Made by a program: the position numbers and the translations under genes
Notes under the pieces: generated by a model
Told to the model about the DNA's origin: nothing
What the model saw: only the letters and a program-made list of their open reading frames with translations
The model's database searches: none
Shown here: one piece after another, positions 1 to 11,861 of the stretch
How the letters are laid out: the number at the start of each line of letters is the position of its first letter
How positions within the stretch are numbered: the first letter of the stretch is position 1
Virus record (IMG/VR): IMGVR_UViG_2585427739_000006
Direction: 5' to 3' (one strand)
DNA from: a virus
Taxonomy: Duplodnaviria; Heunggongvirae; Uroviricota; Caudoviricetes
Length of the DNA stretch: 11,861 nt

Positions 1-283
1 TATGGCGACGCTGGGGCGTCTTATGAGCCTGCTGTCACCCTTTGACGTGGTGATATGGATGACGGATGGCTGGCCGCTGTATGAATCCCGCCTGAAGGGA
101 AAGCTGCACGTAATCAGCAAGCGATATACGCAGCGAATTGAGCGGCATAACCTGAATCTGAGGCAGCACCTGGCACGGCTGGGACGGAAGTCGCTGTCGT
201 TCTCAAAATCGGTGGAGCTGCATGACAAAGTCATCGGGCATTATCTGAACATAAAACACTATCAATAAGTTGGAGTCATTACC
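1..283 (+). mobile_element. IS1 insertion sequence, right-hand portion (window starts inside the element)
   Basis: ORF 2..268 encodes an InsB-type transposase C-terminus ending ...HYLNIKHYQ. Bases 261..283 (ATCAATAAGTTGGAGTCATTACC) match the IS1 terminal inverted repeat as I recall it. Recalled, not searched. Confidence 0.88.
2..268 (+). CDS. insB: IS1 transposase InsB, C-terminal 88 aa (5' end cut by window edge)
   Basis: Open frame running from the window edge to a stop at 266..268; the protein tail matches the IS1 InsB C-terminus from memory. Confidence 0.85.
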
Positions 284-312
284 CGATTTCTTTATCTCTT
301 ACATCAGACGAG

Positions 313-344
313 CGCCGGTTGCAGAATACCAGTCACAACCGGCG
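313..344. other. Perfect 9-bp inverted repeat (hairpin) between the exonuclease stop and the IS1 end
   Basis: CGCCGGTTG (313..321) pairs with CAACCGGCG (336..344) around a 14-nt loop. No flanking U-tract on either strand, so not a canonical intrinsic terminator. Confidence 0.4.
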
Positions 345-355
345 ACAGTTGAACA

Positions 356-2827
356 TTAAGAATCAGCCTGACTCGGGATCAGTTTTTGCCAGATAACTGA
401 AACGTATTTTGCCTGGTAACGGGCGTCATCAAGTGCATTATGGCGCTCACCTTCGAATGGAATAGCCGTTCTGGCATCGAAGTCTATGGCTTTCCCCAGC
501 TCAACGATTGTGCGTACATCGCGATCGTTGTAGTAACGCCACGGGCAGGGGATCCCCTGCCGTTCGTATGAACGGCGCAAAATCGTGTTGTCGAAGTTGG
601 CTCCATTTCCCCAGACCTGAACAAAAAATTCACCGGAGTTTTCGTCGATAAATTCCCGCAATTGTAACAGTGCATCATCTAACGGGATTTCATCGGTCAT
701 AATGGCAGATTGCGCTTCGCGTGATTGCTTAAGCCACCATTTAATGGTGTTCCGATCAATGACTCCGCCAGCAGTTTCCAGATCGATAGTCTTACTAAAT
801 TCCGGTCCCATATCTCCGGTTTGCGGATCGAAAAATATTGCACCTATTGAGATGATCGGGGCATCAGGATTTTTTCCCATGGTTTCAAGGTCGATCATTA
901 GATGGTCACACGTCCTGCTGGTGGATGTGATTTCGTGATGACCGTTCACCTTAATTGAGTGATCTGCCGTCTCGCCAGTTTCATTATCGCTATTGTGATG
1001 CTGATTGCCGCCAGTGTTCTCCTTGTGTGGATGTTCAGCGCCTTCCATTTCCTCCGGATCATCTTCCTGAACTTCAACCTGATATTCTTCATCGAATGTT
1101 TCTTGATATGTTGCGTCGCCCATCACCGCGCCACAATCAGGGCAGTTGCCGCCGCCGGTCTGACCGCAGGCGGTGCAGACTTTTTCCACTTCCTGTTGCG
1201 CCACTGGTTCAGGCTGTTTCGTTTCTGGCTCGTTTTGTAACGCATTTGTGCTGTTTTGTTCCGCTTTTTGGTAGTTCCGTTCCGATTCATGCTGGTTCTG
1301 GTTCACAGAATCGCGGGTCTGGATCCCCTTAACCCATTTCGGATCATTCGGGTCACTAATCCCTTCAACAAATTCACCACGTGATGCAGCAAGCAACTTA
1401 TCGGCGTCAGGCTGGCTGATATTGGCTGCCTGCATAATTTTGTTTACTTCGTCAGCGGTAACTTTTATCGGCTCTGGTTGTTCTGAATCTTCAGCGGTAT
1501 CTACATTTTGCGGTAAGCCCGTGTATGTGCCATTTTTTCGGGCAAAATATTCTTCTTTTGTGATTTCAGTGGCGCCAGCAGCCAGTGCCTTATCCAGACC
1601 AGAAAGTTTGTTTGCGCGACCGTATTTTTCTCCGTCCTTATCTGCGAAGAGGAAATAGAACGGCCCCTCACGCTCTACAGATGGTTCAGCTTCCGGCGCG
1701 GTTTCATTTTTTGGGATATCAGATACCTCAGTTTCCACTGCATCAGTTTGTGTTTCTGATGACTGGAGAACATCAACAGTGCCCAGGTCTGTTTCTTCAT
1801 TCTCAAACACGCCCTTTGTCGTCAGGTATTCGCAGATATATTTGTTCAGTGCTATGGGATCTTTGTGAATGTCGATCGGACGCTCACGGACAAGGCCAAA
1901 AATAGTCTGGCGGTCGTAGCGAAGGGCATCAGGCTGTTTGCGCATTGATGCCGAGATACGCTTCCAGTCTTCGCGGTCGTTGTCGATAACTTCATTTTTT
2001 GCCCAGCGATGGATGCTGCCGTCAATGTTTCCGGCATCCACATCACCAGGCCAGAGAGCGTAGGCCAGTTCGTCATCCAGTGTTTTCCATGTCTGCTTGT
2101 ATTCGCGATGAATGGCAGCAATGACCAGGCTGATTTTTCCTGTTGAATTTTCAGTGTGCTGTTGATTGACTCTGGCGCGGGCGAGATCAACAACAGACGT
2201 GTATTTTCCGGTTTCCTTGCGTTCACCTTCGCGACGTTTTTTCCAGATGCGCATCTCTGCCTGAATTTCGGGCCATTTAGCACCAGGAATACATTTATGC
2301 TTAACCCACCCAATGGCGTGCAACTTAAGCTCCGGATACATGGCGTTAACTTCTGGCATTTTCATCAACGCTTCAACGATATGTCCGTCGAATGTTGCCA
2401 TGTCTTCCTGCAACAATTCCTGTGCGCTAATAACCATATCAACGGTGATGTTTTCACATGTGTCGAACTTAACCATGACAGCGTTCTGTACTTCAGGGGC
2501 CAGCTTGTCAAAAGTGACGTTCATCGGATCGGATTCAGTCTCAACCGGGACAAAAGAAGCAGACTCCTCATCCCAGCGGTTTTCCTGCATATATTCAGCA
2601 TCCCATGAATCGAGGGCAGGGCGGGGTATGCCAGGTTTATCCTCGCAGACAATAAATTTATAAGCGCAGTCCTGAGCAGCCGGATAATGTTCCAGGAACT
2701 GCCAGTGAAATTTTGCTCGAGCACGGCGTTCGTCGCCAGCTTCAATGGCTGTGGCTACAGCCACAGCGCCTTCTTCCCTTGTTGCCAGTTCGTCAGGAAT
2801 AGCGGCGCAAATAAAGACTTTACTCAT
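356..2827 (-). CDS. Large phage-type exonuclease (823 aa): unknown N-terminal/central region, CxxC-x7-CxxC zinc ribbon, acidic/His-rich linker, C-terminal DEDDh (DnaQ-like) 3'-5' exonuclease domain
   Basis: Uninterrupted 2.47-kb ORF with ATG at 2827 and a GAGG about 10 nt upstream. The last ~185 aa (nt ~359..913) carry Exo I MIDLETMG, Exo II VWGNGANFDNTIL and Exo III HNALDDARY motifs. Zinc ribbon CTACGQTGGGNCPDCG maps to nt 1133..1177. It sits at the position of ydfE downstream of ydfD in the Qin arrangement as I recall it. Confidence 0.8.
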   Translation of the reverse strand: MSKVFICAAIPDELATREEGAVAVATAIEAGDERRARAKFHWQFLEHYPAAQDCAYKFIVCEDKPGIPRPALDSWDAEYMQENRWDEESASFVPVETESDPMNVTFDKLAPEVQNAVMVKFDTCENITVDMVISAQELLQEDMATFDGHIVEALMKMPEVNAMYPELKLHAIGWVKHKCIPGAKWPEIQAEMRIWKKRREGERKETGKYTSVVDLARARVNQQHTENSTGKISLVIAAIHREYKQTWKTLDDELAYALWPGDVDAGNIDGSIHRWAKNEVIDNDREDWKRISASMRKQPDALRYDRQTIFGLVRERPIDIHKDPIALNKYICEYLTTKGVFENEETDLGTVDVLQSSETQTDAVETEVSDIPKNETAPEAEPSVEREGPFYFLFADKDGEKYGRANKLSGLDKALAAGATEITKEEYFARKNGTYTGLPQNVDTAEDSEQPEPIKVTADEVNKIMQAANISQPDADKLLAASRGEFVEGISDPNDPKWVKGIQTRDSVNQNQHESERNYQKAEQNSTNALQNEPETKQPEPVAQQEVEKVCTACGQTGGGNCPDCGAVMGDATYQETFDEEYQVEVQEDDPEEMEGAEHPHKENTGGNQHHNSDNETGETADHSIKVNGHHEITSTSRTCDHLMIDLETMGKNPDAPIISIGAIFFDPQTGDMGPEFSKTIDLETAGGVIDRNTIKWWLKQSREAQSAIMTDEIPLDDALLQLREFIDENSGEFFVQVWGNGANFDNTILRRSYERQGIPCPWRYYNDRDVRTIVELGKAIDFDARTAIPFEGERHNALDDARYQAKYVSVIWQKLIPSQADS

Positions 2828-2920
2828 TTTGTTTTAACCTCATGACAGATTTAAGGATGAACAAATCCCTGCCATTGCTGGCATATAAGAATGAAACCGG
2901 ATATTTATTACGGAACTGTT

Positions 2921-3112
2921 TTAAAGACCTGCCGGGATTTCGATATTATCCTGGTGAATAACTTTATCGACCGGGTAACAGTTACCGGGAATTTTCTGTT
3001 CGGTTGCTGCAGTCATACACTCCTGCATTGTCCTGTGAACACTGACTGCAATATCAACTGGCTCTCCGGAAACAAGAAAAACTGTCAGAACAAGCGCAAA
3101 TGCTGAATTCAT
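2921..3112 (-). CDS. ydfD: YdfD-like small membrane/lysis protein (63 aa) with N-terminal hydrophobic segment
   Basis: ATG at 3112 with AAGGA 8 nt upstream; protein MNSAFALVLTVFLVSGEPVD... matches my recollection of Qin YdfD. Its start overlaps the dicB stop in an ATGA arrangement. The ORF-track start at 3166 lacks a ribosome-binding site. Confidence 0.6.
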   Translation of the reverse strand: MNSAFALVLTVFLVSGEPVDIAVSVHRTMQECMTAATEQKIPGNCYPVDKVIHQDNIEIPAGL

Positions 3113-3297
3113 TGTGCACATCCTTTTGGCATCAGACGTAAACGAGCCAGCATTGAAACAATGCATATTTTATTTAATAGCTCCCGTTCTTGTTTTCTCT
3201 TGTTAATGGCATCTTCAGTAAATACAGGGTTACTGATAGTGACACCAATTTCAAAACAACCTTCAGACGTATTAACGTTTGGTAATAACGTTTTCAT
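3109..3297 (-). CDS. dicB: DicB cell-division inhibitor (62 aa)
   Basis: ATG at 3297 with GAGGA 7 nt upstream; translation MKTLLPNVNTSEGCFEIGVTISNPVFTEDAINKRKQERELLNKICIVSMLARLRLMPKGCAQ matches E. coli K-12 DicB as I recall it. The longer 97-aa ORF-track version has no ribosome-binding site. Confidence 0.75.
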   Translation of the reverse strand: MKTLLPNVNTSEGCFEIGVTISNPVFTEDAINKRKQERELLNKICIVSMLARLRLMPKGCAQ

Positions 3298-3466
3298 TAT
3301 CGCGTCCTCAACAATGAATTTTGTGATGCAGTGCCTGGTGCCTCCAGGTGACGTTAACCAGTTAACAATTAACGCCGGATACAGAGAATCCACCCATAAC
3401 ACTGTTTTTGGTTTTAACTGTTCCGCGTGCGCTTAGCCGCATTCACCGCATCACAAAATTCACTTT

Positions 3467-3524
3467 AAAAACGGCGGCAGAGCAGTCACGGAGTAAAACT
3501 GATACCGCCAAACGTCACCAGAAA
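3467..3524 (-). ncRNA. dicF: DicF small RNA (ftsZ-targeting sRNA of the dicB operon), 53 nt plus 3' U-run
   Basis: Minus-strand sequence TTTCTGGTGACGTTTGGCGGTATCAGTTTTACTCCGTGACTGCTCTGCCGCCG followed by TTTTT. This agrees at 52 of 53 positions with the K-12 DicF sequence as I remember it, and it lies immediately upstream of dicB as in Qin. Confidence 0.75.
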
Positions 3525-3643
3525 ATTGATAACAGAGGGCGTTGCAGCGGGGTTGTCACTTAAGCGTATGGTCAACCTGACAACTCGGTGTCCTCAACGG
3601 GGAAGAAATACCCCCGCCATACTTACCGCCGCGCCATTTCGCG

Positions 3644-3720
3644 GGTTGCCACAACCGGAAGCGCACGGTCGAATTAAATTTAACGACACCGTACAGTGAG
3701 ACGAACTTCGCCGTGCGCTT
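3644..3720 (-). promoter_or_regulatory. Structured untranslated leader upstream of dicF: 10-bp perfect inverted repeat with nested palindromes (candidate RNA processing or regulatory structure)
   Basis: AAGCGCACGG (3659..3668) pairs with CCGTGCGCTT (3711..3720) around a 42-nt loop that itself contains GTCG/CGAC flanking the palindrome TTAAATTTAA (3674..3683). A small GGTTG/CAACC hairpin lies at 3644..3656. No convincing ORF in 3525..3799 on the minus strand. Confidence 0.3.
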
Positions 3721-3799
3721 TCGTGTTGTGTGCCTGCTTTTAACCACGTCAGGCGAGGTGGTATCCTTCTTATTCCGAATAACCAAGAAGGAAATCTAT

Positions 3800-4000
3800 A
3801 TGACTAAAGAAGAATTTGTCTCTTATATTTTTGATAAAACGGTTGAAATGTATGCCGCTACTTACGGGTCCTGTAATCCTCTGAATAAACCAGAGGGGAA
3901 AGATGATTTCGACAAAATTTACCGCTTCTTGGAGGACCGCTATATCAAAAGGTTAGAGGACGCAGGGATCAAATCCCCAGTGAAGTCACCATTGTCCTGA
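3800..4000 (+). CDS. Hypothetical protein, 66 aa, AT-rich gene antisense to the leftward operon
   Basis: ATG at 3800 preceded by AAGGA with a 7-nt spacer; first 100 bp are about 37% GC. No recognisable motif. Its 3' end overlaps the convergent 121-aa gene by 32 bp. Confidence 0.45.
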   Translation: MTKEEFVSYIFDKTVEMYAATYGSCNPLNKPEGKDDFDKIYRFLEDRYIKRLEDAGIKSPVKSPLS

Positions 4001-4334
4001 GAACTTGCAGGACGTCATGATCGTAACTTCCATCCAAACCGCGACGGCAAATTGCTTCTCGTATTACCGGAAGCAGTTCGCTGGAAATCTCGGTGCATAT
4101 TTCACCTGCTAATACGCCTGGCTCAAGTGAGAATATTGGTGAACTTACGGTCTTGGTCTCGACAGTTTCAGAGTCAGTGCCAACATTATAAAGCTCAACG
4201 AAAGCGGTCTTGATTTTCCGGGCCAGATCTTTTGCTGGCTCGCTTGCAATATCTTTCCCGATTTCTCGCAGCACAGAATGCAATGTATGAGCTGCTGTTT
4301 TCTGTACATCAGACGGTAAATCTTTAAATTCCAT
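3969..4334 (-). CDS. Hypothetical protein, 121 aa, at the position where a cI/DicA-type repressor would be expected
   Basis: ATG at 4334 with GAGG 6 nt upstream (the ORF-track start at 4346 has none). No obvious helix-turn-helix. Divergent from the rightward operon across a 212-bp intergenic region. Confidence 0.5.
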   Translation of the reverse strand: MEFKDLPSDVQKTAAHTLHSVLREIGKDIASEPAKDLARKIKTAFVELYNVGTDSETVETKTVSSPIFSLEPGVLAGEICTEISSELLPVIREAICRRGLDGSYDHDVLQVLRTMVTSLGI

Positions 4335-4546
4335 CGTCAGCCTCATCAGTCAGTGTTTCTGGCTAACCAGCAACGCGCGCCAGATTCGGTTTTAAACGTT
4401 TTGCTTTTGGTATATGTCATCGCGGTGAACGTACCGTCCTGGTTGGGGAACACGCCACATACAGGAGGCATCTGGCGGCGAGCTTCTGTATGATCCCAAG
4501 GTTTATGACGAATATCGTAAGACGAAGCGGGCGGGGCGGTTGAACA

Positions 4547-5068
4547 ATGAAAATCACTCCTGAACAGGCTCGTGAGGCTCTGGATGCCTGGATATGTCGA
4601 CCAGGAATGACACAGGAGCAGGCGACGATATTAATCACTGAAGCATTCTGGGCTTTGAAAGAGCGCCCGAACATCGATGTTCAGCGTGTCACAGATGAAG
4701 GTGGCGCGGTTGATCAGCGAGCGCTTGGCGTTAATCGAGTGAAGATATTCGAACGCTGGAAGGCTATCGACACTAGGGATAAGCGTGAAAAGTTCACGGC
4801 GCTAGTGCCTGCAATTATGGAGGCTATCCGGATTAATGATTTCAGGTTGTATCGTGAAATTAGTGACGGAAAAAGCATCACGTACATGATCGCCGGGTTA
4901 AACAAAGAATATGGCGATGTGGTGGAGTCCGGACTGCTTTTTGCTGATCCTGCCGTAGTGGATCGTGAAACTGACGAACTTATAGAAAAAGCAATTGCTT
5001 TCAAACTTGCGTATCGACAGCAATACCAACAAAAAGCTGGATGGAATTATGAGCCTTCTTTTTGCTGA
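4547..5068 (+). CDS. YdaT-like protein (173 aa), possible CII-analogous regulator; first gene of the rightward operon
   Basis: ATG at 4547 directly after an in-frame TGA. The segment ...RWKAIDTRDKREKFTALVPAIMEAIR... resembles what I recall of the Rac/CP-933P YdaT family. Assignment is from memory and tentative. Confidence 0.55.
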   Translation: MKITPEQAREALDAWICRPGMTQEQATILITEAFWALKERPNIDVQRVTDEGGAVDQRALGVNRVKIFERWKAIDTRDKREKFTALVPAIMEAIRINDFRLYREISDGKSITYMIAGLNKEYGDVVESGLLFADPAVVDRETDELIEKAIAFKLAYRQQYQQKAGWNYEPSFC

Positions 5069-6014
5069 ACGCCCACTGGTTATAAACACACAGCTTGCGA
5101 TGAAGATTGGCTTAAATGAAGCCATTGTGTTGCAGCAGTTGCATTACTGGTTGAGAGATACCAATTCCGGCATGGAATGTGATGGTGTTCGCTGGATTTA
5201 CAACACAACGGAACAATGGCTGGAACAGTTCCCATTCTGGTCAGAGTCAACGTTAAAGCGCGCGTTTGCAAGTCTGAAAACGCTGGGGCTTTTGCGTTGT
5301 GAAAAGCTCAATAAATCAAAGCGCGATATGACCAATTTCTACACGATCAACTATGGGAACGAGCTTTTAGATGGTGGCAAATTGAACGAATCCATCGGTT
5401 CAAAATGCGCCGCTCCATCAGGTCAAAATGACACGATGGAAGAGGTCAAAATGAAACGCTCCATTGGTTCAAAACGACCCAATGTCATCGGGTCAAAATG
5501 GCCTGATGATCTTACAGAGAATACAACAGAGATTACTACAGAGAATAAAAACACTTTTCGTCCGGAAGCTTCGCAACCGGACCCGCAGACCGCTGAACAG
5601 GATTTTTTAATCCGGAACCCCGACGCGGTTGTGTTTAGTGCGAAAAAACGCCAGTGGGGTAGCAGGGAGGATTTGGCGTGTGCGCAGTGGATTTGGGGGC
5701 GGATCGTGAACCTTTACGAACAGACTGCCAGCGACGATGGAGAGATCATGCGACCAAAAGAGCCTAACTGGACAGCCTGGGCCAATGACGTGCGCACAAT
5801 GCGGATGCTGGATGGCAGAAGCCACAGACAAATTTGCGAAATGTTTGGTCGGGTACAGCGAGATCCATTCTGGGTAAAAAACATCATGAGCCCGTCAAAA
5901 CTCCGCGAAAAATGGGACGAACTGGTCATCCGCTTGGGACGTTCACCTGTACAGCGTTGTGTGAATCATATTTCTGAACCGGATACAGAAATTCCGCCTG
6001 GTTTCAGGGGATAA
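5049..6014 (+). CDS. Replication initiator, lambda O-like (origin-binding), about 321 aa
   Basis: Long ORF containing the iteron array in its middle, as in lambda O, where ori lies inside the gene. Start is uncertain: ATG 5049 has a weak ribosome-binding site; TTG 4995 and ATG 5100 are alternatives. Overlaps the upstream gene by 20 nt. Confidence 0.7.
   Translation: MSLLFAERPLVINTQLAMKIGLNEAIVLQQLHYWLRDTNSGMECDGVRWIYNTTEQWLEQFPFWSESTLKRAFASLKTLGLLRCEKLNKSKRDMTNFYTINYGNELLDGGKLNESIGSKCAAPSGQNDTMEEVKMKRSIGSKRPNVIGSKWPDDLTENTTEITTENKNTFRPEASQPDPQTAEQDFLIRNPDAVVFSAKKRQWGSREDLACAQWIWGRIVNLYEQTASDDGEIMRPKEPNWTAWANDVRTMRMLDGRSHRQICEMFGRVQRDPFWVKNIMSPSKLREKWDELVIRLGRSPVQRCVNHISEPDTEIPPGFRG
5392..5501. 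repeat. Origin iterons: five direct repeats at 23-24 bp spacing
   Basis: TCCATCGGTTCAAAATG (5392..5408), TCCATCAGGTCAAAATG (5415..5431), AGAGGTCAAAATG (5442..5454), TCCATTGGTTCAAAACG (5461..5477), TCATCGGGTCAAAATG (5486..5501). Core GGT(T)CAAAA(T/C)G ends at 5408, 5431, 5454, 5477 and 5501. Confidence 0.78.
5515..5550. repeat. AT-rich block of three 12-bp direct repeats adjacent to the iterons (candidate DNA-unwinding element of ori)
   Basis: ACAGAGAATACA / ACAGAGATTACT / ACAGAGAATAAA in tandem, immediately after the iteron array. Mirrors the iteron-plus-AT-rich layout of lambdoid origins. Confidence 0.55.
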
Positions 6015-6054
6015 GTGTTGATTTCAGGTCATGAGGTAATTTTAAGGAGGACTT

Positions 6055-6453
6055 GTGGCAAAAGTTTTTACACAGGAAGAGCGGGAAAAAATTAAAGAGC
6101 AGGTGGTCGAACTTGTGCGCCAGAGCGGTCGCGAGACATTACGACAGTTGGAAGCTAAAACAGGTGCGACAAGATATCTGATGAGCATTCTTGCCAGAGA
6201 GCTGGTTGCCAGTGGTTATGTATACAACTCCGGCTACGGGTTATTCCCGTCTGAACAGGCACGAAAGGACTGGCAAAATGCCCGCAAAAAACTCTCTAGG
6301 GCGAAGGTGAAGAAACCCGCTGTGGTTGATCCGGACCTTATCTGGTCACTACCTGATGGAGAAATACGTCGCTACGACAGTCGTCTAAACATAATCTGTC
6401 GCGAGTGCCGGAAGAGCGAAGTTATGCAGCGCATACTGGCATTTTATCAGTGA
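6055..6453 (+). CDS. Hypothetical protein, 132 aa, possibly a winged-helix DNA-binding protein
   Basis: GTG start at 6055 with AAGGAGG at 6044..6050 (short 4-nt spacer). The segment ETLRQLEAKTGATRYLMSILARELVASGYV looks helix-turn-helix-like. No family recognised. Confidence 0.55.
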   Translation: MAKVFTQEEREKIKEQVVELVRQSGRETLRQLEAKTGATRYLMSILARELVASGYVYNSGYGLFPSEQARKDWQNARKKLSRAKVKKPAVVDPDLIWSLPDGEIRRYDSRLNIICRECRKSEVMQRILAFYQ

Positions 6454-6545
6454 AATTTTCGTTATTTATAGACGTAACTAGATTAAAGAGCATTAGTTCA
6501 GATGTGAATTGACATTTTCACGGCACAGGATTGAGCTAGCGTGGT

Positions 6546-6571
6546 TGTCTGCTTTGCGTCAAAAGCAGATA
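6546..6571. other. Hairpin in the 181-bp intergenic region, with a nearby consensus -35 hexamer
   Basis: TCTGCTTT (6548..6555) pairs with AAAGCAGA (6562..6569) around a 6-nt loop, with no U-tract after it. TTGACA lies at 6509..6514 but no good -10 follows at 16-18 bp. Confidence 0.3.
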
Positions 6572-6634
6572 TTACCAGATTTAGACATCTATTCCCGATA
6601 GCCCTGCTCTGATGCCACACTCTGTGCTATTTTC

Positions 6635-7096
6635 ATGACCCCAATAAAAATATTTATGACTATTGCTGATTTCAAACGGCCTAAATTGGAGCTCCCAAAC
6701 GGGGCAAACAAACTACTACTGCACTCTTGCTGTGCTCCATGTTCCGGTGAAGTGATGGAGGCGCTTCAGGCCTCGGGAATCGACTATACCATCTTTTTCT
6801 ACAACCCGAACATTCATCCTCAGAAAGAGTATTTAATTCGTAAGGATGAGAATATTCGCTTTGCTGAACAACACGGCGTGCCATTTATTGATGCTGATTA
6901 CGACACAGACAACTGGTTTGAACGTGCCAAAGGAATGGAATGGGAACCCGAGAGGGGGATCCGTTGTACCATGTGTTTTGACATGCGTTTTGAGCGGACA
7001 GCGCTGTACGCTGCTGAAAATGGTTTCAGTGTGATCAGCAGTTCACTGGGCATTTCACGCTGGAAAAATATGCAGCAGGTTACCGTCACTGGATAA
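6635..7096 (+). CDS. QueH/DUF208-like protein (153 aa), possibly C-terminally truncated
   Basis: Contains [20 protein letters not shown] and [11 protein letters not shown], which match the signature motifs I associate with the DUF208/QueH family. It is shorter than typical QueH and ends at a TAA that is in frame with the next gene. No ribosome-binding site at either candidate ATG (6635, 6656). Confidence 0.5.
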
Positions 7097-7171
7097 TCTC
7101 AGTCAGATTGCCTTACTCCGAACGCCCACCGCGTCCGTCCCGTACATTCCAGCAACGCATCTGGAGGTAAC

Positions 7172-8221
7172 GTGCGGGTATTACTTCAACCTGTTCTGGT
7201 ACCGGAACTCGGGCTGGTGGTCGTTAAGCCGGGCCGTGAATCCATGCCGGTATTCCACAATACCCGGGTACTGGTGGAGCCGGAACCGAAAAGCATGCGT
7301 AATCTGCCGTCCGGGGTCGTTCCTGCCGTTCGCCAGCCGCTGGTGGAAGACAAAACATTGCTGCCGTTTTTCAGTAACGCACGGGTAATTCGTGCTGCTG
7401 GTGGTGCTGGTGCATTGTCTGACTGGCTGTTGCGCCATATTAAATCCTGCCAGTGGCCACACGGCGATTATCATCACAGCGAAACCGTTATTCACCGTTA
7501 TGGTACCGGCGCAATGGTGTTGTGCTGGCACTGCGACAACCAGCTGCGTGACCAGACATCCGAATCACTCGAGCAACTTGCTCATCAAAACCTGTCAGCA
7601 TGGATGATTGACGTCATCGGTCACGCAATAAGCGGTACGCAGGAGCGTGAATTATCTCTGGCTGAATTATCCTGGTGGGCGGTCCGCAATCAGGTGGCGG
7701 ACGCGCTACCGGAAGTGGTATTACGTCGCTCGCTGGGATTACCAGCGGAAAAAAACTGCTCGGTGTACCGCGAAAGCGACATCGTACCGGGAGAGCAGAC
7801 CGCCACCAGCATATTGAAACAGCGCACAAAAAATCTTGCACCGTTGCCTCACGCCCACCAGCAACAAAACCCATCACAGGAAAAGACGGTGGTAAGCATC
7901 ACCGTTGATCCAGAGTCTCCGGAATCTTTCATGAAGCTGCCTAAACGTCACCGTTGGGTTAAGGAGAAATACACACGCTGGGTTAAGACACAGCCGTGTG
8001 CTTGCTGCGGTATGCCAGCCGACGATCCGCATCATCTGATTGGTCACGGGCAGGGCGGAATGGGAACCAAAGCACATGATCTCTTTGTGTTGCCTTTGTG
8101 CAGAAAGCATCACGACGAGTTGCATACGGATACCGTGGCATTTGAAGAGAAGTATGGCTCCCAACTGGAGCTGATTTTTCGATTTATCGATCGCGCGCTG
8201 GCAATTGGTGTGCTGGCCTAA
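7172..8221 (+). CDS. DUF968 (YdfU-like) protein with C-terminal HNH-type zinc-finger nuclease motif, 349 aa
   Basis: GTG start at 7172 with GGAGG at 7163..7167. C-terminus has [18 protein letters not shown]...[10 protein letters not shown] (CxxC...HH...CxxHH). Its length and its position just upstream of Q match Qin YdfU as I recall it. Confidence 0.78.
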
Positions 8222-8238
8222 TTTTGTGGAGTAAGTTG

Positions 8239-8616
8239 ATGCGTGATATTCAGATGGTTCTTGAGCGTTGGGGGGCATGGGCGGCTAATAATCATGAAGA
8301 TGTGACCTGGTCGTCCATTGCCGCCGGTTTTAAGGGATTAATTCCTTCAAAAGTAAGATCTCGTCCGCAATGCTGTGACGATGACGCGATGATCATTTGT
8401 GAATGTATGGCTCGCCTGAAAAAAAACAACAGCGATTTACATGATTTATTGGTGGACTATTATGTCGGCGGCATGACTTTTATGGCGCTTGCACGTAAGC
8501 ATGGGCGATCTGATTGTTGGGTTGGCAGGATGCTCCAGAAAGCTGAGGGCGTAGTGGAGGGCATGCTGATGGTGTTGGATCTCCGATTGGAGATGGATGC
8601 TGATTGTTCGAAATAA
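8239..8616 (+). CDS. Late-gene antiterminator Q, short phage-82/DLP12 QuuD type (125 aa)
   Basis: ATG at 8239 with GGAG 7 nt upstream. The protein [24 protein letters not shown]... resembles the short Q family as I recall it, and it is followed by a short leader and intrinsic terminator as expected for a pR'-tR' unit. Confidence 0.75.
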
Positions 8617-8628
8617 TTAAAGGAAAAG

Positions 8629-8657
8629 TTGCTGTCTGATTTTCATTAGTCTAACAT
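8629..8657 (+). promoter_or_regulatory. Candidate late promoter (pR'-like)
   Basis: TTGCTG (8629..8634), 17-bp spacer, TAACAT (8652..8657). An imperfect palindrome AACATTTTAAATGTT (8653..8667) overlaps the -10/start region. Weak hexamers; speculative. Confidence 0.2.
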
Positions 8658-8715
8658 TTTAAATGTTGGAATCGCAACGTAGTTATTATCATATAACAGC
8701 TTGTTTCCTGATTTA

Positions 8716-8743
8716 GCCAGCCTCCCCAAAGGCTGGTTTTTTT
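8716..8743 (+). terminator. Rho-independent terminator (tR'-like), the expected target of Q antitermination
   Basis: Stem CCAGCCT (8717..8723) pairs with AGGCTGG (8730..8736) around loop CCCCAA, followed by seven T (8737..8743). An A-tract precedes it on the other strand, so it may also act weakly on the convergent blc transcript. Confidence 0.8.
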
Positions 8744-8771
8744 CTAATAAGTATCATTTCGGGTGGGGATT

Positions 8772-9296
8772 TTATTGTTTAACCCATAATAGTTCATTGA
8801 CATTGAATCCCAACTTTTGAGCGGTACGCACATAGTCTGCTTTTACATTATCTGGAATAGTTTGGGTCCTTGCCAGAATCCATAGGTATTCTCTGTTCGG
8901 ACCACTGACAAGAGCATACTTATACTCATCATCCAGTTTGATTACATTATAGCCACCATAGAAGGGGCCAAAAAACGAAACTTTCAACGCTGCAGTTTTA
9001 GTATCTCCAGTAAAGTATGCTTTACCTTCGCTCTCGCTCCATTTGTTTTTCGTTGGATCGTATCCACGGTTAAGTACGCGAATCCCTCCGTCGTTCCGTT
9101 TTTCATAAGTAGCGCTGACCTGTTCCAGACCACGTTCGAACCAGTTCTCGAGGCGAGCTATTTCATACCATTTTCCGAGGTAGCGGTTGGCGTCAAAATT
9201 TGTAATCGGCTGCACACCTTTAGGTGGTGTCGGGGCCTTACATGCTATAAGAGTGAAAGAGAGTGCAATGCCAGTCAACACAGGCCATAACTTCAT
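8772..9296 (-). CDS. blc: Bacterial lipocalin Blc-family outer-membrane lipoprotein (174 aa), diverged from E. coli chromosomal Blc
   Basis: Signal peptide with lipobox LIAC (Cys19). Conserved lipocalin segments NFDANRYLGKWYEIAR, GKAYFTG, ALKVSFFGPFYGGYNVI and YLWILART. AGGA 8 nt upstream of the ATG at 9296. Confidence 0.88.
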   Translation of the reverse strand: MKLWPVLTGIALSFTLIACKAPTPPKGVQPITNFDANRYLGKWYEIARLENWFERGLEQVSATYEKRNDGGIRVLNRGYDPTKNKWSESEGKAYFTGDTKTAALKVSFFGPFYGGYNVIKLDDEYKYALVSGPNREYLWILARTQTIPDNVKADYVRTAQKLGFNVNELLWVKQ

Positions 9297-9356
9297 AATA
9301 AATCCTGTACTTTTGATAGTTGAGAGGTAAGCGTCAACGGAGCACCGTATTGACGC

Positions 9357-10970
9357 TTATTTATTAGTGAGTACTACGTTCCATGGCAGGAGTTCGTCAA
9401 CTCGGTTGGAAGGCCATTCCGGCAGTACGCTCAGGATATGGCGCAGATACGCTTCCGGATCGATACCATTCAACCGGCAGGTGCCGATCAGCCCGTACAA
9501 CAGTGCACCACGCTCGCCGCCGTGATCGCTACCGAAGAACACGTAATTTTTCTTTCCGAGACAGACTGCACGAAGCGCTCTTTCCGCTGTGTTATTGTCC
9601 GCCTCCGCCAGACCGTCATCACAGAAGTTGCACAACGCAACCCAGTGCTTCCTGATATACCGGAACGCATCTCTCAGACGGCATTTTTTCGATAACGTGT
9701 GTTCTTTCTCCTGCATCAGCTTATACAGGGAAGTCAGTAGCGGTTTACTCTGCATTTGCCTGACCGCCAGGCGTTCAGACACCGGCAACCCGCGTATTTC
9801 GTGCTCAATGGCGTACAGTTCGCCGATTAGTTTCAGTGCTTCTTCCGCCGTCGCGCTTTTGGTACTGATATATACATCGTGGATTTTGCGCCGCGCATGA
9901 GCCCAGCATCCTGCTTCCGTCAACGCGCCGCCTTCACGTTCGGCACTGAACAGCCGATCGTAACCTGCGAACGCATCTGCCTGCAGGATACCCCGGAAGG
10001 GACGAAGGTGTTGCTCCGGATGTTTACCCTGATGGTCCGGTGAGTAGGCGAACCAGACCGCCGGAGGTTCTGGCGAACCGGCATTTCGGTCATCCCGGAC
10101 ATACGTCCAGATATATCCTGTTTTCGCCTTCTTCCTGCCCGGTGCCAGTACTTTTACTGGTGTGTCATCAGTGTGAACCTTGCGGGTGTTCATCACATAA
10201 CTGTACAGGGCATCATTCAGCGGCGTCATTAACTGGCAGCACGCATCAACCCAGTTGGAGAGTAAGGCACGGCTCAGTTCGACACCCTGGCGGGCAAAGA
10301 TTTCACTCTGACGATACAGTGGCAGGTGTTCGCAGTATTTTCCCGTTAACACGCGGGCAAGTAACCCCGGGCCCGCGATACCACGCTCTATCGGACGGGA
10401 TGGTGCCGGTGCTTCAACGATGCAGTCACATTTTGTACAGGCTTTTTTTACCCGTTCTGTGCGGATCACTTTCAGGGCGCTGCTCACCAGTTCCAGTTGT
10501 TCTGCGCTGACTTCCCCCAGATAATCCAGCTCACCGCCACACTCCGGGCAACAGCTTTCTTCAGGCTCCAGGCGGTATATTTCACGGGGGAGATGTGCCG
10601 GTAACGGACGACGATGGCGCGACTGTCGCAACTGGCGGGGAACCAGCGGGTCATCCTCACGCCCACTGTAACGATCGCTTTCCTGCTCGCGTTGTTTCAG
10701 CAGGGCTTCAGCCTGTTCAACCTCACGACGCAGTTTTTCAGAACGGGTTCCGAACAGCATCCGGCGCAGTTTTTCTATCTGAGCCCGCAGATGCTCTATT
10801 TCCCGTTCATCTTCTTCGATCTTTTCTTCGGCACGTGCCAGTGCAGAGCGCAGGAAGGCCTCCGTCTCTTCAACCAGACTCAGTTGCTGGTCTTTCTGAC
10901 GGAGGGCTTCAGCCTGCTCAGAGAGCAGCCTTTCCAGCTCAGCGATGCGAATGAGGTATTTCTGACTCAT
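9357..10970 (-). CDS. IS66-family transposase TnpC (537 aa)
   Basis: Long ORF with a coiled-coil/leucine-zipper-like N-terminus, a CxxC...CxxC zinc-finger region (CCPECGG...CTKCDC) and an acidic catalytic core, as in IS66 TnpC. Confidence 0.9.
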   Translation of the reverse strand: MSQKYLIRIAELERLLSEQAEALRQKDQQLSLVEETEAFLRSALARAEEKIEEDEREIEHLRAQIEKLRRMLFGTRSEKLRREVEQAEALLKQREQESDRYSGREDDPLVPRQLRQSRHRRPLPAHLPREIYRLEPEESCCPECGGELDYLGEVSAEQLELVSSALKVIRTERVKKACTKCDCIVEAPAPSRPIERGIAGPGLLARVLTGKYCEHLPLYRQSEIFARQGVELSRALLSNWVDACCQLMTPLNDALYSYVMNTRKVHTDDTPVKVLAPGRKKAKTGYIWTYVRDDRNAGSPEPPAVWFAYSPDHQGKHPEQHLRPFRGILQADAFAGYDRLFSAEREGGALTEAGCWAHARRKIHDVYISTKSATAEEALKLIGELYAIEHEIRGLPVSERLAVRQMQSKPLLTSLYKLMQEKEHTLSKKCRLRDAFRYIRKHWVALCNFCDDGLAEADNNTAERALRAVCLGKKNYVFFGSDHGGERGALLYGLIGTCRLNGIDPEAYLRHILSVLPEWPSNRVDELLPWNVVLTNK

Positions 10971-11000
10971 GGCCGTTTTTATAATGCGGTCAGGAGTTTT

Positions 11001-11351
11001 TTACAACATTGTCAGTGCGTTAAGGCGGGATGTTTTTGGCTGACGCCAGTCCAGCTTATCGAGGAGCATTGCCAGTTGCGAGCGGGTAATGGATATCTTA
11101 CCGTCACGCACCGCAGGCCAGATAAACTGACCTTCCTCAAGGCGTTTGGTGAACAGGCACAGACCATCAGCATCAGCCCACAGGATTTTAATCGTGTCTC
11201 CCCGTCGGCCACGGAAGATAAACAGGTGACCGGAGAAGGGGTTATCATCCAGCACATGCTGTATCTGCTCCCCCAGACCGTTGAAGGATTTACGCATATC
11301 AGTAACGCCGGCAACGAGCCAGATACGGGTACCTGATGGGAGTGAAATCAT
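11001..11351 (-). CDS. IS66-family accessory protein TnpB (Orf2, 116 aa)
   Basis: 116-aa ORF whose ATG (11351) overlaps the tnpA stop as ATGA. The sequence MISLPSGTRIWLVAGVTDMRKSFNGL... is typical of IS66 Orf2. Confidence 0.88.
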   Translation of the reverse strand: MISLPSGTRIWLVAGVTDMRKSFNGLGEQIQHVLDDNPFSGHLFIFRGRRGDTIKILWADADGLCLFTKRLEEGQFIWPAVRDGKISITRSQLAMLLDKLDWRQPKTSRLNALTML

Positions 11352-11785
11352 CGTCCCCTCCCGGTCAGCTCACGGATCAACACCGTGAGCAGCTCTGGTG
11401 AAGGATTTTCCAGCATCATTTTACCGTAATGGAATTCCACATGGCAGGAAGCTGCACAAGCACCTGATAATGCCTCCGGAGCAGGAGCATCTGTAGCACA
11501 GCGCGGGGTGTCGATAAGTTCCACTGGAACCAGAGTCGGAGAGGCCGGAAAAGATTGTGATACTGTAGGGCCTACAATAGTTGGAGGCATTCTACGAGAA
11601 ATACGTCCTTCTCTTTGCCAGAGGCGTAGCCATTTAAAAATCAGGTTGTTATCAACGCCATGTTCCCGGGCCAGTTGTGCAACATTGGCATTTGGTTTCG
11701 AAGCCAGTTCAACCATATGAAGTTTAAATTCATTAGAAAATATCCGGCGGGTTCCGGAGCGCCAGTCTGTAGGTTTATCCATCAA
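11348..11785 (-). CDS. IS66-family TnpA (Orf1, 145 aa), helix-turn-helix protein
   Basis: First ORF of the IS66 operon, starting 76 bp from the window edge; N-terminal helix-turn-helix-like region. Confidence 0.85.
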   Translation of the reverse strand: MMDKPTDWRSGTRRIFSNEFKLHMVELASKPNANVAQLAREHGVDNNLIFKWLRLWQREGRISRRMPPTIVGPTVSQSFPASPTLVPVELIDTPRCATDAPAPEALSGACAASCHVEFHYGKMMLENPSPELLTVLIRELTGRGR

Positions 11786-11861
11786 TAGAACTCCGTCTAA
11801 TTTAGAAGGAGCTCTAATTTAGTCTGCAAGGAGCAGGTGTTACAGACGGCATTGGCTTTAC

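Follow-up and report, generated by a model that had tools for sequence, protein, structure and literature searches.

DicF, a small RNA known since about 1990 and curated in both Rfam and EcoCyc, is represented in the Qin prophage of E. coli K-12 (b1574; RF00039) by the copy that is the closest known entity to the locus analyzed here. In K-12 the dicBF transcript starts at the DicA-repressed promoter dicBp upstream of ydfA, and deletion of dicA leads to a 22-fold derepression (PMC10448788). RNase III cleavage gives a 190-nt species and RNase E the 53-nt DicF, and the same study, in which DicF was found to be processed from the transcript starting upstream of ydfA, found no evidence for another promoter in the operon (PMC10448788). 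One earlier study had proposed a promoter upstream of dicB (noted in PMC10448788); such a promoter would not yield DicF, but the proposal shows that transcription of the region is not fully settled. The 3' end of the 53-nt form results from termination at DicF's own hairpin and U-run, and a 72-nt form is produced by RNase III processing of a read-through transcript (PMC5069750). The 3' part of DicF pairs with the ribosome-binding site of ftsZ and the 5' end with xylR, pykA is a direct target as well, and regulation of all three needs Hfq (PMC5069750). DicF also targets the mRNA of the mannose transporter (PMC10448788).

The lambda pL operon under CI control has an analogous place and logic, being a leftward early operon that carries host-toxic functions beside a divergent repressor/cro immunity region (PMC10448788), but lambda has no DicF. 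The repressor gene dicA has been listed among the essential, variably present phage repressor genes (PMC11481867). In EHEC under low oxygen, DicF acts as an activator of pchA and a repressor of stx2A (review PMC7873438). As that review relays the work of Melson and Kendall (2019), the up to four dicF copies of EHEC O157:H7 belong to the same sRNA family and are carried on lambdoid prophages; nothing in the DNA described below points to an EHEC background of the kind summarized there.

The window, by which we mean the whole stretch of 11,861 nt that was analyzed, contains one copy of DicF. When it was searched from end to end with Rfam cmscan, the sole match at or above a gathering score was to RF00039 (DicF), at 3472-3523 on the minus strand, with 72.5 bits against a gathering score of 48, an E value of 9e-15, and all 52 of the 52 model positions aligned at a posterior probability of 1.00. 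The K-12 dicF gene (53 nt, NC_000913 1649382-1649434) aligned without gaps to 3524..3472 on the minus strand with 52 of 53 bases identical, the only mismatch being a C to G change at position 53, the last base. The 20 nt on the 3' side of dicF, TTTTTAAAGTGAATTTTGTG, are the same in the window and in K-12. The dicF gene, in its G53 allele, thus occupies 3472..3524 on the minus strand, and by direct reading of the sequence it is followed by a run of five T residues (3467..3471, minus strand) that completes the intrinsic terminator after the 3' hairpin. An earlier note on this DNA had singled out 3467-3524, which is the sum of these two elements, describing it as 53 nt nearly identical to K-12 DicF with a U-run behind them, located in the leftward operon immediately before dicB. 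Both the covariance-model search and the K-12 alignment bear this out, as does the position of the dicB ATG at 3297, separated from DicF by 174 nt. In every feature of sequence and structure that was tested the copy belongs to RF00039; it is an already-known sRNA and nothing new in kind.

The minimum-free-energy fold of the window DicF leaves nucleotides 1-15 unpaired and forms a hairpin from nucleotides 16 to 52 (-16.6 kcal/mol, compared with -15.9 kcal/mol for K-12), followed by UUUUU. The molecule is therefore predicted to have the unpaired 5' region, 3' hairpin and U-run of an sRNA with an intrinsic terminator and an Hfq-type 3' end. Our terminator scanner, whose rule allows only shorter hairpin loops, did not pick up this terminator. 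The single base that sets the window copy apart from K-12 lies at the most variable site of the family: in 131 DicF loci, drawn from species-representative genomes, IMG/VR viral contigs and reference loci, position 53 was C in 104, G in 25 and A in two, so that the window allele is the second commonest. The G53 allele is shared by the phage HannyBb and the prophage of E. coli strain IBS28. The predicted duplex with the ftsZ initiation region (K-12 ftsZ, -60 to +30) was alike for the two alleles (-38.5 kcal/mol for C53 and -38.9 kcal/mol for G53), with nucleotide 53 unpaired in it. These RNAduplex energies were used solely to show that the C53G change leaves ftsZ pairing unchanged, the energy itself being unexceptional (32 of 500 shuffles scored equally well or better). 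As modeled, the substitution falls outside the ftsZ pairing, and the nucleotides predicted to be complementary to the ftsZ ribosome-binding site, xylR and pykA are, apart from nucleotide 53, all as in K-12.

Upstream of DicF, a conserved leader (3525..3661, minus strand) together with DicF itself forms the presumed counterpart of the 190-nt precursor that RNase III generates in K-12; its 5' end was placed by length alone. The leader is 98-100% conserved in comparisons with K-12, IBS28 and HannyBb, and it is also conserved over 82 distinct sequences, with a mean column identity of 90%. A single-sequence fold of the minus strand predicts a hairpin at 3659..3720 with a 10-bp stem made of AAGCGCACGG (3720-3711) and CCGTGCGCTT (3668-3659), and the deduced 5' end of the 190-nt species (about 3661) falls within the 3' arm of this hairpin, which is a probable RNase III substrate. 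The stem is conserved, and the changes in it are one-sided and wobble-compatible only. Among the 82 distinct sequences none of the 63 predicted pairs in the leader and hairpin showed compensatory changes (covariation term -0.37), because the sequences are too much alike. The proposed leader and hairpin structure accordingly draws on conservation and thermodynamics. To judge from its sequence, the sRNA gene would be fully competent.

The genes that follow DicF on the minus strand are largely those of K-12. The DicF-dicB spacer (3298..3471, minus strand) is 174 nt long, as in K-12, with two differences from it, and it leads to dicB (3109..3297, minus strand), encoding a 62-aa cell-division inhibitor identical to K-12 DicB (PF05358, 136.8 bits). 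Next is ydfD (2921..3112, minus strand), whose product is a 63-aa lysis protein according to a Pfam DUF1482 match (92 bits) and the ydfD annotation in relatives. The last gene of the leftward block encodes an 823-aa exonuclease and is intact (356..2827, minus strand; PF16473, 225.7 bits), in contrast to ydfE of K-12, a pseudogene disrupted by IS2. With Qin the window therefore shares the DicF sequence except for C53 versus G53, the leader with few substitutions, the T5 tail, the spacer length, and dicB with an identical protein followed by ydfD; the chromosomal neighborhood of Qin, on the rspAB side, is also that of the window's close relatives. Farther upstream the two diverge, since K-12 has ydfA, ydfB and ydfC and the window has a truncated ydfA and an unrelated ORF of 125 aa. 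This ORF (3969..4346, minus strand, from the ORF list) stands where K-12 has ydfB and ydfC and is annotated as hypothetical in relatives, and a Pfam search with it gave no match. The earlier note took DicF as the anchor for identifying the entire operon, which holds for one part of it: homology to K-12 extends from the exonuclease gene to about 3741, but the genes upstream of that point differ from ydfB and ydfC of K-12.

Two further observations concern this block. The DicF-dicB spacer gave a full-length match (3265-3474, minus strand) to the STnc100 model (RF02076), positions 1-206, with an E value of 4e-6; at 34.5 bits it scored below the gathering score of 47, and the spacer was rejected as an STnc100 member. 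The matching region takes in the hairpin CACCUGGAGGCACCAGGCAC, in which one pair is compensated relative to the model. STnc100 and PasD have been described as prophage sRNAs of common origin (2026 preprint 10.64898/2026.05.13.724894), a group to which the spacer may be distantly related. On the opposite strand, inside the leftward operon, lies an antisense ORF of 66 aa (3800-4000, plus strand) that overlaps the 3' end of the 125-aa ORF. It corresponds to the PGAP hypothetical protein WP_000159335.1 of relatives and had no Pfam match, and a weak promoter-like site at 3800-3829 overlaps its start.

DicF is widespread in E. coli. A 261-nt query around DicF found matches in 4581 of 5426 complete E. 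coli genomes, at a median of two places per genome, and the 68-nt DicF core was present in 3947 of the 5426 (about 73%), often in multiple copies and at up to seven places per genome. The exact 68-nt allele of the window occurred in 891 E. coli records. In an exact-pattern scan of 185,579 species representatives, the core turned up in E. coli, E. ruysiae, Shigella flexneri and three MAG bins, the last of which may be mis-binned, and in no other representative. At least 120 viral contigs carry the core, and so do cultured lambdoid phages, e.g. HannyBb and mEp460. The expectation of the earlier note that dicF would escape ORF-based annotation was correct, as neither PGAP nor RefSeq annotated a dicF feature in any of the non-K-12 genomes inspected. 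Among the 116 DicF loci with enough downstream sequence, 70 had no dicB-like start within 600 nt downstream of DicF; in the other 46 the gap between DicF and dicB was always exactly 174 nt. From the 70 loci without a dicB-like start it appears that DicF is often uncoupled from dicB in phage genomes.

The window also departs from its relatives upstream of the 125-aa ORF. HannyBb (PP925841), mEp460 and the IBS28 prophage have 94-99.8% DNA identity to the window over the block from the exonuclease gene through ydfD and dicB to dicF, and in all three the stretch between ydfA and ydaT/cII still holds a repressor/cro pair together with both early promoters. This segment is missing from the window. 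Window positions 284-4462 correspond to IBS28 9357-5179 (99.8% identity) and positions 4460-6460 to IBS28 4341-2341 (99.4%), so that 837 bp of IBS28 (locus L003, 4342-5178) have no counterpart. Pairwise blastn of the window placed the breakpoint at the same position against all three references, K-12, HannyBb and IBS28, and the junction at 4460..4462 consists of a 3-bp microhomology, TAC (GTA in the IBS28 orientation). The 837 bp comprise the 5' 124 nt of a cro/dicC-type gene, the divergent operator region, the entire gene for a 135-aa HTH repressor of the dicA type, the intergenic region between the repressor gene and ydfA, and the first 36 nt of ydfA, and with them both early promoters. In IBS28 the repressor-ydfA intergenic region contains a promoter-like sequence, TTGACG-17-TAAATT, between the operator-like repeats TGAGTTTTCTCA and TGAGAAAACT.

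Two gene remnants meet head to head at the junction, and PGAP annotates both in strains with the same junction. On the minus strand, ydfA (DUF1391; 4346..4471) has lost its 5' end and now reads as a 41-aa ORF with a fortuitous new ATG supplied from the dicC side of the junction; it covers only positions 12-47 of the 48 in the PF07151 profile, and the same 41-aa ORF is called by PGAP in strain 127. On the plus strand, a 34-codon 3' remnant of the cro/dicC-type gene (4459..4563) is a pseudogene, annotated as 'missing N-terminus' in strains 127 and LR-31. A 161-nt probe spanning the junction was matched in 14 of the 5426 complete genomes (10 at 100% and four at 98.1% identity), and either half of the probe alone matched more than 3600 genomes. 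Strains with the junction include 127 (NZ_CP023377), H2 (NZ_CP010163), NT1F25 (NZ_CP075472) and STS73-1-E. As the 14 complete genomes are independent of one another, an assembly artefact was ruled out as the source of the deletion. Judged from these genome comparisons, the deletion is genuine, uncommon and confined to a small group of genomes. The dicA-dicBp control region that K-12 keeps is thus deleted in the window, which in terms of lambda lacks the equivalents of both the pL promoter and the CI repressor, and the operon is without the promoter, operators and repressor that characterize DicA/DicC-controlled dicBF operons. In the deletion lineage dicF, dicB, ydfD and the exonuclease gene are all intact, which is consistent with a recent deletion and also with continued use.

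How such an operon would behave can be considered against the norm of the family as known from K-12. There, the early-left promoter dicBp, under repression by DicA, drives a polycistronic transcript running from ydfA to dicF, dicB and ydfD. RNase III cuts the leader hairpin to give the 190-nt species, and RNase E cuts just 5' of UUUCUGG to release the 53-nt sRNA, which ends where its own hairpin and U-run terminate transcription. Together with Hfq, DicF represses translation by pairing its 3' part with the ribosome-binding site of ftsZ and its 5' part with xylR, and pykA and manX are targets as well. All of these RNA-level determinants appear to be present and unchanged in the window. The microhomology-mediated deletion of 837 bp, however, has taken dicBp along with dicA and the operators and has cut off dicC and ydfA at their 5' ends, leaving an operon with no known promoter. 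Loss of the repressor alone would be lethal or toxic through derepression of DicB and DicF; because dicA holds both in check, deletion of repressor and promoter together would avoid this toxicity and may represent a tolerated route of decay.

We consider it probable (roughly 0.75) that this copy of DicF is transcriptionally silent, or not produced at functional levels, because the K-12 experiments trace DicF to processing of the dicBp transcript and dicBp is deleted here. It is hardly credible that the locus instead resembles dicF by chance, or that it is a decayed relic unable to fold or pair as DicF does: only the lone substitution at position 53 speaks for this, a common polymorphism, and it is set against an E value of 9e-15, a full-length model alignment at posterior probability 1.00 and a hairpin marginally stabler than that of K-12. 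The earlier note had concluded from DicF that the prophage can affect host division (ftsZ) and other DicF targets. Spelled out, this reading has the leftward operon working under repressor control and a functional DicF that, once the prophage is derepressed, would hold down ftsZ translation and act on its other targets. In its favor, dicB and the sRNA with its leader and terminator are intact and essentially as in K-12, and the same architecture works in K-12 and EHEC (PMC5069750, PMC10448788, PMC7873438), but breakpoint mapping showed that the window has no complete dicA-dicBp region upstream of ydfA. With the repressor gene, the operators and the promoter physically removed by the 837-bp deletion there is nothing to derepress, and the conclusion that the prophage can act on ftsZ and other DicF targets does not follow; we regard a working operon of this kind as very unlikely.

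A more plausible alternative to silence, though still an unlikely one, is that DicF is made at a low or conditional level, independently of DicA, from a promoter other than dicBp, whether a cryptic promoter within the 0.9 kb kept upstream, one created at the junction, or read-through. Pervasive transcription is common in bacteria, read-through could come from the upstream minus-strand genes (a lipocalin gene and an IS66-family element), and the deletion occurs in two slightly diverged backgrounds, in both of which all downstream genes and processing signals are intact. A scan of the minus strand from 3400 to 6647 yielded no consensus-type promoter, which counts against residual expression, but the scanner is insensitive: it flagged a site in the segment of IBS28 that the window lacks, yet missed K-12 dicBp, and its negatives carry little weight. 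Upstream of the junction the minus strand runs antisense to ydaT, O and DUF977, where transcription of untranslated RNA would normally be terminated by Rho. The K-12 experiments, moreover, revealed no internal promoter (PMC10448788). It is also conceivable, if rather doubtful, that the joint loss of the repressor and its target promoter was a selected disarming of a toxic prophage operon, which left an intact, promoterless dicF-dicB-ydfD cassette that would either still be transcribed from a DicA-independent promoter so far overlooked or be kept as a reservoir. The occurrence of the same junction in two slightly diverged backgrounds with intact downstream genes is compatible with such retention. 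If the latter were true, the cassette could be reactivated through recombination with an incoming lambdoid phage or by an IS-borne promoter.

Outside the dicF region, several elements were recognized in the window. Positions 1-283, just past the end of the exonuclease gene, hold a C-terminal fragment of an IS1 transposase (PF03400, 163 bits), located where related prophages such as that of strain 127 have the excisionase gene (xis). An ORF for QueH, epoxyqueuosine reductase, at 6635-7096 (plus strand) covers only profile positions 1-126 of 175 and is a partial pseudogene in strain 127. Homology to related prophages stops at 9331, and after the lipocalin gene an IS66-family element extends from about 9332 to 11861 (minus strand), with three ORFs of 145, 116 and 537 aa that match Pfam HTH_Tnp_1, TnpB_IS66 and DDE_Tnp_IS66. 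The IS1 fragment, the truncated QueH gene and the IS66-family element show that the remainder of the window has undergone general prophage decay.

The minus strand of the window at 3472-3524 is thus a genuine and structurally intact dicF, and the Qin-type lambdoid prophage around it, at the rspAB locus, is decayed. As a discovery this has little value, DicF being long known and carried by about three in four complete E. coli genomes, although ORF-based annotation does miss the gene. The locus illustrates that the presence of a regulatory RNA gene is not the same as the RNA acting, for here the sRNA is intact but its operon has lost the sole promoter from which it is known to be supplied. Any inference from dicF about ftsZ or metabolism should first check that the dicA-dicBp region is intact.

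Follow-up and report, generated by a model that had tools for sequence, protein, structure and literature searches.

The DicF leader of a Qin-type prophage: a probable RNase III processing hairpin followed by a conserved structured RNA domain

The window analyzed here, an 11,861-nt stretch of Caudoviricetes DNA (IMG/VR record IMGVR_UViG_2585427739_000006), is a Qin/mEp460-type lambdoid prophage. Upstream of its dicF gene, positions 3525–3741 of the minus strand very probably constitute a conserved untranslated DicF leader composed of two modules, an RNase III hairpin and a folded RNA domain. The leader is an ordinary, widespread part of Qin-type prophages. The role of RNase III is already published, having been mapped in 1990 and re-mapped in 2023, and is not a new idea; the conserved domain may be the one new part of the leader.

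Results

A leader common to K-12 and the majority of E. coli Qin-type prophages

DicF was identified by its match to Rfam RF00039 at 3472–3523 on the minus strand (72.5 bits against a gathering score of 48). The 53-nt form of the sRNA occupies 3472–3524 and corresponds to the K-12 53-nt form (3524–3472); only the last base differs from K-12 DicF in the alignment, and the U-run of the DicF terminator extends to 3467. Downstream on the same strand lie dicB (3109–3297) and then ydfD, both annotated in identical genomes, with exo and xis following.

Window positions 3300–3741 align with K-12 at ~ 94% identity, and the same value holds for 3525–3741 against the K-12 ydfC–dicF spacer, both hairpin arms included. 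Homology to K-12 ends at 3741, which is 217 nt upstream of DicF, and the upstream end of the block common to K-12 and most E. coli Qin-type prophages falls at 3731–3741 (minus strand). An earlier sequence-only reading of this DNA had proposed this comparison and had treated 3525–3799 as one leader. The comparison retains 3525–3741 as the conserved leader and assigns 3742–3799 to a different mosaic module.

At least 80% of the 3525–3741 leader was found in 4,082 of 5,426 complete E. coli genomes. In 115 related loci, the nearest upstream ORF on the same strand lies 226–587 nt from DicF, whichever ORF it is; long untranslated leaders are thus the norm at these loci, and variation is confined to the cargo upstream of 3741. 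In the window, the untranslated minus-strand stretch continues to 3968, the stop of a 121-aa ORF (3969–4334, minus strand) located between the leader and a truncated ydfA-type DUF1391 gene (4346–4471, minus strand). The leader does not stand in for missing ydfABC genes in controlling the operon, contrary to the earlier suggestion: in the window, other cargo takes the place of ydfB and ydfC alone, the truncated ydfA-type gene is present, and in K-12 the homologous leader comes after ydfC, which ends ~ 340 nt before DicF.

The window and the Qin prophage of K-12 have the hairpin, the DicF gene, the terminator and the downstream dicB–ydfD in common. They differ in upstream cargo (the 121-aa ORF and an antisense 66-aa ORF here, ydfB and ydfC in K-12) and in the apical-loop haplotype of the hairpin, which contains TTAAATTTAA in the window and TTAAATTTTCG in K-12. 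The 10-bp stem of the hairpin is perfect in the window but has one G–U pair in K-12, and dicA and dicBp are deleted in the window copy.

When the leader was scanned with Rfam 15, no family was found; DicF alone reached the gathering score, and the only other matches at E ≤ 1 were a sub-threshold match to STnc100 and a chance match, both downstream of DicF. Two short direct repeats at an equal spacing of 286 bp gave rise to the idea of an ancient tandem duplication relating the leader to the dicF–dicB spacer. We rejected this idea, as the local alignment score of 18 against a shuffle mean of 16.5 represents chance similarity.

The sole sizeable ORF on the minus strand of the leader (3556–3786, TTG start, 76 aa) matches phrog_8854 with E = 2.7e-26, and some phage records annotate ORFs here, as a small protein gene would predict. 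However, the frame is not conserved among 83 near-identical variants: it is broken or shifted in many of them by frameshifts and in-frame stops, and the same conserved DNA is read as two different amino-acid sequences. The ORF has no Pfam match, and RefSeq annotates nothing at this position. We regard a small protein gene in the leader as scarcely credible, and phrog_8854 most likely groups ORFs called by chance on conserved RNA. The earlier description of a stretch of ~ 275 bp with no convincing ORF was thus accurate.

A long hairpin forms the upstream module

The perfect 10-bp inverted repeat noticed in the sequence-only reading was recovered with a repeat finder (3659–3668 with 3711–3720), as were the accompanying GTCG (3668–3671) and CGAC (3684–3687) between the repeat arms, the TTAAATTTAA palindrome (3674–3683) and a further small hairpin. 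The 10-bp repeat alone is only modestly unusual: perfect inverted repeats this long or longer arose in 18 of 1000 dinucleotide shuffles of 3525–3799. We then folded the minus-strand RNA, as had been proposed. The 91-nt hairpin at 3645–3735 has a folding energy of −38.3 kcal/mol (z = −4.5), and none of 300 shuffles folded as well. Within it, the perfect stem is the upper part of an imperfect duplex of ~ 22 bp (3650–3673/3707–3730), which is made up of 6 + 2 + 10 + 4 bp with two bulges and one mismatch.

We delimit the processing hairpin as 3650–3730 (minus strand) on the basis of fold, repeats, arm conservation and compensatory changes. Its lower stem (3725–3730/3650–3655) is followed by a bulged A3724, the pairs 3722–3723/3656–3657 and an A × C mismatch (3721/3658). 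Above the mismatch, the perfect stem (3711–3720/3659–3668) leads via a bulged A3669 to the pairs 3707–3710/3670–3673 and an apical loop spanning 3674–3706. The length of the duplex agrees with the ~ 20–22 bp of coaxial helix generically expected of an E. coli RNase III substrate.

Among 99 DicF-type variants, the hairpin arms are near-invariant (diversity 0.01–0.06) and the apical loop (3673–3707) is hypervariable (0.27), with a diversity resembling that of third codon positions of dicB and ydfD. The same basal duplex was obtained on folding 9 of 9 apical-loop haplotypes. No compensatory changes in the hairpin were found in DicF-type loci, which are too similar to one another; double changes do not occur among them. 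The changes present were G–U-compatible ones and an about equal number of disruptive single changes; when these were counted by hand in a strand test of wobble-compatible versus disruptive single changes, the difference was not significant by variant type.

Comparison with related families was more informative, since compensatory change across phage families is evidence that cannot be obtained from near-identical E. coli copies. A long hairpin that abuts the downstream domain and ends in GUUGUG is present in 203 of 229 loci containing that domain. Its layout (6–8 bp, a 1 × 1 mismatch, 10–11 bp) is kept although the upper-stem sequences differ, as seen for AAGCGCACGG/CCGUGCGCUU, AAGCGCAUUCC/GGAAUGCGCUU, ...CACAG/CUGUG..., GAGAGCAUUG/CAGUGCUCUC and UGAGGGCAUUU/AAGUGCUCUCA. 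In an alignment of the arms only, which was assembled from predicted folds and is therefore biased towards pairing, 98.2% of cells were paired and both sides had changed in 6 of 18 pairs (25 cells). The covariation score was reached by 0 of 500 shuffles and slid controls paired in at most 47% of cells, within a diversity narrowed by the fact that all related loci were found via exact matches to short conserved patterns. In phage phiSTEC1589-Stx1c, the hairpin stands immediately before a DicF-like sRNA with nothing between them, an arrangement that fits the hairpin being a portable 5′-processing signal.

We also considered pairing of 3659–3667 with AAGCGCACG downstream of DicF (3426–3434), which would form a long-range stem like those in rRNA processing. 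It amounts to 9 bp only and is missing from both the MFE and centroid structures, and we judged it to be due to chance.

The published RNase III cut probably maps to the 3′ arm of the hairpin

In K-12, DicF occurs as species of 190 nt and 53 nt (PMC10448788, confirming Faubladier 1990), and RNase III makes the 5′ end of the 190-nt species (PMC10448788, citing Faubladier 1990). The 190-nt species is gone in cells without RNase III and builds up on RNase E inactivation, and the 53-nt species requires RNase E (PMC10448788). The same study found no internal promoter for DicF, obtained RT-PCR products covering ydfA to dicF, and by primer extension placed the RNase III cut "between positions 813 and 814" (PMC10448788). 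A 72-nt DicF species has been reported as well (PMC5069750, PMC9438474).

To locate the cut in the window, we used two counts. The K-12 promoter (TTGACC-17-TAATCT) lies between dicA and ydfA and has a predicted start near 3670 in the coordinates of L003; positions 813/814 counted from this consensus dicBp start correspond to L003 2858|2857. Counting from L003 2857, the terminator U-run ends after exactly 190 nt. The alignment is gap-free downstream of the loop, and L003 2858|2857 equals window 3657|3656, the position on which the two counts agree. We infer that RNase III cuts between 3657 and 3656 on the minus strand, leaving the 5′ end of the 190-nt DicF species at 3656, from the published sizes and from a numbering whose origin is left undefined in PMC10448788. 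Position 3656 is predicted to be paired, in the 3′ arm of the duplex and beside the A × C mismatch between the stems. A partner cut on the other arm that leaves a 2-nt 3′ overhang would lie at 3721|3720, at the foot of the perfect stem.

The published processing in K-12, the near-identical sequence and the position of the cut inside the 3′ arm favor the earlier suggestion that the duplex is an RNase III substrate. We consider it highly probable that the hairpin is the RNase III site; this was shown experimentally in K-12 and is supported here by homology, size mapping and covariation.

RNase E generates the 5′ end of DicF at 3525|3524 (minus strand), with the RNase E and 53-nt assignments taken from PMC10448788 and PMC5069750. 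The linker that connects the folded domain to DicF (3525–3540, minus strand) holds the AU-rich RNase E site CAAU|UUUC, which on our own reading appears to fit the RN|WUU preference of RNase E, and shows almost no variation across 99 variants. Folding of either the precursor or the 190-nt product predicts that the site lies in a 6-nt loop and is unpaired.

Directly downstream of the DicF terminator is a second long hairpin (3315–3462, minus strand) with arms at 3444–3462 and 3315–3333 (19 nt, 95% complementary); the MFE structure lengthens this duplex to ~ 29 pairs. We infer that this hairpin corresponds to the 3′ RNase III site published as giving rise to the 72-nt DicF. The genome-wide list of RNase III sites in PMC5371410 already includes a dicF–dicB site, and names none but this downstream one for DicF.

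The body of the 190-nt precursor is a conserved structured domain

Positions 3541–3655 (minus strand), the body of the 190-nt DicF precursor, form a conserved structured RNA domain as judged by covariation and by the covariance model described below. Six helices were identified: a closing helix (3648–3655/3541–3548), 3640–3644/3629–3633, 3625–3628/3586–3589, 3612–3616/3598–3602, 3578–3584/3552–3558 and 3575–3577/3563–3565. In an alignment of 24 diverse representatives, 93.9% of cells were paired in this structure and both sides had changed in 14 of 32 pairs, including 4 of the 8 pairs of the closing helix. This covariation was reached by 0 of 500 shuffles, and slid controls were 33–61% paired.

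We built a covariance model (R1) from the domain alignment of the 24 representatives. It scored 141.6 bits for the window, 140 for phage Ayreon, 127 for Salmonella phage F1055 and 96 for phage P1, and gave one match per locus in 79 viral contigs. At the nucleotide level, window positions 3533–3655 are conserved separately in phages Ayreon and cdtI and in Stx2c phages (87% identity), in Salmonella phage F1055 (81%) and in P1, P7 and SJ46 (77–83%). Nucleotide diversity is 0.03 in the domain versus 0.20 in dicB, and overall lies 5- to 10-fold below that of dicB or the apical loop. Rfam has no family for the domain segment, and ARAGORN detected no tRNA-like element in it. A 2026 preprint on Pas sRNAs does not mention DicF, and one of its supplements contains none of four motif strings.

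The sequences downstream of the domain fall into 14 clusters, most of which comprise a short variable stretch and then a terminator hairpin. A GGCGG...CCGCC base and a U-run characterize the terminator in most clusters, and that of P1 is a different stem. DicF is the commonest cluster, and two locus types lack a cassette altogether.

The "dicF-like region" of phage P1 (AF234172/AF234173), located just downstream of the C1-controlled promoter Pban and upstream of tRNA genes, resembles the window in having the folded domain, a short variable stretch and an intrinsic terminator. It differs in that the C1-controlled promoter takes the place of the RNase III hairpin, the closing helix and the DicF seed are absent, and tRNA genes follow.

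The hairpin and the closing helix compete for the same sequence

GUUGUG (3650–3655) pairs with CACAAC (3725–3730) in the hairpin and with GCUGCAAC (3541–3548) in the closing helix of the domain. As GUUGUG belongs to both helices, the complete domain fold is possible only once the hairpin has been cut or opened. In the modeled precursor, the lower stem of the hairpin has a probability of ~ 1 and the closing helix of 0. For the 190-nt product, the MFE structure includes the closing helix, whose probability is then ~ 0.58. The conserved fold is thus that of the processed RNA.

These observations suggest a sequence of events in which RNase III would cut the polycistronic dicBF transcript in the hairpin, generating the 190-nt DicF 5′ end at ~ 3656. 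Cleavage might then trigger refolding, as the modeled structures suggest, to give a stable precursor whose 5′ end would be base-paired from the second nucleotide. RNase E would subsequently cut at 3525|3524 to release the 53-nt DicF ending at the terminator. In 5′-end-dependent decay by RNase E, a base-paired 5′ end should be stabilizing, and a paired end of this kind would agree with the build-up of the 190-nt species. The refolding idea does not extend to all copies, since those of the P1 type have neither the hairpin nor the closing helix.

The window copy lacks the operon promoter

Compared with intact relatives, the window lacks 837 bp at a deletion junction located at 4460–4462. The deletion takes the first codons of the ydfA-type gene, the dicA-type repressor gene, dicBp and the 5′ part of a cro/dicC-type gene; the loss of dicBp follows from the deleted intergenic region being the one that holds dicBp in K-12. 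We found the same junction in 14 complete E. coli genomes. E. coli IBS28 / phage mEp460_ev081 exemplifies the intact arrangement and E. coli strain 127 the deleted one. A scan of the minus strand from 3700 to 6640 detected no consensus promoter, and the DicA-repressed dicBp upstream of ydfA, from which the operon would be transcribed, is absent from the window copy. The element is intact, but as dicA and the only known promoter of the operon are deleted, the window copy is probably silent. The missing dicBp bears on expression of this copy and not on the identity of the element.

The outer flank belongs to another module

The 58 bp at 3742–3799 are a module-specific flank outside the conserved DicF leader and a separate mosaic module; they are shared in full by ~ 10 of 99 variants and as far as 3768 by 23 of 99. 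The flank contains a perfect 8-bp hairpin (3764–3771 with 3785–3792), the 3′ arm of which, read on the plus strand (AAGAAGGA), is the Shine–Dalgarno region of the ORF at 3800. This 66-aa ORF (3800–4000, plus strand; phrog_34441, hypothetical protein WP_000159335.1) runs against the operon.

In our reading, 3742–3799 is the 5′ flank of the ORF at 3800 rather than a piece of the DicF leader. A more specific version, in which the flank comprises the promoter and 5′ UTR of this ORF with a hairpin masking the ribosome-binding site, is a serious candidate that in our estimate falls a little below an even chance. The distinct mosaic module, the placement of AAGAAGGA 8 nt before the ATG and within the hairpin arm, and the annotation and phrog match of the ORF all favor it, and a possible weak extended −10 promoter (TTAACC-16/17-TGgTATCCT, ~ 3739–3766) can be made out by eye. 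However, no promoter passes the scan, the ORF is without known function or Pfam match, and the flank would also be transcribed within the minus-strand operon.

Discussion

The hairpin at 3650–3730 has much in common with classical RNase III hairpins with an internal loop, such as those of the phage T7 R1.1 type, of rRNA and of the lambda N-leader or sib. Like these, it consists of about two helical turns with a small internal mismatch near the cut, and it lies within a polycistronic early phage transcript from which it frees a downstream RNA. Its sequence is unrelated to theirs.

Two other roles had been suggested for the hairpin in the sequence-only reading, an operator and an attenuator, and neither is supported. 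Palindromes to which a repressor of the operon might bind at the DNA level do exist (TTAAATTTAA, GTCG/CGAC and the 10-bp repeat), but TTAAATTTAA belongs to one haplotype group only and lies in the hypervariable apical loop, and the repeat arms are 42 bp apart, inside the transcribed region and ~ 1 kb from the operon promoter in intact relatives. Moreover, the other families conserve pairing and not sequence, a pattern indicative of RNA rather than of DNA bound by a protein, and we consider an operator very improbable. The same degree of improbability attaches to a transcription attenuator or intrinsic terminator in the leader. A stable hairpin within a long leader is what such a role would call for, but there is no U-tract after either hairpin (the sequence following the stem is CCGGUUGUGGCAACCC), a terminator scan of 3250–4700 found none, and the K-12 RT-PCR transcripts cross from ydfA to dicF (PMC10448788).

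The main alternative to a 5′-stabilizing function of the domain is that 3541–3655 acts in cis as a processive antiterminator of the HK022 put or Bacillus EAR type, allowing RNA polymerase to pass the DicF terminator and continue into dicB, ydfD, exo, xis and int. Like those RNAs, which are structured, ~ 70–120 nt long and found in phage or operon leaders upstream of terminators in systems without an N-type protein, the domain immediately precedes a strong intrinsic terminator and is part of long early operons, namely lambdoid early-left operons and P1 ban, where it is downstream of the C1-controlled Pban. In intact relatives, the interval from the repressor to dicF shows no obvious N-like gene, and the two locus types that retain the domain without an sRNA cassette suggest a role at the level of the operon. 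On the other hand, the helix layout differs from that of put and EAR RNAs, and a search of 20–32 kb of HK022 (immunity and early region) with R1 and filters off gave nothing better than E = 1.9; we rejected homology to put on this result. The domain is present in a single copy per locus and absent from the rightward operon, and a large share of K-12 transcripts end at the DicF terminator. Taken on its own, antitermination appears unlikely to us, if less so than an operator or an attenuator.

We favor the view that 3541–3655 is not a spacer but an uncatalogued covarying RNA domain, and we put forward a wider proposal tentatively, at a confidence clearly short of even. In this proposal, lambdoid early-left operons and the P1 ban leader would share the domain as a platform onto which interchangeable "seed plus terminator" sRNA cassettes are placed, DicF being one of them. 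It would fold only after RNase III removes the hairpin, and the 190-nt RNA would be the functional unit, serving as a 5′-protected stabilizer, as an RNase E guide or as a cis-acting antiterminator.

The sequence-only observation with which this analysis began rediscovered a known processing site and matters little as it was written. The loss of repressor and promoter bears on whether strains with this deletion can make DicF and DicB. As the conserved body of the 190-nt "long DicF", the domain would offer a testable reason for the accumulation of that species, and it may provide a handle on the expression and exchange of prophage sRNA cassettes.

Two long hairpins flank DicF

Directly after the DicF terminator, we found a 19-nt inverted repeat with 95% complementarity (window 3315-3333 with 3444-3462), which lengthens to a duplex of about 29 pairs reaching up to the ribosome-binding region of dicB. 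The duplex is consistent with the 3' RNase III site described in the literature as the source of the 72-nt form of DicF. With this second long hairpin downstream of its terminator, DicF is therefore flanked by two long hairpins.

The same dicF-dicB spacer gave a sub-threshold match to the Rfam family STnc100 (window 3320-3460, minus strand; 34.5 bits vs a gathering score of 47), an observation that also covers two related loci (L132, 1167-1365; L133, 439-646). A 2026 preprint has linked the PasD sRNAs to STnc100. In Shigella phage 75/02 Stx, the spacer stands before kil rather than dicB. Within a single transcript, the 5' part of DicF (GGUGACGUU, window 3511-3519) has a perfect 9-nt complement in the spacer at 3347-3355. 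This pairing was absent from the MFE structure; it could mask this portion of DicF in read-through RNA that has not been processed.

On the other side of DicF, the apical loop of the processing hairpin upstream of the folded domain (window 3673-3707) occurs as at least eight unrelated haplotypes, indels included, within a non-coding block of 430 nt that is otherwise nearly invariant. The adjacent conserved loop segment, GUCGUUAAAUUU (window 3676-3687), is itself invariant.

Reading frames over and around the leader

The DicF leader and even dicF are spanned by PHROG family 8854 and, in phage records, by ORFs called as 'hypothetical protein' (window 3556-3786, minus strand; 4109-4264 in the related locus L002); these seem to be spurious ORF calls on a conserved RNA. 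Oriented against the operon is a 66-aa ORF (phrog_34441, WP_000159335.1; window 3800-4000, plus strand), which overlaps the end of a 121-aa minus-strand ORF by 32 nt. A perfect 8-bp hairpin (window 3764-3792) has the Shine-Dalgarno sequence of the 66-aa ORF as its 3' arm.

A deletion upstream of the operon and other gene content

Comparison with a related locus (L001, 5164-6000) revealed an 837-bp deletion with its junction at window 4460-4462 and a TAC microhomology. The dicA-type repressor gene and the dicBp region have been lost, the cro/dicC-type gene lacks its 5' part, and the ydfA-type DUF1391 gene has been cut down to 41 codons. Among complete E. coli genomes, 14 have the same junction. 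In the deleted copy, the toxic genes dicF-dicB-ydfD are still intact but left without a known promoter. Elsewhere, the window holds a QueH-like ORF (6635-7093) whose match covers only positions 1-126 of the 175 in the profile, a lipocalin (Blc-like) gene (8775-9296) and, 3' of the Q antiterminator gene, an IS66-family element with a TnpA-like HTH protein, TnpB and a DDE transposase (9360-11785).

The folded domain with other sequences at the DicF position

Across related loci, 14 sequence clusters occupy the position of DicF, 3' of the same folded domain (L134, L136, L143, L173, L184, L197, L198, L211 and others). Most are made up of a short variable stretch with a terminator hairpin behind it, and several contain AUUGCUGUGUGUAGU-like stretches. 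The clusters may correspond to named prophage sRNAs. In phage P1 (L135, AF234172), the annotated 'dicF-like region' (686-813) consists of the folded domain and its own intrinsic terminator (GCCCAUCUUCGGGUGGGCGUUUUUU). It begins about 20-35 nt past the C1-repressed Pban promoter, upstream of two tRNA genes. In effect, the ban operon is headed by a free-standing RNA of about 190 nt.

What the first reader, a model, noticed from the sequence alone, without database searches (positions are those of the whole stretch)
3800..4334. Convergent, 3'-overlapping gene pair of unknown function where the DicA repressor and ydfABC would be expected
The dicF-dicB-ydfD block identifies this as a Qin-like early-left operon, which in K-12 (as I recall it) is preceded by dicA-ydfA-ydfB-ydfC. 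Here that space instead holds a + strand 66-aa gene (strong ribosome-binding site, about 37% GC) antisense to the operon. It converges on a minus-strand 121-aa gene and overlaps it by 32 bp (3969..4000). Neither shows a helix-turn-helix, and no cro-like ORF exists in the 212-bp divergent region (4335..4546), which I translated in all three + frames. Immunity-proximal slots in lambdoid prophages often hold accessory cargo such as exclusion, defence or toxin modules, so this pair is the best candidate for an undescribed module. The obligatory antisense overlap also suggests mutual transcriptional interference.
Basis: partly seen in the sequence, partly recalled or inferred. Interest (0 to 1): 0.62.

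Follow-up and report, generated by a model that had tools for sequence, protein, structure and literature searches.

The report
Convergent prophage gene pair, function unknown
Two small overlapping genes facing each other in a Qin-like E. coli prophage are real, conserved and always travel together; they are one version of a swappable accessory cassette sitting where the related prophage Rac keeps its phage-exclusion gene sieB, and the repressor is missing only because a rare 840-bp deletion removed it.

Summary
The two ORFs are exactly as described: a 66-aa gene at 3800-4000 (+) and a 121-aa gene at 3969-4334 (-), overlapping by 32 bp. Both are under purifying selection and are annotated as hypothetical proteins in 400 of 5,426 complete E. 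coli genomes, including BL21, and in phage mEp460.

The pair does not replace DicA. A rare 840-bp deletion (junction 4460-4462, found in 14 genomes) removed dicA, both early promoter-like sites, the start of ydfA and most of dicC. A ydfA remnant (4346-4471) and a dicC remnant (4459-4563) remain. In intact relatives the pair fills the ydfB-ydfC slot, downstream of the repressor.

New findings:
- Every full-length 66-aa homologue faces the C-terminal domain of the 121-aa protein, even when that partner's N-terminal part differs or is absent.
- A conserved, unannotated leader precedes the 66-aa gene. It pairs with and hides the ribosome-binding site. The same leader precedes at least 12 unrelated small ORF families in the same antisense slot.
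- In Rac, sieB occupies the equivalent position.

Best reading, which is inferred and not shown: a factor expressed in the lysogen plus a matching partner made from the lytic operon, working like an exclusion-and-escape system. No homology or fold match gives a function.

The parts
3732..3771 (+). Conserved unannotated leader element upstream of the 66-aa gene. It contains GCCTG (3732-3736) / CAGGC (3750-3754) interleaved with ACCAC (3743-3747) / GTGGT (3758-3762). It also contains a candidate extended -10 box, TGgTATCCT (3759-3767), and the anti-SD arm TCCTTCTT (3764-3771).
   Evidence: The element is near-invariant upstream of at least 12 unrelated small ORF families. It occurs in 2,059 of 5,426 E. 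coli genomes, never under an annotated feature. There is no Rfam match. Its role as a promoter is inferred, not shown.
3764..3792 (+). Predicted hairpin that hides the ribosome-binding site: TCCTTCTT (3764-3771) pairs with AAGAAGGA (3785-3792) around a 13-nt loop.
   Evidence: The hairpin appears in the minimum-energy fold of nearly every leader variant. The extension of the stem covaries among cassettes: score 0.214 against 0.105 in shuffles, 0 of 500 shuffles as high, slid controls at most 0.089. A permutation test gave 0 of 5,000. Modelled probability that the SD is unpaired is 0.06 in long leaders and 0.49 in short ones.
3800..4000 (+). 66-aa gene (PHROG 34441; WP_000159335). It is antisense to the early-left operon and is predicted to be a soluble two-helix hairpin.
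   Evidence: See (E = 1.5e-50; pLDDT 81.5; helices 3-22 and 31-54; dN/dS 0.1-0.3). It has no Pfam, NCBIfam, PADLOC, PDB or Foldseek match.
3969..4334 (-). 121-aa gene (PHROG 33007). It has three parts: an N-terminal 'MEFKDLP' domain (codons 1-52, 4179-4334), a poorly conserved linker (codons 53-86, 4077-4178), and a cassette-specific C-terminal domain (codons 87-121, 3972-4076).
   Evidence: See (E = 4e-82). The N-terminal 50 residues are shared with proteins that have other C-termini. An exhaustive search found 95 representative clusters for the N-domain. The AlphaFold2 model shows two helical hairpins separated by a low-confidence linker. Selection differs by domain.
3969..4000 (.). 32-bp 3' overlap of the two genes, coding on both strands (PVKSPLS* on one, TMVTSLGI* on the other). 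The inverted repeat GTCCTG/CAGGAC lies at 3994-4013.
   Evidence: The overlap core AATGGYGACTTCACTGGGG is kept even in the most diverged loci, L008 and L011. The hairpin itself is not universal.
4346..4471 (-). Truncated ydfA (DUF1391): 41 aa instead of 50, with the true N-terminus deleted.
   Evidence: Pfam PF07151, E = 5e-21.
4460..4462 (.). Junction of the 840-bp deletion. The deletion removed the first 12 or so codons of ydfA, the dicBp-like promoter site, the dicA-like repressor gene, the divergent promoter region and about 41 codons of dicC/cro.
   Evidence: BLAST of the window against intact relatives L002, L009 and L010. The promoter-like sites lie in the deleted segment of L002. The junction is present in 14 of 5,426 genomes.
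4459..4563 (+). 3' remnant of the DicC/Cro gene (..QEASGGELLYDPKVYDEYRKTKRAGRLNNENHS*).
   Evidence: RefSeq marks it as a pseudogene in an identical genome.
3472..3523 (-). DicF small RNA, downstream in the same early-left operon.
   Evidence: Rfam RF00039, 72.5 bits.
2921..3297 (-). dicB (3109-3297) and ydfD (2921-3112), the distal genes of the operon.
   Evidence: RefSeq annotation of identical DNA and translations.
4547..5068 (+). YdaT / CII-like gene, the first intact gene of the early-right operon. It has lost its own promoter to the deletion.
   Evidence: Pfam YdaT_toxin and PHROG 163, CII-like.

Best explanation
The pair is an accessory two-gene cassette of Qin-like lambdoid prophages, sitting in the slot that ydfB-ydfC occupy in K-12. 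It is not a replacement for the immunity genes.

Anatomy (shown):
- The 121-aa gene belongs to the early-left operon, which is driven by dicBp or a pL-type promoter. It joins a widespread 50-aa N-terminal domain to a C-terminal domain of about 45 aa that is specific to this cassette.
- The 66-aa gene lies antisense to that operon and overlaps the 121-aa gene's 3' end.
- A conserved leader precedes the 66-aa gene. Its 5' arm pairs with the ribosome-binding site.

Mechanism (inferred):
- The 66-aa gene is an independently expressed accessory gene (a 'moron'), made in the lysogen from an extended -10 promoter, TGgTATCCT. That promoter overlaps the 5' arm, so the gene's own transcript would start after the arm and be translatable.
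- Read-through transcripts would carry the arm and be translationally silent. This is the fold-back inhibition logic of IS10.
- On induction, or on infection by a phage with the same cassette type, transcription of the early operon runs antisense through the 66-aa gene. It also produces the 121-aa protein, whose C-terminal domain is the matching partner that neutralises the 66-aa protein.
- The likeliest biological role is a prophage-encoded exclusion or interference factor paired with its own escape function. This matches the logic of sieB/esc/sas in P22 and lambda, and sieB sits in the equivalent position in Rac.

In this window the deletion has removed the early promoter-like site, so only the 66-aa gene is likely to be expressed.
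For: - Both genes are real: purifying selection is seen in each.
- All of about 70 loci with a full-length 66-aa homologue have the C-terminal domain on the opposite strand, overlapping at the 3' end.
- That pairing survives three changes of context. In L008 and L011 the partner has a different N-terminal module. In Cedecea (L006, L007) the partner is the C-terminal domain alone, and the pair sits between cro and cII, with the C-domain ORF still on the lytic-operon strand.
- Three other small-ORF families (B, C, D) show the same one-to-one pairing with a C-terminal domain. The partner's N-terminal module swaps among the MEFKDLP domain, a ClpX-type zinc finger, an 'FWxxVEA' module, or nothing.
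- In L004 and L005 the 121-aa gene is the first gene after the CI repressor, a terminator and a pL-like promoter flanked by an inverted repeat.
- The leader is conserved upstream of at least 12 unrelated antisense ORFs, and its stem over the ribosome-binding site covaries.
- In Rac, ydaF (DUF1391) converges on sieB with a 4-bp overlap, and the sieB upstream region keeps a variant of the element with compensatory changes.
- Genes antisense to lytic operons are described as typical of prophage accessory loci (PMC7067206). The same paper recounts that the P22 sas antisense RNA switches translation between the peptides encoded by sieB.
- Fourteen genomes tolerate the loss of the early promoter-like site. 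This argues that the 66-aa protein alone is not lethal to the host.
Against: - There is no expression, interaction or phenotype data of any kind.
- No homology or fold match gives a function.
- The co-occurrence of the C-terminal domain and the 66-aa gene could be pure physical linkage, because the two genes overlap and cannot be separated by recombination.
- The promoter is only a consensus match: -10 TATCCT with an upstream TG and a weak -35. The tool's scan did not flag it.
- Counts of G-U wobble pairs do not show which strand forms the hairpin: 12 on the + strand against 16 on the - strand.
- No terminator was found for either gene.
- The C-terminal domain model has low confidence (pLDDT about 55).
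- Some cassettes in this slot have no credible partner: a 52-aa protein that is the N-domain alone, paired with a 65-aa ORF, and a 106-aa membrane protein. A partner is therefore not obligatory in the slot.
Confidence: 0.4

Rival explanations
1. The polarity is reversed, giving an effector-immunity pair like the pore-forming colicins (from my own knowledge of colicin operons). The C-terminal domain of the protein made from the early operon would be the effector, for example an inhibitor of a host protein used in takeover. The 66-aa protein, made constitutively from the antisense strand, would be its immunity protein. It would protect the lysogen from leaky expression and from the same effector delivered by a superinfecting phage of the same type.
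For: - The architecture fits: a shared N-terminal module, a variable C-terminal domain and a matching small gene beside it. This is the signature of polymorphic toxin-immunity loci.
- The small gene is convergent and would be independently expressed, opposite an inducible operon.
- The neighbouring early-left genes dicB and dicF are host-toxic (PMC5069750).
- Cassettes where the small ORF has no partner domain resemble orphan immunity genes.
Against: - The C-terminal domain is only about 45 aa, two predicted helices, and resembles no known toxin.
- An immunity protein would not be expected to have its ribosome-binding site hidden.
- The 66-aa gene is interrupted by IS1 in some prophages whose partner gene is still intact. 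That would be risky if it were a needed antidote, although repression by DicA could mask the effect.
Confidence: 0.2
2. The two genes are unrelated accessory genes that merely share a compact mosaic cassette. The overlap saves space, and they always occur together only because overlapping genes cannot be separated by recombination between the two conserved flanks (the N-domain coding sequence and the leader element).
For: - The cassette lies exactly between two conserved flanks that could act as sites for recombination.
- The slot also holds stand-alone genes.
- There is no direct evidence that the proteins interact.
Against: - Four independent families keep the same pairing of C-terminal domain and small ORF while the other flank changes or the unit moves to another operon.
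- Unrelated cassettes all have a 3' overlap, ranging from 0 to about 135 nt, and never a spacer holding a terminator.
- In all cases the C-domain ORF stays on the lytic-operon strand.
Confidence: 0.25
3. The function is at the RNA level. The antisense transcription unit mainly acts as a brake on the early-left operon, by transcriptional interference or RNase III cleavage of paired 3' ends. This would limit leaky expression of the toxic downstream dicF and dicB. The 66-aa product would be secondary.
For: - The gene lies between the operon promoter and dicF/dicB and converges on the operon.
- No terminator separates the two genes.
- Lambda OOP and P22 sas are precedents for antisense control in this part of lambdoid genomes (PMC7067206).
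Against: - The 66-aa ORF is under clear purifying selection at the protein level, with dN/dS of 0.1-0.3 where dS is saturated. The protein therefore matters.
- K-12 Qin manages without any such unit.
Confidence: 0.1
4. The 121-aa protein is an unconventional repressor that has taken over the role of DicA. This idea is implicit in the reader's framing, and the reader named a repressor identity as a refutation test.
For: The gene lies next to the divergent region in this window.
Against: - It has no helix-turn-helix or other DNA-binding match.
- In about 390 other genomes the same gene coexists with an intact DicA-like or CI-like repressor beside it.
- The repressor's absence here is a deletion.
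Confidence: 0.02

Closest known systems
sieB / esc / sas superinfection-exclusion system of P22, lambda and Rac
   Same: - sieB is a gene antisense to the early-left operon, close to the immunity region.
- In Rac it converges on the DUF1391 gene ydaF and overlaps it.
- The Rac upstream region carries a variant of the same conserved element.
- Self-escape uses an antisense RNA and a second polypeptide (P22 sas/Esc, as recounted in PMC7067206).
   Different: - There is no sequence similarity: Pfam gave no SieB hit.
- SieB is 162 aa in Rac. I did not run a transmembrane prediction on it. The 66-aa protein is predicted to be a soluble helical hairpin.
- In sieB the escape function is an in-frame product of the same gene. 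Here the proposed escape partner is a domain of a separate, convergent gene.
- Exclusion has not been tested for this pair.
K-12 Qin dicBF operon (dicA-ydfA-ydfB-ydfC-dicF-dicB-ydfD)
   Same: The backbone is the same. It is 98% identical from the exonuclease gene through dicB and dicF to 3741, with ydfA at 86%. The BL21 copy sits at the same chromosomal site, next to rspB.
   Different: ydfB and ydfC run in the same direction as the operon and are unrelated in sequence to the pair. K-12 has only a degenerate copy of the leader element and no antisense gene.
Fold-back inhibition of IS10/IS50 transposase translation (from my own knowledge)
   Same: An inverted repeat pairs with the ribosome-binding site, and the element's own promoter overlaps the 5' arm. 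Only transcripts that read in from outside are therefore silenced. Modelled SD accessibility is 0.06 in long leaders and 0.49 in short ones.
   Different: The transcription start has not been mapped here. The resemblance is one of design only.
Polymorphic toxin-immunity loci and pore-forming colicin operons with a convergent immunity gene (from my own knowledge)
   Same: Both have a shared N-terminal module, a variable C-terminal domain and a matching small neighbouring gene. Both set an inducible gene against a convergent, independently expressed small gene.
   Different: No toxin or immunity domain is recognisable, the N-terminal modules themselves swap or are absent, and toxicity has not been tested.
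Type I toxin-antitoxin loci with 3'-overlapping convergent transcripts (such as txpA/RatA and bsrG/SR4; from my own knowledge)
   Same: Both have convergent 3' overlap, a hidden ribosome-binding site in the leader, and a prophage location.
   Different: Both partners here encode conserved soluble proteins. Neither is a small hydrophobic toxin.

Membership tests
DicA / CI-type phage repressor | Helix-turn-helix DNA-binding domain (HTH_3, HTH_19 or Phage_CI_repr) | tested here: not met
   Neither protein has a Pfam or NCBIfam match. The models show simple helical hairpins.
DicA / CI-type phage repressor | It is the only repressor at the divergent promoter region of the prophage | tested here: not met
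   Intact relatives carry a DicA-like (135 aa) or S24 CI repressor beside the same pair. Its absence here is an 840-bp deletion.
SieB superinfection exclusion protein | Sequence homology to SieB | tested here: not met
   Pfam and PHROG searches gave only families of unknown function. The 66-aa protein shows no evident similarity to the Rac SieB sequence on inspection; no alignment was run.
SieB superinfection exclusion protein | The gene is antisense within the early-left operon near the immunity region and converges on the DUF1391 gene region | tested here: met
   Rac: ydaF (-) and sieB (+) overlap by 4 bp. Window: ydfA, then the 121-aa gene (-), converging on the 66-aa gene (+).
SieB superinfection exclusion protein | It aborts the lytic growth of superinfecting phages, and the resident phage escapes through esc and sas | not testable with these tools
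   This needs plaque and burst assays.
Moron (independently expressed prophage accessory gene) | Own promoter | tested here: inconclusive
   A conserved TGnTATCCT (3759-3767) fits an extended -10 box. The consensus scan did not flag it, and no transcription start data exist.
Moron (independently expressed prophage accessory gene) | Own terminator | tested here: not met
   No intrinsic terminator was found in 3300-4700. The gene ends inside its partner.
Moron (independently expressed prophage accessory gene) | Present or absent, or exchanged, between otherwise similar phages, and oriented against the flanking operon | tested here: met
   K-12 has ydfB-ydfC in its place. At least 12 unrelated ORF families sit behind the same leader.
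Type II toxin-antitoxin system | Co-directional two-gene operon with a recognisable toxin fold and an antitoxin carrying a DNA-binding domain | tested here: not met
   The genes are convergent. Neither has a Pfam or PADLOC match.
Type I toxin-antitoxin system | A small hydrophobic toxin and a non-coding antisense RNA antitoxin | tested here: not met
   Both partners are soluble proteins under purifying selection. The 3' overlap and the hidden ribosome-binding site resemble type I design only.
PHROG 34441 (66 aa) and PHROG 33007 (121 aa), both of unknown function | Full-length profile match | tested here: met
   E = 1.5e-50 over 1-66 of 66 positions, and E = 4.1e-82 over 1-121 of 121 positions.
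Polymorphic effector-immunity pair | A variable C-terminal domain that co-varies one-to-one with an adjacent small gene | tested here: met
   Families A to D. Caveat: the two genes overlap, so linkage alone could produce this pattern.
Polymorphic effector-immunity pair | Toxic activity of one partner, neutralised by binding of the other | not testable with these tools
   This needs expression and interaction assays or a complex structure prediction.

The most novel reading that the evidence does not exclude
The pair is one allele of an unrecognised class of hypervariable two-gene cassettes in lambdoid prophages of Enterobacterales. In each cassette a small protein is encoded antisense to the early operon, behind a shared leader that silences read-through transcripts. 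Each small protein is matched to a cassette-specific C-terminal domain carried by an early lytic protein. That protein's N-terminal module is interchangeable: the MEFKDLP domain, a ClpX-type zinc finger, an 'FWxxVEA' module, or none. Together the two parts would act as a type-specific exclusion-and-escape system, a form of self versus non-self discrimination among competing temperate phages.
Probability: 0.25. Interest if true: 0.8.

Novelty: new variant of a known kind. Interest (0 to 1): 0.55.

Why it matters
Temperate-phage genomes concentrate defence and exclusion genes at a few hotspots. The slot beside the immunity region, which holds rexAB and sieB in lambda, is a classic example.

This analysis suggests that in Qin- and Rac-like prophages the sieB-equivalent position is a cassette site. 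The site is marked by a conserved, unannotated leader found in about 38% of complete E. coli genomes. At least a dozen unrelated small genes use it, and several of them are paired with a matching domain on the opposite strand.

If the pairs are exclusion-and-escape or effector-immunity modules, they would be a sizeable, unexplored reservoir of small proteins that mediate phage-phage conflict.

The system is easy to test. BL21 and the culturable phage mEp460 both carry exactly this pair.

The work also corrects a trap: an immunity region that looks replaced is in fact a rare deletion. That deletion removed the repressor together with the promoter-like sites next to it, which would explain how loss of DicA is tolerated despite the toxic dicB and dicF genes.

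Tried and rejected
- Pfam, NCBIfam and PADLOC scans of both proteins gave nothing above threshold. PHROGs gave only families of unknown function.
- PDB sequence profile searches gave nothing: best E-values were 0.33 and 0.12.
- AlphaFold2 models followed by Foldseek of the 66-aa model against PDB and BFVD gave no match with E <= 0.001. This is expected for a two-helix hairpin. The 121-aa model was too low in confidence (pLDDT 57) to search.
- A profile search for more 66-aa relatives found no new members. The family is small and limited to Enterobacterales-type prophages.
- Rfam found nothing in 3540-4060.
- RNAalifold on a MAFFT alignment of the leaders missed the stem over the ribosome-binding site, because the variable loops misaligned. 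I replaced it with an anchored-arm alignment.
- I tried to assign the hairpin to one strand from G-U versus A-C counts. The result was inconclusive.
- A broad N-domain alignment was too diverged to seed a locus search.
- I tried to see the partner of the diverged protein P0053. The viral and metagenome scans found nothing. The one contig that carries it ends 58 nt past the gene, showing only an open convergent frame.
- Literature searches for the accessions and peptide strings found no paper.
- Ideas rejected: the ORFs are spurious; the 121-aa protein is a repressor; YdfB, YdfC or YdaG are homologues of either protein (no evident similarity on inspection of the sequences, and no DNA similarity to K-12 across the slot).
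Full report
**1. What is in the window**

The window is a decayed Qin-like lambdoid prophage of E. coli. On the minus strand lie:
- an exonuclease gene (356-2827)
- ydfD (2921-3112) and dicB (3109-3297)
- the DicF RNA (3472-3523; Rfam 72.5 bits against a threshold of 48)
- the 121-aa ORF (3969-4334)
- a 41-aa DUF1391 ORF (4346-4471).

On the plus strand lie:
- the 66-aa ORF (3800-4000)
- a YdaT/CII-like gene (4547-5068)
- an O-like replication gene, a DUF977 gene, a QueH fragment, a DUF968 gene and a Q antiterminator gene.

An IS1 remnant and an IS66 element flank the prophage.

GC content of the 66-aa gene is 40.8%.

**2. Why the repressor and cro are missing**

Near-identical DNA occurs in many complete E. 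coli genomes. In most of them the match to 3400-4700 comes in two pieces separated by about 840 bp, and that extra DNA carries a helix-turn-helix protein and a Cro/CI regulator.

Aligning the window with three intact relatives places the break at 4460-4462, with 3 bp shared by both flanks. The relatives were strain IBS28, BL21 and phage mEp460_ev081.

The missing segment held:
- the first 12 or so codons of ydfA
- a promoter-like site, TTGACG-17-TAAATT, on the operon strand, which corresponds to dicBp
- the 135-aa DicA-like repressor gene
- a plus-strand promoter-like site, TTGACT-18-TAGCAT
- about 41 codons of the DicC/Cro gene.

What remains is a truncated ydfA and the last 33 or so codons of dicC (4459-4563). 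RefSeq marks the latter as a pseudogene in an identical genome.

Only 14 of 5,426 complete genomes have this junction, whereas 400 carry the pair.

Against K-12 Qin, homology runs up to 3741 and resumes at 4355 within ydfA. The pair plus 58 bp of leader occupies the ydfB-ydfC slot.

One inference follows. Losing DicA alone should release the toxic dicB and dicF genes (their toxicity: PMC5069750). This deletion is tolerable because it removed the promoter-like sites as well.

**3. Both ORFs are genes**

Homologues exist down to 54% identity for the 66-aa protein and 74% for the full-length 121-aa protein, in Enterobacter, Salmonella, Cedecea and metagenomic contigs.

Nei-Gojobori estimates on nine diverged loci give these results:
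- 66-aa gene: dN/dS about 0.1-0.3, with dS saturated against the most distant copies
- 121-aa gene overall: about 0.15-0.6
- N-terminal domain: about 0.1-0.35
- middle linker: about 0.6.

Both proteins match PHROG families of unknown function over their full length. Nothing matches in Pfam, NCBIfam, PADLOC or among PDB sequences.

AlphaFold2 predicts the 66-aa protein as a two-helix hairpin (pLDDT 81.5). It predicts the 121-aa protein as two helical hairpins joined by a low-confidence linker spanning residues 53-86 (pLDDT 57 overall). Foldseek against PDB and BFVD found nothing significant.

**4. The pair is a unit, and its core is the 66-aa gene plus the partner's C-terminal domain**

All of about 70 fetched loci with a full-length 66-aa homologue carry the C-terminal domain of the 121-aa protein on the opposite strand, with the same 3' overlap. 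The pairing holds in three different contexts:
- In Enterobacter-type phages (L004, L005) the 121/137-aa gene comes directly after an S24 CI repressor, a terminator and a pL-like promoter flanked by an inverted repeat. It is the first early-left gene there.
- In L008 and L011 the partner is a 129-aa protein with an unrelated N-terminal part. Only its last 40 or so residues resemble the 121-aa protein.
- In Cedecea (L006, L007) the 66-aa gene lies between cro and cII, antisense to them. It faces an uncalled ORF that amounts to the C-terminal domain alone.

In every case the C-domain ORF is on the lytic-operon strand and the 66-aa gene is antisense to it.

**5. The N-terminal domain is a separate, widespread module**

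An exhaustive HMMER search found 95 representative clusters that share residues 1-52 (consensus MEFKDLPxxVQxIAAxTL...EPAKxLAxxIxxAFxELY). These proteins are 40-204 aa long and have unrelated tails.

Members with other tails also face convergent, 3'-overlapping small ORFs of unrelated families. The overlaps range from 0 to 125 nt.

**6. A conserved leader marks the slot**

A near-invariant element lies upstream of the 66-aa start codon (window 3732-3771). A pattern search for it in viral contigs recovered at least 12 unrelated downstream ORF families of 65-148 aa, including a 106-aa hydrophobic, probably membrane protein.

The window-type variant alone occurs in 2,059 of 5,426 complete E. coli genomes, always outside annotated features. 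It has no Rfam match.

Its 3' part, TCCTTCTT (3764-3771), is complementary to the ribosome-binding site AAGAAGGA (3785-3792). The evidence for this stem is:
- It appears in the minimum-energy fold of almost every variant.
- Beyond five invariant pairs, the next positions covary among cassettes. At one position the pairs are CG 9, GC 3, UA 3 and AU 2. The covariation score is 0.214 against 0.105 in shuffles (0 of 500 as high), and slid controls reach at most 0.089.
- A permutation test gave 0 of 5,000.

The sequences are related to one another, so these counts overstate independence. Wobble-pair counts do not identify the strand.

The invariant TGgTATCCT (3759-3767) fits an extended -10 promoter that overlaps the 5' arm. 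If it is used, the gene's own transcript would start just after the arm and leave the ribosome-binding site free. In models the site is unpaired with probability 0.49 in short leaders and 0.06 in long leaders that include the arm. This is the fold-back inhibition design known from IS10, which I cite from my own knowledge. It is an inference, because no transcription start has been mapped.

**7. Mix and match**

BLASTP among representatives shows four small-ORF families (A to D; A is the 66-aa family). Each is tied to one partner C-terminal domain. The partner's N-terminal module varies:
- the MEFKDLP domain
- a ClpX-type zinc finger (PF06689, 35.6 and 37.1 bits against a threshold of 27)
- an 'FWxxVEA..CSIK' module
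- no module at all.

This is what one would expect if the C-terminal domain and the small protein are matched partners. It is not proof. The two genes overlap, so linkage alone keeps them together.

**8. Closest known system**

In Rac the DUF1391 gene ydaF converges on sieB and overlaps it by 4 bp. The sieB upstream region carries a variant of the leader in which GCCTG/CAGGC has become CCCGG/CCGGG. The 66-aa gene is thus a positional analogue of sieB, though unrelated to it in sequence.

A transcriptomic study of Salmonella prophages describes genes antisense to lytic operons as typical of accessory loci. It also recounts that the P22 sas antisense RNA switches translation between the peptides encoded by sieB (PMC7067206).

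**9. Most likely mechanism, and how sure I am**

Shown:
- The anatomy, conservation, selection, constant pairing, leader structure and the deletion.

Inferred:
- The 66-aa protein is made in the lysogen from its own promoter.
- Early-operon transcription opposes it by running antisense through it, and also supplies the matching C-terminal domain that neutralises it.
- The biological role is interference with other phages, combined with escape for the resident phage.

I give this reading 0.4. The rivals are:
- a reversed, colicin-like polarity (0.2)
- two independent genes linked only by their overlap (0.25)
- a mainly RNA-level brake on dicF and dicB (0.1)
- a substitute repressor (0.02).

In this particular window the 121-aa gene has probably lost its promoter, so at most the 66-aa gene would be expressed. 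Fourteen genomes tolerate this state, which argues that the 66-aa protein alone is not lethal.

**10. Novelty and score**

The two ORFs are already annotated as hypothetical proteins and sit in PHROGs, so they are not new as sequences. No paper in the searchable library mentions them.

What appears undescribed is:
- the constant pairing with the C-terminal domain
- the shared leader that hides the ribosome-binding site
- the recurrence of this design with unrelated cargo at the sieB-equivalent slot.

I class the finding as a new variant of a known kind, namely an accessory or exclusion cassette antisense to the early operon. I score interest at 0.55. The pattern is suggestive and easy to test in BL21 and mEp460, but the function is entirely inferred.

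Noticed in passing
window 4460-4462 (junction); remnants at 4346-4471 and 4459-4563: An 840-bp deletion with 3 bp of microhomology removed the dicA-like repressor, both divergent early promoter-like sites, the start of ydfA and most of dicC. The junction occurs in only 14 of 5,426 complete E. coli genomes. Removing repressor and promoters together would explain how loss of DicA is tolerated despite dicB and dicF.
   Followed up: yes
window 3732-3771; also IMG/VR loci L158-L284: A conserved, unannotated element of about 40 nt lies in front of at least 12 unrelated antisense small ORFs in lambdoid prophages. It occurs in 2,059 of 5,426 E. coli genomes and has no Rfam family. It contains two interleaved inverted repeats (GCCTG/CAGGC and ACCAC/GTGGT) whose role is unexplained. 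They could form a pseudoknot, form alternative hairpins, or be a protein-binding site.
   Followed up: partly
L203 and L249 (IMG/VR contigs), partner genes of small-ORF families C and E: Some early-operon partner proteins carry an N-terminal ClpX-type C4 zinc finger (PF06689, above the Pfam threshold) in place of the MEFKDLP domain. This hints at a link to ClpX-style recognition. Its meaning is unknown.
   Followed up: partly
L245, L247 and about 30 other IMG/VR loci, in the same slot behind the same leader: A 106-aa protein that starts MSQPPINPLKNMKIDYWYKALTVVGAALFVF... has long hydrophobic stretches and is probably a membrane protein. It occupies the antisense slot without a credible partner ORF, and looks like a candidate superinfection-exclusion membrane protein.
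   Followed up: no
L071, L072, L073 (IMG/VR contigs): IS1 is inserted in the 66-aa gene at about codon 16, in both orientations. Several truncated 41-51-aa versions of the protein also exist in E. coli assemblies. This could mean the site is an IS1 hotspot, or that there is selection against the gene.
   Followed up: partly
window 3556-3786 (-): A 76-aa ORF matches PHROG 8854 (E = 2.7e-26). It lies in the long untranslated spacer upstream of dicF that is 98% identical to K-12, and RefSeq does not annotate it. It is probably a spurious ORF family built on a conserved non-coding region.
   Followed up: partly
window 1-283 and 9357-11785: An IS1 remnant (InsB fragment at 2-268) replaces the integrase and excisionase genes that lie to the left of the exonuclease gene in intact relatives. 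A complete IS66-family element (tnpA, tnpB and tnpC) sits beyond the lipocalin gene. The prophage is thus truncated at both ends.
   Followed up: partly
window 6635-7096: A QueH (epoxyqueuosine reductase) fragment lies inside the prophage between the DUF977 and DUF968 genes. RefSeq marks it as partial in relatives.
   Followed up: no
L015 (K-12 Rac) about 3060-3110, upstream of sieB: The Rac sieB upstream region carries a diverged copy of the leader element. Its first inverted repeat has changed on both sides (CCCGG/CCGGG instead of GCCTG/CAGGC), which is the only covariation seen for that stem.
   Followed up: partly
L004, L005, L012 leaders; window 4335-4346: In Enterobacter and Serratia phages the N-domain gene has an in-frame upstream start that adds MKTGMIRAITLDDGEV. 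The DNA for this extension is conserved across genera. It could be a real N-terminal extension or a conserved leader RNA. In the window the equivalent upstream ATG would add only MRLT.
   Followed up: no

Follow-up and report, generated by a model that had tools for sequence, protein, structure and literature searches.

A Single 840-bp Deletion Very Probably Excised the Immunity Core of a Qin-Type Escherichia coli Prophage Remnant and Left a ydaT-Like Gene Stranded

A single 840-bp deletion very probably excised the immunity core of a Qin-type Escherichia coli prophage remnant represented by the 11,861-nucleotide stretch of DNA analyzed here (IMG/VR record IMGVR_UViG_2585427739_000006; hereafter the window), leaving an intact ydaT-like gene (4547–5068, plus strand) stranded beside the scar. 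This gene seems to be the first of its rightward operon because everything upstream of it has been deleted, including a DicA-family repressor gene and the 5′ part of a dicC-type cro gene. What looks like a divergent control region to its left is, as read from alignments with intact relatives, two gene fragments joined head to head.

Deletion Junction and the Intact Allele

Window positions 3700–5300 were compared by megablast with 5,426 complete E. coli genomes. The region was found 100% identical and colinear in at least 10 E. coli chromosomes among the matches listed, and many other E. coli genomes were 99.9% identical, with the match falling in two pieces that span 2,441 bp as against 1,601 bp in the window. 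Strain E2863 (L001, NZ_AP018802) served as the intact-allele reference for a base-by-base comparison. On the left flank, identity with E2863 extends through window position 4462 (E2863 position 4763); on the right flank, it starts at window position 4460 (E2863 position 5601). The junction (4460–4462, no strand) is thus a 3-bp microhomology, TAC, common to both flanks, and 840 bp of E2863 (4764–5603, with ±3 ambiguous bases) are missing from the window. Over the approximately 1.6 kb compared, the two sequences differ by one mismatch per flank, and the deletion is therefore recent relative to the intact allele. Both end points interrupt open reading frames (ORFs), with a DUF1391 gene losing its first 12 codons and dicC its first 42; because the end points cut ORFs and the long form is in the majority, the polarity is that of a deletion and not of an insertion.

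Two proteins are encoded in the extra DNA of E2863: a 135-aa helix-turn-helix (HTH) protein (minus strand) and a 75-aa member of the Cro/CI family (plus strand). The former scores 239 bits against the NCBIfam DicA model (cutoff, 101), and the latter 165 bits against the NCBIfam DicC model (cutoff, 130). The 75-aa protein also matches Pfam P22_Cro, and its match to YdaS_toxin is weak (22.7 bits, below the cutoff of 30). In the intact 75-aa DicC, the P22_Cro domain covers residues 3–58, with the HTH at approximately residues 12–30, and the dicC stop codon of E2863 lies 17 nt into the ydaT-like gene. The order in the intact relatives is the ydfA-like gene, a dicBp-like promoter with operators, the DicA repressor gene, the divergent dicC (cro) gene, and the ydaT-like gene. 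The deleted segment holds codons 1–12 of the ydfA-like gene, the dicBp-like promoter with its operator-like repeats, the complete DicA-family repressor gene, the dicA–dicC intergenic region with a further copy of the operator-like repeat, and dicC codons 1–42, including the HTH. At the level of sequence comparison, the deletion, its exact end points, and the identity of the lost genes are established.

The dicC Remnant and the Apparent Control Region

What is left of the dicC-type, P22-Cro-like gene is a 3′ remnant (4462–4563, plus strand) consisting of codons 43–75 and the stop codon, with no usable start and no HTH. It overlaps the start of the ydaT-like gene by 17 nt, the same overlap as in the intact relatives. 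A tblastn search of the window with the relatives' DicC located residues 42–75 at 4459–4560 (97% identity, E 3e-20), and the corresponding search of the whole window with the relatives' DicA found no DicA-like coding sequence (best E 8.1). The ORF list of the window contains no other HTH repressor ORF beside the locus. The dicC frame is open from 4429 and is without ATG or GTG, and its sole TTG would give 7 aa; in genomes with the same allele, the remnant is a RefSeq pseudogene, labeled "transcriptional regulator" or "dicC" and lacking the N-terminus.

Facing this remnant is the 5′-truncated ydfA-like DUF1391 gene (4346–4471, minus strand), seen as a 41-aa ORF (Pfam DUF1391, E 5e-21). The ORF is composed of residues 13–50 of the intact 50-aa protein preceded by a fortuitous ATG and two codons (together MPP) that come from the antisense strand of the dicC remnant, and its DUF1391 match starts at profile position 12, consistent with the loss of the first 12 codons. 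A 46-aa ORF with a GTG start (4353–4493, plus strand) runs antisense to it. Pfam gave no match for the plus-strand ORFs and open frames of 4353–4563, and no family match was found for the small ORFs at 4353–4493 (plus), 4417–4674 (minus), and 4429–4563 (plus).

An earlier note on this DNA had taken 4335–4546 for a divergent region holding no cro-like gene, its only plus-strand peptides being of 17–22 aa. That interval is instead taken up by the truncated DUF1391 gene, the junction, and the dicC remnant, and the peptide count passes over both the 46-aa GTG ORF and the dicC frame open from 4429. With respect to the cro-like gene, the statement is right for an intact gene—no intact cro-like or HTH ORF lies upstream of the ydaT-like gene, with Pfam giving nothing and tblastn finding DicC residues 42–75 only—and wrong for a fragment, since dicC codons 43–75 are present. 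A hidden HTH ORF with an alternative start, considered in the same note, was not found: the small ORFs have no family match, and the remnant has neither a usable start nor an HTH. A ydaT-like gene placed directly after a Cro-type gene and divergent from the repressor gene is found in the intact relatives and in K-12 Qin and is not found in the window, where the missing Cro-type neighbor is secondary, being due to the deletion.

Regulatory DNA

In K-12 Qin, dicBp is repressed by DicA, with operators in the dicA–dicC and dicA–dicBp intergenic regions, and no additional promoter was detected within the dicBF operon (PMC10448788). In E2863, the motif TGAGAAAACTCAA (core TTGAG-N4-CTCAA) occurs twice, at 4915–4927 and 5451–5463, and a third copy, imperfect and inverted, lies at 4877–4890. 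The copies at 4915–4927 and 4877–4890 bracket a −35/−10-like site (minus strand, 4904–4876) directly upstream of the DUF1391 gene, at the position of K-12 dicBp, and the copy at 5451–5463 lies within the 77-bp repressor–cro intergenic region. By its position and symmetry, TGAGAAAACTCAA is a putative operator; it is unlike the K-12 DicA operator Oc, TTGTTAGTCATAACTAACAA.

All of the motif copies and the promoter-like site in E2863 fall inside the deleted interval. The window contains no copy of TGAGAAAACTCAA when up to 2 mismatches are allowed, and a simple consensus promoter scan of 3900–4700 returned no promoter-like site. The sole operator-like inverted repeat that a search of 4400–4750 for conserved ones turned up (4458–4467/4483–4492) straddles the junction and is broken in the right-flank haplotype represented by L003. 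Because this repeat spans the junction and is unconserved, neither a YdaT site nor a PRE-like site can be proposed in 4400–4750. In the part of 4335–4546 that this search covered, an interval that the earlier note had proposed to search for conserved operator repeats, there is nothing beyond this junction-spanning repeat, and no TGAGAAAACTCAA copy lies there either. The ydaT-like and dicF/dicB operons have thus probably both lost their native promoters. The consensus scan, taken together with the K-12 literature on a related, non-identical immunity type, suggests that both operons would be largely silent.

Between the intact relatives and K-12, identity is 57% for DicA and 70% for DicC; the last 33 residues of DicC are nearly the same, and the N-terminal and HTH parts of the two proteins differ. 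Qin-type prophages thus come in at least two immunity types, given that DicA is only 57% identical and that the repeated palindromic motif of the intact relatives, TTGAGAAAACTCAA (regions E2863 4875–4930 and 5399–5476), stands against the K-12 Oc TTGTTAGTCATAACTAACAA.

The YdaT-Like Protein

The product of the intact ydaT-like gene, recognized from the ORF list, Pfam, profile, and fold, is a 173-aa protein that scores 26.1 bits against Pfam YdaT_toxin, PF06254 (cutoff, 21; E 1.2e-5). Apart from a few that are short fragments, nearly all of its listed homologues carry PF06254, and "toxin YdaT family protein" is the name given to many of them; no NCBIfam model matches the 173-aa protein. Single-sequence phmmer against the PDB gave only marginal matches (E 0.05–0.07), and a family profile was therefore needed. 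The profile, built from 39 members, matched the crystal structure of CP-933P YdaT (8bt1, E 5.9e-6) and the prophage protein 3c4r (E 1.2e-5), with no credible PDB match beyond these two.

An AlphaFold model of the protein based on a 39-sequence alignment reached a pLDDT of 84.9; an earlier model based on an 8-sequence alignment (pLDDT 53.9) was discarded. In a Foldseek search of the PDB with the accepted model, the top six matches were chains of 8bt1 and 3c4r (probability 1.00; TM 0.59–0.63 by target; 26–30% identity), and the match after them had an E of 0.9. The POU-type HTH of YdaT is marked by a long loop between two helices (PMC9986795), and the model has helices at residues 23–35 and 57–73 with a 21-residue loop between them. 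On the strength of profile and predicted fold, the 173-aa protein is assigned to the YdaT family of CII-equivalent transcription factors. The YdaT-like identity put forward earlier is thus borne out, with Pfam above its cutoff and both profile and Foldseek agreeing on 8bt1 and 3c4r; the comparison with solved YdaT structures that the earlier note had in view gave E 5.9e-6 and 1.2e-5 for the two.

The gene's counterpart in K-12 is shorter. K-12 YdfX has 96 aa and matches the first 93 aa of the 173-aa protein at 98% identity, ydfX of MG1655 (L013 3347–3637) corresponds to window 4547–4825, and ydfX overlaps dicC by 17 nt, as the ydaT-like gene does in the intact relatives. Judged from this correspondence, K-12 ydfX is a YdaT-family (CII-equivalent) gene of which truncation has left the 5′ part. 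Because ydfX is a truncated ydaT-like gene, the complete Qin-type immunity region consists of DicA divergent from DicC and a YdaT-like protein, parallel to RacR divergent from YdaS and YdaT.

The Leftward Operon and the Rest of the Element

To the left of the junction, the operon following the truncated DUF1391 gene contains a hypothetical gene (3969–4334, minus strand; 121 aa as annotated, or 125 aa from an ATG at 4346), the DicF small RNA gene (3472–3523, minus strand; Rfam RF00039, 72.5 bits against a gathering score of 48), dicB for a 62-aa cell-division inhibitor (3109–3297, minus strand; Pfam DicB, E 9.6e-40, and annotation), and ydfD for a DUF1482 lysis protein (2921–3112, minus strand; DUF1482 match and annotation). 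It also includes a gene for an 823-aa exonuclease. With the DicF RNA, dicB, and ydfD all present, the leftward operon is of Qin type. In addition, the plus strand within window 3800–4000 carries a hypothetical gene for 66 aa that has a good ribosome-binding site and converges on the 121/125-aa gene with an overlap of 32 nt; neither has a family match. A transcript of the 66-aa gene would be antisense to the leftward operon and would head toward the ydaT-like gene.

To the right, the next gene of the rightward operon (5049–6014, plus strand; 321 aa in RefSeq) starts within the end of the ydaT-like gene. It is named "phage replication protein O" in some records, and no family model matched it above cutoff. 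Downstream come genes for DUF977, a truncated QueH, DUF968, and the antiterminator Q. A second internal deletion, of 1,728 bp, lies at window 7081–7085 (relative to L007 1554–3282) and is also present in strain 127 (L002). Lost with it were the QueH C-terminus, one hok-like and one Rem-like gene, and the 5′ end of a gene for a 92-aa protein. In K-12, Rem acts as the antirepressor of DicA; with the Rem-like gene deleted, the window is therefore without both the repressor and its antirepressor.

The outer parts of the window are bounded by insertion sequences. An IS1 end (window 1–283) adjoins the exonuclease gene on its 3′ side, a place occupied in relatives by the excisionase and integrase genes, and an IS66-family element (9332–11861; three ORFs, ISEc43/ISEc23-like) follows a lipocalin (blc-like) gene. 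In the whole-window search, this exact arrangement of IS1 and IS66 occurred in no complete E. coli genome of the collection.

Distribution, Haplotypes, and Continuing Decay

An 82-nt probe spanning the junction found a full match in 14 of the 5,426 complete E. coli genomes, and its halves were found separately in approximately 2,250 genomes. The hosts and countries of origin of the 14 genomes vary; where the allele is identical, the integrase and excisionase genes adjoin rspB. Strains carrying the allele include 127 (NZ_CP023377) and NT1F25 (NZ_CP075472). The exact 41-aa fusion ORF, which can arise only from this junction and hence marks the allele in other genomes, was found on 482 contigs in 467 sample blocks.

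In four of the 14 junction genomes, a different right flank begins 17 nt beyond the junction. In this second right-flank haplotype (L003, L004, L007; window 4479–5201), three differences lie no more than 40 nt from the junction, a stretch of 194 nt is then identical, and the sequence after it diverges by approximately 6%; the YdaT-like protein has four amino-acid changes. Related places number up to 9 per genome in the megablast of window 3700–5300. The two haplotypes are more likely to reflect a deletion that happened once, with paralogous prophage copies later acting as donors in gene conversion, as conversion would halt where homology ends, and recurrent deletion at the same site is less likely.

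Of eight distinct allele contexts, two have the nonsense change G20* in the ydaT-like gene, one has an IS insertion there, and another an in-frame insertion. In the carriers concerned (L008, L009, L010, L012; locus coordinates 5395–5925), the IS insertion lies near codon 90 and the in-frame insertion gives a protein of 176 aa. G20* and the IS insertion in other carriers point to relaxed selection rather than retention for function.

Proposed Mechanism and Alternative Explanations

Illegitimate recombination at the 3-bp microhomology would have removed the repressor gene, the operators, the promoters, and the 5′ part of dicC in a single step. The lost dicA–dicC intergenic region would have held the PR/PRM-type promoters, and with the native promoters gone both operons would be largely silent; the ydaT-like gene would also have lost its translational coupling to dicC. 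The Qin repressor gene is counted among the essential genes (PMC5917428). Loss of the repressor would nevertheless have been tolerated here, the same deletion having taken dicBp, as the toxic dicF/dicB operon has no other known promoter. The ydaT-like gene, intact in the window, would then be stranded within a recently created pseudo-operon, although its product may keep some residual function, for example via read-through transcription.

The claim that the ydaT-like gene heads a rightward operon driven from a divergent promoter region at 4335–4546, as part of an immunity switch that dispenses with Cro, is highly improbable. The intact ydaT-like ORF, the lack of an intact cro-like ORF upstream, and the recurrence of the allele on 482 contigs would each suit such a switch; however, the supposed control region is two gene fragments, repressor gene and operator-like repeats are missing from the window and promoter-like sites from 3900–4700, the dicC fragment is a RefSeq pseudogene, and the ydaT-like gene is broken in other carriers. 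Relatives with 99.9% identity in the flanks, moreover, carry the canonical DicA/DicC module. These relatives might conversely be taken as the derived form, with the short allele ancestral and the 840 bp an inserted immunity cassette, in keeping with the mosaic, modular nature of lambdoid immunity regions and with the difference between the relatives' DicA/DicC and those of K-12 in the N-terminal and HTH parts next to a conserved DicC C-terminus. An insertion is scarcely credible when its end points would lie within ORFs, leaving DUF1391 short of 12 codons and dicC of 42, when the long form is commoner by more than 100 to 1, and when the long arrangement is present in K-12 Qin. The probability that an assembly or sequencing artefact collapsed the region is negligible, and this candidate was rejected: the same junction recurs independently in 14 complete genomes and in hundreds of other assemblies.

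Two further readings accept the deletion and add to it. One holds that it was selected as a disarmament, a kind of domestication, removing the bistable DicA/DicC switch and the toxic dicF/dicB promoter together and so preventing spontaneous or Rem-induced filamentation; it amounts to the preferred explanation plus selection, and it is unlikely. The joint loss of repressor and dicBp is the combination that avoids lethality (PMC10448788), the rem-like antirepressor region is also deleted in the window, and the allele occurs in hundreds of assemblies with two flank haplotypes. That spread may nonetheless be clonal hitch-hiking, the allele is found in just 14 of 5,426 complete genomes, and the ongoing decay of neighboring genes in carriers looks neutral. 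The other reading, drawn by analogy with lambda PRE and CP-933P PRE, is very unlikely: a retained, YdaT-activated leftward PRE-like promoter at the dicC/ydaT boundary (approximately 4460–4600) would read into the truncated ydfA gene, dicF, and dicB. If this were true, a cell-division inhibitor and a small RNA would be turned on when a near-identical YdaT arrives in trans, for example from another lambdoid prophage induced in the same cell, and the module would act as a sensor of co-resident prophages.

Simple loss of the immunity core by deletion remains the preferred reading. The switch has been destroyed, and this is ordinary prophage decay, of which the remnant is already annotated in RefSeq. 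Of the earlier description of the switch as "non-canonical or degenerate," the second term is apt, in view of the 840-bp deletion, and the first is not, as the 99.9%-identical relatives have the canonical DicA/DicC layout. The view of the element as a cryptic prophage agrees with the IS1 end in place of int/xis, the IS66-family element on the right, and the second, 1.7-kb deletion; the term "domesticated" is unsupported, the ydaT-like gene having been broken independently in other carriers by nonsense mutation and IS insertion.

Significance

An apparent switch without Cro is hereby corrected to a plain deletion scar, a correction of small practical value. The exact junction and the 41-aa marker ORF allow the allele to be identified elsewhere. 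The case also represents a naturally occurring deletion of a repressor of the DicA type, the K-12 counterpart of which is on the list of essential genes, and this deletion has been tolerated, plausibly via co-loss of the dicBp-type promoter. Recognition of K-12 ydfX as a truncated YdaT-family gene is of modest interest to cryptic-prophage specialists.

Comparison with Known Systems

The closest known system is K-12 Qin, with the order rspB, intQ′, ydfE′, ydfD, dicB, dicF, ydfC, ydfB, ydfA, dicA, divergent dicC, and ydfX. The two share the rspB-adjacent site and a leftward operon with the ydfA-like DUF1391 gene, DicF RNA, dicB, ydfD, and the exonuclease gene (ydfE in K-12), and the intact relatives also share dicC followed by a YdaT-like gene with the 17-nt overlap. 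The window differs from K-12 Qin in that the 840-bp deletion has left it without dicA, the operators, dicBp, and the 5′ part of dicC, in that its nearest intact relatives are of an immunity type with the operator-like motif TTGAGAAAACTCAA and not Oc, and in having the 121/125-aa hypothetical gene in place of ydfB and ydfC.

With lambda and P22 (cI/c2, cro, cII, OL/OR), the intact relatives share a repressor gene between two operator-bearing promoter regions, one PL-like (dicBp) and one PR/PRM-like (PMC10448788), as well as a divergent cro gene followed by a gene in the cII position. The window, in contrast, retains of this layout just the gene in the cII position and the operon that lay downstream of the PL-like promoter; of a lambdoid switch it has neither a repressor gene, nor an intact Cro with its HTH, nor repeated operators over divergent promoters.

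YdaT, the CII equivalent, is located after the Cro-like YdaS (PMC9986795), and the 173-aa protein shares Pfam family PF06254 with the YdaT of Rac and CP-933P. Its profile, its predicted fold, and the two helices with a long loop are shared with CP-933P YdaT (8bt1) and with 3c4r, whereas it is only 26–30% identical to the solved proteins and its C-terminus is approximately 30 aa longer. In the intact relatives, the ydaT-like gene holds the cII position after a Cro-type gene, as in the YdaS–YdaT systems. The partner Cro in these relatives is, however, of the DicC/P22-Cro type (YdaS_toxin, 22.7 bits against a cutoff of 30), and the repressor is DicA-type and not RacR or PaaR2 as in Rac and CP-933P. 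In the window itself, the ydaT-like gene stands without Cro partner and repressor, both having been deleted.

What the first reader, a model, noticed from the sequence alone, without database searches (positions are those of the whole stretch)
5392..5560. Replication origin embedded in the initiator gene
Five iterons with a GGT(T)CAAAATG core recur every 23-24 bp and are followed by three tandem 12-bp AT-rich repeats, all inside the ORF of the putative initiator. The protein correspondingly shows repeated SIGSK/VIGSK peptides. This is the lambda O/ori-lambda design and suggests a self-contained replicon module.
Basis: seen in the sequence. Interest (0 to 1): 0.4.

Follow-up and report, generated by a model that had tools for sequence, protein, structure and literature searches.

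The report
Prophage replication origin inside initiator gene
The repeats are real and are almost certainly the replication origin of a lambda-like E. coli prophage, written into the flexible middle of its own initiator gene; this design is well known, but this initiator has no helicase-loader partner and ends in a copy of the host DnaT protein's tail.

Summary
Observation confirmed. Three 12-bp ACAGAGAnTAC repeats follow. All lie in gene 5049-6014.

The sites are read in all three frames, so they are DNA repeats, not peptide repeats. Homologues from E. coli to Staphylococcus and Bacillus phages keep the same 23-bp phased array at the same place. The core CAAAATG is constant and the flanks mostly change on both half-sites together.

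The 12-mers are fixed at synonymous codon positions (ACA 85/85, GAG 84/85). They are the least stable duplex in the gene.

The origin DNA encodes a predicted disordered linker between a winged-helix N-domain (closest fold: plasmid RepA_N) and a lambda-O-like C-domain.

So the "lambda O/ori" reading is supported, and pSK41 Rep is an equally close analogue. It is a new member of a known kind.

Two qualifications:
- No helicase-loader gene follows. Instead the protein ends in the last 20 residues of host DnaT. Among homologues this tail is found only where a partner gene is absent.
- In this window an 837-bp deletion has removed the repressor and early promoter, so the module is probably silent.

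The parts
5049..6014 (+). Initiator gene (321 aa). Winged-helix N-domain aa 1-107, disordered linker aa 108-175, lambda-O-like C-domain aa 176-297, DnaT-like tail aa 302-321.
   Evidence: ORF and translation. Annotated 'phage O protein family' in the identical E. coli NT1F25 locus. phrog_391 E=1.7e-92. AF2 domain layout. BLASTP to lambda O.
5049..5369 (+). Coding region of the N-terminal winged-helix domain, the presumed iteron-binding domain.
   Evidence: pLDDT about 80 with H-H-b-b-H-H-b-b topology. Foldseek best hits are the RepA_N N-domains 4pql/4pt7/5kbj and wHTH regulators. Conserved 46-75% from Klebsiella to Listeria phages. No Pfam family.
5375..5387 (.). Iteron slot 0 (GGTGGCAAATTGA).
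   Evidence: Lies 23 bp upstream of slot 1. The same slot reads GAGGTCAAAGTGACC in relatives.
5398..5410 (.). Iteron slot 1 (GTTCAAAATGCGC), read as S-I-G-S-K-C.
5421..5433 (.). Iteron slot 2 (GGTCAAAATGACA), read in another frame as P-S-G-Q-N-D. The most conserved slot among relatives.
   Evidence: Mean major-allele frequency 0.988 across 23 distinct linker DNAs.
5444..5456 (.). Iteron slot 3 (GGTCAAAATGAAA), read in the third frame as E-E-V-K-M.
5467..5479 (.). Iteron slot 4 (GGTTCAAAACGAC region), read as S-I-G-S-K-R.
   Evidence: Five of 6 flanking positions form a dyad.
5491..5503 (.). Iteron slot 5 (GGTCAAAATGGCC), read as V-I-G-S-K-W. It lies 24 bp after slot 4 and next to the A+T-rich tract.
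5511..5551 (.). A+T-rich tract: CTT + ACAGAGAATACA + ACAGAGATTACT + ACAGAGAATAAA + AA. Presumed DNA unwinding element. Encodes L-T-E-N-T-T-E-I-T-T-E-N-K.
   Evidence: TRF and pattern statistics. Least stable 40-bp duplex of the gene: -45.6 kcal/mol against a window mean of -56.3, sd 4.0. Synonymous positions are fixed across 38 representatives. The same tract sits behind unrelated iterons in an Stx1 phage O gene and in at least 120 viral contigs.
5574..5939 (+). Coding region of the C-terminal domain, homologous to the lambda O C-domain. In lambda this is the part of O that contacts P, which is established knowledge and not tested here.
   Evidence: BLASTP 34% identity, E=7e-28, over aa 147-294. 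Helical, pLDDT 70-84.
5952..6011 (+). C-terminal tail QRCVNHISEPDTEIPPGFRG, 14/20 identical to the last 20 residues of E. coli DnaT.
   Evidence: BLASTP. PDB sequence hits to DnaT 2ru8, 6aep and 9zbt cover the tail only. The NCBIfam DnaT model scores 16 bits against a cut-off of 201. Predicted disordered.
4547..5068 (+). Upstream gene of the early operon (YdaT/CII-like). It overlaps the initiator start by 20 nt.
   Evidence: PF06254 and phrog_163.
6055..6453 (+). Downstream gene, DUF977/Ren-like. It sits where lambda has P, and it is not a helicase loader.
   Evidence: PF06163 E=8.6e-27 and phrog_142.
4460..4462 (.). Junction of an 837-bp deletion relative to phage mEp460_ev081. The deletion removed the repressor gene, the divergent early promoter region and the 5' end of the cro-like gene.
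   Evidence: blastn of the window against L001 gives 834-4462 = 1-3628 and 4460-6566 = 4466-6579. L001 annotation. The partial 'transcriptional regulator' pseudogene in NT1F25. No sigma-70-like promoter in 4300-6200.

Best explanation
Window 5372-5551 is the vegetative replication origin of a lambdoid (mEp460/Qin-like) E. coli prophage. It is embedded in the gene of its own initiator.

Proposed mechanism:
1. The initiator's N-terminal winged-helix domain binds, probably as dimers, to six phased dyad sites of the type GGTCA-AAA-TGACC. The sites are 23 bp apart and build an O-some-like nucleoprotein complex.
2. This complex destabilises the adjacent 40-bp A+T-rich tract made of three ACAGAGAnTAC 12-mers.
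3. The lambda-O-like C-domain, together with a C-terminal tail copied from host DnaT, then brings in the host helicase. No phage P/DnaC-type loader is encoded.

The origin DNA can coexist with coding because it encodes a disordered linker between the two folded domains.

What is shown here: the repeats, their phasing, DNA-level constraint, conservation of the architecture across phyla, the domain homologies, and the absence of a loader gene. What is inferred: binding, unwinding, and the role of the tail.

In this window the module is probably silent, because the repressor/promoter region upstream has been deleted.
For: Repeats and statistics.

The array is a DNA repeat, not a peptide repeat. 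The six cores sit in frames 2,1,0,2,1,1 and give different peptides.

The architecture is conserved.
- Every homologue of the N-domain that was examined in detail has CAAAATG-type sites just after the N-domain. These are E. coli, Klebsiella, Pantoea, Erwinia, Hafnia, Pseudomonas, Vibrio, Stenotrophomonas, Staphylococcus, Bacillus and Listeria phages.
- The spacing is 22-24 bp wherever several sites are present.
- By a strict criterion, 24 of 38 representatives have phased arrays.

Dyad covariation. The base pair flanking the core is complementary in 17 of 24 arrays: T-A in 8, G-C in 8, A-T in 1. Examples are GGTCAAAATGACC (E. coli), GGGACAAATTGTCC (Hafnia) and GAGGGCAAATTGCCCTC (Erwinia/Pantoea).

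Within the E. coli/Klebsiella group, core columns are invariant in 40 of 66 positions against 26 of 65 for spacers.

12-mers.
- The representatives were chosen by N-domain protein homology only. In them, Thr is ACA in 85/85 motif codons against 158/697 elsewhere in the genes.
- Glu is GAG in 84/85 against 348/678 elsewhere.
- The variable residue changes only at its middle base.
- The tract is the least stable duplex in the gene.
- The same 12-mers follow different iterons in an Stx1 phage O gene.
- They also occur in at least 120 viral contigs. In 114 of the 120 they sit in frame at residues about 135-190 of 250-360-aa ORFs, usually preceded by 22-24-bp periodicity.

Protein.
- phrog_391 'O-like'.
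- C-domain homologous to lambda O.
- Winged-helix N-domain with best fold hits to RepA_N initiators.
- The linker aa 108-175 has pLDDT about 25 and coincides with the origin DNA.

Known precedents. Lambda and Stx phages have iterons plus an AT-rich tract in the middle of O (PMC7466680). pSK41 Rep has its ori centrally in rep, and the linker it encodes is dispensable (PMC5703833). RepA_N iterons are inverted repeats converging on an A-tract (PMC7145576).

The same gene, 97-99% identical, is present in the phage genome records mEp460_ev081, HannyBb and PhiR42_1.

The tail and the loader.
- The tail is 14/20 identical to the DnaT tail.
- Nineteen of 36 representatives carry it.
- In the ten tail-bearing loci tested, the genes downstream are PerC-like activators, methylases, ParB or RusA. 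None is a loader.
- Nine of ten tail-less loci tested have an overlapping DnaC-like or phrog_6028 partner gene.
Against: There is no experimental evidence for this family. The literature says O-only lambdoid modules have not been studied and their replication is not understood (PMC12315714).

Several signals are modest.
- The conservation excess of core over spacer columns is small: 0.93 against 0.87 mean major-allele frequency.
- Dyad symmetry of individual copies in this window is imperfect, at 1-5 of 6 flank pairs.
- Slots 0 and 3 are weak.
- The strict phased-array criterion fails in 14 of 38 representatives, where the cores have diverged.

The 12-mers are always read in the same frame (114 of 120). 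A protein-level role, or simple common descent of the linker, therefore cannot be fully excluded.

The fold match to RepA_N is weak in E-value (0.02-0.17). The AF2 model rests on a shallow alignment (23 sequences, mean pLDDT 61).

The function of the DnaT tail is not defined in the papers read. The helicase-recruitment step is therefore speculative.

In this window the upstream promoter is deleted, so this copy may never fire.
Confidence: 0.8

Rival explanations
1. The repeats are initiator-binding sites, but they serve autoregulation, copy-number control (handcuffing) or exclusion of related phages rather than initiation. The real origin would lie elsewhere in the phage.
For: Iterons in plasmids double as control elements (general knowledge). 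Ectopic ori-lambda copies inhibit lambda (PMC4488673 and PMC3349717, listed). In Stx phages two of the six iterons are bound only weakly (PMC7466680). Nothing here measures initiation.
Against: The sites sit directly next to the least stable duplex of the gene. They are in the same order and on the same strand as in ori-lambda and in pSK41, where this arrangement is the mapped origin. The A+T-rich 12-mers are constrained as DNA, which a pure operator function does not explain. No other repeat cluster of this kind is present in the window.
Confidence: 0.08
2. The repeats have no DNA-level function. They would be a by-product of a repetitive, low-complexity protein linker (SIGSK and TExTTE peptide repeats) that arose by slippage and is kept for protein reasons.
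For: The linker is predicted to be disordered. Three of the iteron copies encode (S/V)IGSK. The 12-mers are read in one frame in 114 of 120 contigs. The copy number of the 12-mer varies from 2 to 5.
Against: The 23-bp period is not a multiple of three, and the same DNA motif is translated in all three frames. The period and the core are conserved from Proteobacteria to Firmicutes phages while the peptides differ. In the 12-mers the synonymous positions are fixed while the amino acid at the variable position changes.
Confidence: 0.03
3. The iterons are the origin's binding sites, but the conserved ACAGAGAnTAC 12-mers are not the unwinding element. They could be a conserved junction that promotes recombinational shuffling of N-domain/iteron and C-domain modules. 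They could instead be a binding site for a host factor or for single-stranded DNA binding by the initiator.
For: The 12-mers sit exactly at the boundary where different C-domains are joined to the same N-domain family: lambda-O-like, Phg_2220_C, DnaB_2 and others. They also follow different N-domains and iterons. In the Stx phage study, replacing the AT-rich tract did not affect O binding, and O proteins bind A/T-rich ssDNA (PMC7466680).
Against: The tract occupies the position of lambda's AT-rich unwinding region. It is the thermodynamic minimum of the gene. It is conserved in hosts as distant as Pseudomonas and, in degenerate form, Staphylococcus and Bacillus, which argues for long-term function rather than recent exchange. 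These roles are not mutually exclusive.
Confidence: 0.12

Closest known systems
Bacteriophage lambda O protein and ori-lambda (also the Stx phages 933W and P27)
   Same: The origin lies in the middle of the initiator gene. Several dyad-symmetric iterons with a CAAAA(C/T)G centre are followed on the same strand by an A+T-rich, purine-skewed tract. The C-terminal domain is homologous (34% identity, E=7e-28). The gene occupies the same place in the early right operon, after a CII-like gene and before a Ren-like gene.
   Different: The N-terminal DNA-binding domain is not PF04492. There are six slots at a strict 23-bp phase, against four at 20-24 bp in lambda. No P (helicase loader) gene follows. 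The protein carries an extra DnaT-like C-terminal tail. The A+T-rich tract is built of ACAGAGAnTAC 12-mers.
RepA_N plasmid replicons of Firmicutes (pSK41, pTZ2162) and the PLE RepA of Vibrio
   Same: The initiator has three parts. The winged-helix N-domain binds iterons that lie centrally in its own gene. The central linker is encoded by the ori. The C-domain is host-specific (PMC5703833). The iterons are inverted repeats converging on an A-tract (PMC7145576). The best structural matches of the N-domain model are the RepA N-domains 4pql, 4pt7 and 5kbj. Staphylococcal phage homologues of the N-domain carry a DnaB_2/DnaD-like C-domain.
   Different: There is no sequence match to PF06970, and the fold match is weak (E 0.02-0.17, TM about 0.5). 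The element is a phage, not a plasmid. The C-domain is lambda-O-like. A distinct 12-mer A+T tract follows the iterons.
'O-only' replication modules of lambdoid phages (phage LLS and 34 of 314 Enterobacterales lambdoid phages; Genome Res 2025, PMC12315714)
   Same: [quoted passage not shown]
   Different: As far as the passages read show, that paper records the gene content only, and it states that replication of this type is not understood. The origin anatomy and the DnaT-like tail described here were not found in the searchable literature.
E. coli DnaT (primosomal protein I)
   Same: The last 20 residues are 70% identical, ending in IPPGFRG.
   Different: Nothing else matches. The DnaT model scores 16 bits against a cut-off of 201. 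The 'Primosomal protein I' label on the mEp460 records reflects the tail only.

Membership tests
Lambda-type origin/initiator module (O + ori-lambda + P) | Iterons located inside the initiator gene, between the DNA-binding and C-terminal domains | tested here: met
   Six phased sites at 5375-5503 lie in the linker aa 108-175.
Lambda-type origin/initiator module (O + ori-lambda + P) | A+T-rich tract immediately 3' of the iterons on the coding strand | tested here: met
   5511-5551 is 69% A+T and is the least stable 40-bp duplex of the gene. It aligns with the position of lambda's AT-rich tract.
Lambda-type origin/initiator module (O + ori-lambda + P) | N-terminal domain of the Phage_rep_O family (PF04492) | tested here: not met
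   No Pfam hit for the protein or its N-domain even at E<=1, whereas lambda O itself hits PF04492 at 5.7e-36 in the same search.
Lambda-type origin/initiator module (O + ori-lambda + P) | C-terminal domain homologous to the lambda O C-domain | tested here: met
   BLASTP E=7e-28, 34% identity over 148 residues.
Lambda-type origin/initiator module (O + ori-lambda + P) | Adjacent gene for a helicase loader (P or DnaC-like) or a helicase | tested here: not met
   The next genes are DUF977/Ren-like, a QueH fragment, DUF968/HNH and Q. No loader or helicase family appears among the ten largest ORFs of the window.
Lambda-type origin/initiator module (O + ori-lambda + P) | The initiator binds the iterons, opens the AT-rich tract and supports autonomous replication | not testable with these tools
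   Requires EMSA or footprinting, KMnO4 probing and a plasmid replication assay.
RepA_N replicons (pSK41 type) | RepA_N domain (PF06970) recognisable by sequence | tested here: not met
   No Pfam match at E<=1. No PDB sequence match with a 12-sequence profile.
RepA_N replicons (pSK41 type) | Winged-helix N-domain with the RepA N-domain fold | tested here: inconclusive
   The AF2 N-domain has pLDDT about 80 and wHTH topology. The Foldseek top hit is 4pql (E=0.02, prob 1.0, TM 0.49), with 5kbj and 4pt7 also listed, but many unrelated wHTH regulators score similarly.
RepA_N replicons (pSK41 type) | Origin central in the rep gene; iterons are inverted repeats converging on an A-tract; the linker is encoded by the ori | tested here: met
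   GGTCA-AAA-TGACC-type dyads lie in the disordered linker. The family features are as described in PMC5703833 and PMC7145576. Dispensability of the linker was not tested.
PHROG 391 'replication initiation O-like' | Full-length profile match | tested here: met
   E=1.7e-92, residues 17-321 on profile positions 11-298 of 298.
DnaT (primosomal protein I, NF002770) | Score above the curated cut-off over the whole protein | tested here: not met
   16.3 bits against a cut-off of 201. Only residues 302-321 match.

The most novel reading that the evidence does not exclude
The C-terminal tail (…SEPDTEIPPGFRG) is a molecular mimic of the host DnaT C-terminus. Loader-less ('O-only') phage initiators would use it to plug the origin complex into the host's DnaT-dependent helicase-loading machinery (PriA/PriB or DnaB-DnaC). 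A 20-residue host-derived peptide would then replace lambda P. This would explain how the O-only lambdoid replication modules work, which were described in 2025 as not understood.

Linked to this, the ACAGAGAnTAC 12-mers would be a conserved origin element. They are shared by initiators with different iterons from Proteobacteria to, in degenerate form, Firmicutes phages.
Probability: 0.35. Interest if true: 0.7.

Novelty: new member of a known kind. Interest (0 to 1): 0.45.

Why it matters
As an origin the feature is textbook in design. Its main practical value is annotation. The gene is labelled 'hypothetical protein' in most RefSeq records or mislabelled 'Primosomal protein I'. It occurs over at least 80% of its length in about 1,750 of 5,426 complete E. 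coli genomes.

Two things give it wider interest.

First, it belongs to the loader-less 'O-only' class of lambdoid replication modules, whose mechanism is an acknowledged open question (PMC12315714). The DnaT-tail observation is backed by the finding that the tail occurs only where a partner gene is absent. Together they give a directly testable hypothesis for how these phages load the host helicase. They could also give a handle on what the DnaT tail itself does.

Second, the comparative set defines a simple, searchable signature. It consists of 23-bp phased CAAAATG dyads followed by ACAGAGAnTAC repeats. This signature could locate origins in hundreds of temperate phages and prophages of both Gram-negative and Gram-positive bacteria.

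Tried and rejected
- Pfam and NCBIfam gave no family for the initiator.
- A PDB sequence search with the protein found only the DnaT tail. With a 12-sequence N-domain profile it found only chance-level matches.
- The first related-loci scan returned only near-identical E. coli prophages, which were useless for divergence. It was repeated with a Pseudomonas phage sequence first in the alignment.
- DnaA boxes: none near the origin, and the count in the window is at chance level.
- Promoter scan of 4300-6200: no sigma-70-like site. No internal promoter for the module can be proposed.
- Rfam found only DicF elsewhere in the window, and there are no tRNAs. Nothing RNA-like overlaps the repeats.
- The function of the DnaT C-terminal tail was sought in the 2026 preprimosome structure paper and the 2014 DnaT-ssDNA paper. 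It is not defined there, beyond the finding that removing residues 154-179 lowers ssDNA affinity and cooperativity.
- Literature searches for 'ACAGAGA + iteron' and for DnaT-like phage proteins found nothing relevant. Weaver et al. 2009 on RepA_N was not held.
- The strict CAAAATG (<=1 mismatch) detector misses arrays in 14 of 38 representatives whose cores have drifted to CAATTTG, CAGATTG and similar. The covariation count therefore rests on 24 arrays.
- I considered that the peptide repeats drive the DNA repeats and rejected this on the frame evidence.
Full report
**1. The observation**

Reading 5100-5900 shows the repeats as described. The repeat finder reports one family of five copies with start-to-start spacing 23, 23, 23, 24. 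Tandem Repeats Finder reports a period-23 array at 5391-5464 and a 12-bp repeat (2.8 copies) at 5514-5547.

GGTCAAAATG with at most one mismatch occurs five times in the window, four of them between 5398 and 5500. The expected number is 1.13, and none of 200 dinucleotide-preserving shuffles reaches five. ACAGAGAWTAC with at most one mismatch occurs five times against 0.27 expected, three of them in tandem at 5514-5549. Everything lies in the ORF 5049-6014.

- A sixth, degenerate slot lies 23 bp upstream (core 5378-5384). In relatives it is a good site.
- Only three of the five copies encode (S/V)IGSK. The other two are translated in the other two frames, as PSGQN and EEVKM.

**2. Context**

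The window is an E. coli prophage.
- It is 99.9% identical over 9 kb to a prophage beside rspB in strain NT1F25.
- It is 94-97% identical to phage mEp460_ev081 over the early region.

The gene order is a RecE-like exonuclease, then ydfD/dicB/DicF, then a YdaT/CII-like gene, then the initiator. After the initiator come a DUF977/Ren-like gene, a QueH fragment, DUF968/HNH and the Q antiterminator. An IS66-family transposase gene lies further along.

The initiator gene is present over at least 80% of its length in 1,749 of 5,426 complete E. coli genomes. It is mostly labelled 'hypothetical protein'.

**3. The protein**

- It matches PHROG 391 'replication initiation O-like' over its full length (E=1.7e-92). 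It matches no Pfam or NCBIfam family.
- Residues 147-294 align with the C-terminal half of lambda O (34% identity, E=7e-28). The N-terminal part does not align with lambda O, and PF04492 is absent.
- An AlphaFold2 model was built from 23 sequences and has mean pLDDT 61.
  - Residues 10-105 form a confident N-domain (pLDDT about 80) with winged-helix topology.
  - Residues 108-175 are disordered (pLDDT about 25).
  - Residues 180-297 form a helical C-domain.
  - Residues 298-321 are a disordered tail.
- The disordered stretch is the part encoded by nt 5370-5573, that is, by the iterons and the 12-mers.
- Foldseek against the PDB ranks the N-domain of staphylococcal plasmid RepA first (4pql: E=0.02, probability 1.0, TM 0.49). 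5kbj (RepA-DNA complex) and 4pt7 are also listed. The other hits are generic winged-helix regulators.

**4. Are the repeats constrained as DNA?**

Three lines say yes.

(a) Frames. The period of 23 bp is not a multiple of three. The six cores fall in frames 2,1,0,2,1,1, so one DNA motif yields three different peptides.

(b) Conservation of the architecture.
- tblastn with the 112-residue N-domain finds 139 phage records. I examined 15 in detail.
- Just after the N-domain, each has sites with a CAAAATG-type core. Wherever several sites are present they are 22-24 bp apart.
- This holds in E. coli, Klebsiella, Pantoea, Erwinia, Hafnia and Vibrio phages and also in Staphylococcus, Bacillus and Listeria phages.
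- The core is constant, but the flanks differ between lineages and tend to change on both sides together. Examples are GGTCAAAATGACC (E. coli/Klebsiella), GGGACAAATTGTCC (Hafnia) and GAGGGCAAATTGCCCTC (Pantoea/Erwinia).
- Of 38 representatives at 85% identity or less, 24 have phased arrays by a strict criterion. The base pair next to the core is complementary in 17 of these 24: T-A 8, G-C 8, A-T 1.
- Lambda's own iteron (TCCCTCAAAACGAGGGA) has the same plan.

(c) Within the E. coli/Klebsiella lineage there are 23 distinct linker DNAs. Core columns are invariant in 40 of 66 positions, against 26 of 65 in the spacers. This excess is real but modest.

**5. The 12-mers**

- The tract 5511-5551 is 69% A+T and 67% purine on the coding strand. 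It is the least stable 40-bp duplex in the gene (-45.6 kcal/mol; window mean -56.3, sd 4.0; 99.4th percentile).
- It occupies the position of lambda's AT-rich tract. In lambda that tract is where O-dependent unwinding occurs (established knowledge; summarised in PMC7466680).
- The 38 representatives were selected only by protein homology of the N-domain, so the codon counts are independent of the motif.
  - In T-E-x-T motifs the first Thr codon is ACA in 85 of 85 cases, against 158 of 697 Thr codons elsewhere in the same genes.
  - Glu is GAG in 84 of 85, against 348 of 678 elsewhere.
  - The variable residue (I, N, T or S) changes only through the middle base of an AnT codon.
  - Synonymous sites are therefore fixed while a non-synonymous site varies. 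This is the signature of selection on the DNA.
- The same tract follows quite different iterons (GGGAAAC type) in the O gene of an Stx1 phage that does have a DnaC-like loader.
- An exact scan for ACAGAGANTACNACAGAGA finds at least 120 viral contigs. In 114 of them the motif sits in frame at about residue 135-190 of a 250-360-residue ORF.
- 104 of these ORFs could be analysed in full. Their N-domains fall into one BLAST cluster of 88, one of 14, and two singletons. In 87 of the 88, the best self-similarity period of the 145 bp upstream is 22-24 bp.
- One caveat remains. The constant reading frame means that a protein-level role, or common descent of the linker, is not fully excluded.

**6. What it most likely is and how it works**

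The anatomy is that of ori-lambda: iterons plus an AT-rich tract in the middle of O (PMC7466680). It is equally that of the RepA_N plasmid pSK41. There, four Rep boxes lie centrally in rep, the N-terminal 120 residues bind them, and residues 121-199 are encoded by the ori and form a dispensable linker. The pSK41 C-domain makes host contacts (PMC5703833). RepA_N iterons are described as inverted repeats converging on an A-tract (PMC7145576), which is what is seen here.

I therefore conclude, with about 0.8 confidence, that 5372-5551 is the phage's replication origin. In this model the N-domain binds the phased dyads, and the complex opens the 12-mer tract. Binding and opening are inferred, not shown.

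**7. Helicase recruitment**

No P, DnaC-like or helicase gene follows the initiator, and none is among the ten largest ORFs of the window. This is the 'O-only' module noted for phage LLS and for 34 of 314 lambdoid phages. That paper adds that none have been studied and that replication of this type is not understood (PMC12315714).

The last 20 residues (QRCVNHISEPDTEIPPGFRG) are 70% identical to the C-terminus of E. coli DnaT, and nothing else in the protein resembles DnaT. Three other PHROG families match the last 23-24 residues or extend through them (phrog_18526, 3729 and 1701). Two of the three are annotated as replication proteins.

Among the representatives, 19 of 36 carry the tail.
- In the ten tail-bearing loci tested, the next gene is a PerC-like activator (7 loci), a methylase, or has no family match. 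In the tenth locus only the second gene was tested, and it is ParB-like. The second genes tested elsewhere are methylases, ParB-like or RusA. None is a loader.
- In nine of ten tail-less loci tested, the next gene overlaps the initiator's stop codon. It is DnaC-like in 4 loci and belongs to the uncharacterised phrog_6028 in 5.
- All tail-bearing phages with a named host infect Enterobacterales.

The mutual exclusion suggests that the tail substitutes for a partner protein by engaging the host's DnaT-dependent machinery. This is a hypothesis, which I put at about 0.35. The papers I could read do not define the tail's function, and I found no paper describing such tails on phage initiators.

**8. 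State of this copy**

Relative to mEp460_ev081 the window lacks 837 bp. The missing DNA holds the repressor gene, the divergent early promoter region and the 5' end of the cro-like gene. The junction is at about 4460-4462. NT1F25 annotates the remnant as a truncated regulator. No sigma-70-like promoter is found in 4300-6200.

The origin sequence itself is intact. It differs from the mEp460_ev081 copy in the origin region by one base in an iteron (slot 1) and one in a spacer. The module is nevertheless probably unexpressed in this cryptic prophage.

**9. Verdict**

The feature is a new, uncharacterised member of a well-known kind of origin. The added interest comes from the loader-less design, the host-derived tail and the widely shared 12-mer element.

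Noticed in passing
window 5952-6011 (aa 302-321 of the initiator): The C-terminal 20 residues are 70% identical to the C-terminus of host DnaT (…SEPD(T/S)(E/Q)IPPGFRG). Among homologues this tail is present only where no helicase-loader-like partner gene follows. This may be how 'O-only' phage replication modules recruit the host helicase. The 'Primosomal protein I' label on the mEp460 GenBank records comes from this tail alone.
   Followed up: partly
window about 4460-4462: An 837-bp deletion relative to phage mEp460_ev081 removes the repressor gene, the early promoter/operator region and the start of the cro-like gene. The prophage is therefore a repressor-less, promoter-less relic. The same deletion is in E. 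coli NT1F25.
   Followed up: yes
window 3472-3523 (-): DicF antisense sRNA (Rfam RF00039, 72.5 bits). ydfD and dicB are annotated nearby in the near-identical NT1F25 locus. This marks the element as a Qin/mEp460-type prophage carrying the cell-division inhibition cassette.
   Followed up: no
window 9357-10970 (-), with ORFs 11001-11351 and 11348-11785 (-): IS66-family transposase with all four Pfam domains, followed by two small ORFs that could be its accessory genes (not tested). Identity to the NT1F25 prophage stops at window 9331, and NT1F25 has an IS3 element a little further on. The late region has therefore been disrupted independently in the two strains.
   Followed up: partly
window 6635-7096 (+): Truncated QueH (epoxyqueuosine reductase) gene: only profile positions 1-126 of 175. 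It is annotated as a pseudogene in NT1F25.
   Followed up: no
L006 2372-3184, L007 2436-3185, L010 2507-3292, L219 2999-3910, L276 2850-3623: In tail-less homologues the gene overlapping the initiator's stop codon belongs to phrog_6028 (about 260 aa, function unknown). It occupies the position of lambda P or DnaC and may be an unrecognised helicase-loader family.
   Followed up: partly
L282, L298, L260 (linker regions) compared with window 5514-5549: The number of ACAGAGAnTAC units varies from 2 to 5 among close relatives, by clean 12-bp (four-codon) steps. This shows ongoing slippage that keeps both the frame and the motif.
   Followed up: partly
proteins P0001, P0003, P0004 (448 aa): Some E. 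coli records encode a 448-residue fusion of the YdaT-like protein (PF06254) with the initiator. The cause is presumably a frameshift in the 20-nt overlap of the two genes (window 5049-5068). It is seen on up to 56 contigs.
   Followed up: no
window 8886-8896 (-): A single exact ACAGAGAATAC lies on the minus strand inside the lipocalin-like gene region. It is isolated, has no iterons nearby, and is probably chance.
   Followed up: no

Follow-up and report, generated by a model that had tools for sequence, protein, structure and literature searches.

The window, as the whole 11,861-nt stretch of phage DNA analysed here is termed, raises the question of how the helicase is loaded by a replication module in which an O-like initiator is followed directly by a gene for a small protein. 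The preliminary description held that a loader normally follows such an initiator, and suggested that the module may be incomplete or may use an unconventional partner. The reading favoured here, at a probability of roughly 0.65, combines a Ren-like accessory gene, a native loader-less module whose initiator carries a DnaT-like tail, and a mosaic spacer. The check is useful chiefly for what it rules out, there being no new loader, promoter or terminator. Three features make up the junction:

5049-6014, + strand: O-like replication initiator, 321 aa (phrog_391 'replication initiation O-like', 1.9e-92)
6015-6054, unstranded: 40-nt spacer with the Shine-Dalgarno of the 132-aa gene, and the slot of the DnaC-like loader in relatives (junction comparison)
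6055-6453, + strand: Ren-family protein (DUF977 / LygF), 132 aa, GTG start (PF06163; phrog_142; hhalign to Ren; structure model)

The gene after the initiator

A small protein gene directly 3' of the initiator, with no loader gene, was confirmed at 6055-6453. It is preceded by a strong Shine-Dalgarno sequence (AAGGAGG at 6044-6050, 4 nt upstream of the start), and its relatives have ATG at the same start position. The protein matched PF06163 at 94.3 bits against a cutoff of 22.1 (E 8.6e-27), with residues 1-132 aligned to positions 1-130 of the 134-position profile. It also matched phrog_142 "Ren-like" at 8.3e-44, its other PHROG match being 'DNA binding protein', and lambda Ren matched the same phrog_142 at 1.6e-41. 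Alignment of the DUF977 profile to lambda Ren with hhalign gave 94% probability (E 1.5e-7, Ren residues 16-93), and the C-terminal 20 aa were 50% identical to lambda Ren by BLASTP (E 2e-6). The Ren/DUF977 alignment showed the same architecture, with N112, E117, C118, R119, S121, M124 and R126 invariant and a C-terminal ECRxSxxMxRVLAFY motif common to the 132-aa protein and lambda Ren. By these profile matches the protein belongs to the Ren/DUF977 family and is unremarkable within it, and what had been called unknown is at once DUF977 (PF06163), PHROG 142 "Ren-like" and "LygF". The finding itself is routine, as membership was already known through the RefSeq annotation of an identical protein (WP_032298920.1, 'DUF977 family protein'). 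The family is small: clustering of 1.84 billion proteins at 50% identity leaves it with 96 clusters. A literature search found nothing on LygF function, a single paper that names DUF977 and no experimental study of that family, and a paper on the Stx replication region mentioned none of these genes.

The helix-turn-helix-like segment noted earlier proved to be part of a predicted winged helix. Structure prediction, which had been proposed as a check, gave that fold alone: in the AlphaFold2 model it spans residues 7-64 (helices 7-24, 29-36 and 40-53, beta hairpin 57-64; block-mean pLDDT about 90) and is followed by a helix at 67-85, a disordered linker and the conserved C-terminal motif at 112-131. 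Foldseek matched solely MarR/GntR/IclR-type winged helices. The winged-helix assignment for DUF977 had already been made by Kinch et al. 2009 (PMC2686095).

On one reading this protein would take the place of P or DnaC as an unconventional partner for helicase loading. Its gene fills the slot directly after the initiator and is conserved with every module type; lambda ren has been described as 'likely involved in DNA replication', and two-hybrid contacts of the Rex proteins with O and with Ren have been reported (Thomason et al., bioRxiv 2021.04.19.439022). However, searches of Pfam, PHROG, NCBIfam, PADLOC, the PDB and Foldseek for a loader returned DUF977/Ren-like families and generic winged helices alone. 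The fold is a generic winged helix with a short peptide, there is no P-loop in the sequence and no AAA+ or P-family similarity, and Pfam gave DUF977 alone, with no match to the loader families PF06992 or PF01695. Lambda ren, moreover, is dispensable for replication.

The observed gene orders bear on the same question. Lambda has the order O-P-ren; mEp460_ev081, HannyBb and Tritos have a solo initiator and then DUF977; Rac-SA53 has YdaU, a P-like gene, DUF1627 and DUF977; and vB_EcoS-683R6, phiSTEC1589-Stx1c and Shigella phage 75/02 Stx have O, a DnaC-like gene, DUF1627 and DUF977. Among the matches listed, DUF977 was found at most 1.3 kb after DnaC-like genes in 39/48 loci and Ren came after lambda P in 77/77. 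The mutual exclusivity with loaders expected of a substitute was thus not seen in these loci, the family occurring beside bona fide loaders of both kinds and after solo initiators alike. A Ren-family gene comes last in the replication operon with any type of loader, and the 132-aa gene is therefore no loader replacement; the unconventional partner of the preliminary description is accordingly given very little credence. By analogy, these observations suggest that the protein is accessory like lambda Ren. It would be the counterpart of that protein, no helicase loader, and initiation would proceed without need of it. Toothman and Herskowitz are said to have found in 1980 that lambda Ren spares the phage from Rex-type exclusion. 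It had also been allowed that the protein might be a common nin-region protein and that the initiator might recruit the host helicase directly. The first part stood, in that this is a common ren-position gene opening a nin-like region, and the second is something that we infer from the initiator tail described below.

The replication module and its loader slot

Three further features place the initiator in its operon:

4460-4563, + strand: 3' remnant of a cro/dicC-like gene, at the right edge of an 838-bp deletion (blastn against mEp460_ev081; RefSeq)
4547-5068, + strand: YdaT / CII-like protein, first intact gene of the rightward operon (PF06254 YdaT_toxin, 1.2e-5; phrog_163 CII-like, 2.3e-40)
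5377-5508, unstranded: five iteron-like repeats at 23-24 bp spacing inside the initiator gene, a putative origin (repeat search families D1, D4, D6)

The rightward early operon runs from the CII/YdaT-like gene through the O-like initiator, with the origin iterons inside that gene, to the Ren-family gene that closes it. What the window holds is a defective lambdoid E. coli prophage of the Qin type. Positions 2895-4462 and 4460-6569 corresponded in blastn to 1-1568 and 2406-4522 of mEp460_ev081 (L003), and the 838-bp deletion between them removed the oR/pR region together with the repressor and the 5' portion of cro; RefSeq labels the gene at 4460-4563 'transcriptional regulator, missing N-terminus'. 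The defect of this prophage thus has causes other than a missing loader, because the repressor and the pR region are deleted.

The half of lambda O that is homologous to the window initiator is the half that binds P, which speaks somewhat against the favoured reading, as the window has no P. Residues 147-294 of the initiator are homologous to lambda O 135-270 (BLASTP, 34% identity, E 7e-28), whereas its N-terminal half is not lambda-O-like and is unrelated to PF04492. The initiator had no Pfam match even at E up to 10, the Phage_rep_O domain (PF04492) being absent; lambda O itself, searched for comparison, matched that domain at 5.7e-36. Rac YdaU was rejected as a relative, as its similarity to the initiator by BLASTP was not significant. 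An A+T-rich stretch with repeated ACAGAGAAT lies 3' of the iteron-like repeats, and the iteron layout is the same as that annotated for ori-lambda inside O.

A DnaC-like gene does occupy the slot in some relatives. Among 80 IMG/VR loci with an initiator 92-95% identical to the window's, 20 have a 248-aa DnaC/IstB-like gene (PF01695 IstB_IS21, 2.6e-18) that begins about 10 nt after the initiator stop and is followed by DUF977 or DUF1627, so that for these loci the expectation of a loader at exactly this place was borne out. The loader-less form is nevertheless the majority: DUF977 starts 44-133 nt past the end of the initiator match in 55/80 loci, 52 of which have a gap of exactly 44 nt. The same junction was found in HannyBb, which is labelled complete, and in mEp460_ev081. 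Both are deposited as phage genomes and each has the early region from dicB to Q in common with the window; HannyBb has structural and lysis genes. A second, Tritos-like initiator type is also solo, in at least 24 loci. A hidden loader elsewhere was ruled out, since tblastn with three DnaC-like queries, lambda P and the Rac P-like protein gave no match in the window and no DnaC-like or P-like sequence in the whole 45-kb HannyBb genome.

The relatives with a DnaC-like gene exactly in the slot also allow for decay, in which that gene was lost and a non-functional solo module spreads only within defective prophages. The 3' flank of the spacer resembles the end of the DnaC-like gene (GAGGTAATTTTAAGGAGG against GAAGTAATTTCAGGAGG), a 17-nt direct repeat (D2) flanks the O stop, and the window prophage is degraded elsewhere. 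Such decay is nonetheless improbable given a junction that is the majority form with an identical gap in 52/80 loci, its presence in the two phage-genome records, the solo state of the Tritos-like type, and an initiator ORF, iterons and tail that are all intact in the window. Judged from the junctions compared, the missing loader is a common native variant and not decay of the window copy, and the suspicion of an incomplete module did not hold up. The loader would be absent by design, in an initiator family that occurs with a DnaC-like neighbour as well as, predominantly, without one. As that is the majority form among the 80 loci, the common version of the module should therefore need no phage loader.

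E. coli DnaT is a primosome adaptor, encoded beside dnaC in the order dnaT-dnaC, that brings in DnaB-DnaC. Part of it recurs at the end of the window initiator:

5949-6011, + strand: DnaT-like C-terminal tail of the initiator, VQRCVNHISEPDTEIPPGFRG (phmmer against the PDB; NCBIfam DnaT)

Residues 301-321 of the initiator match E. coli DnaT 159-179 with 15/21 identical, and they are the sole part to match (phmmer, PDB). The NCBIfam DnaT equivalog was matched by the tail at positions 160-179, with the C-terminal ...VSEPDxxIPPGFRG present. The DNA-binding three-helix domain of DnaT (PF17948) was not detected by Pfam in the window initiator; it is present in Rac-SA53 YdaU (1.6e-18). All of the near-identical initiators (92-95%) end in such a tail of 21 aa. 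A DnaT C-terminal motif on an O-derived protein has been noted earlier (PMC5509034).

The tail was found to go with particular types of loader. The counts behind this association come from matches listed among closely related E. coli prophages, whose loci are not phylogenetically independent, and within that scope 116 listed viral ORFs ending in IPPGFRG, covering four initiator body types, had usable downstream sequence: the next gene was DnaC-like in 56, was not a loader in 60 (48 DUF977, 1 DUF1627, 11 other or none) and was P-like in 0/116. Initiators upstream of lambda-P-like genes had a DLTNTDWIYGVDL-type tail in 79/79 scorable cases among the matches listed. The extreme C-terminus of lambdoid initiators therefore sorts with the neighbouring loader, PPGFRG with a DnaC-type loader or none and TDW with a P-type one, and this sorting offers a cheap, testable handle on DnaB-DnaC recruitment by DnaT and by loader-less phage initiators. 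From the sequence of its tail, the initiator probably uses host DnaB-DnaC. The tail would dock host DnaB-DnaC (or the restart primosome) onto the iteron-bound initiator, and a phage-encoded DnaC paralogue would therefore be optional.

An alternative is that the tail recruits PriA, with the helicase loaded at the phage origin via PriA-PriB-DnaT-DnaC. In preprimosome structures a hydrophobic interface docks the DnaT C-terminal domain on PriA, and the tail is the sole DnaT-like part of the initiator. The same 2026 paper lists the way in which DnaT recruits DnaB-DnaC as still unknown and favours the DnaT N-terminal domain for that recruitment, with the C-terminal domain on PriA, but is silent on whether residues 159-179 belong to the PriA interface (PMC13377028). 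Recruitment of PriA seems rather unlikely, as the tail tracks the type of neighbouring loader, DnaC-like and never P-like among the matches listed, and contact of the tail with a DnaC-type loader is therefore the simpler explanation. A wider proposal, possible but tentative, is that the tail is a portable peptide for docking a DnaC-type loader (DnaB-DnaC), common to host DnaT and at least four unrelated phage initiator scaffolds, and secondarily that Ren-family proteins are self-immunity factors. If true, any initiator with a ...SEPDxEIPPGFRG tail could do without a loader gene of its own, and the portable tail would pinpoint the part of DnaT that recruits DnaB-DnaC in replication restart.

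The spacer and the cargo slot

Beyond the Ren-family gene the following features were distinguished:

6454-6634, unstranded: mosaic spacer (phage comparisons)
6509-6514, + strand: TTGACA hexamer, at chance level (4 copies in the window against 8.7 expected)
6541-6570, + strand: conserved ~30-nt element, GTGGTTGTCYGCTTTGYRYCAARAGCRGAY, holding an 8-bp hairpin and forming the left border of a cargo/defence slot (29 loci)
6656-7093, + strand: truncated QueH (DUF208) pseudogene, the slot cargo in the window prophage (PF02677 positions 1-126 of 175)

The preliminary description of 181 bp with a consensus TTGACA and a hairpin with an 8-bp stem was accurate, the two lying at 6509-6514 and 6548-6569. 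The spacer measures 181 bp if the next ORF is taken to begin at its first ATG, or 202 bp if QueH begins at 6656, as it does in RefSeq. RefSeq notes QueH as 'missing C-terminus', and relative to HannyBb there is a deletion of ~1.7 kb with a 13 bp overlap at 7081-7093. Positions 6454-~6570 are common to mEp460/Tritos/Evi-type phages, and 6532 onward to HannyBb-type phages, where it comes after a methyltransferase remnant. The hairpin, TCTGCTTT-GCGTCA-AAAGCAGA at 6548-6569, has a perfect 8-bp stem, which was obtained in 49/5000 dinucleotide shuffles of the 181-bp spacer.

The order of these parts recalls a moron-type expression unit, with a sigma-70 promoter for QueH and a hairpin terminator as insulation from the early operon. 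TTGACA and the hairpin are both upstream of QueH, and in lambda an intrinsic terminator, tR2, stands in the corresponding position, 25 nt past ren. The hexamer, however, is rarer in the window than expected, has no acceptable -10 at 16-18 nt, and is followed in mEp460_ev081 by a 7-bp insertion, so that spacing is not conserved; no + strand promoter was found in the scan. Its region is absent from HannyBb-type relatives, which have an intact QueH. The order is also wrong, with the putative -35 upstream of the hairpin. No terminator was called at 6548-6569, where 3 pairs of the stem are G-C, the letters after it are ATATTACCAG and none of 15 variants has a T-run. A promoter and an intrinsic terminator analogous to tR2 were both rejected, and a moron unit here is extremely improbable.

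The hairpin lies within a ~30-nt element that was found in 29 of roughly 90 loci searched, one copy per locus, and at least 10 unrelated sequences start right after its 3' arm. The element is present in 1551/5426 E. coli genomes with a median of one copy, and is intergenic among the matches listed. A number of other identities were considered. A known RNA family was rejected, with no Rfam match in 6454-6634 at E up to 1. For a structured RNA, fold z-scores were -1.99 for the whole spacer, slightly better than shuffles, and -1.46, and covariation was no better than in shuffles (91% of cells paired, one pair with double changes, the observed score reached by 143/500 shuffles). An att-like repeat flanking the cargo was ruled out by the single copy per locus and a dispersed repeat of REP type by the median of one copy per genome. 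According to RefSeq the truncated methyltransferase pseudogene stops ~20 nt inside the element, but hand translation of the HannyBb sequence, judged against a methyltransferase motif, would put the real end of homology at the element's 5' edge, so that the element is probably no leftover of that coding sequence. The hairpin is a conserved boundary element, neither promoter nor intrinsic terminator. The 181-bp spacer would be a recombination mosaic in which different phages carry different cargo after the hairpin, often anti-phage defence genes.

Alternatively, the 132-aa protein might bind DNA as a regulator, with the palindrome that lies 95 nt downstream as its operator, and so govern read-through into the cargo slot. 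Its fold is a winged helix, and an 8-bp inverted repeat with a 6-nt spacer lies near its gene and has sharp borders kept in 29 loci. Yet many DUF977 genes, among them those of Rac-SA53 and locus L031, are without the element, which only the 29 of roughly 90 loci have; lambda Ren is followed by the terminator tR2 instead, and there is no covariation signal, so that regulation of this kind is very doubtful.

The observed cargo at this slot varies. In otherwise similar prophages it holds dCTP deaminase, PD-T7-1, PDC-S15, IetA, PDC-S33, PDC-S39 and an NsnA-like protein. A defence-gene hotspot with a recognisable left border of 30 nt follows the ren-like gene, and it could serve for mining lambdoid prophages for new systems. 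Ren-family proteins, always encoded between the replication genes and a defence-cargo slot, may provide self-immunity by protecting replication of the phage from abortive-infection systems carried by the phage itself or by a resident prophage.

Comparison with known systems

Prophage defence hotspots are known as the P2/P4 hotspots (Rousset et al. 2022, PMC9122126). The present slot resembles them in being fixed, with conserved flanks and varied anti-phage systems in similar prophages, but it lies in a lambdoid early operon after a ren-like gene, its left mark is a 30-nt hairpin element, and the window copy holds a truncated QueH alone. DUF977/LygF is a label in phage and Salmonella Sdf-region annotations; the window has not the common 140-141-aa form but the 132-aa C-terminal variant (ending ...ILAFYQ) that is common to mEp460-type phages.

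Lambda Ren (96 aa, encoded between P and ninB) belongs to the same PHROG and has in common with the window protein the winged helix, the motif N-x-x-x-x-E-C-R-x-S-x-x-M-x-R-V-L-A-x-Y and a place at the end of the replication operon, ahead of a nin-like region. It falls short of the Pfam DUF977 model, has F where the window protein has C115, and is shorter by 36 aa, the window protein having an additional helix and a disordered basic linker that take up residues 67-111. Ren follows P and precedes tR2, whereas the window gene follows the initiator directly and precedes a hairpin that is not a terminator. The module as a whole resembles the lambda O-P module in its iterons within the initiator gene and in the order cro-like, CII-like, initiator, ren-like; it differs in being without P and in the extreme C-terminus of its initiator, which is DnaT-like (PPGFRG) and not DLTNTDWIYGVDL. 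With E. coli dnaT-dnaC the likeness is that in relatives the tail-bearing gene immediately precedes a DnaC homologue, mirroring the host order, and the difference is that the tail alone is common to DnaT and the window initiator and that the window copy has no DnaC homologue beside it.

The Ren-family protein and its place in the operon

The features around the initiator are as follows.

5049-6014, + strand: O-like initiator gene, 321 aa
6055-6453, + strand: gene for the 132-aa protein
6454-6634: spacer
6541-7171: slot after the Ren-like gene

The gene for the 132-aa protein begins with GTG, with AAGGAGG 4 bases upstream, 40 nt past the stop of the O-like gene. The preliminary description called its product unknown, but on its profile matches it is a member of the known Ren/DUF977 family. 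Pfam DUF977 spans the full protein (94.3 bits, cutoff 22.1) and PHROG 142, "Ren-like exclusion protein", matches at 8.3e-44; lambda Ren is assigned to the same PHROG (1.6e-41). The protein and lambda Ren share 50% identity across the final 20 residues, and a profile built from 14 diverse members of DUF977 aligns to residues 16-93 of lambda Ren at a probability of 94% (E 1.5e-7). Multiple alignment revealed a common architecture of an N-terminal winged helix and a conserved C-terminal peptide, N-x-(I/V)-(C/F)-x-E-C-R-x-S-x-x-M-x-R-(V/I)-L-A-x-Y; in the DUF977 proteins these parts are separated by an additional helix and a basic, disordered linker. The AlphaFold2 model agrees with this architecture (mean pLDDT 76.8, block means ~90 for residues 10-80), and Foldseek returned solely generic MarR/GntR/IclR-type winged helices (best E 0.015), which bears out the helix-turn-helix-like segment noticed earlier. 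DUF977 was already placed in the winged-helix fold by Kinch et al. (PMC2686095). The family, labelled LygF in phage records, a name that implies no function, is small: 1.84 billion proteins clustered at 50% identity yield 96 clusters of it. The identical protein already carries a RefSeq annotation.

DUF1627 proteins ("YdaW family" in phage records) often lie between loader and DUF977, as at 3223-3981 in Rac-SA53 (L005) and in three other relatives (L088, L090, L091). They likewise start with winged-helix domains, and the weak match of one of them to the Ren-like PHROG 142 (5e-5, residues 84-133) makes them possible distant paralogues. Shortly past the antiterminator Q gene of HannyBb-type relatives, tblastn picked up a second weak match to lambda Ren (L007 37447-37584 and L002 11680-11817; 41.5% over 53 aa, E ~7e-7). 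The counterpart region is absent from the window, and in HannyBb the match overlaps just short ORFs annotated as hypothetical.

Gene order from the initiator onwards
lambda: O, P, ren, then terminator tR2
Rac-SA53: YdaU, P-like, DUF1627, DUF977
vB_EcoS-683R6, phiSTEC1589-Stx1c and Shigella phage 75/02 Stx: O, DnaC-like, DUF1627, DUF977
mEp460_ev081, HannyBb, Tritos and the window: solo initiator, DUF977

The replication operon as a rule closes with a Ren-family gene. Among the viral contigs sampled, Ren came after a lambda-P-like gene in 77/77 cases, and in 39 of 48 cases DUF977 lay <=1.3 kb downstream of a DnaC-like gene. The suggestion that the 132-aa protein was an unconventional partner replacing the loader was rejected, because the Ren family accompanies both DnaC-like and P-type loaders. 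Its function could be argued solely through likeness to lambda Ren. Toothman and Herskowitz reportedly found in 1980 that ren mutants turn sensitive to Rex exclusion and that replication does not need ren. Thomason et al. (bioRxiv 2021.04.19.439022) termed ren "likely involved in DNA replication" and reported that Rex proteins contact O and Ren in two-hybrid.

Initiators without an adjacent loader gene

Checks of the ORF, loader and spacer confirmed that the ORF, the missing loader and the TTGACA and hairpin of the preliminary description are all real, and no loader-like sequence was detected anywhere in the window. Among 80 IMG/VR loci with an initiator 92-99% identical to that of the window, a 248-aa IstB/DnaC-like gene (PF01695, 2.6e-18) lies ~10 nt past the initiator stop in 20, and a P-like gene follows in none. 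The expectation of a loader at this position therefore holds, but for a minority of relatives. DUF977 starts 44-133 nt past the end of the initiator match in 55 loci, 52 of which have exactly the junction of the window, with its 40-nt spacer. HannyBb, whose 45-kb record was deposited as complete and includes genes for structural proteins and lysis, has no loader-like sequence throughout its length, and mEp460_ev081 and Tritos have the same solo layout around the initiator. The solo layout is a common native variant, not a relic of the window copy, and the replication module need not be regarded as incomplete. The solo-form spacer between initiator and DUF977 retains the Shine-Dalgarno region that trails the DnaC-like gene in the loader-bearing form.

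An imperfect 17-nt direct repeat (5999-6015, TGGTTTCAGGGGATAAG; 6019-6035, TGATTTCAGGTCATGAG) spans the initiator stop codon and this spacer. It is the exact site of the DnaC-like gene in relatives and may be the trace of a loader-gene gain or loss event.

Boundary element, cargo slot and prophage setting

In the spacer beyond the Ren-like gene, TTGACA lies at 6509 and a hairpin with a perfect 8-bp stem occupies 6548-6569. The hexamer is no commoner than chance would give (4 copies, 8.7 expected), and a promoter scan showed no -10 partner for it; the hairpin is expected by chance in ~1% of spacer shuffles. The spacer is a mosaic of homology tracts, 6454 to ~6570 being common to mEp460/Tritos/Evi-type phages and 6532 onward to HannyBb-type phages, where it is preceded by a truncated methyltransferase gene. 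The tracts overlap in a ~30-nt element, GTGGTTGTCYGCTTTGYRYCAARAGCRGAY, with the hairpin within. At 29 loci at least 10 unrelated sequences begin immediately past its 3' arm, and each locus has one copy, with no second flanking copy. Of 5426 complete E. coli genomes, 1551 carry the element (median one copy), which was intergenic among the matches listed from them. No variant has a T-run after the hairpin, hybrid mismatches counterbalance the sole compensatory change (T-A to C-G), and covariation is no higher than in shuffles. Because of these features and its switching flanks the element is a conserved boundary; it is neither a promoter nor a terminator, and no RNA structure could be demonstrated in it.

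The element forms the left border of the slot, which in the window contains truncated QueH only. In relatives it is a variable cargo region and anti-phage defence hotspot, the cargo often being defence; PADLOC models matched 8 of the 14 cargo proteins tested.

Slot cargo in relatives, with PADLOC E values
L031 (4663-6300): dCTP deaminase, 7.9e-169
mEp460_ev081 (L003, 4837-6186, - strand): PD-T7-1, 4e-157
vB_EcoS-683R6: IetA, 8.9e-143; S8 peptidase adjoining
L013: PDC-S33, 5.3e-119
L043: PDC-S39, 2.9e-102
Tritos and L063: PDC-S15, ~1e-98
L032: NsnA-like, 9.5e-28
Cargo coordinates at two loci: L089, 4161-5495, - strand; L088, 4126-5280

The 2.7 kb surrounding the gene for the 132-aa protein and its spacer is 100% identical to E. 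coli chromosomes, and in strain NT1F25 the matching region lies within a prophage adjoining rspAB/ynfA, the Qin site. The annotated order there is integrase, excisionase, 823-aa exonuclease, ydfD, dicB, cro/dicC-like regulator remnant, YdaT/CII-like, "phage O protein family" gene, DUF977 family protein, truncated QueH, DUF968/HNH protein, antiterminator Q and lipocalin. Further features of the window are listed below.

2-268, window left end: IS1 InsB fragment, where NT1F25 has the excisionase
3472-3523, - strand: DicF sRNA (Rfam, 72.5 bits, E 9e-15)
8772-9296, - strand: Blc-like lipocalin gene, after the Q gene
9357-11785, - strand, window right end: complete IS66-type unit of three ORFs, after the Q gene

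By its IS1, lipocalin and IS66 features the window derives from a different strain than the record that matches it best. A below-threshold STnc100 match (3265-3474, - strand; 34.5 bits against a gathering score of 47) adjoins DicF. Relative to Escherichia phage mEp460_ev081 the window has an 838-bp deletion, with its junction at 4460-4462, and so lacks the repressor, the 5' portion of the cro/dicC-like gene and the divergent operator/promoter region. A second deletion, of ~1.7 kb relative to HannyBb, falls between QueH and the DUF968 gene. Because of these deletions the prophage is defective and the rightward O-like/Ren-like operon has lost its native promoter, a matter separate from the loader question. 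The ~1.7-kb deletion, at 7081-7093 where two homology tracts overlap by 13 bp, removed the QueH 3' end, the hok/mok locus, rem and one small ORF, leaving pseudogene fragments at 6656-7093 and 7078-7170.

Initiator tail, loader type and likely origin

The last 21 residues of the initiator (301-321; window 5949-6011), VQRCVNHISEPDTEIPPGFRG, align with E. coli DnaT at its C-terminus, and no other part of DnaT is matched. A DnaT-type tail also terminates Tritos/Stx-type, 683R6-type and some YdaU-type initiators, and the style ...EPDxEIPPGFRG, as in E. coli DnaT, was found on four initiator body types. Of the P-partnered initiators, lambda O ends ...DLTNTDWIYGVDL and Rac-SA53 YdaU ...DCTDWRDD. Among the matches listed, 116 viral ORFs ending IPPGFRG had usable downstream sequence; the next gene was DnaC-like in 56, P-like in none and not a loader in 60 (48 DUF977, 1 DUF1627, 11 other or none). 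Among the matches listed, the initiators that lie upstream of lambda-P-like genes and could be scored, 79 in number, without exception had the TDW-type tail, ...DLTNTDWIYGVDL. Across these samples (loci L088-L091, L092-L211 and L212-L291), mostly related E. coli prophages, the sequence at the very C-terminal end of a lambdoid initiator tracks the loader type.

DnaT is an adaptor linking PriA-PriB and DnaB-DnaC, and dnaT is encoded directly upstream of dnaC. From the sequence association we infer that the tail is the loader-type-specific part of the initiator. Through it the iteron-bound initiator would engage a DnaC-type loader, be it phage-encoded or supplied by the host, and since either could be engaged a phage copy would be optional. 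The tail might instead bind PriA, on which the DnaT C-terminal domain docks (PMC13377028). As to loader engagement, the mode of DnaB-DnaC recruitment by DnaT is still described as unknown (PMC4132743; PMC13377028), and Brezellec et al. (PMC5509034) had earlier noted an O-derived protein carrying a DnaT C-terminal motif. Of the points above, only the link between tail and loader type and the defence hotspot might be worth following up.

Profile searches found no likeness to lambda O in the N-terminal half of the initiator; residues 147-294 are 34% identical to lambda O 135-270. Five iteron-like repeats with a GGTCAAAATG-type core lie 23-24 bp apart at 5377-5508, inside the O-like gene, with an A+T-rich stretch containing repeated ACAGAGAAT on their 3' side. 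The whole region, 5377-5550, is likely to be the replication origin, positioned like ori-lambda, which has the same arrangement with iterons inside the O gene.

Follow-up and report, generated by a model that had tools for sequence, protein, structure and literature searches.

A short QueH-like open reading frame (ORF) in a prophage of Escherichia coli and its co-framed downstream neighbour, the DUF968 gene ydfU, almost certainly owe their arrangement to an ordinary deletion that left a pseudogene behind, and the reading frame common to the two is coincidental. The deletion would represent a single event of illegitimate recombination, associated with microhomology, in the early-right (nin-like) region of the prophage. 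This result prevents a misreading of the locus as a QueH–HNH fusion or as a hint at nucleic-acid modification, neither of which is found here; the short QueH ORF should be regarded as a pseudogene, in line with the existing standard annotation.

Truncated QueH beside a complete YdfU

The window, by which we mean the whole stretch of 11,861 nucleotides analysed here, belongs to a lambdoid prophage of the Qin type in E. coli. In strain 127, a sequence 100% identical to the QueH–ydfU region of the window has been annotated by PGAP; for the conversion of its coordinates, position 7001 of the strain 127 locus corresponds to position 6400 of the window. The features of the window are as follows.

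1-285: IS1 fragment
356-2827, minus strand: gene for an 823-aa exonuclease
3472-3523, minus strand: DicF RNA
then a ydaT-like gene, followed by replication-region genes and a DUF977 gene (DUF977 at 6055-6453)
6656-7096, plus strand: QueH fragment (Pfam)
7172-8221, plus strand: ydfU (Pfam; identical coordinates in PGAP)
8239-8616, plus strand: antiterminator Q gene, the next in the late-regulation module (PF06530, 171 bits; "antiterminator Q family protein" in PGAP)
8772-9296, minus strand: lipocalin gene (blc)
about 9332 to the end of the window: IS66-family element

The QueH-like ORF extends over 6635..7096 (153 aa), from ATG 6635 to TAA 7094-7096, and is followed by 75 nt with no stop up to the co-framed GTG at 7172, all of which agrees with the initial annotation. 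A second ATG at 6656 was taken as the start in PGAP and gives a product of 146 aa, to which ATG 6635 adds seven codons. In a Pfam search, the ORF matched QueH (PF02677, DUF208), a family of enzymes that reduce epoxyqueuosine to queuosine in tRNA, scoring 158.1 bits where the gathering threshold is 23.5. The match is strong over the N-terminal 126 of the 175 profile positions and ends there, confirming the earlier impression of a shortened C-terminus; in strain NCTC9022, by contrast, the prophage QueH of 221 aa covers positions 1-174. The last ~49 profile positions (127-175), which correspond to 80 residues of the 221-aa protein, are encoded nowhere downstream of the ORF, and four foreign residues stand at its end instead. 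No match to either the QueH-like or the DUF968 ORF was obtained in an NCBIfam search.

The 221-aa prophage QueH could be aligned over residues 20-196 with Thermotoga maritima QueH (PDB 7LC5), including a YCGCV motif common to both proteins. In the same alignment, the fragment in the window keeps the N-terminal CCAPC and central CxxC motifs (as HSCCAPC(S) and RCTMC), whereas the C-terminal YCGC(V) motif is absent; namely, the intact protein continues after QQV as NDCGRRAVAHYPG and has 80 more residues beyond MQQV (NDCGRRAVAHYPG...YCGCVYS...), while the ORF in the window closes with QQV TVTG and a stop. Judged by its sequence, the ORF is a gene fragment and not a member of the QueH family in its working form. 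In the crystal structure of QueH, conserved cysteines reportedly ligate a [4Fe-4S] cluster and an adjacent iron, and the loss of two of these cysteines should abolish the activity. We infer that the QueH remnant is most likely an inactive pseudogene, because the conserved C-terminal third including the YCGC motif is missing. In our search of the literature on prophage or lambdoid QueH, no relevant report was found.

The annotation of strain 127 describes the same region as two pseudogenes, and the pair is in this sense already known: 6656-7093 is [quoted passage not shown] and 7078-7170 is "hypothetical protein, incomplete, missing N-terminus". Both carry the usual PGAP mark of "incomplete; partial in the middle of a contig", and we see no difference from other pseudogenes marked in this way.

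YdfU, on the other hand, is complete. GTG 7172 opens an ORF of 349 aa that runs to 8221, and its product matches DUF968 (PF06147) over all 171 profile positions with 257.8 bits and, with residues 1-349, phrog_96 ("HNH endonuclease") over all 334 positions. There is no N-terminal extension, and the N-terminus has no gap that a QueH domain could have filled. The match to HNHc_6 is weak (24.1 bits, below the threshold of 26.6), with CACCG...HH...CRKHHDELH visible in the sequence; in the classification of the His-Me finger superfamily, DUF968 falls into group 7 together with YbcO/DUF1364 (PMC5714182). Given its full-length Pfam and PHROG matches and its place just upstream of Q, YdfU in the window is ordinary with no notable difference from YdfU of the K-12 Qin prophage, and it is not fused to QueH. 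A dense and conserved cluster of Chi sites was also noticed inside ydfU, 130 nt from the TA dinucleotide of the junction described below.

The deletion junction and its intact parents

The gene order from which the locus in the window derives is seen in relatives with a full-length QueH, which the initial annotation had proposed to look for in related prophages and which was indeed found there as a 221-aa gene separate from ydfU. The intact loci are arranged as follows.

NCTC9022 (L001): queH (666 nt, 221 aa), hokD, rem, a 92-aa hypothetical gene, ydfU
JNEC-KY174 (L002) and HS13-1 (L007): queH, hokD, a 90-92-aa hypothetical gene, ydfU
F11 (L008): queH, hokD, rem, a hypothetical gene, ydfU, Q, lipocalin
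phage HannyBb (L005): queH, hokD, rem, a hypothetical gene, ydfU

The full-length QueH of HannyBb is 96.8% identical at the amino acid level (tblastn), and the proteins flanking YdfU in F11, Q and the lipocalin, have the same accessions as those in strain 127. Between queH and ydfU, the intact loci have two to four genes (hokD, rem in most of them, and the 90-92-aa gene). Compared with the intact module queH-hokD-rem-hypothetical gene-ydfU-Q (NCTC9022, F11, and HannyBb), the window is alike in its flanks and their order (DUF977, queH...ydfU, Q, and blc) with an arm-by-arm identity of 99.5-99.7%, but it lacks 1.36-1.73 kb, from queH codon 141 to about codon 63 of the hypothetical gene. hokD and rem are hence gone from the window, and two genes are partial.

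The junction could be mapped to the nucleotide. On the left, positions 6403-7082 of the window are 99.7% identical to positions 1501-2180 of the NCTC9022 locus, in the region of its intact 666-nt queH; on the right, positions 7081-8221 are 92.1% identical to positions 3535-4675 of the same locus. The two BLAST arms overlap by two nucleotides, TA at 7081-7082, and the switch of the parent occurs at 7083 in a three-way alignment. In the left parent, queH reads ...CAGCAGGT TA ACGACTGTGG (...AGGT TA), and in the right parent the hypothetical gene reads ...CTCGAC TA CCGTCACTGG; the window reads ...CAGCAGGT TA CCGTCACTGG. The identical breakpoint was obtained against JNEC-KY174, HannyBb, HS13-1, and F11. 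The missing DNA amounts to 1356 bp relative to NCTC9022 and to about 1732 bp (~1.73 kb) relative to F11. As expected of a pseudogene derived from a deletion, the breakpoint maps to intact parental sequences, and both flanks are collinear with them. The features around the junction, all on the plus strand, are the following.

6656..7082, plus strand: 5' fragment of the prophage queH, codons 1-141 and the first base of codon 142, counted from the PGAP start
7081..7082, plus strand: deletion junction, a TA dinucleotide common to both parents
7083..7096, plus strand: out-of-frame tail of the QueH ORF, T-V-T-G and TAA, in foreign sequence that is not queH
7081..7170, plus strand: 3' remnant of the 90-92-aa hypothetical gene (phrog_1212), 29 codons and TAA, in frame +2 relative to queH
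7163..7167, plus strand: GGAGG Shine-Dalgarno sequence for ydfU, read from the sequence, inside the end of the hypothetical remnant and 4 nt before the GTG

In the deletion that we propose, codon 141/142 of queH was joined to the final 30 codons of the small gene that normally stands just ahead of ydfU. Lost in this event were the C-terminal 80 codons of queH, hokD with its toxin, rem, and about the first two thirds of the small gene itself. The crossover would lie in the common TA, after which comes an imperfect microhomology, the parents agreeing at eight of 12 positions past the TA. Beyond the junction, the queH frame enters foreign sequence and ends four codons later at the TAA. ydfU is left whole with its GGAGG and GTG kept, and YdfU is predicted to be made as a separate protein. 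Indeed, GGAGG 7163-7167 and GTG 7172 are conserved with the intact loci, and the layout of a stop, one nucleotide, and a start between the hypothetical gene and ydfU is alike in the intact L001, L002, L004, L007, and L008. The Q gene (8239-8616) is likewise untouched. A scan of 6400-7300 for promoters and terminators gave none above the shuffled expectation.

Several candidates for the cause of the break were considered and set aside. An extension of the BLAST alignment suggested a perfect microhomology of eight nucleotides, TACCGTCA, in F11, but F11 actually reads TATACGTCA, and only the TA and imperfect matches are common. No insertion sequence is present at the junction of the window. Chi and RecBCD were also rejected as the cause of the breakpoint, because the three plus-strand Chi sites to the right of the junction are in the wrong orientation to stop an exonuclease that comes from within the deleted segment.

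The shared frame and the stop-free spacer

The QueH and DUF968 ORFs are in the same frame (7172-6635 = 537 = 179x3), and between 6635 and 8221 only one stop interrupts this frame. The 25 codons between that stop and the GTG (7097-7171) contain no stop in the QueH frame and are translated as SQSDCLTPNAHRVRPVHSSNASGGN, beginning with SQSDCLTPNAHR. From this pattern, the initial annotation had raised two possibilities, namely a nonsense mutation that split an ancestral QueH–DUF968 fusion, and two genes that are coincidentally in frame, with a chance of about 10% for the latter. This estimate was about right: a common frame and 25 stop-free codons, taken jointly, have a probability of 0.096 for the base composition of the window, 0.100 for a uniform one, and 0.16 for shuffled versions of the 57%-GC spacer. 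Hardly any stop interrupts the spacer in any of the three forward frames, frame +1 having none and frame +2 only a terminal TAA. Of the 75-nt stretches placed off frame within real genes of the window, 23-50% are likewise free of stops. The co-framed, stop-free arrangement is no more than expected by chance, and the pattern alone carries no information.

The spacer itself is accounted for by the hypothetical gene. In frame +2, 7081..7170 encodes a 29-residue peptide that matches the C-termini of intact hypothetical proteins (in NCTC9022, and in JNEC-KY174 as YRHWIIYVRLPYSERPPRPSRTYQQRIWR before the stop), and the intact 90-92-aa protein matches phrog_1212. This remnant stops at TAA 7168-7170, one base before the GTG of ydfU. 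The "stop-free spacer" is genuine coding DNA that belongs to a third gene and is read in another frame, which also accounts for its lack of stops. The common frame of the two ORFs and the open gap between them are accidental, and the second of the two possibilities holds.

In favour of a fusion split at 7094-7096 stand the two co-framed ORFs with a single TAA and 25 open codons between them. The TAA is located 12 nt past the junction, within the sequence of another gene that is read out of frame; it is a stop made by the junction, present in neither parental frame, and did not arise by mutation of a QueH codon. The homology to QueH is not continued in the 25 codons, the Pfam match having stopped at position 126 of the profile, and the alignment of YdfU with its family is complete from the GTG onward, with no N-terminal extension. 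In the intact relatives, moreover, QueH is a separate protein, and 834-1582 nt and two to four genes separate the pair. The distance from the QueH stop to the ydfU start is 1206 nt in NCTC9022, 834 nt in JNEC-KY174, 840 nt in HS13-1, and 1582 nt in both HannyBb and F11, and the relative frame is 0 in NCTC9022, JNEC-KY174, and HS13-1 and +1 in HannyBb and F11. An in-frame pair separated by a stop is thus not conserved among the homologues. The initial annotation had itself held that variable spacing and frame would refute a split fusion. For this locus, the mapping of the junction already refutes such a fusion, which we consider exceedingly improbable. The same annotation had suggested that a QueH-type domain next to an HNH nuclease could relate to nucleic-acid modification; the adjacency was created by the deletion, and a functional link between QueH and HNH is therefore unsupported here.

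Frequency and origin of the deletion allele

The frequency of the allele was examined in 5426 complete genomes of E. coli, where a match was defined as coverage of the query at 80% or more. A 120-nt query centred on the junction of the window was matched in 10 genomes, while that centred on the corresponding point of intact queH was matched in 985, and the intact hypothetical gene across the TA was found in 2097. The allele in the window is a rare derived state. The region 6400-8300 is 100% identical in nine complete E. coli chromosomes and 99.9% identical in a tenth, which has an extra IS3. The genomes with the junction include strains 127, H2, NT1F25, KFu024, KMi012, STS73-1-E, CH4784, and EC190486. 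It is scarcely conceivable that the junction is an artefact of assembly or sequencing, given that the identical junction appears in 10 independently sequenced complete genomes. The allele probably goes back to one recent event because its carriers are 100% identical. As for queH itself, about 18% (about one fifth) of the complete E. coli genomes have the intact prophage gene.

The open frame from 6635 to 8221 with its single stop could also be read as functional: either the TAA is read through at a low level to give a fusion of the QueH fragment with YdfU, or the N-terminal fragment of QueH is kept for a function of its own. The allele persists with 100% identity in 10 genomes, whose hosts differ, and this would fit such a reading. 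Nevertheless, the stop is a TAA with T as the next base, the context in which termination is most efficient in E. coli, and readthrough is not expected. The fragment is also devoid of the conserved C-terminal YCGC motif; the allele is rare, with 10 genomes against 985 in which QueH is intact across the breakpoint; and the identity among the 10 reflects recent common descent rather than conservation. We give hardly any credence to a function of the fragment or of a readthrough product.

With an ordinary deletion, the origin of the two arms is still to be considered. Among the intact genomes examined, none has both arms at least 99% identical to the window. The left arm (queH) is 99.7% identical to NCTC9022 and 93.9% identical to LH10-b-1 (L006) and F11, while the right arm (ydfU onward) is 92% identical to NCTC9022 and 99.5% identical to LH10-b-1 and F11. 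Two different prophages may have been joined, or the flanks may have been exchanged afterwards. In the former case, illegitimate recombination would have occurred at the same junction between two lambdoid prophages resident in one cell, the left one similar to that of NCTC9022 and the right one to that of F11. The change of the closest relative from arm to arm favours this scenario, as does the number of places matching this module, the median of which is three per E. coli genome. Lambdoid prophages are mosaic, however, and the same pattern results if a simple deletion is preceded or followed by ordinary homologous exchange. The two queH alleles are, furthermore, identical over the ~40 nt that lead up to the junction, and no parental pair was identified. 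Recombination between two prophages is hence regarded as unlikely, and a simple deletion is preferred.

LH10-b-1 shares 2.2 kb of its right arm with the window at 99.5% identity but carries a different deletion. Its queH is intact and is followed by an AT-rich spacer of ~280 nt with an IS1 and then by a remnant of the hypothetical gene that begins at the exact same TA; the QueH stop and the ydfU start are 1154 nt apart in this allele. The left site of this deletion reads GCCTG TA TACGTCAAG in F11, and the junction of this type was found in one genome only. A deletion mediated by the IS1 was considered and rejected, because the IS1 of LH10-b-1 has its own 9-bp target duplication (AACGGAGCG) and lies ~270 nt from the junction. 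Reuse of the TA in LH10-b-1 counts against a purely random deletion, in that a random model would not predict it. The combination of two left ends with one right end could reflect a hot spot or a coincidence. When further truncations at the same TA were sought, 22 of 2119 genomes had no full match to the site, 11 of which were accounted for, and no clear hot spot emerged beyond n = 2.

A broader proposal would be that the deletion was not random and that TA 7081-7082 is a recurrent hot spot for breaks or recombination in the lambdoid late-regulation module and, separately, that the intact prophage QueH is a fitness gene for the B12-independent synthesis of queuosine; the QueG of the host needs cobalamin. 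We hold this proposal to be distinctly improbable. The putatively cobalamin-independent QueH borne by a prophage, the reused endpoint of the deletion, and the Chi cluster of ydfU are side points that may be worth a separate look.

Phage-borne QueH and the deletion endpoint upstream of ydfU

Full-length QueH is a protein of 221 aa and is carried on the lambdoid prophages of ~985 out of 5426 complete E. coli genomes. An isolated phage, HannyBb, was also found to encode full-length QueH, where the protein is annotated as hypothetical, and the corresponding PHROGs entry (phrog_3217) gives the function of the family as unknown. The copies of queH compared here are located as follows:

1754-2419 in the locus of strain NCTC9022: queH
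823-1509 in the locus of phage HannyBb: queH
6656-7082 in the window: 5' fragment of queH

E. coli already encodes QueG on its chromosome. Because this chromosomal enzyme is dependent on cobalamin, the phage QueH, which is predicted to be cobalamin-independent, might be a fitness gene. Our literature searches on QueH of prophages, including lambdoid ones, found no discussion of the subject.

In the window, queH is joined to the 3' end of the small hypothetical gene upstream of ydfU, and the right-hand TA endpoint of this deletion (7081-7082) is common to a second, different deletion allele, which was found only in the strain LH10-b-1. In this second allele, queH is intact, and hokD, rem and the 5' part of the small hypothetical gene are missing. 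The sites involved in the comparison of the two alleles are:

7081-7082 in the window
3090-3092 in the locus of LH10-b-1
3274-3276 and 4479-4480 in the locus of strain F11

The TA endpoint used twice may represent a hot spot, or else its re-use may be a coincidence.

Chi sites and architecture of ydfU

Chi (GCTGGTGG) is strongly over-represented in the window, with six sites against 0.3 expected from shuffled sequences. Five of the six fall in ydfU and span ~650 bp:

7213, 7339 and 7397, + strand: Chi sites inside ydfU, within the initial 230 nt of the gene
7803 and 7855, - strand: Chi sites inside ydfU, at gene positions 632 and 684
917, + strand: the sixth Chi site of the window

In this orientation, the Chi sites of ydfU would be active for a break located between the + group and the - group. 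A cluster of four to five sites is retained in ydfU of NCTC9022, JNEC-KY174, HS13-1, F11, phage HannyBb and a further intact locus (L004), with positions partly differing between the loci, and this is despite a nucleotide identity of 86-92% in the more distant of these ydfU loci.

As to the protein, YdfU appears to contain two Cys/His-rich modules (window 7172-7650 versus 7980-8150). The N-terminal module includes ...CWHCDNQL and lies outside the Pfam DUF968 model; a separate PHROG, phrog_11007, spans residues 2-135. The C-terminal module is DUF968/HNH-like, with CACCG...HH...CRKHHDELH.

Prophage type, carrier and cargo of the window

The following features lie in the window on either side of queH and ydfU:

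1-285: IS1 fragment encoding the C-terminal portion of its transposase, with 100% identity to IS1 of LH10-b-1; it adjoins the end of the exonuclease gene
356-2827, - strand: 823-aa exonuclease gene, with a C-terminal Rv2179c-like 3'-5' exonuclease domain (Pfam)
3472-3523, - strand: DicF antisense sRNA (Rfam RF00039, 72.5 bits, full length)
8772-9296, - strand: lipocalin/Blc-like lipoprotein gene (PF08212)
~9332-11861, - strand: IS66-family element, directly downstream of the lipocalin gene
9357-10970, - strand: TnpC of this element
11001-11351, - strand: Orf2/TnpB of this element
11348-11785, - strand: HTH protein of this element

Given DicF, together with the homologues of dicB and ydfD annotated in the identical locus of strain 127, the prophage is therefore of the Qin type. 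The window has an intact DUF977 gene (6055-6453), and the copy of this gene in strain 127 (5320-7054 of that locus) is broken by IS2; strain 127 is otherwise 99.9% identical to the window. Lacking this IS2, the window thus belongs to another carrier of this deletion allele than strain 127. The lipocalin/Blc-like gene comes straight after the Q antiterminator gene on the opposite strand and looks like cargo inserted in the leader region of the late operon. The homology of strain 127 to the window ends at 9331, at which place strain 127 has a YbgA-family gene.

Follow-up and report, generated by a model that had tools for sequence, protein, structure and literature searches.

Is a phage late-control switch that is followed by a convergent gene and an insertion sequence, where the lysis genes would be expected, a switch that has lost its late region? 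The question is raised by positions 8617-8771 of an 11,861-nucleotide stretch of viral DNA (IMGVR_UViG_2585427739_000006; here, the window), which the original prediction had read as a compact Q/late-promoter/terminator cassette with its late genes displaced or deleted. Our analysis bears out the cassette, with a PF06530 Q gene, a terminator homologous to a phage tR', and a promoter candidate between them. It speaks against the displacement or deletion: blc is native cargo, most relatives keep the same gene order through the holin, and the window ends inside ISEc43. We put the probability at roughly 70% that the unit is an ordinary Q-dependent late control cassette of the Q21/Q933W family, carried by a common Escherichia coli lambda-like prophage. 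The features discussed below are as follows.

8239..8616, plus strand: Q antiterminator gene, 125 amino acids (PF06530, PHROG 79, matches to Q21 structures)
8588..8617, plus strand: alternative promoter candidate, overlapping Q at its 3' end (TGGAGA-18-AATAAT; predicted start near 8624)
8629..8657, plus strand: favoured pR' candidate (TTGCTG at 8629-8634, 17-bp spacer, TAACAT at 8652-8657; start predicted at about 8663-8665)
8635..8672, plus strand: predicted region of Q-binding and sigma-dependent pause elements (repeats, palindrome, -10-like hexamers)
8664..8743, plus strand: predicted terminated late-promoter transcript (about 80 nt; about 120 nt from the alternative promoter)
Start at about 8699, plus strand: third promoter candidate (TTGGAA, 15-bp spacer, TATCAT)
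8715..8743, plus strand: tR' intrinsic terminator (stem 8715-8723/8730-8738, loop CCCCAA, T-run 8737-8743)
8772..9296, minus strand: blc-type lipocalin lipoprotein gene (Lipocalin_2, NCBIfam Blc subfamily, PHROG 2809)
9327..11861, minus strand: ISEc43, IS66 family (Pfam hits, ISEc43 copies elsewhere, left inverted repeat GTAAGCG at 9327)

The Q open reading frame runs from an ATG at 8239 to a stop codon at 8614-8616, encodes an intact protein, and is preceded by a GGAG ribosome-binding site 8 nt upstream of its start; ydfU lies before it, so that, with the lysis genes that follow in relatives, the gene takes the last place of the early rightward operon, and exo and a DicF RNA are also present in the window. 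The protein matches the whole length of Pfam PF06530 (Phage_antitermQ; positions 1-118 of 118) with 171.6 bits (cut-off, 26 bits) and PHROG 79 (“anti-termination protein Q-like”) with an E value of 2.8e-50, and its residues 8-90 match the solved Q21 structures 6P18 and 6JNX (E = 5e-9). PF06530 is the Q21/Q933W family (Q21 structure preprint), and by these profile and structure matches the window Q is a member of it. Identity with Q21 is 32% (BLASTP, residues 8-90); the C-terminal DNA-binding half cannot be aligned to that of Q21 and is 37 residues shorter. Among closer relatives, the protein is 98% identical to Q of phage IdasGreatGrand, and in an alignment that also included the Q proteins of 933W, 2G7b, and PhiR40 it is about 86% identical to Q of 2G7b and 79% identical to Q933W (first 120 residues in both cases), the difference from the latter lying only in a short C-terminal tail.

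An intrinsic terminator with a 7-bp GC-rich stem and seven U residues had been placed within about 100 bp of Q, and it is found there. A perfect 7-bp GC-rich inverted repeat (8717-8723/8730-8736), which extends to 9 pairs over 8715-8738, begins 99 to 101 bp past the Q stop and is directly followed by seven T residues at 8737-8743, the end of the T-run lying 127 nt from the stop. The folding energy of the hairpin is -14.2 kcal/mol (z = -3.6), a value that none of the shuffles reaches. Because its minus strand lacks a T-run, the hairpin is unidirectional. The 3' 50 nt of the unit resemble the StxS/tR' region of Shiga toxin (Stx) phages (78% over 54 aligned columns; E = 1e-4), and the stem GCCAGCC...GGCTGG is common to both (positions 3686-3714 of L005); similarity to the Stx leader upstream of 8694 has no statistical support. 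On this alignment, the terminator and about 25 nt before it are homologous to the Stx-phage tR', where Term-seq places the 3' end of the late-promoter transcript StxS (PMC7547250). The 155-nt interval 8617-8771 is present in 1113 of 5426 complete E. coli genomes, and no annotated feature lies under it among the matches listed (30 RefSeq records). Kept in that many genomes and homologous to a mapped terminator, the hairpin exceeds what chance would produce.

The short distance between Q and terminator is the norm of the family, since phage 21, whose Q also belongs to PF06530, has the same layout. In the curated record of phage 21, the Q stop is followed after 6 nt by a -35 element (TTGACA), a 17-bp spacer, a -10 element (AACACT), and the start; a pause element (TAAGCTG) lies at +2, and the terminator ends at +50, about 91 bp past the Q stop. 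Both cassettes measure about 90 to 130 bp overall, and both have a weak -10 with A at position 2 and T at position 6. The differences lie in the details: the favoured -35 of the window begins 13 nt past the Q stop, and that of phage 21 begins 7 nt past it; the terminated RNA is predicted at about 80 nt instead of about 50 nt; and the Q-binding elements ATTGAGCA and AATGAGCA fill the 17-bp promoter spacer of phage 21, whereas no TGAGCA repeat exists in the unit studied here. In phage 21, a pair of tRNA genes separates the terminator from the holin, while the window lineage has about 3 kb of cargo there, the first gene of which is convergent. The Q protein of lambda belongs to an unrelated family; the terminated RNA of lambda is 194 nt long, and its lysis genes lie directly behind.

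Stx phages (933W, Sakai Sp5/Sp15) share with the window lineage the homologous terminator segment and the presence of cargo between terminator and lysis genes. They differ in having a 144-amino-acid Q and a 258-nt leader, the 5' half of which carries the mapped late promoter and a first terminator-like hairpin and is absent from the window. Because the mapped Stx start, 258 nt upstream of tR', sits in a segment that overlaps the 933W-specific Q tail and is missing here, terminator homology does not place the promoter of the window unit. The 258-nt Stx late leader may be a fusion of two late-promoter/terminator modules, of which the second corresponds to the window-type unit.

The weak promoter candidate that had been noted after Q is present as a sequence candidate, TTGCTG-17-TAACAT. 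It ranks first in the window, with 8.2 bits, when -35 and -10 elements are scored in a position-weight scan; the other two candidates score 6.8 bits (start at about 8699) and 6.1 bits (TGGAGA/AATAAT, which was first found by a consensus scan). The scan ranked the known pR' starts of phage 21 and of an Stx1 phage first in both controls and is therefore valid as a rough guide. However, a site of 8 bits or more turns up about every 540 nt on this strand (about 22 per 11.9 kb), so the score is weak evidence, and the promoter candidate by itself is no more than chance. The allele of the related phage 1H12, whose intergenic unit is 90.7% identical to that of the window (98.3% in IdasGreatGrand), ranks the candidates differently: the favoured pair falls to 5.7 bits, the candidate at about 8699 drops out of the top list, and TGGAGA/AATAAT becomes the top site with 7.4 bits. 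Variation among 21 haplotypes is too sparse to choose among the candidates, one of the 21 having CAACAT at the proposed -10.

The arrangement of 1H12 narrows the search from the other side. By the logic of the family, a deposited phage with a Q of this type should have a late promoter and then a terminator ahead of its holin. Apart from tR', 1H12 has just one strong plus-strand terminator in that interval, about 60 nt past the AraC-like gene, and a promoter would not fit in front of it. For the same reason, a late promoter located just 5' of the holin, which would need space for a pause element as well, was rejected; we read this second terminator as the end of the cargo genes. Judged from these sequence features, it is very probable that the late promoter starts somewhere in 8600-8712, and the odds that it is specifically the TTGCTG/TAACAT pair are close to even.

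Candidates for the Q-binding site are less clear. The original prediction had pointed to an imperfect palindrome as a possible Q-utilisation site. The palindrome indeed exists (8650-8659/8661-8670; 10-nt arms, 90% complementary), but its role as a Q site is doubtful and it was rejected as such: only 7 of 10 positions are complementary in the 1H12 allele (read by eye from the 1H12 sequence), and the known binding element of the Q21 family is a direct repeat, not a palindrome. Short repeats of TCTGAT and TCATTA occur within 8635-8672, and the promoter spacer motif TCTGAT-TT-TCATTA resembles TCTGCA-TA-TCATGA of 933W at 11 of 14 positions, a match that is about what chance gives by estimate over the offsets compared. 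TCTG-N4-TCAT was rejected as evidence of a Q-binding element on account of this chance-level match, a distance to the -10 that differs from 933W, and its absence in the related locus L197. No Q-binding direct repeat was established between the -35 and -10 of the window allele. Direct repeats of WATGT with a period of 8 to 9 bp occur in 4 of 13 contexts downstream of Q in the clade (null mean, 0.23). Because this pattern was chosen post hoc and is missing from the window allele, where the inverted arrangement makes up the palindrome, it serves as a lead only.

Pause elements give a similar picture. The -10-like hexamer AATGTT (8662-8667) overlaps the presumed start, and TGGAAT (8667-8672; +4) has a G at the critical second position, where the 1H12 allele reads TAGAAT; no clean pause element was found at +1 to +10 of the favoured start. 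The window and 1H12 alleles differ by 10 substitutions over 8617-8743, and 7 of the 10 fall in 8639-8668, a clustering that fits either a rapidly evolving recognition sequence or relaxed constraint.

Taken as an ordinary late switch, the unit would work as follows. A sigma-70 late promoter right after Q, most likely TTGCTG-17-TAACAT with a start near 8664, would be transcribed as far as tR' when Q is absent, giving an RNA of about 80 nt. Q, as a Q21/Q933W-family antiterminator, would convert the polymerase to a terminator-resistant form, and transcription would then read past tR', antisense over blc and via the ybgA-like and AraC-like genes, to holin, endolysin, and Rz. ISEc43 has inserted between blc and the ybgA-like gene, and no late genes are seen because the window ends within it.

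The terminated RNA itself invites a further reading, namely, that it is a paralogue of StxS with a different set of targets. It would lie in the same position as StxS and share a homologous 3' end and terminator with it; its terminator ends in seven U residues, as is typical of Hfq-binding small RNAs; and between the window and 1H12 the RNA body (8669-8743) varies far less than the promoter-proximal 30 nt. Moreover, terminated late-promoter RNAs have been proposed as a general source of small RNAs (PMC7547250). The predicted RNA folds at -23.3 kcal/mol (z = -4.1). The duplex that it forms with the rpoS leader (target sequence confirmed in 5412 genomes) reaches only -13.3 kcal/mol, the level of shuffled sequences (mean, -13.1), compared with -24.9 and -23.8 kcal/mol for StxS of the Stx1 and Stx2 phages and -26.4 kcal/mol for the DsrA control. 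By these modelled energies, the StxS seed pairing with the rpoS activating region is not conserved. The predicted 5' hairpin gains no support, because both 1H12 substitutions in its outer stem break pairs and neither is compensated. An Rfam search gave no family above threshold for this RNA (the sub-threshold hit over the terminator, Betaproteobacteria_toxic_sRNA, has 28.6 bits against a gathering score of 50); StxS itself has no Rfam family match. StxS is made as a 258-nt precursor that RNase E processes to a 74-nt form, and a precursor of this type does not fit here, given the 127 nt between the Q stop and the end of the T-run and the absence of the 5' half of the Stx leader. A regulatory role for the RNA of about 80 nt is thus possible but unsupported. 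A StxS paralogue with other targets appears doubtful, and the full form of the idea, that of a constitutive Hfq-dependent small RNA of this kind carried by nontoxigenic prophages in about one-fifth of E. coli, is unlikely.

The convergent blc gene and the IS66 element reported downstream are both there, blc at 8772-9296 and three IS66-family open reading frames (tnpA, tnpB, and DDE transposase) at 9357-11785, all on the minus strand. The blc product scores 310 bits against the NCBIfam Blc subfamily (cut-off, 267). In 1H12 and IdasGreatGrand, the order is Q, terminator, blc (minus strand), ybgA-like gene, AraC-like gene, holin, endolysin, and Rz, and in IdasGreatGrand the lysis genes are succeeded by a terminase gene. 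A prophage of strain 127 that adjoins ynfC-rspAB, a neighbourhood that we take to be the Qin attachment region, is a close match to the window, and by this comparison the window prophage has a Qin-type site as well. Past Q, where it has no ISEc43, the strain 127 prophage carries the terminator, blc (minus strand), a YbgA-family gene, an AraC-type helix-turn-helix gene, holin (essQ), ydfR, lysozyme, and Rz. By coordinate subtraction in strain 127, 1H12, and IdasGreatGrand, the holin starts about 3.0 to 3.1 kb past the Q stop in intact relatives. The order Q, terminator, blc, ybgA-like gene, AraC-like gene, and holin is complete in 53 of the 60 IMG/VR loci whose Q shares 98% identity or more and whose downstream flank is long enough, and 7 lack a holin; the full order through the holin is also found in all 10 NCBI contigs retrieved by the exact Blc protein. 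Because the same layout recurs in deposited phage genomes and most relatives, the convergent blc is native and no intruder. On this conserved gene order, blc and the ybgA-like and AraC-like genes, which fall in separate PHROG families, are a native cargo (moron) island between tR' and the holin.

Other members of the clade carry cargo at the same place. In phage 2G7b, Q is followed by a convergent porin gene and the holin, an arrangement that is presumably that of DLP12 quuD, nmpC, and essD; one RefSeq “quuD” label supports the likeness. As in the window, a convergent outer-membrane cargo gene lies right after Q, and an opposite-strand gene at this position is thus a recurring design. The cargo gene encodes a porin in 2G7b and a lipocalin in the window, and the sequence after Q is unrelated, with another set of hairpins and no StxS-like terminator. 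In Stx phages, the cargo consists of tRNA genes and stx. The comparison with phage 21 and DLP12 that had been proposed at the outset was therefore apt, in view of the compact layout shared with the former and the close Q relative in 2G7b.

What interrupts the window is ISEc43. Its products match DDE_Tnp_IS66, TnpB_IS66, and HTH_Tnp_1, and the segment from 9325/9327 to 11861 is 99.9 to 100% identical to independent copies annotated as ISEc43. It entered at 9326/9327, in the spacer that separates blc from the ybgA-like gene, and lies 30 bp upstream of where blc starts; strain 127 has the target intact, as ...GATAGTTGAGAG/TAAGTATG... (the right side also given as TAAGTATGAAAG...). The far terminus of the element is expected to read ...GGCTTTACGCTTAC; the window stops 6 nt before it, and nothing past the element is visible. 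The missing late genes are therefore an effect of the window edge. The left junction is clean and the site otherwise intact, and the insertion is strain specific. No insertion of this type exists at the 10 NCBI places with the exact Blc protein, and none of the complete E. coli genomes has the window arrangement, the sole full-coverage match carrying its insertion sequence between the terminator and blc.

The loss reading proposes that the late region was removed or rearranged by a deletion or inversion mediated by the insertion sequence, with the switch left orphaned in a cryptic prophage under decay. Degradation is common among prophages at this site (that of strain 127 contains two copies of IS2, and its terminase and tail genes are pseudogenes), some relatives have IS1 inside Q or an insertion sequence inside the unit, and the 7 IMG/VR loci without a holin fit the same pattern, as does the fact that the exact blc/ISEc43 junction was found neither in genome_contigs nor in the complete E. 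coli genomes. However, there is no positive sign of a deletion in the window, the ybgA-like gene, AraC-like gene, and holin are retained in the large majority of relatives counted above, and an independent insertion of the element is a simple one: in strain 600029, a separate ISEc43 copy of 2541 bp, located 28 nt downstream of the terminator and ending in ...CTTTACGCTTAC (...GCTTAC), is flanked by an 8-bp target duplication (GGATTTTA), with the downstream genes intact. Loss of the late region is thus unlikely, and an intact switch with its late genes beyond ISEc43 is preferred.

Least likely, and improbable on the evidence, is that the hairpin merely ends the early (Q) operon or is shared with blc, with no active late promoter in 8617-8715 and the true one elsewhere or dead: the weak and poorly conserved promoter candidates, the lack of a convincing pause element or Q-binding repeat, PhiR40-type relatives (Q 92 to 93% identical) with a plus-strand terminator about 45 nt past Q and no room for a promoter, and an HK629 record that places the terminator first and a putative late promoter after it all lean this way, but the homologous Stx hairpin, which has no convergent blc behind it, is a mapped late-promoter transcript end, the minus-strand hairpin has no T-run, phage 21, the best-studied member, shares the compact layout, and 1H12 and IdasGreatGrand have no other plus-strand intergenic promoter-terminator pair before the holin, except about 60 nt past the AraC-like gene, where the terminator is too near any promoter candidate.

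By itself, the unit matters little, being a textbook lambda-like late switch of a very common prophage lineage. Its more general lessons are that a convergent gene right after Q does not mean loss of the late region, and that cargo islands of 1 to 3 kb between tR' and the holin, bearing blc, a porin gene (2G7b type), or stx, are the rule in this clade of Q. Insertion sequences repeatedly hit the stretch between Q and blc, and this is the route by which such switches become disconnected in cryptic prophages. A late promoter/terminator unit present in about one-fifth of the complete E. coli genomes is also unannotated among the matches listed. Mildly new are the partial homology to StxS, with no rpoS seed, and an Stx late leader that appears to be composite. 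With a StxS-like 3' end and no rpoS seed, the unit provides a cheap test of whether terminated late-promoter RNAs evolve into small RNAs; if its transcript were a StxS paralogue, the StxS class would extend well past Shiga toxin phages.

In addition to Q and the late-promoter/terminator unit that follows it, the window carries the following:

3472-3523, minus strand: DicF antisense RNA (match of 72.5 bits, above the gathering score of 48)
3265-3474, minus strand: an STnc100-like match adjoining DicF and below threshold (34.5 against a gathering score of 47)
6635-7096, plus strand: a truncated ORF of 153 aa for QueH (epoxyqueuosine reductase), covering profile positions 1-126 of 175

DicF goes with the dicB operon of Qin-type prophages, and its presence agrees with the Qin-type context of the window. 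The queH equivalent in E. coli strain 127, which has a closely matching prophage, carries a pseudogene annotation, whereas the version in locus L221 is 221 aa long. Relatives have hokD and rem between queH and ydfU; the window has neither gene.

IS elements have inserted repeatedly in the stretch running from Q to blc. A separate ISEc43 is present in E. coli strain 600029 (L002, 14175-16715) at the equivalent of about position 8771 of the window and in the same orientation. It lies 28 nt 3' of the terminator T-run, between 8-bp target repeats (GGATTTTA), and in that prophage Q itself is interrupted by an IS1. Thus, two independent ISEc43 insertions (window and strain 600029) fall within about 560 bp. 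In a further relative (L043 / L152, IMG/VR), foreign DNA is joined within the unit itself, at the equivalent of 8674/8675, directly after ...GTTGGAAT; the foreign part starts with GAGCCTGTACATAG..., runs on into an ORF, and could be an IS.

The window and the related allele of the deposited 1H12 phage genome (L003) differ at 10 positions across 8617-8743, 7 of which cluster in 8639-8668 (L003 5240-5269). Through this cluster, TGGAAT of the window becomes TAGAAT in 1H12; the inverted repeat AACATTT/AAATGTT of the window is a direct repeat, AATGTT...AATGTT, in the 1H12 allele. The Q proteins of the two types differ by only about six residues. WATGT direct repeats with a period of 8 to 9 bp, a pattern picked post hoc, follow Q at a distance of up to 200 nt in 4 of the 13 contexts compared (1H12, L154, L127, and yecE); the number expected from shuffled sequences is 0.23. 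The contexts comprised 12 from the Q clade plus phage 21 (the window, L003, L005, L007, L008, L009, L091, L127, L129, L151, L154, L167, and L197). These repeats recall the (A/T)ATGAGCA repeats of phage 21.

Three hairpins are found about 20 to 190 nt after Q, ahead of the convergent porin gene, in the 2G7b-type loci (L008, L151, and L167). Judged by eye, all three seem to show compensatory base changes among the three variants. The hairpins could be part of a plus-strand late leader or of the 3' UTR of the minus-strand porin gene. A conserved ATAACAG motif lies 5' of them; the window has it too (8693-8699), as does StxS, the short RNA of the Stx-phage late leader whose 3' end lies at tR'.

Within that leader, the Stx1 phage (L005) reads TGTATT at 3618-3623 and differs there from the Stx2a phage (L006). 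This difference agrees with the remark in PMC7547250 that a primary start at this position was called upstream of stx2AB only, and it suggests that Stx2a phages have a genuine promoter inside the leader. The 258-nt Stx late leader (3457-3714 in L005 and L006) looks composite. Its 5' part, common to the yecE-integrating Stx2a phage (L009), the Q of which shares only about 50% identity with that of the window, contains two elements:

Late promoter: TAAGAGTGGTTAC(A/T)TTGCCAC
3481-3500: terminator-like hairpin, followed by seven T

The 3' 50 nt of the leader, with tR', also occur in the window unit. Therefore, StxS may be derived from a second late-promoter/terminator module that was formerly free-standing.

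Follow-up and report, generated by a model that had tools for sequence, protein, structure and literature searches.

A prophage-borne Blc lipocalin gene probably separated from its promoter by an ISEc43 insertion

The DNA under study (the window) is a stretch of 11,861 nucleotides that contains part of a prophage and, at its right end, an insertion sequence. A gene for the small RNA DicF (positions 3472-3523, minus strand; Rfam RF00039, 72.5 bits) marks the prophage as one of Qin/DicB type, and in an IS-free relative, locus L001 of E. coli 503829, the same prophage adjoins ydfJ. The antiterminator gene Q occupies positions 8224-8616 of the plus strand (Pfam Phage_antitermQ PF06530, E=8e-51); in IS-free relatives, where the product is named "antiterminator Q family protein", the annotated start corresponds to position 8239 and the protein comprises 125 residues. 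Convergent with Q, a lipocalin gene spans positions 8772-9296 of the minus strand. Upstream of it, from position 9327 to the right edge at 11861, lies an ISEc43 element of the IS66 family, which has the same orientation as the lipocalin gene.

The prophage also encodes YdaT-like, DUF977, QueH and DUF968 proteins. An ORF of 339 residues at positions 4995-6014 has no Pfam match, and its counterpart in related prophages is annotated as "phage O protein family". The gene of QueH (epoxyqueuosine reductase; positions 6635-7171) is truncated and codes for 153 residues, compared to 221 in the related prophages L101 and L102, and the segment normally located between the QueH and DUF968 genes, which comprises hokD, rem and a 92-aa ORF, is missing. 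This deletion recurs in a number of E. coli genomes with an unbroken match to positions 284-9331. Positions 356-2827 of the minus strand code for an exonuclease of 823 residues; it contains an Rv2179c-like 3'-5' exoribonuclease domain at the C-terminus only (residues 642-813), and no Pfam family matches the long, acidic N-terminal region. The left edge of the window (positions 1-283) is the 3' part of an IS1 element (C-terminus of InsB), and in some genomes that are otherwise identical the match does not begin before position 284. With IS sequence at either end, the window resembles a short-read contig.

The lipocalin gene is intact and codes for 174 residues. The protein belongs to the Blc subfamily: it matches Pfam Lipocalin_2 (PF08212) with E=7.5e-43 and, over its full length (residues 1-174), the 176-position NCBIfam profile NF007786 ("outer membrane lipoprotein Blc") with 312.6 bits, the curated cutoff being 267 bits. 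The solved Blc structures 3MBT, 1QWD and 2ACO align to it without gaps (E=1e-65 to 1e-67), the identity of the mature part to 1QWD being 62.5%, and the lipocalin beta-barrel fold is predicted from these alignments. The N-terminus reads MKLWPVLTGIALSFTLIAC and ends in the lipobox LIAC, which aligns with VVAC of K-12 Blc; the signal peptide MKLWPVLTGIALSFTLIA with the lipidated Cys19 is encoded at positions 9240-9296 (minus strand). Residue +2 after Cys19 is a Lys. According to the usual sorting rule for lipoproteins, no inner-membrane retention signal is expected with a Lys at this position, and the protein should therefore reside in the outer membrane. Judged by its sequence, it probably functions as an outer-membrane lipocalin like chromosomal Blc, which reportedly binds lysophospholipids. 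The original prediction of a diverged but complete Blc with a lipobox is thus borne out.

The protein had further been claimed to be distinct from the chromosomal and plasmid-borne Blc sequences, and this is the case. Its identity to K-12 Blc is 58.6% over the full length with zero gaps, and its identity to plasmid-borne blc copies, which we take to be those associated with CMY-2, is 60.3%. With E. coli chromosomal Blc (b4149; structures 1QWD, 2ACO and 3MBT) it shares the NCBIfam subfamily, the length, the lipobox with its Cys, and a CTACACTT-type box upstream of the gene. In contrast to it, the lipocalin is located in a prophage and not in an ampC-blc-gdx context, has a GC content of 44% compared to 53% for the core E. 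coli blc, and belongs to a second enterobacterial lineage that pairs with a MerR-like regulator and RudS. Near-identity to the host gene, which would have indicated chromosomal flank rather than cargo, is absent. Moreover, 5425 of 5426 complete E. coli genomes have a core blc, flanked by ampC and gdx/sugE, so that the prophage lipocalin is an extra copy, and in prophages and isolated phages the lipocalin lies between Q and the lysis genes. The notion that it is the host's own chromosomal blc has thus practically no likelihood left and was rejected. The plasmid-borne blc downstream of blaCMY-2 is a mobilised Blc-family gene as well; it belongs, however, to the classical ampC-linked lineage, derives from Citrobacter, and is spread by plasmid or ISEcp1, not by a phage.

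Between Q and the lipocalin gene, a hairpin with a T-run that resembles an intrinsic terminator is oriented in the direction of Q (positions 8715-8745, plus strand). It is conserved in L001, is the sole terminator-like site in the segment 8560-9560, and, by analogy with lambda, probably represents the tR'-type terminator of a short late leader transcript. The lipocalin gene is located just past this site on the opposite strand and is antisense to the late operon. In L001, Q is followed by the lipocalin gene (minus strand), a 192-bp spacer, a YbgA gene (plus strand) and an AraC fragment. The order in IS-free prophages is Q, antisense lipocalin, 192 bp, YbgA-family gene, AraC-family gene, holin, lysozyme and Rz, and ten further genome contexts displayed the succession Q, lipocalin, YbgA, AraC, holin and lysozyme. 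The phages Lambda_2E9, IdasGreatGrand and 1H12 contain Q, antisense lipocalin, YbgA, a hypothetical gene and holin; these three and nine more isolated viable phages have the same order. The lipocalin is therefore found between Q and holin in isolated phages as well as in prophages, as is typical of a moron, and it is one of a three-gene cargo that also comprises the divergent RudS/YbgA gene and the AraC-family gene. In K-12, the same slot of Qin is presumably occupied by cspB/cspF.

These contexts confirm the proposed accessory position past Q. The more specific comparison to cargo genes such as stx and bor holds in part. Expression driven by Q, as for stx, was rejected, since the lipocalin gene is on the wrong strand and behind the terminator. 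What stands is the likeness to bor of lambda, a moron for a small outer-membrane lipoprotein that likewise opposes the late operon in orientation and that is transcribed in lysogens; bor is also annotated in Lambda_2E9. The lipocalin belongs, however, to an unrelated family and follows directly after Q, whereas bor is located after Rz.

Lipocalin DNA was detected in 1135 of the 5426 complete E. coli genomes, i.e. in about one fifth, with at most three copies per genome; a full-length gene is present in 1042. The window protein is 100% identical to WP_000780584.1, the common allele that is also present in L001, and this exact protein occurs in more than 20,000 blocks of a large assembly collection. 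The search for the closest Blc lineage, which the original prediction had called for, led to other phage alleles (96-97% protein identity) and then to loci of the Enterobacter group (77-80%). The former are the blc morons of lambda-like coliphages (1H12 gp65; "Lipocalin Blc" of Lambda_2E9), which agree with the window copy in family, slot and gene order; the window copy differs in that it resides in a Qin-type prophage carrying DicF and ISEc43 stands between it and both RudS and its native upstream DNA. Mathieu et al. 2020 (PMC6969025), who studied 19 lambda-like phages of infant-gut E. coli, list blc, described as "a bacterial lipocalin", among the morons that more than 50% of them carry. Its presence in more than half but not all of these phages is what is expected of a dispensable moron gene. 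Among the phage alleles, dN/dS ranges from 0.11 to 0.23, which indicates purifying selection. This selection and the high prevalence lend indirect support to a possible benefit of the lipocalin to the lysogen. The value of the locus as a discovery is small: the gene is annotated and common, blc as a lambda moron is already published, and the IS insertion is private to one strain. Mildly new are a family-wide -10 box, the constant pairing with RudS and the probable descent of the cargo from a chromosomal locus linked to MerR.

In IS-free loci, the lipocalin gene is paired divergently with the gene of RudS (TudS-DUF1722, "YbgA family"), a tRNA 4-thiouridine desulfidase. The phage YbgA-family gene corresponds to RudS_vir (1H12 gp66), which was demonstrated experimentally to lower tRNA 4-thiouridine; RudS genes also occur in MerR/LitR light-responsive operons (Jamontas et al. 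2024, PMC11417400). The nearest non-phage lipocalins, with identities of 73-80% (77-80% for the closest), are from Cedecea, Enterobacter, Leclercia, Buttiauxella, Klebsiella and relatives. In this second enterobacterial lineage, the chromosomal lipocalin genes are divergent from a gene for an MlrA-like regulator of the MerR family, whose best NCBIfam match is MlrA, below the cutoff, followed by CarH. Past the regulator, two arrangements were observed, namely a short gene set that ends in a YbgA-family gene, and a long operon with genes for SnoaL, SDR, amine oxidase, DUF1365, CFA-synthase, DUF2878, DUF3833 and YbgA. The Huaxiibacter lipocalin locus has no MerR regulator. The YbgA proteins of the chromosomal loci are 70-72% identical to phage YbgA; K-12 YbgA matches only its C-terminal half, with 49%.

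The second-lineage loci thus harbour the closest non-phage kin of both the lipocalin and YbgA/RudS, and they have the divergent orientation and two blocks of upstream sequence in common with the phage loci. They differ in that uraH, or the series SnoaL-SDR-amine oxidase-DUF1365-CFA synthase, lies between lipocalin/MerR and RudS, whereas the phage version is devoid of the MerR-like regulator and of the intervening genes and has a 192-bp intergenic region. Sequence comparison suggests that the lipocalin and RudS were most likely captured from an Enterobacter-group locus of lipocalin, MlrA-like MerR regulator and RudS, with loss of the regulator. The synonymous sites of the phage lipocalin are saturated in comparison to the chromosomal relatives and the GC contents differ (44% versus 60%), which indicates that the capture is old. 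The phage lipocalin always being accompanied by RudS, and both having probably descended from one chromosomal MerR-linked locus, a stress-related function of the two together is suggested.

A truncated copy of the Enterobacter-type locus adjoins IS26 on IncFIB plasmids. In the Enterobacter hormaechei plasmid NZ_CP140427.1 (L004, positions 1586-4330), residues 1-110 of a lipocalin with 80% identity are encoded together with the MerR-like regulator, uraH and RudS/YbgA, beside IS26. This locus looks like a chromosomal Enterobacter fragment riding plasmids; 91 plasmid records contain a lipocalin match at 80-90% identity, and L004 is the one whose context was inspected.

The insertion sequence upstream of the window lipocalin has the tnpA-tnpB-tnpC organisation of the IS66 family. 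The product of tnpC (positions 9357-10970) matches Pfam DDE_Tnp_IS66 with E=1.2e-95, and the ORFs tnpB and tnpA occupy positions 11001-11351 and 11348-11782, respectively; all three are on the minus strand. Over 2535 bp, the element is 100% identical to annotated ISEc43 copies elsewhere in E. coli. Its ends and its full length of 2541 bp were defined from the copies L089 and L090, both of which have GTAAGCG terminal repeats and 8-bp target duplications (GGTAGCCA in L089, GGATTTTA in L090); the window therefore ends 6 bp before the far end of the IS. The near terminal repeat begins with GTAAGCG at position 9327, where the IS sequence is GTAAGCGTCAACGG.

The boundary of the IS was set against the IS-free locus L001. 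Native sequence reaches position 9326 and the IS starts at 9327, so that exactly 30 bp (positions 9297-9326), the predicted 5' leader, remain before the lipocalin ATG at position 9296. This is the distance that had been predicted. On the basis of L089 and L090, positions 9319-9326 should constitute the near copy of the 8-bp target-site duplication, GTTGAGAG, the far copy being outside the window; under a model of simple insertion, the far IS flank is expected to read GTTGAGAG followed by TAAGTATGAAAG, with the RudS gene beyond. The exact junction of IS and lipocalin was found in none of the 5426 complete E. coli genomes and in none of the JGI metagenome contigs searched. As no difference from the common allele has arisen in the lipocalin ORF (100% identity), the insertion is recent; it is a private, ordinary event of one strain.

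IS elements have hit the small lipocalin region repeatedly: ISEc43 is found on one side of the gene or the other, depending on the strain, and a further strain has an IS3-family element upstream. In L090 (E. coli 600029, NZ_CM128582.1), an independent ISEc43 copy in the same orientation is located at the 3' end of the lipocalin gene (positions 15042-17582). Its insertion site corresponds to window positions 8767-8774, and the duplication GGATTTTA overlaps the stop codon; in this strain, Q is interrupted by IS1. L102 has lost the RudS gene, and the IS3-family element is found about 370 bp ahead of its lipocalin gene.

A standard promoter scan with the sigma-70 consensus yielded no hit on the lipocalin strand upstream of the gene, in the window and the IS-free locus alike, and a relaxed scan gave only weak or implausible sites. 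The argument for a promoter is therefore based on phylogenetic footprinting, for which the regions upstream of the ATG were aligned from phage, second-lineage and classical blc loci. A box [CT]A[TC][AC]CT is present in 28 of the 34 IS-free regions, 26-35 nt from the ATG. It reads TCTACACTTAG in K-12 and Citrobacter blc, ACTACACTTAA in the second enterobacterial lineage, CTATACTT in Symbiopectobacterium, and TCATACTTAC in the phage and prophage loci, where CATACTT is the counterpart of the chromosomal CTACACTT. Lambda_2E9 has AATACT in place of the CATACT of the other phage copies.

The -10 consensus of sigma-S is TCTATACTTAA, and the conserved CTACACTT-type box resembles it. Both the conservation and this likeness suggest that the phage box is a -10 element. 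PMC4512719, citing Bishop 1995, states that K-12 blc depends on RpoS and that stationary phase induces it; the phage copies might be controlled in the same way. The phage box contains neither the consensus T at -12 nor a recognisable -35 element, and the real promoter could therefore differ; it could be activator-dependent or located elsewhere, for example in a conserved block further upstream. Such a second block, with the motif GAnTAnnCnnAATATAnTAnGAA, is common to phage and second-lineage loci at 60-85 nt upstream of the ATG.

In phages, the second block is the perfect palindrome TTCCTAATATAGTAGGAA. These 18 bp lie between lipocalin and RudS (L001 positions 9772-9789) and are absent from the window. 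The palindrome is present in the IS-free Qin-type prophage and in Lambda_2E9, differs by one base in IdasGreatGrand and in the contig L009, and is homologous to a conserved block of the chromosomal lipocalin-merR intergenic region. It may be a divergent merR/rudS promoter or an operator; the phage module encodes no regulator.

Relative to these elements, the position of ISEc43 is precise. In IS-free sequence, CATACT-TA is directly followed by CTCTCAAC, and ISEc43 is inserted exactly between TA and CTCTCAAC, i.e. 2 nt past the predicted -10 hexamer and ahead of the predicted transcription start (approximately positions 9320-9323, inside the 30-bp remnant). As the original prediction had suggested, comparison with IS-free loci was informative: native sequence extends to position 9326, and the conserved box, found in the IS-free copies directly upstream of the remnant, is just beyond it and thus detached in the window. 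The remnant is devoid of promoter elements, and its Shine-Dalgarno sequence AGGA (positions 9303-9306) is intact. Because the conserved box lies just outside the 30 bp, the native lipocalin promoter has very probably been detached by ISEc43.

Two readings assume instead that promoter function survived the insertion. According to the first, the native promoter is wholly contained in the retained 30 bp and the IS has no effect on expression. A weak match (TCAACT-17-TATTAT, 8/12) could be taken to favour it; the -10 hexamer of this match overlaps the start codon, however, so that transcripts would begin inside the ORF and without a ribosome-binding site. In addition, lineages share only the Shine-Dalgarno sequence within the 30-bp segment, in contrast to the conserved box that closely precedes it. 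We regard this reading as highly improbable. According to the second, a hybrid -10 element was rebuilt at the junction, through which the original promoter remains weakly active. The IS end GACGCTTAC stands in place of CATACTTAC and keeps A-11, T-7 and T-6, and six of the nine box positions are retained in comparison to the IS-free sequence. On the other hand, T-12 is gone together with everything further upstream, including the conserved block some 60-85 nt ahead of the ATG, the distance to the former start site has changed by 1 nt, and the hybrid failed even the relaxed consensus scan. A functional hybrid, by which some promoter activity might persist, is thus quite unlikely, if somewhat less so than a promoter within the 30 bp. 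Detachment of the promoter remains the preferred reading, and a CTACACTT-type -10 box offers a simple test of whether a given blc copy is still attached to its promoter.

With the promoter detached, expression would depend on what the IS supplies, and the original prediction had accordingly suggested that it may rely on IS-borne or fusion promoters. An outward TTGACG hexamer is located 5 nt from the IS tip, but the hexamers at a distance of 15-19 bp include no acceptable -10 element, the candidates TCAAAA, CAAAAG, AAAAGT and AAAGTA all being poor; a -35/-10 fusion promoter at the junction was therefore rejected. Within the last 600 bp of the IS, the lipocalin strand contains no sigma-70-like promoter of at least 8/12, except for the one match that overlaps the ATG. 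What stands of the claim is read-through from tnpC, which is the only supported route of expression. Since the 60 nt between the tnpC stop (position 9357) and the lipocalin ATG contain no terminator-like site, read-through of the transposase operon is possible; on the minus strand, the whole segment 8560-9560 is free of terminator-like sites. In the read-through RNA, the IS terminal region is predicted to form a stem-loop (positions 9329-9358, minus strand; RNA fold of 9280-9400). It is followed by ACCUCUCAAC in place of a U-run and is thus not a canonical intrinsic terminator.

It might be argued that the IS now drives the lipocalin gene, read-through from tnpABC or an outward promoter maintaining or even raising its expression and uncoupling it from stationary-phase control. 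The common orientation of both elements, the short distance to tnpC, the preserved ribosome-binding site and the outward TTGACG hexamer are in agreement with this reading. It is opposed by the poor -10 candidates and the empty promoter scan of the IS end; furthermore, transposase operons are usually only weakly transcribed, and the terminal stem-loop may hinder read-through. We therefore consider IS-driven maintenance or increase unlikely. The most likely outcome is strong down-regulation with weak expression by tnpC read-through.

The model that we consider probable as a whole is thus one of a phage-borne Blc moron that has been cut off from its promoter by ISEc43 and is strongly down-regulated. 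The lipocalin would be a second Blc copy, normally a lysogenic-conversion gene of lambda-like phages and Qin-type prophages, and intact copies would be transcribed in the lysogen from their own promoter with the -10 box CATACTT. ISEc43 would have moved this promoter and the RudS gene 2.5 kb away and left only the 30-nt leader with its ribosome-binding site attached to the gene. Residual expression would then be provided by read-through of the transposase operon.

A more speculative proposal concerns the role of the captured pair. It is conceivable, albeit doubtful, that lipocalin and RudS are the surviving ends of a light/UVA-responsive locus with a LitR/MlrA-type MerR regulator and give lysogens tolerance to near-UV and photo-oxidative stress. 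RudS would then rid tRNA of photosensitive s4U, the lipocalin would deal with envelope lipids that have been damaged, and E. coli lysogens would gain RudS, which E. coli otherwise lacks. The palindrome TTCCTAATATAGTAGGAA could in this case be a retained operator that is read by a host regulator, and in this strain the link between lipocalin and RudS would have been broken by ISEc43. No photolyase gene was found within 4 kb of the second-lineage lipocalins, so that the link to light is indirect, via RudS and the MerR-like regulator. A literature search for lipocalin combined with photolyase, MerR and cyclopropane, or for ybgA combined with lipocalin, retrieved nothing.

The module was also encountered under a foreign label. 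The contig L009 (JARKOR010000135.1), which is 2.1 kb long and assigned to a Candidatus Nanosynbacter MAG, encodes the lipocalin of E. coli phages (97%) together with the beginning of RudS. Mis-binning of coliphage or E. coli DNA into a Saccharibacteria MAG is almost certainly the explanation.
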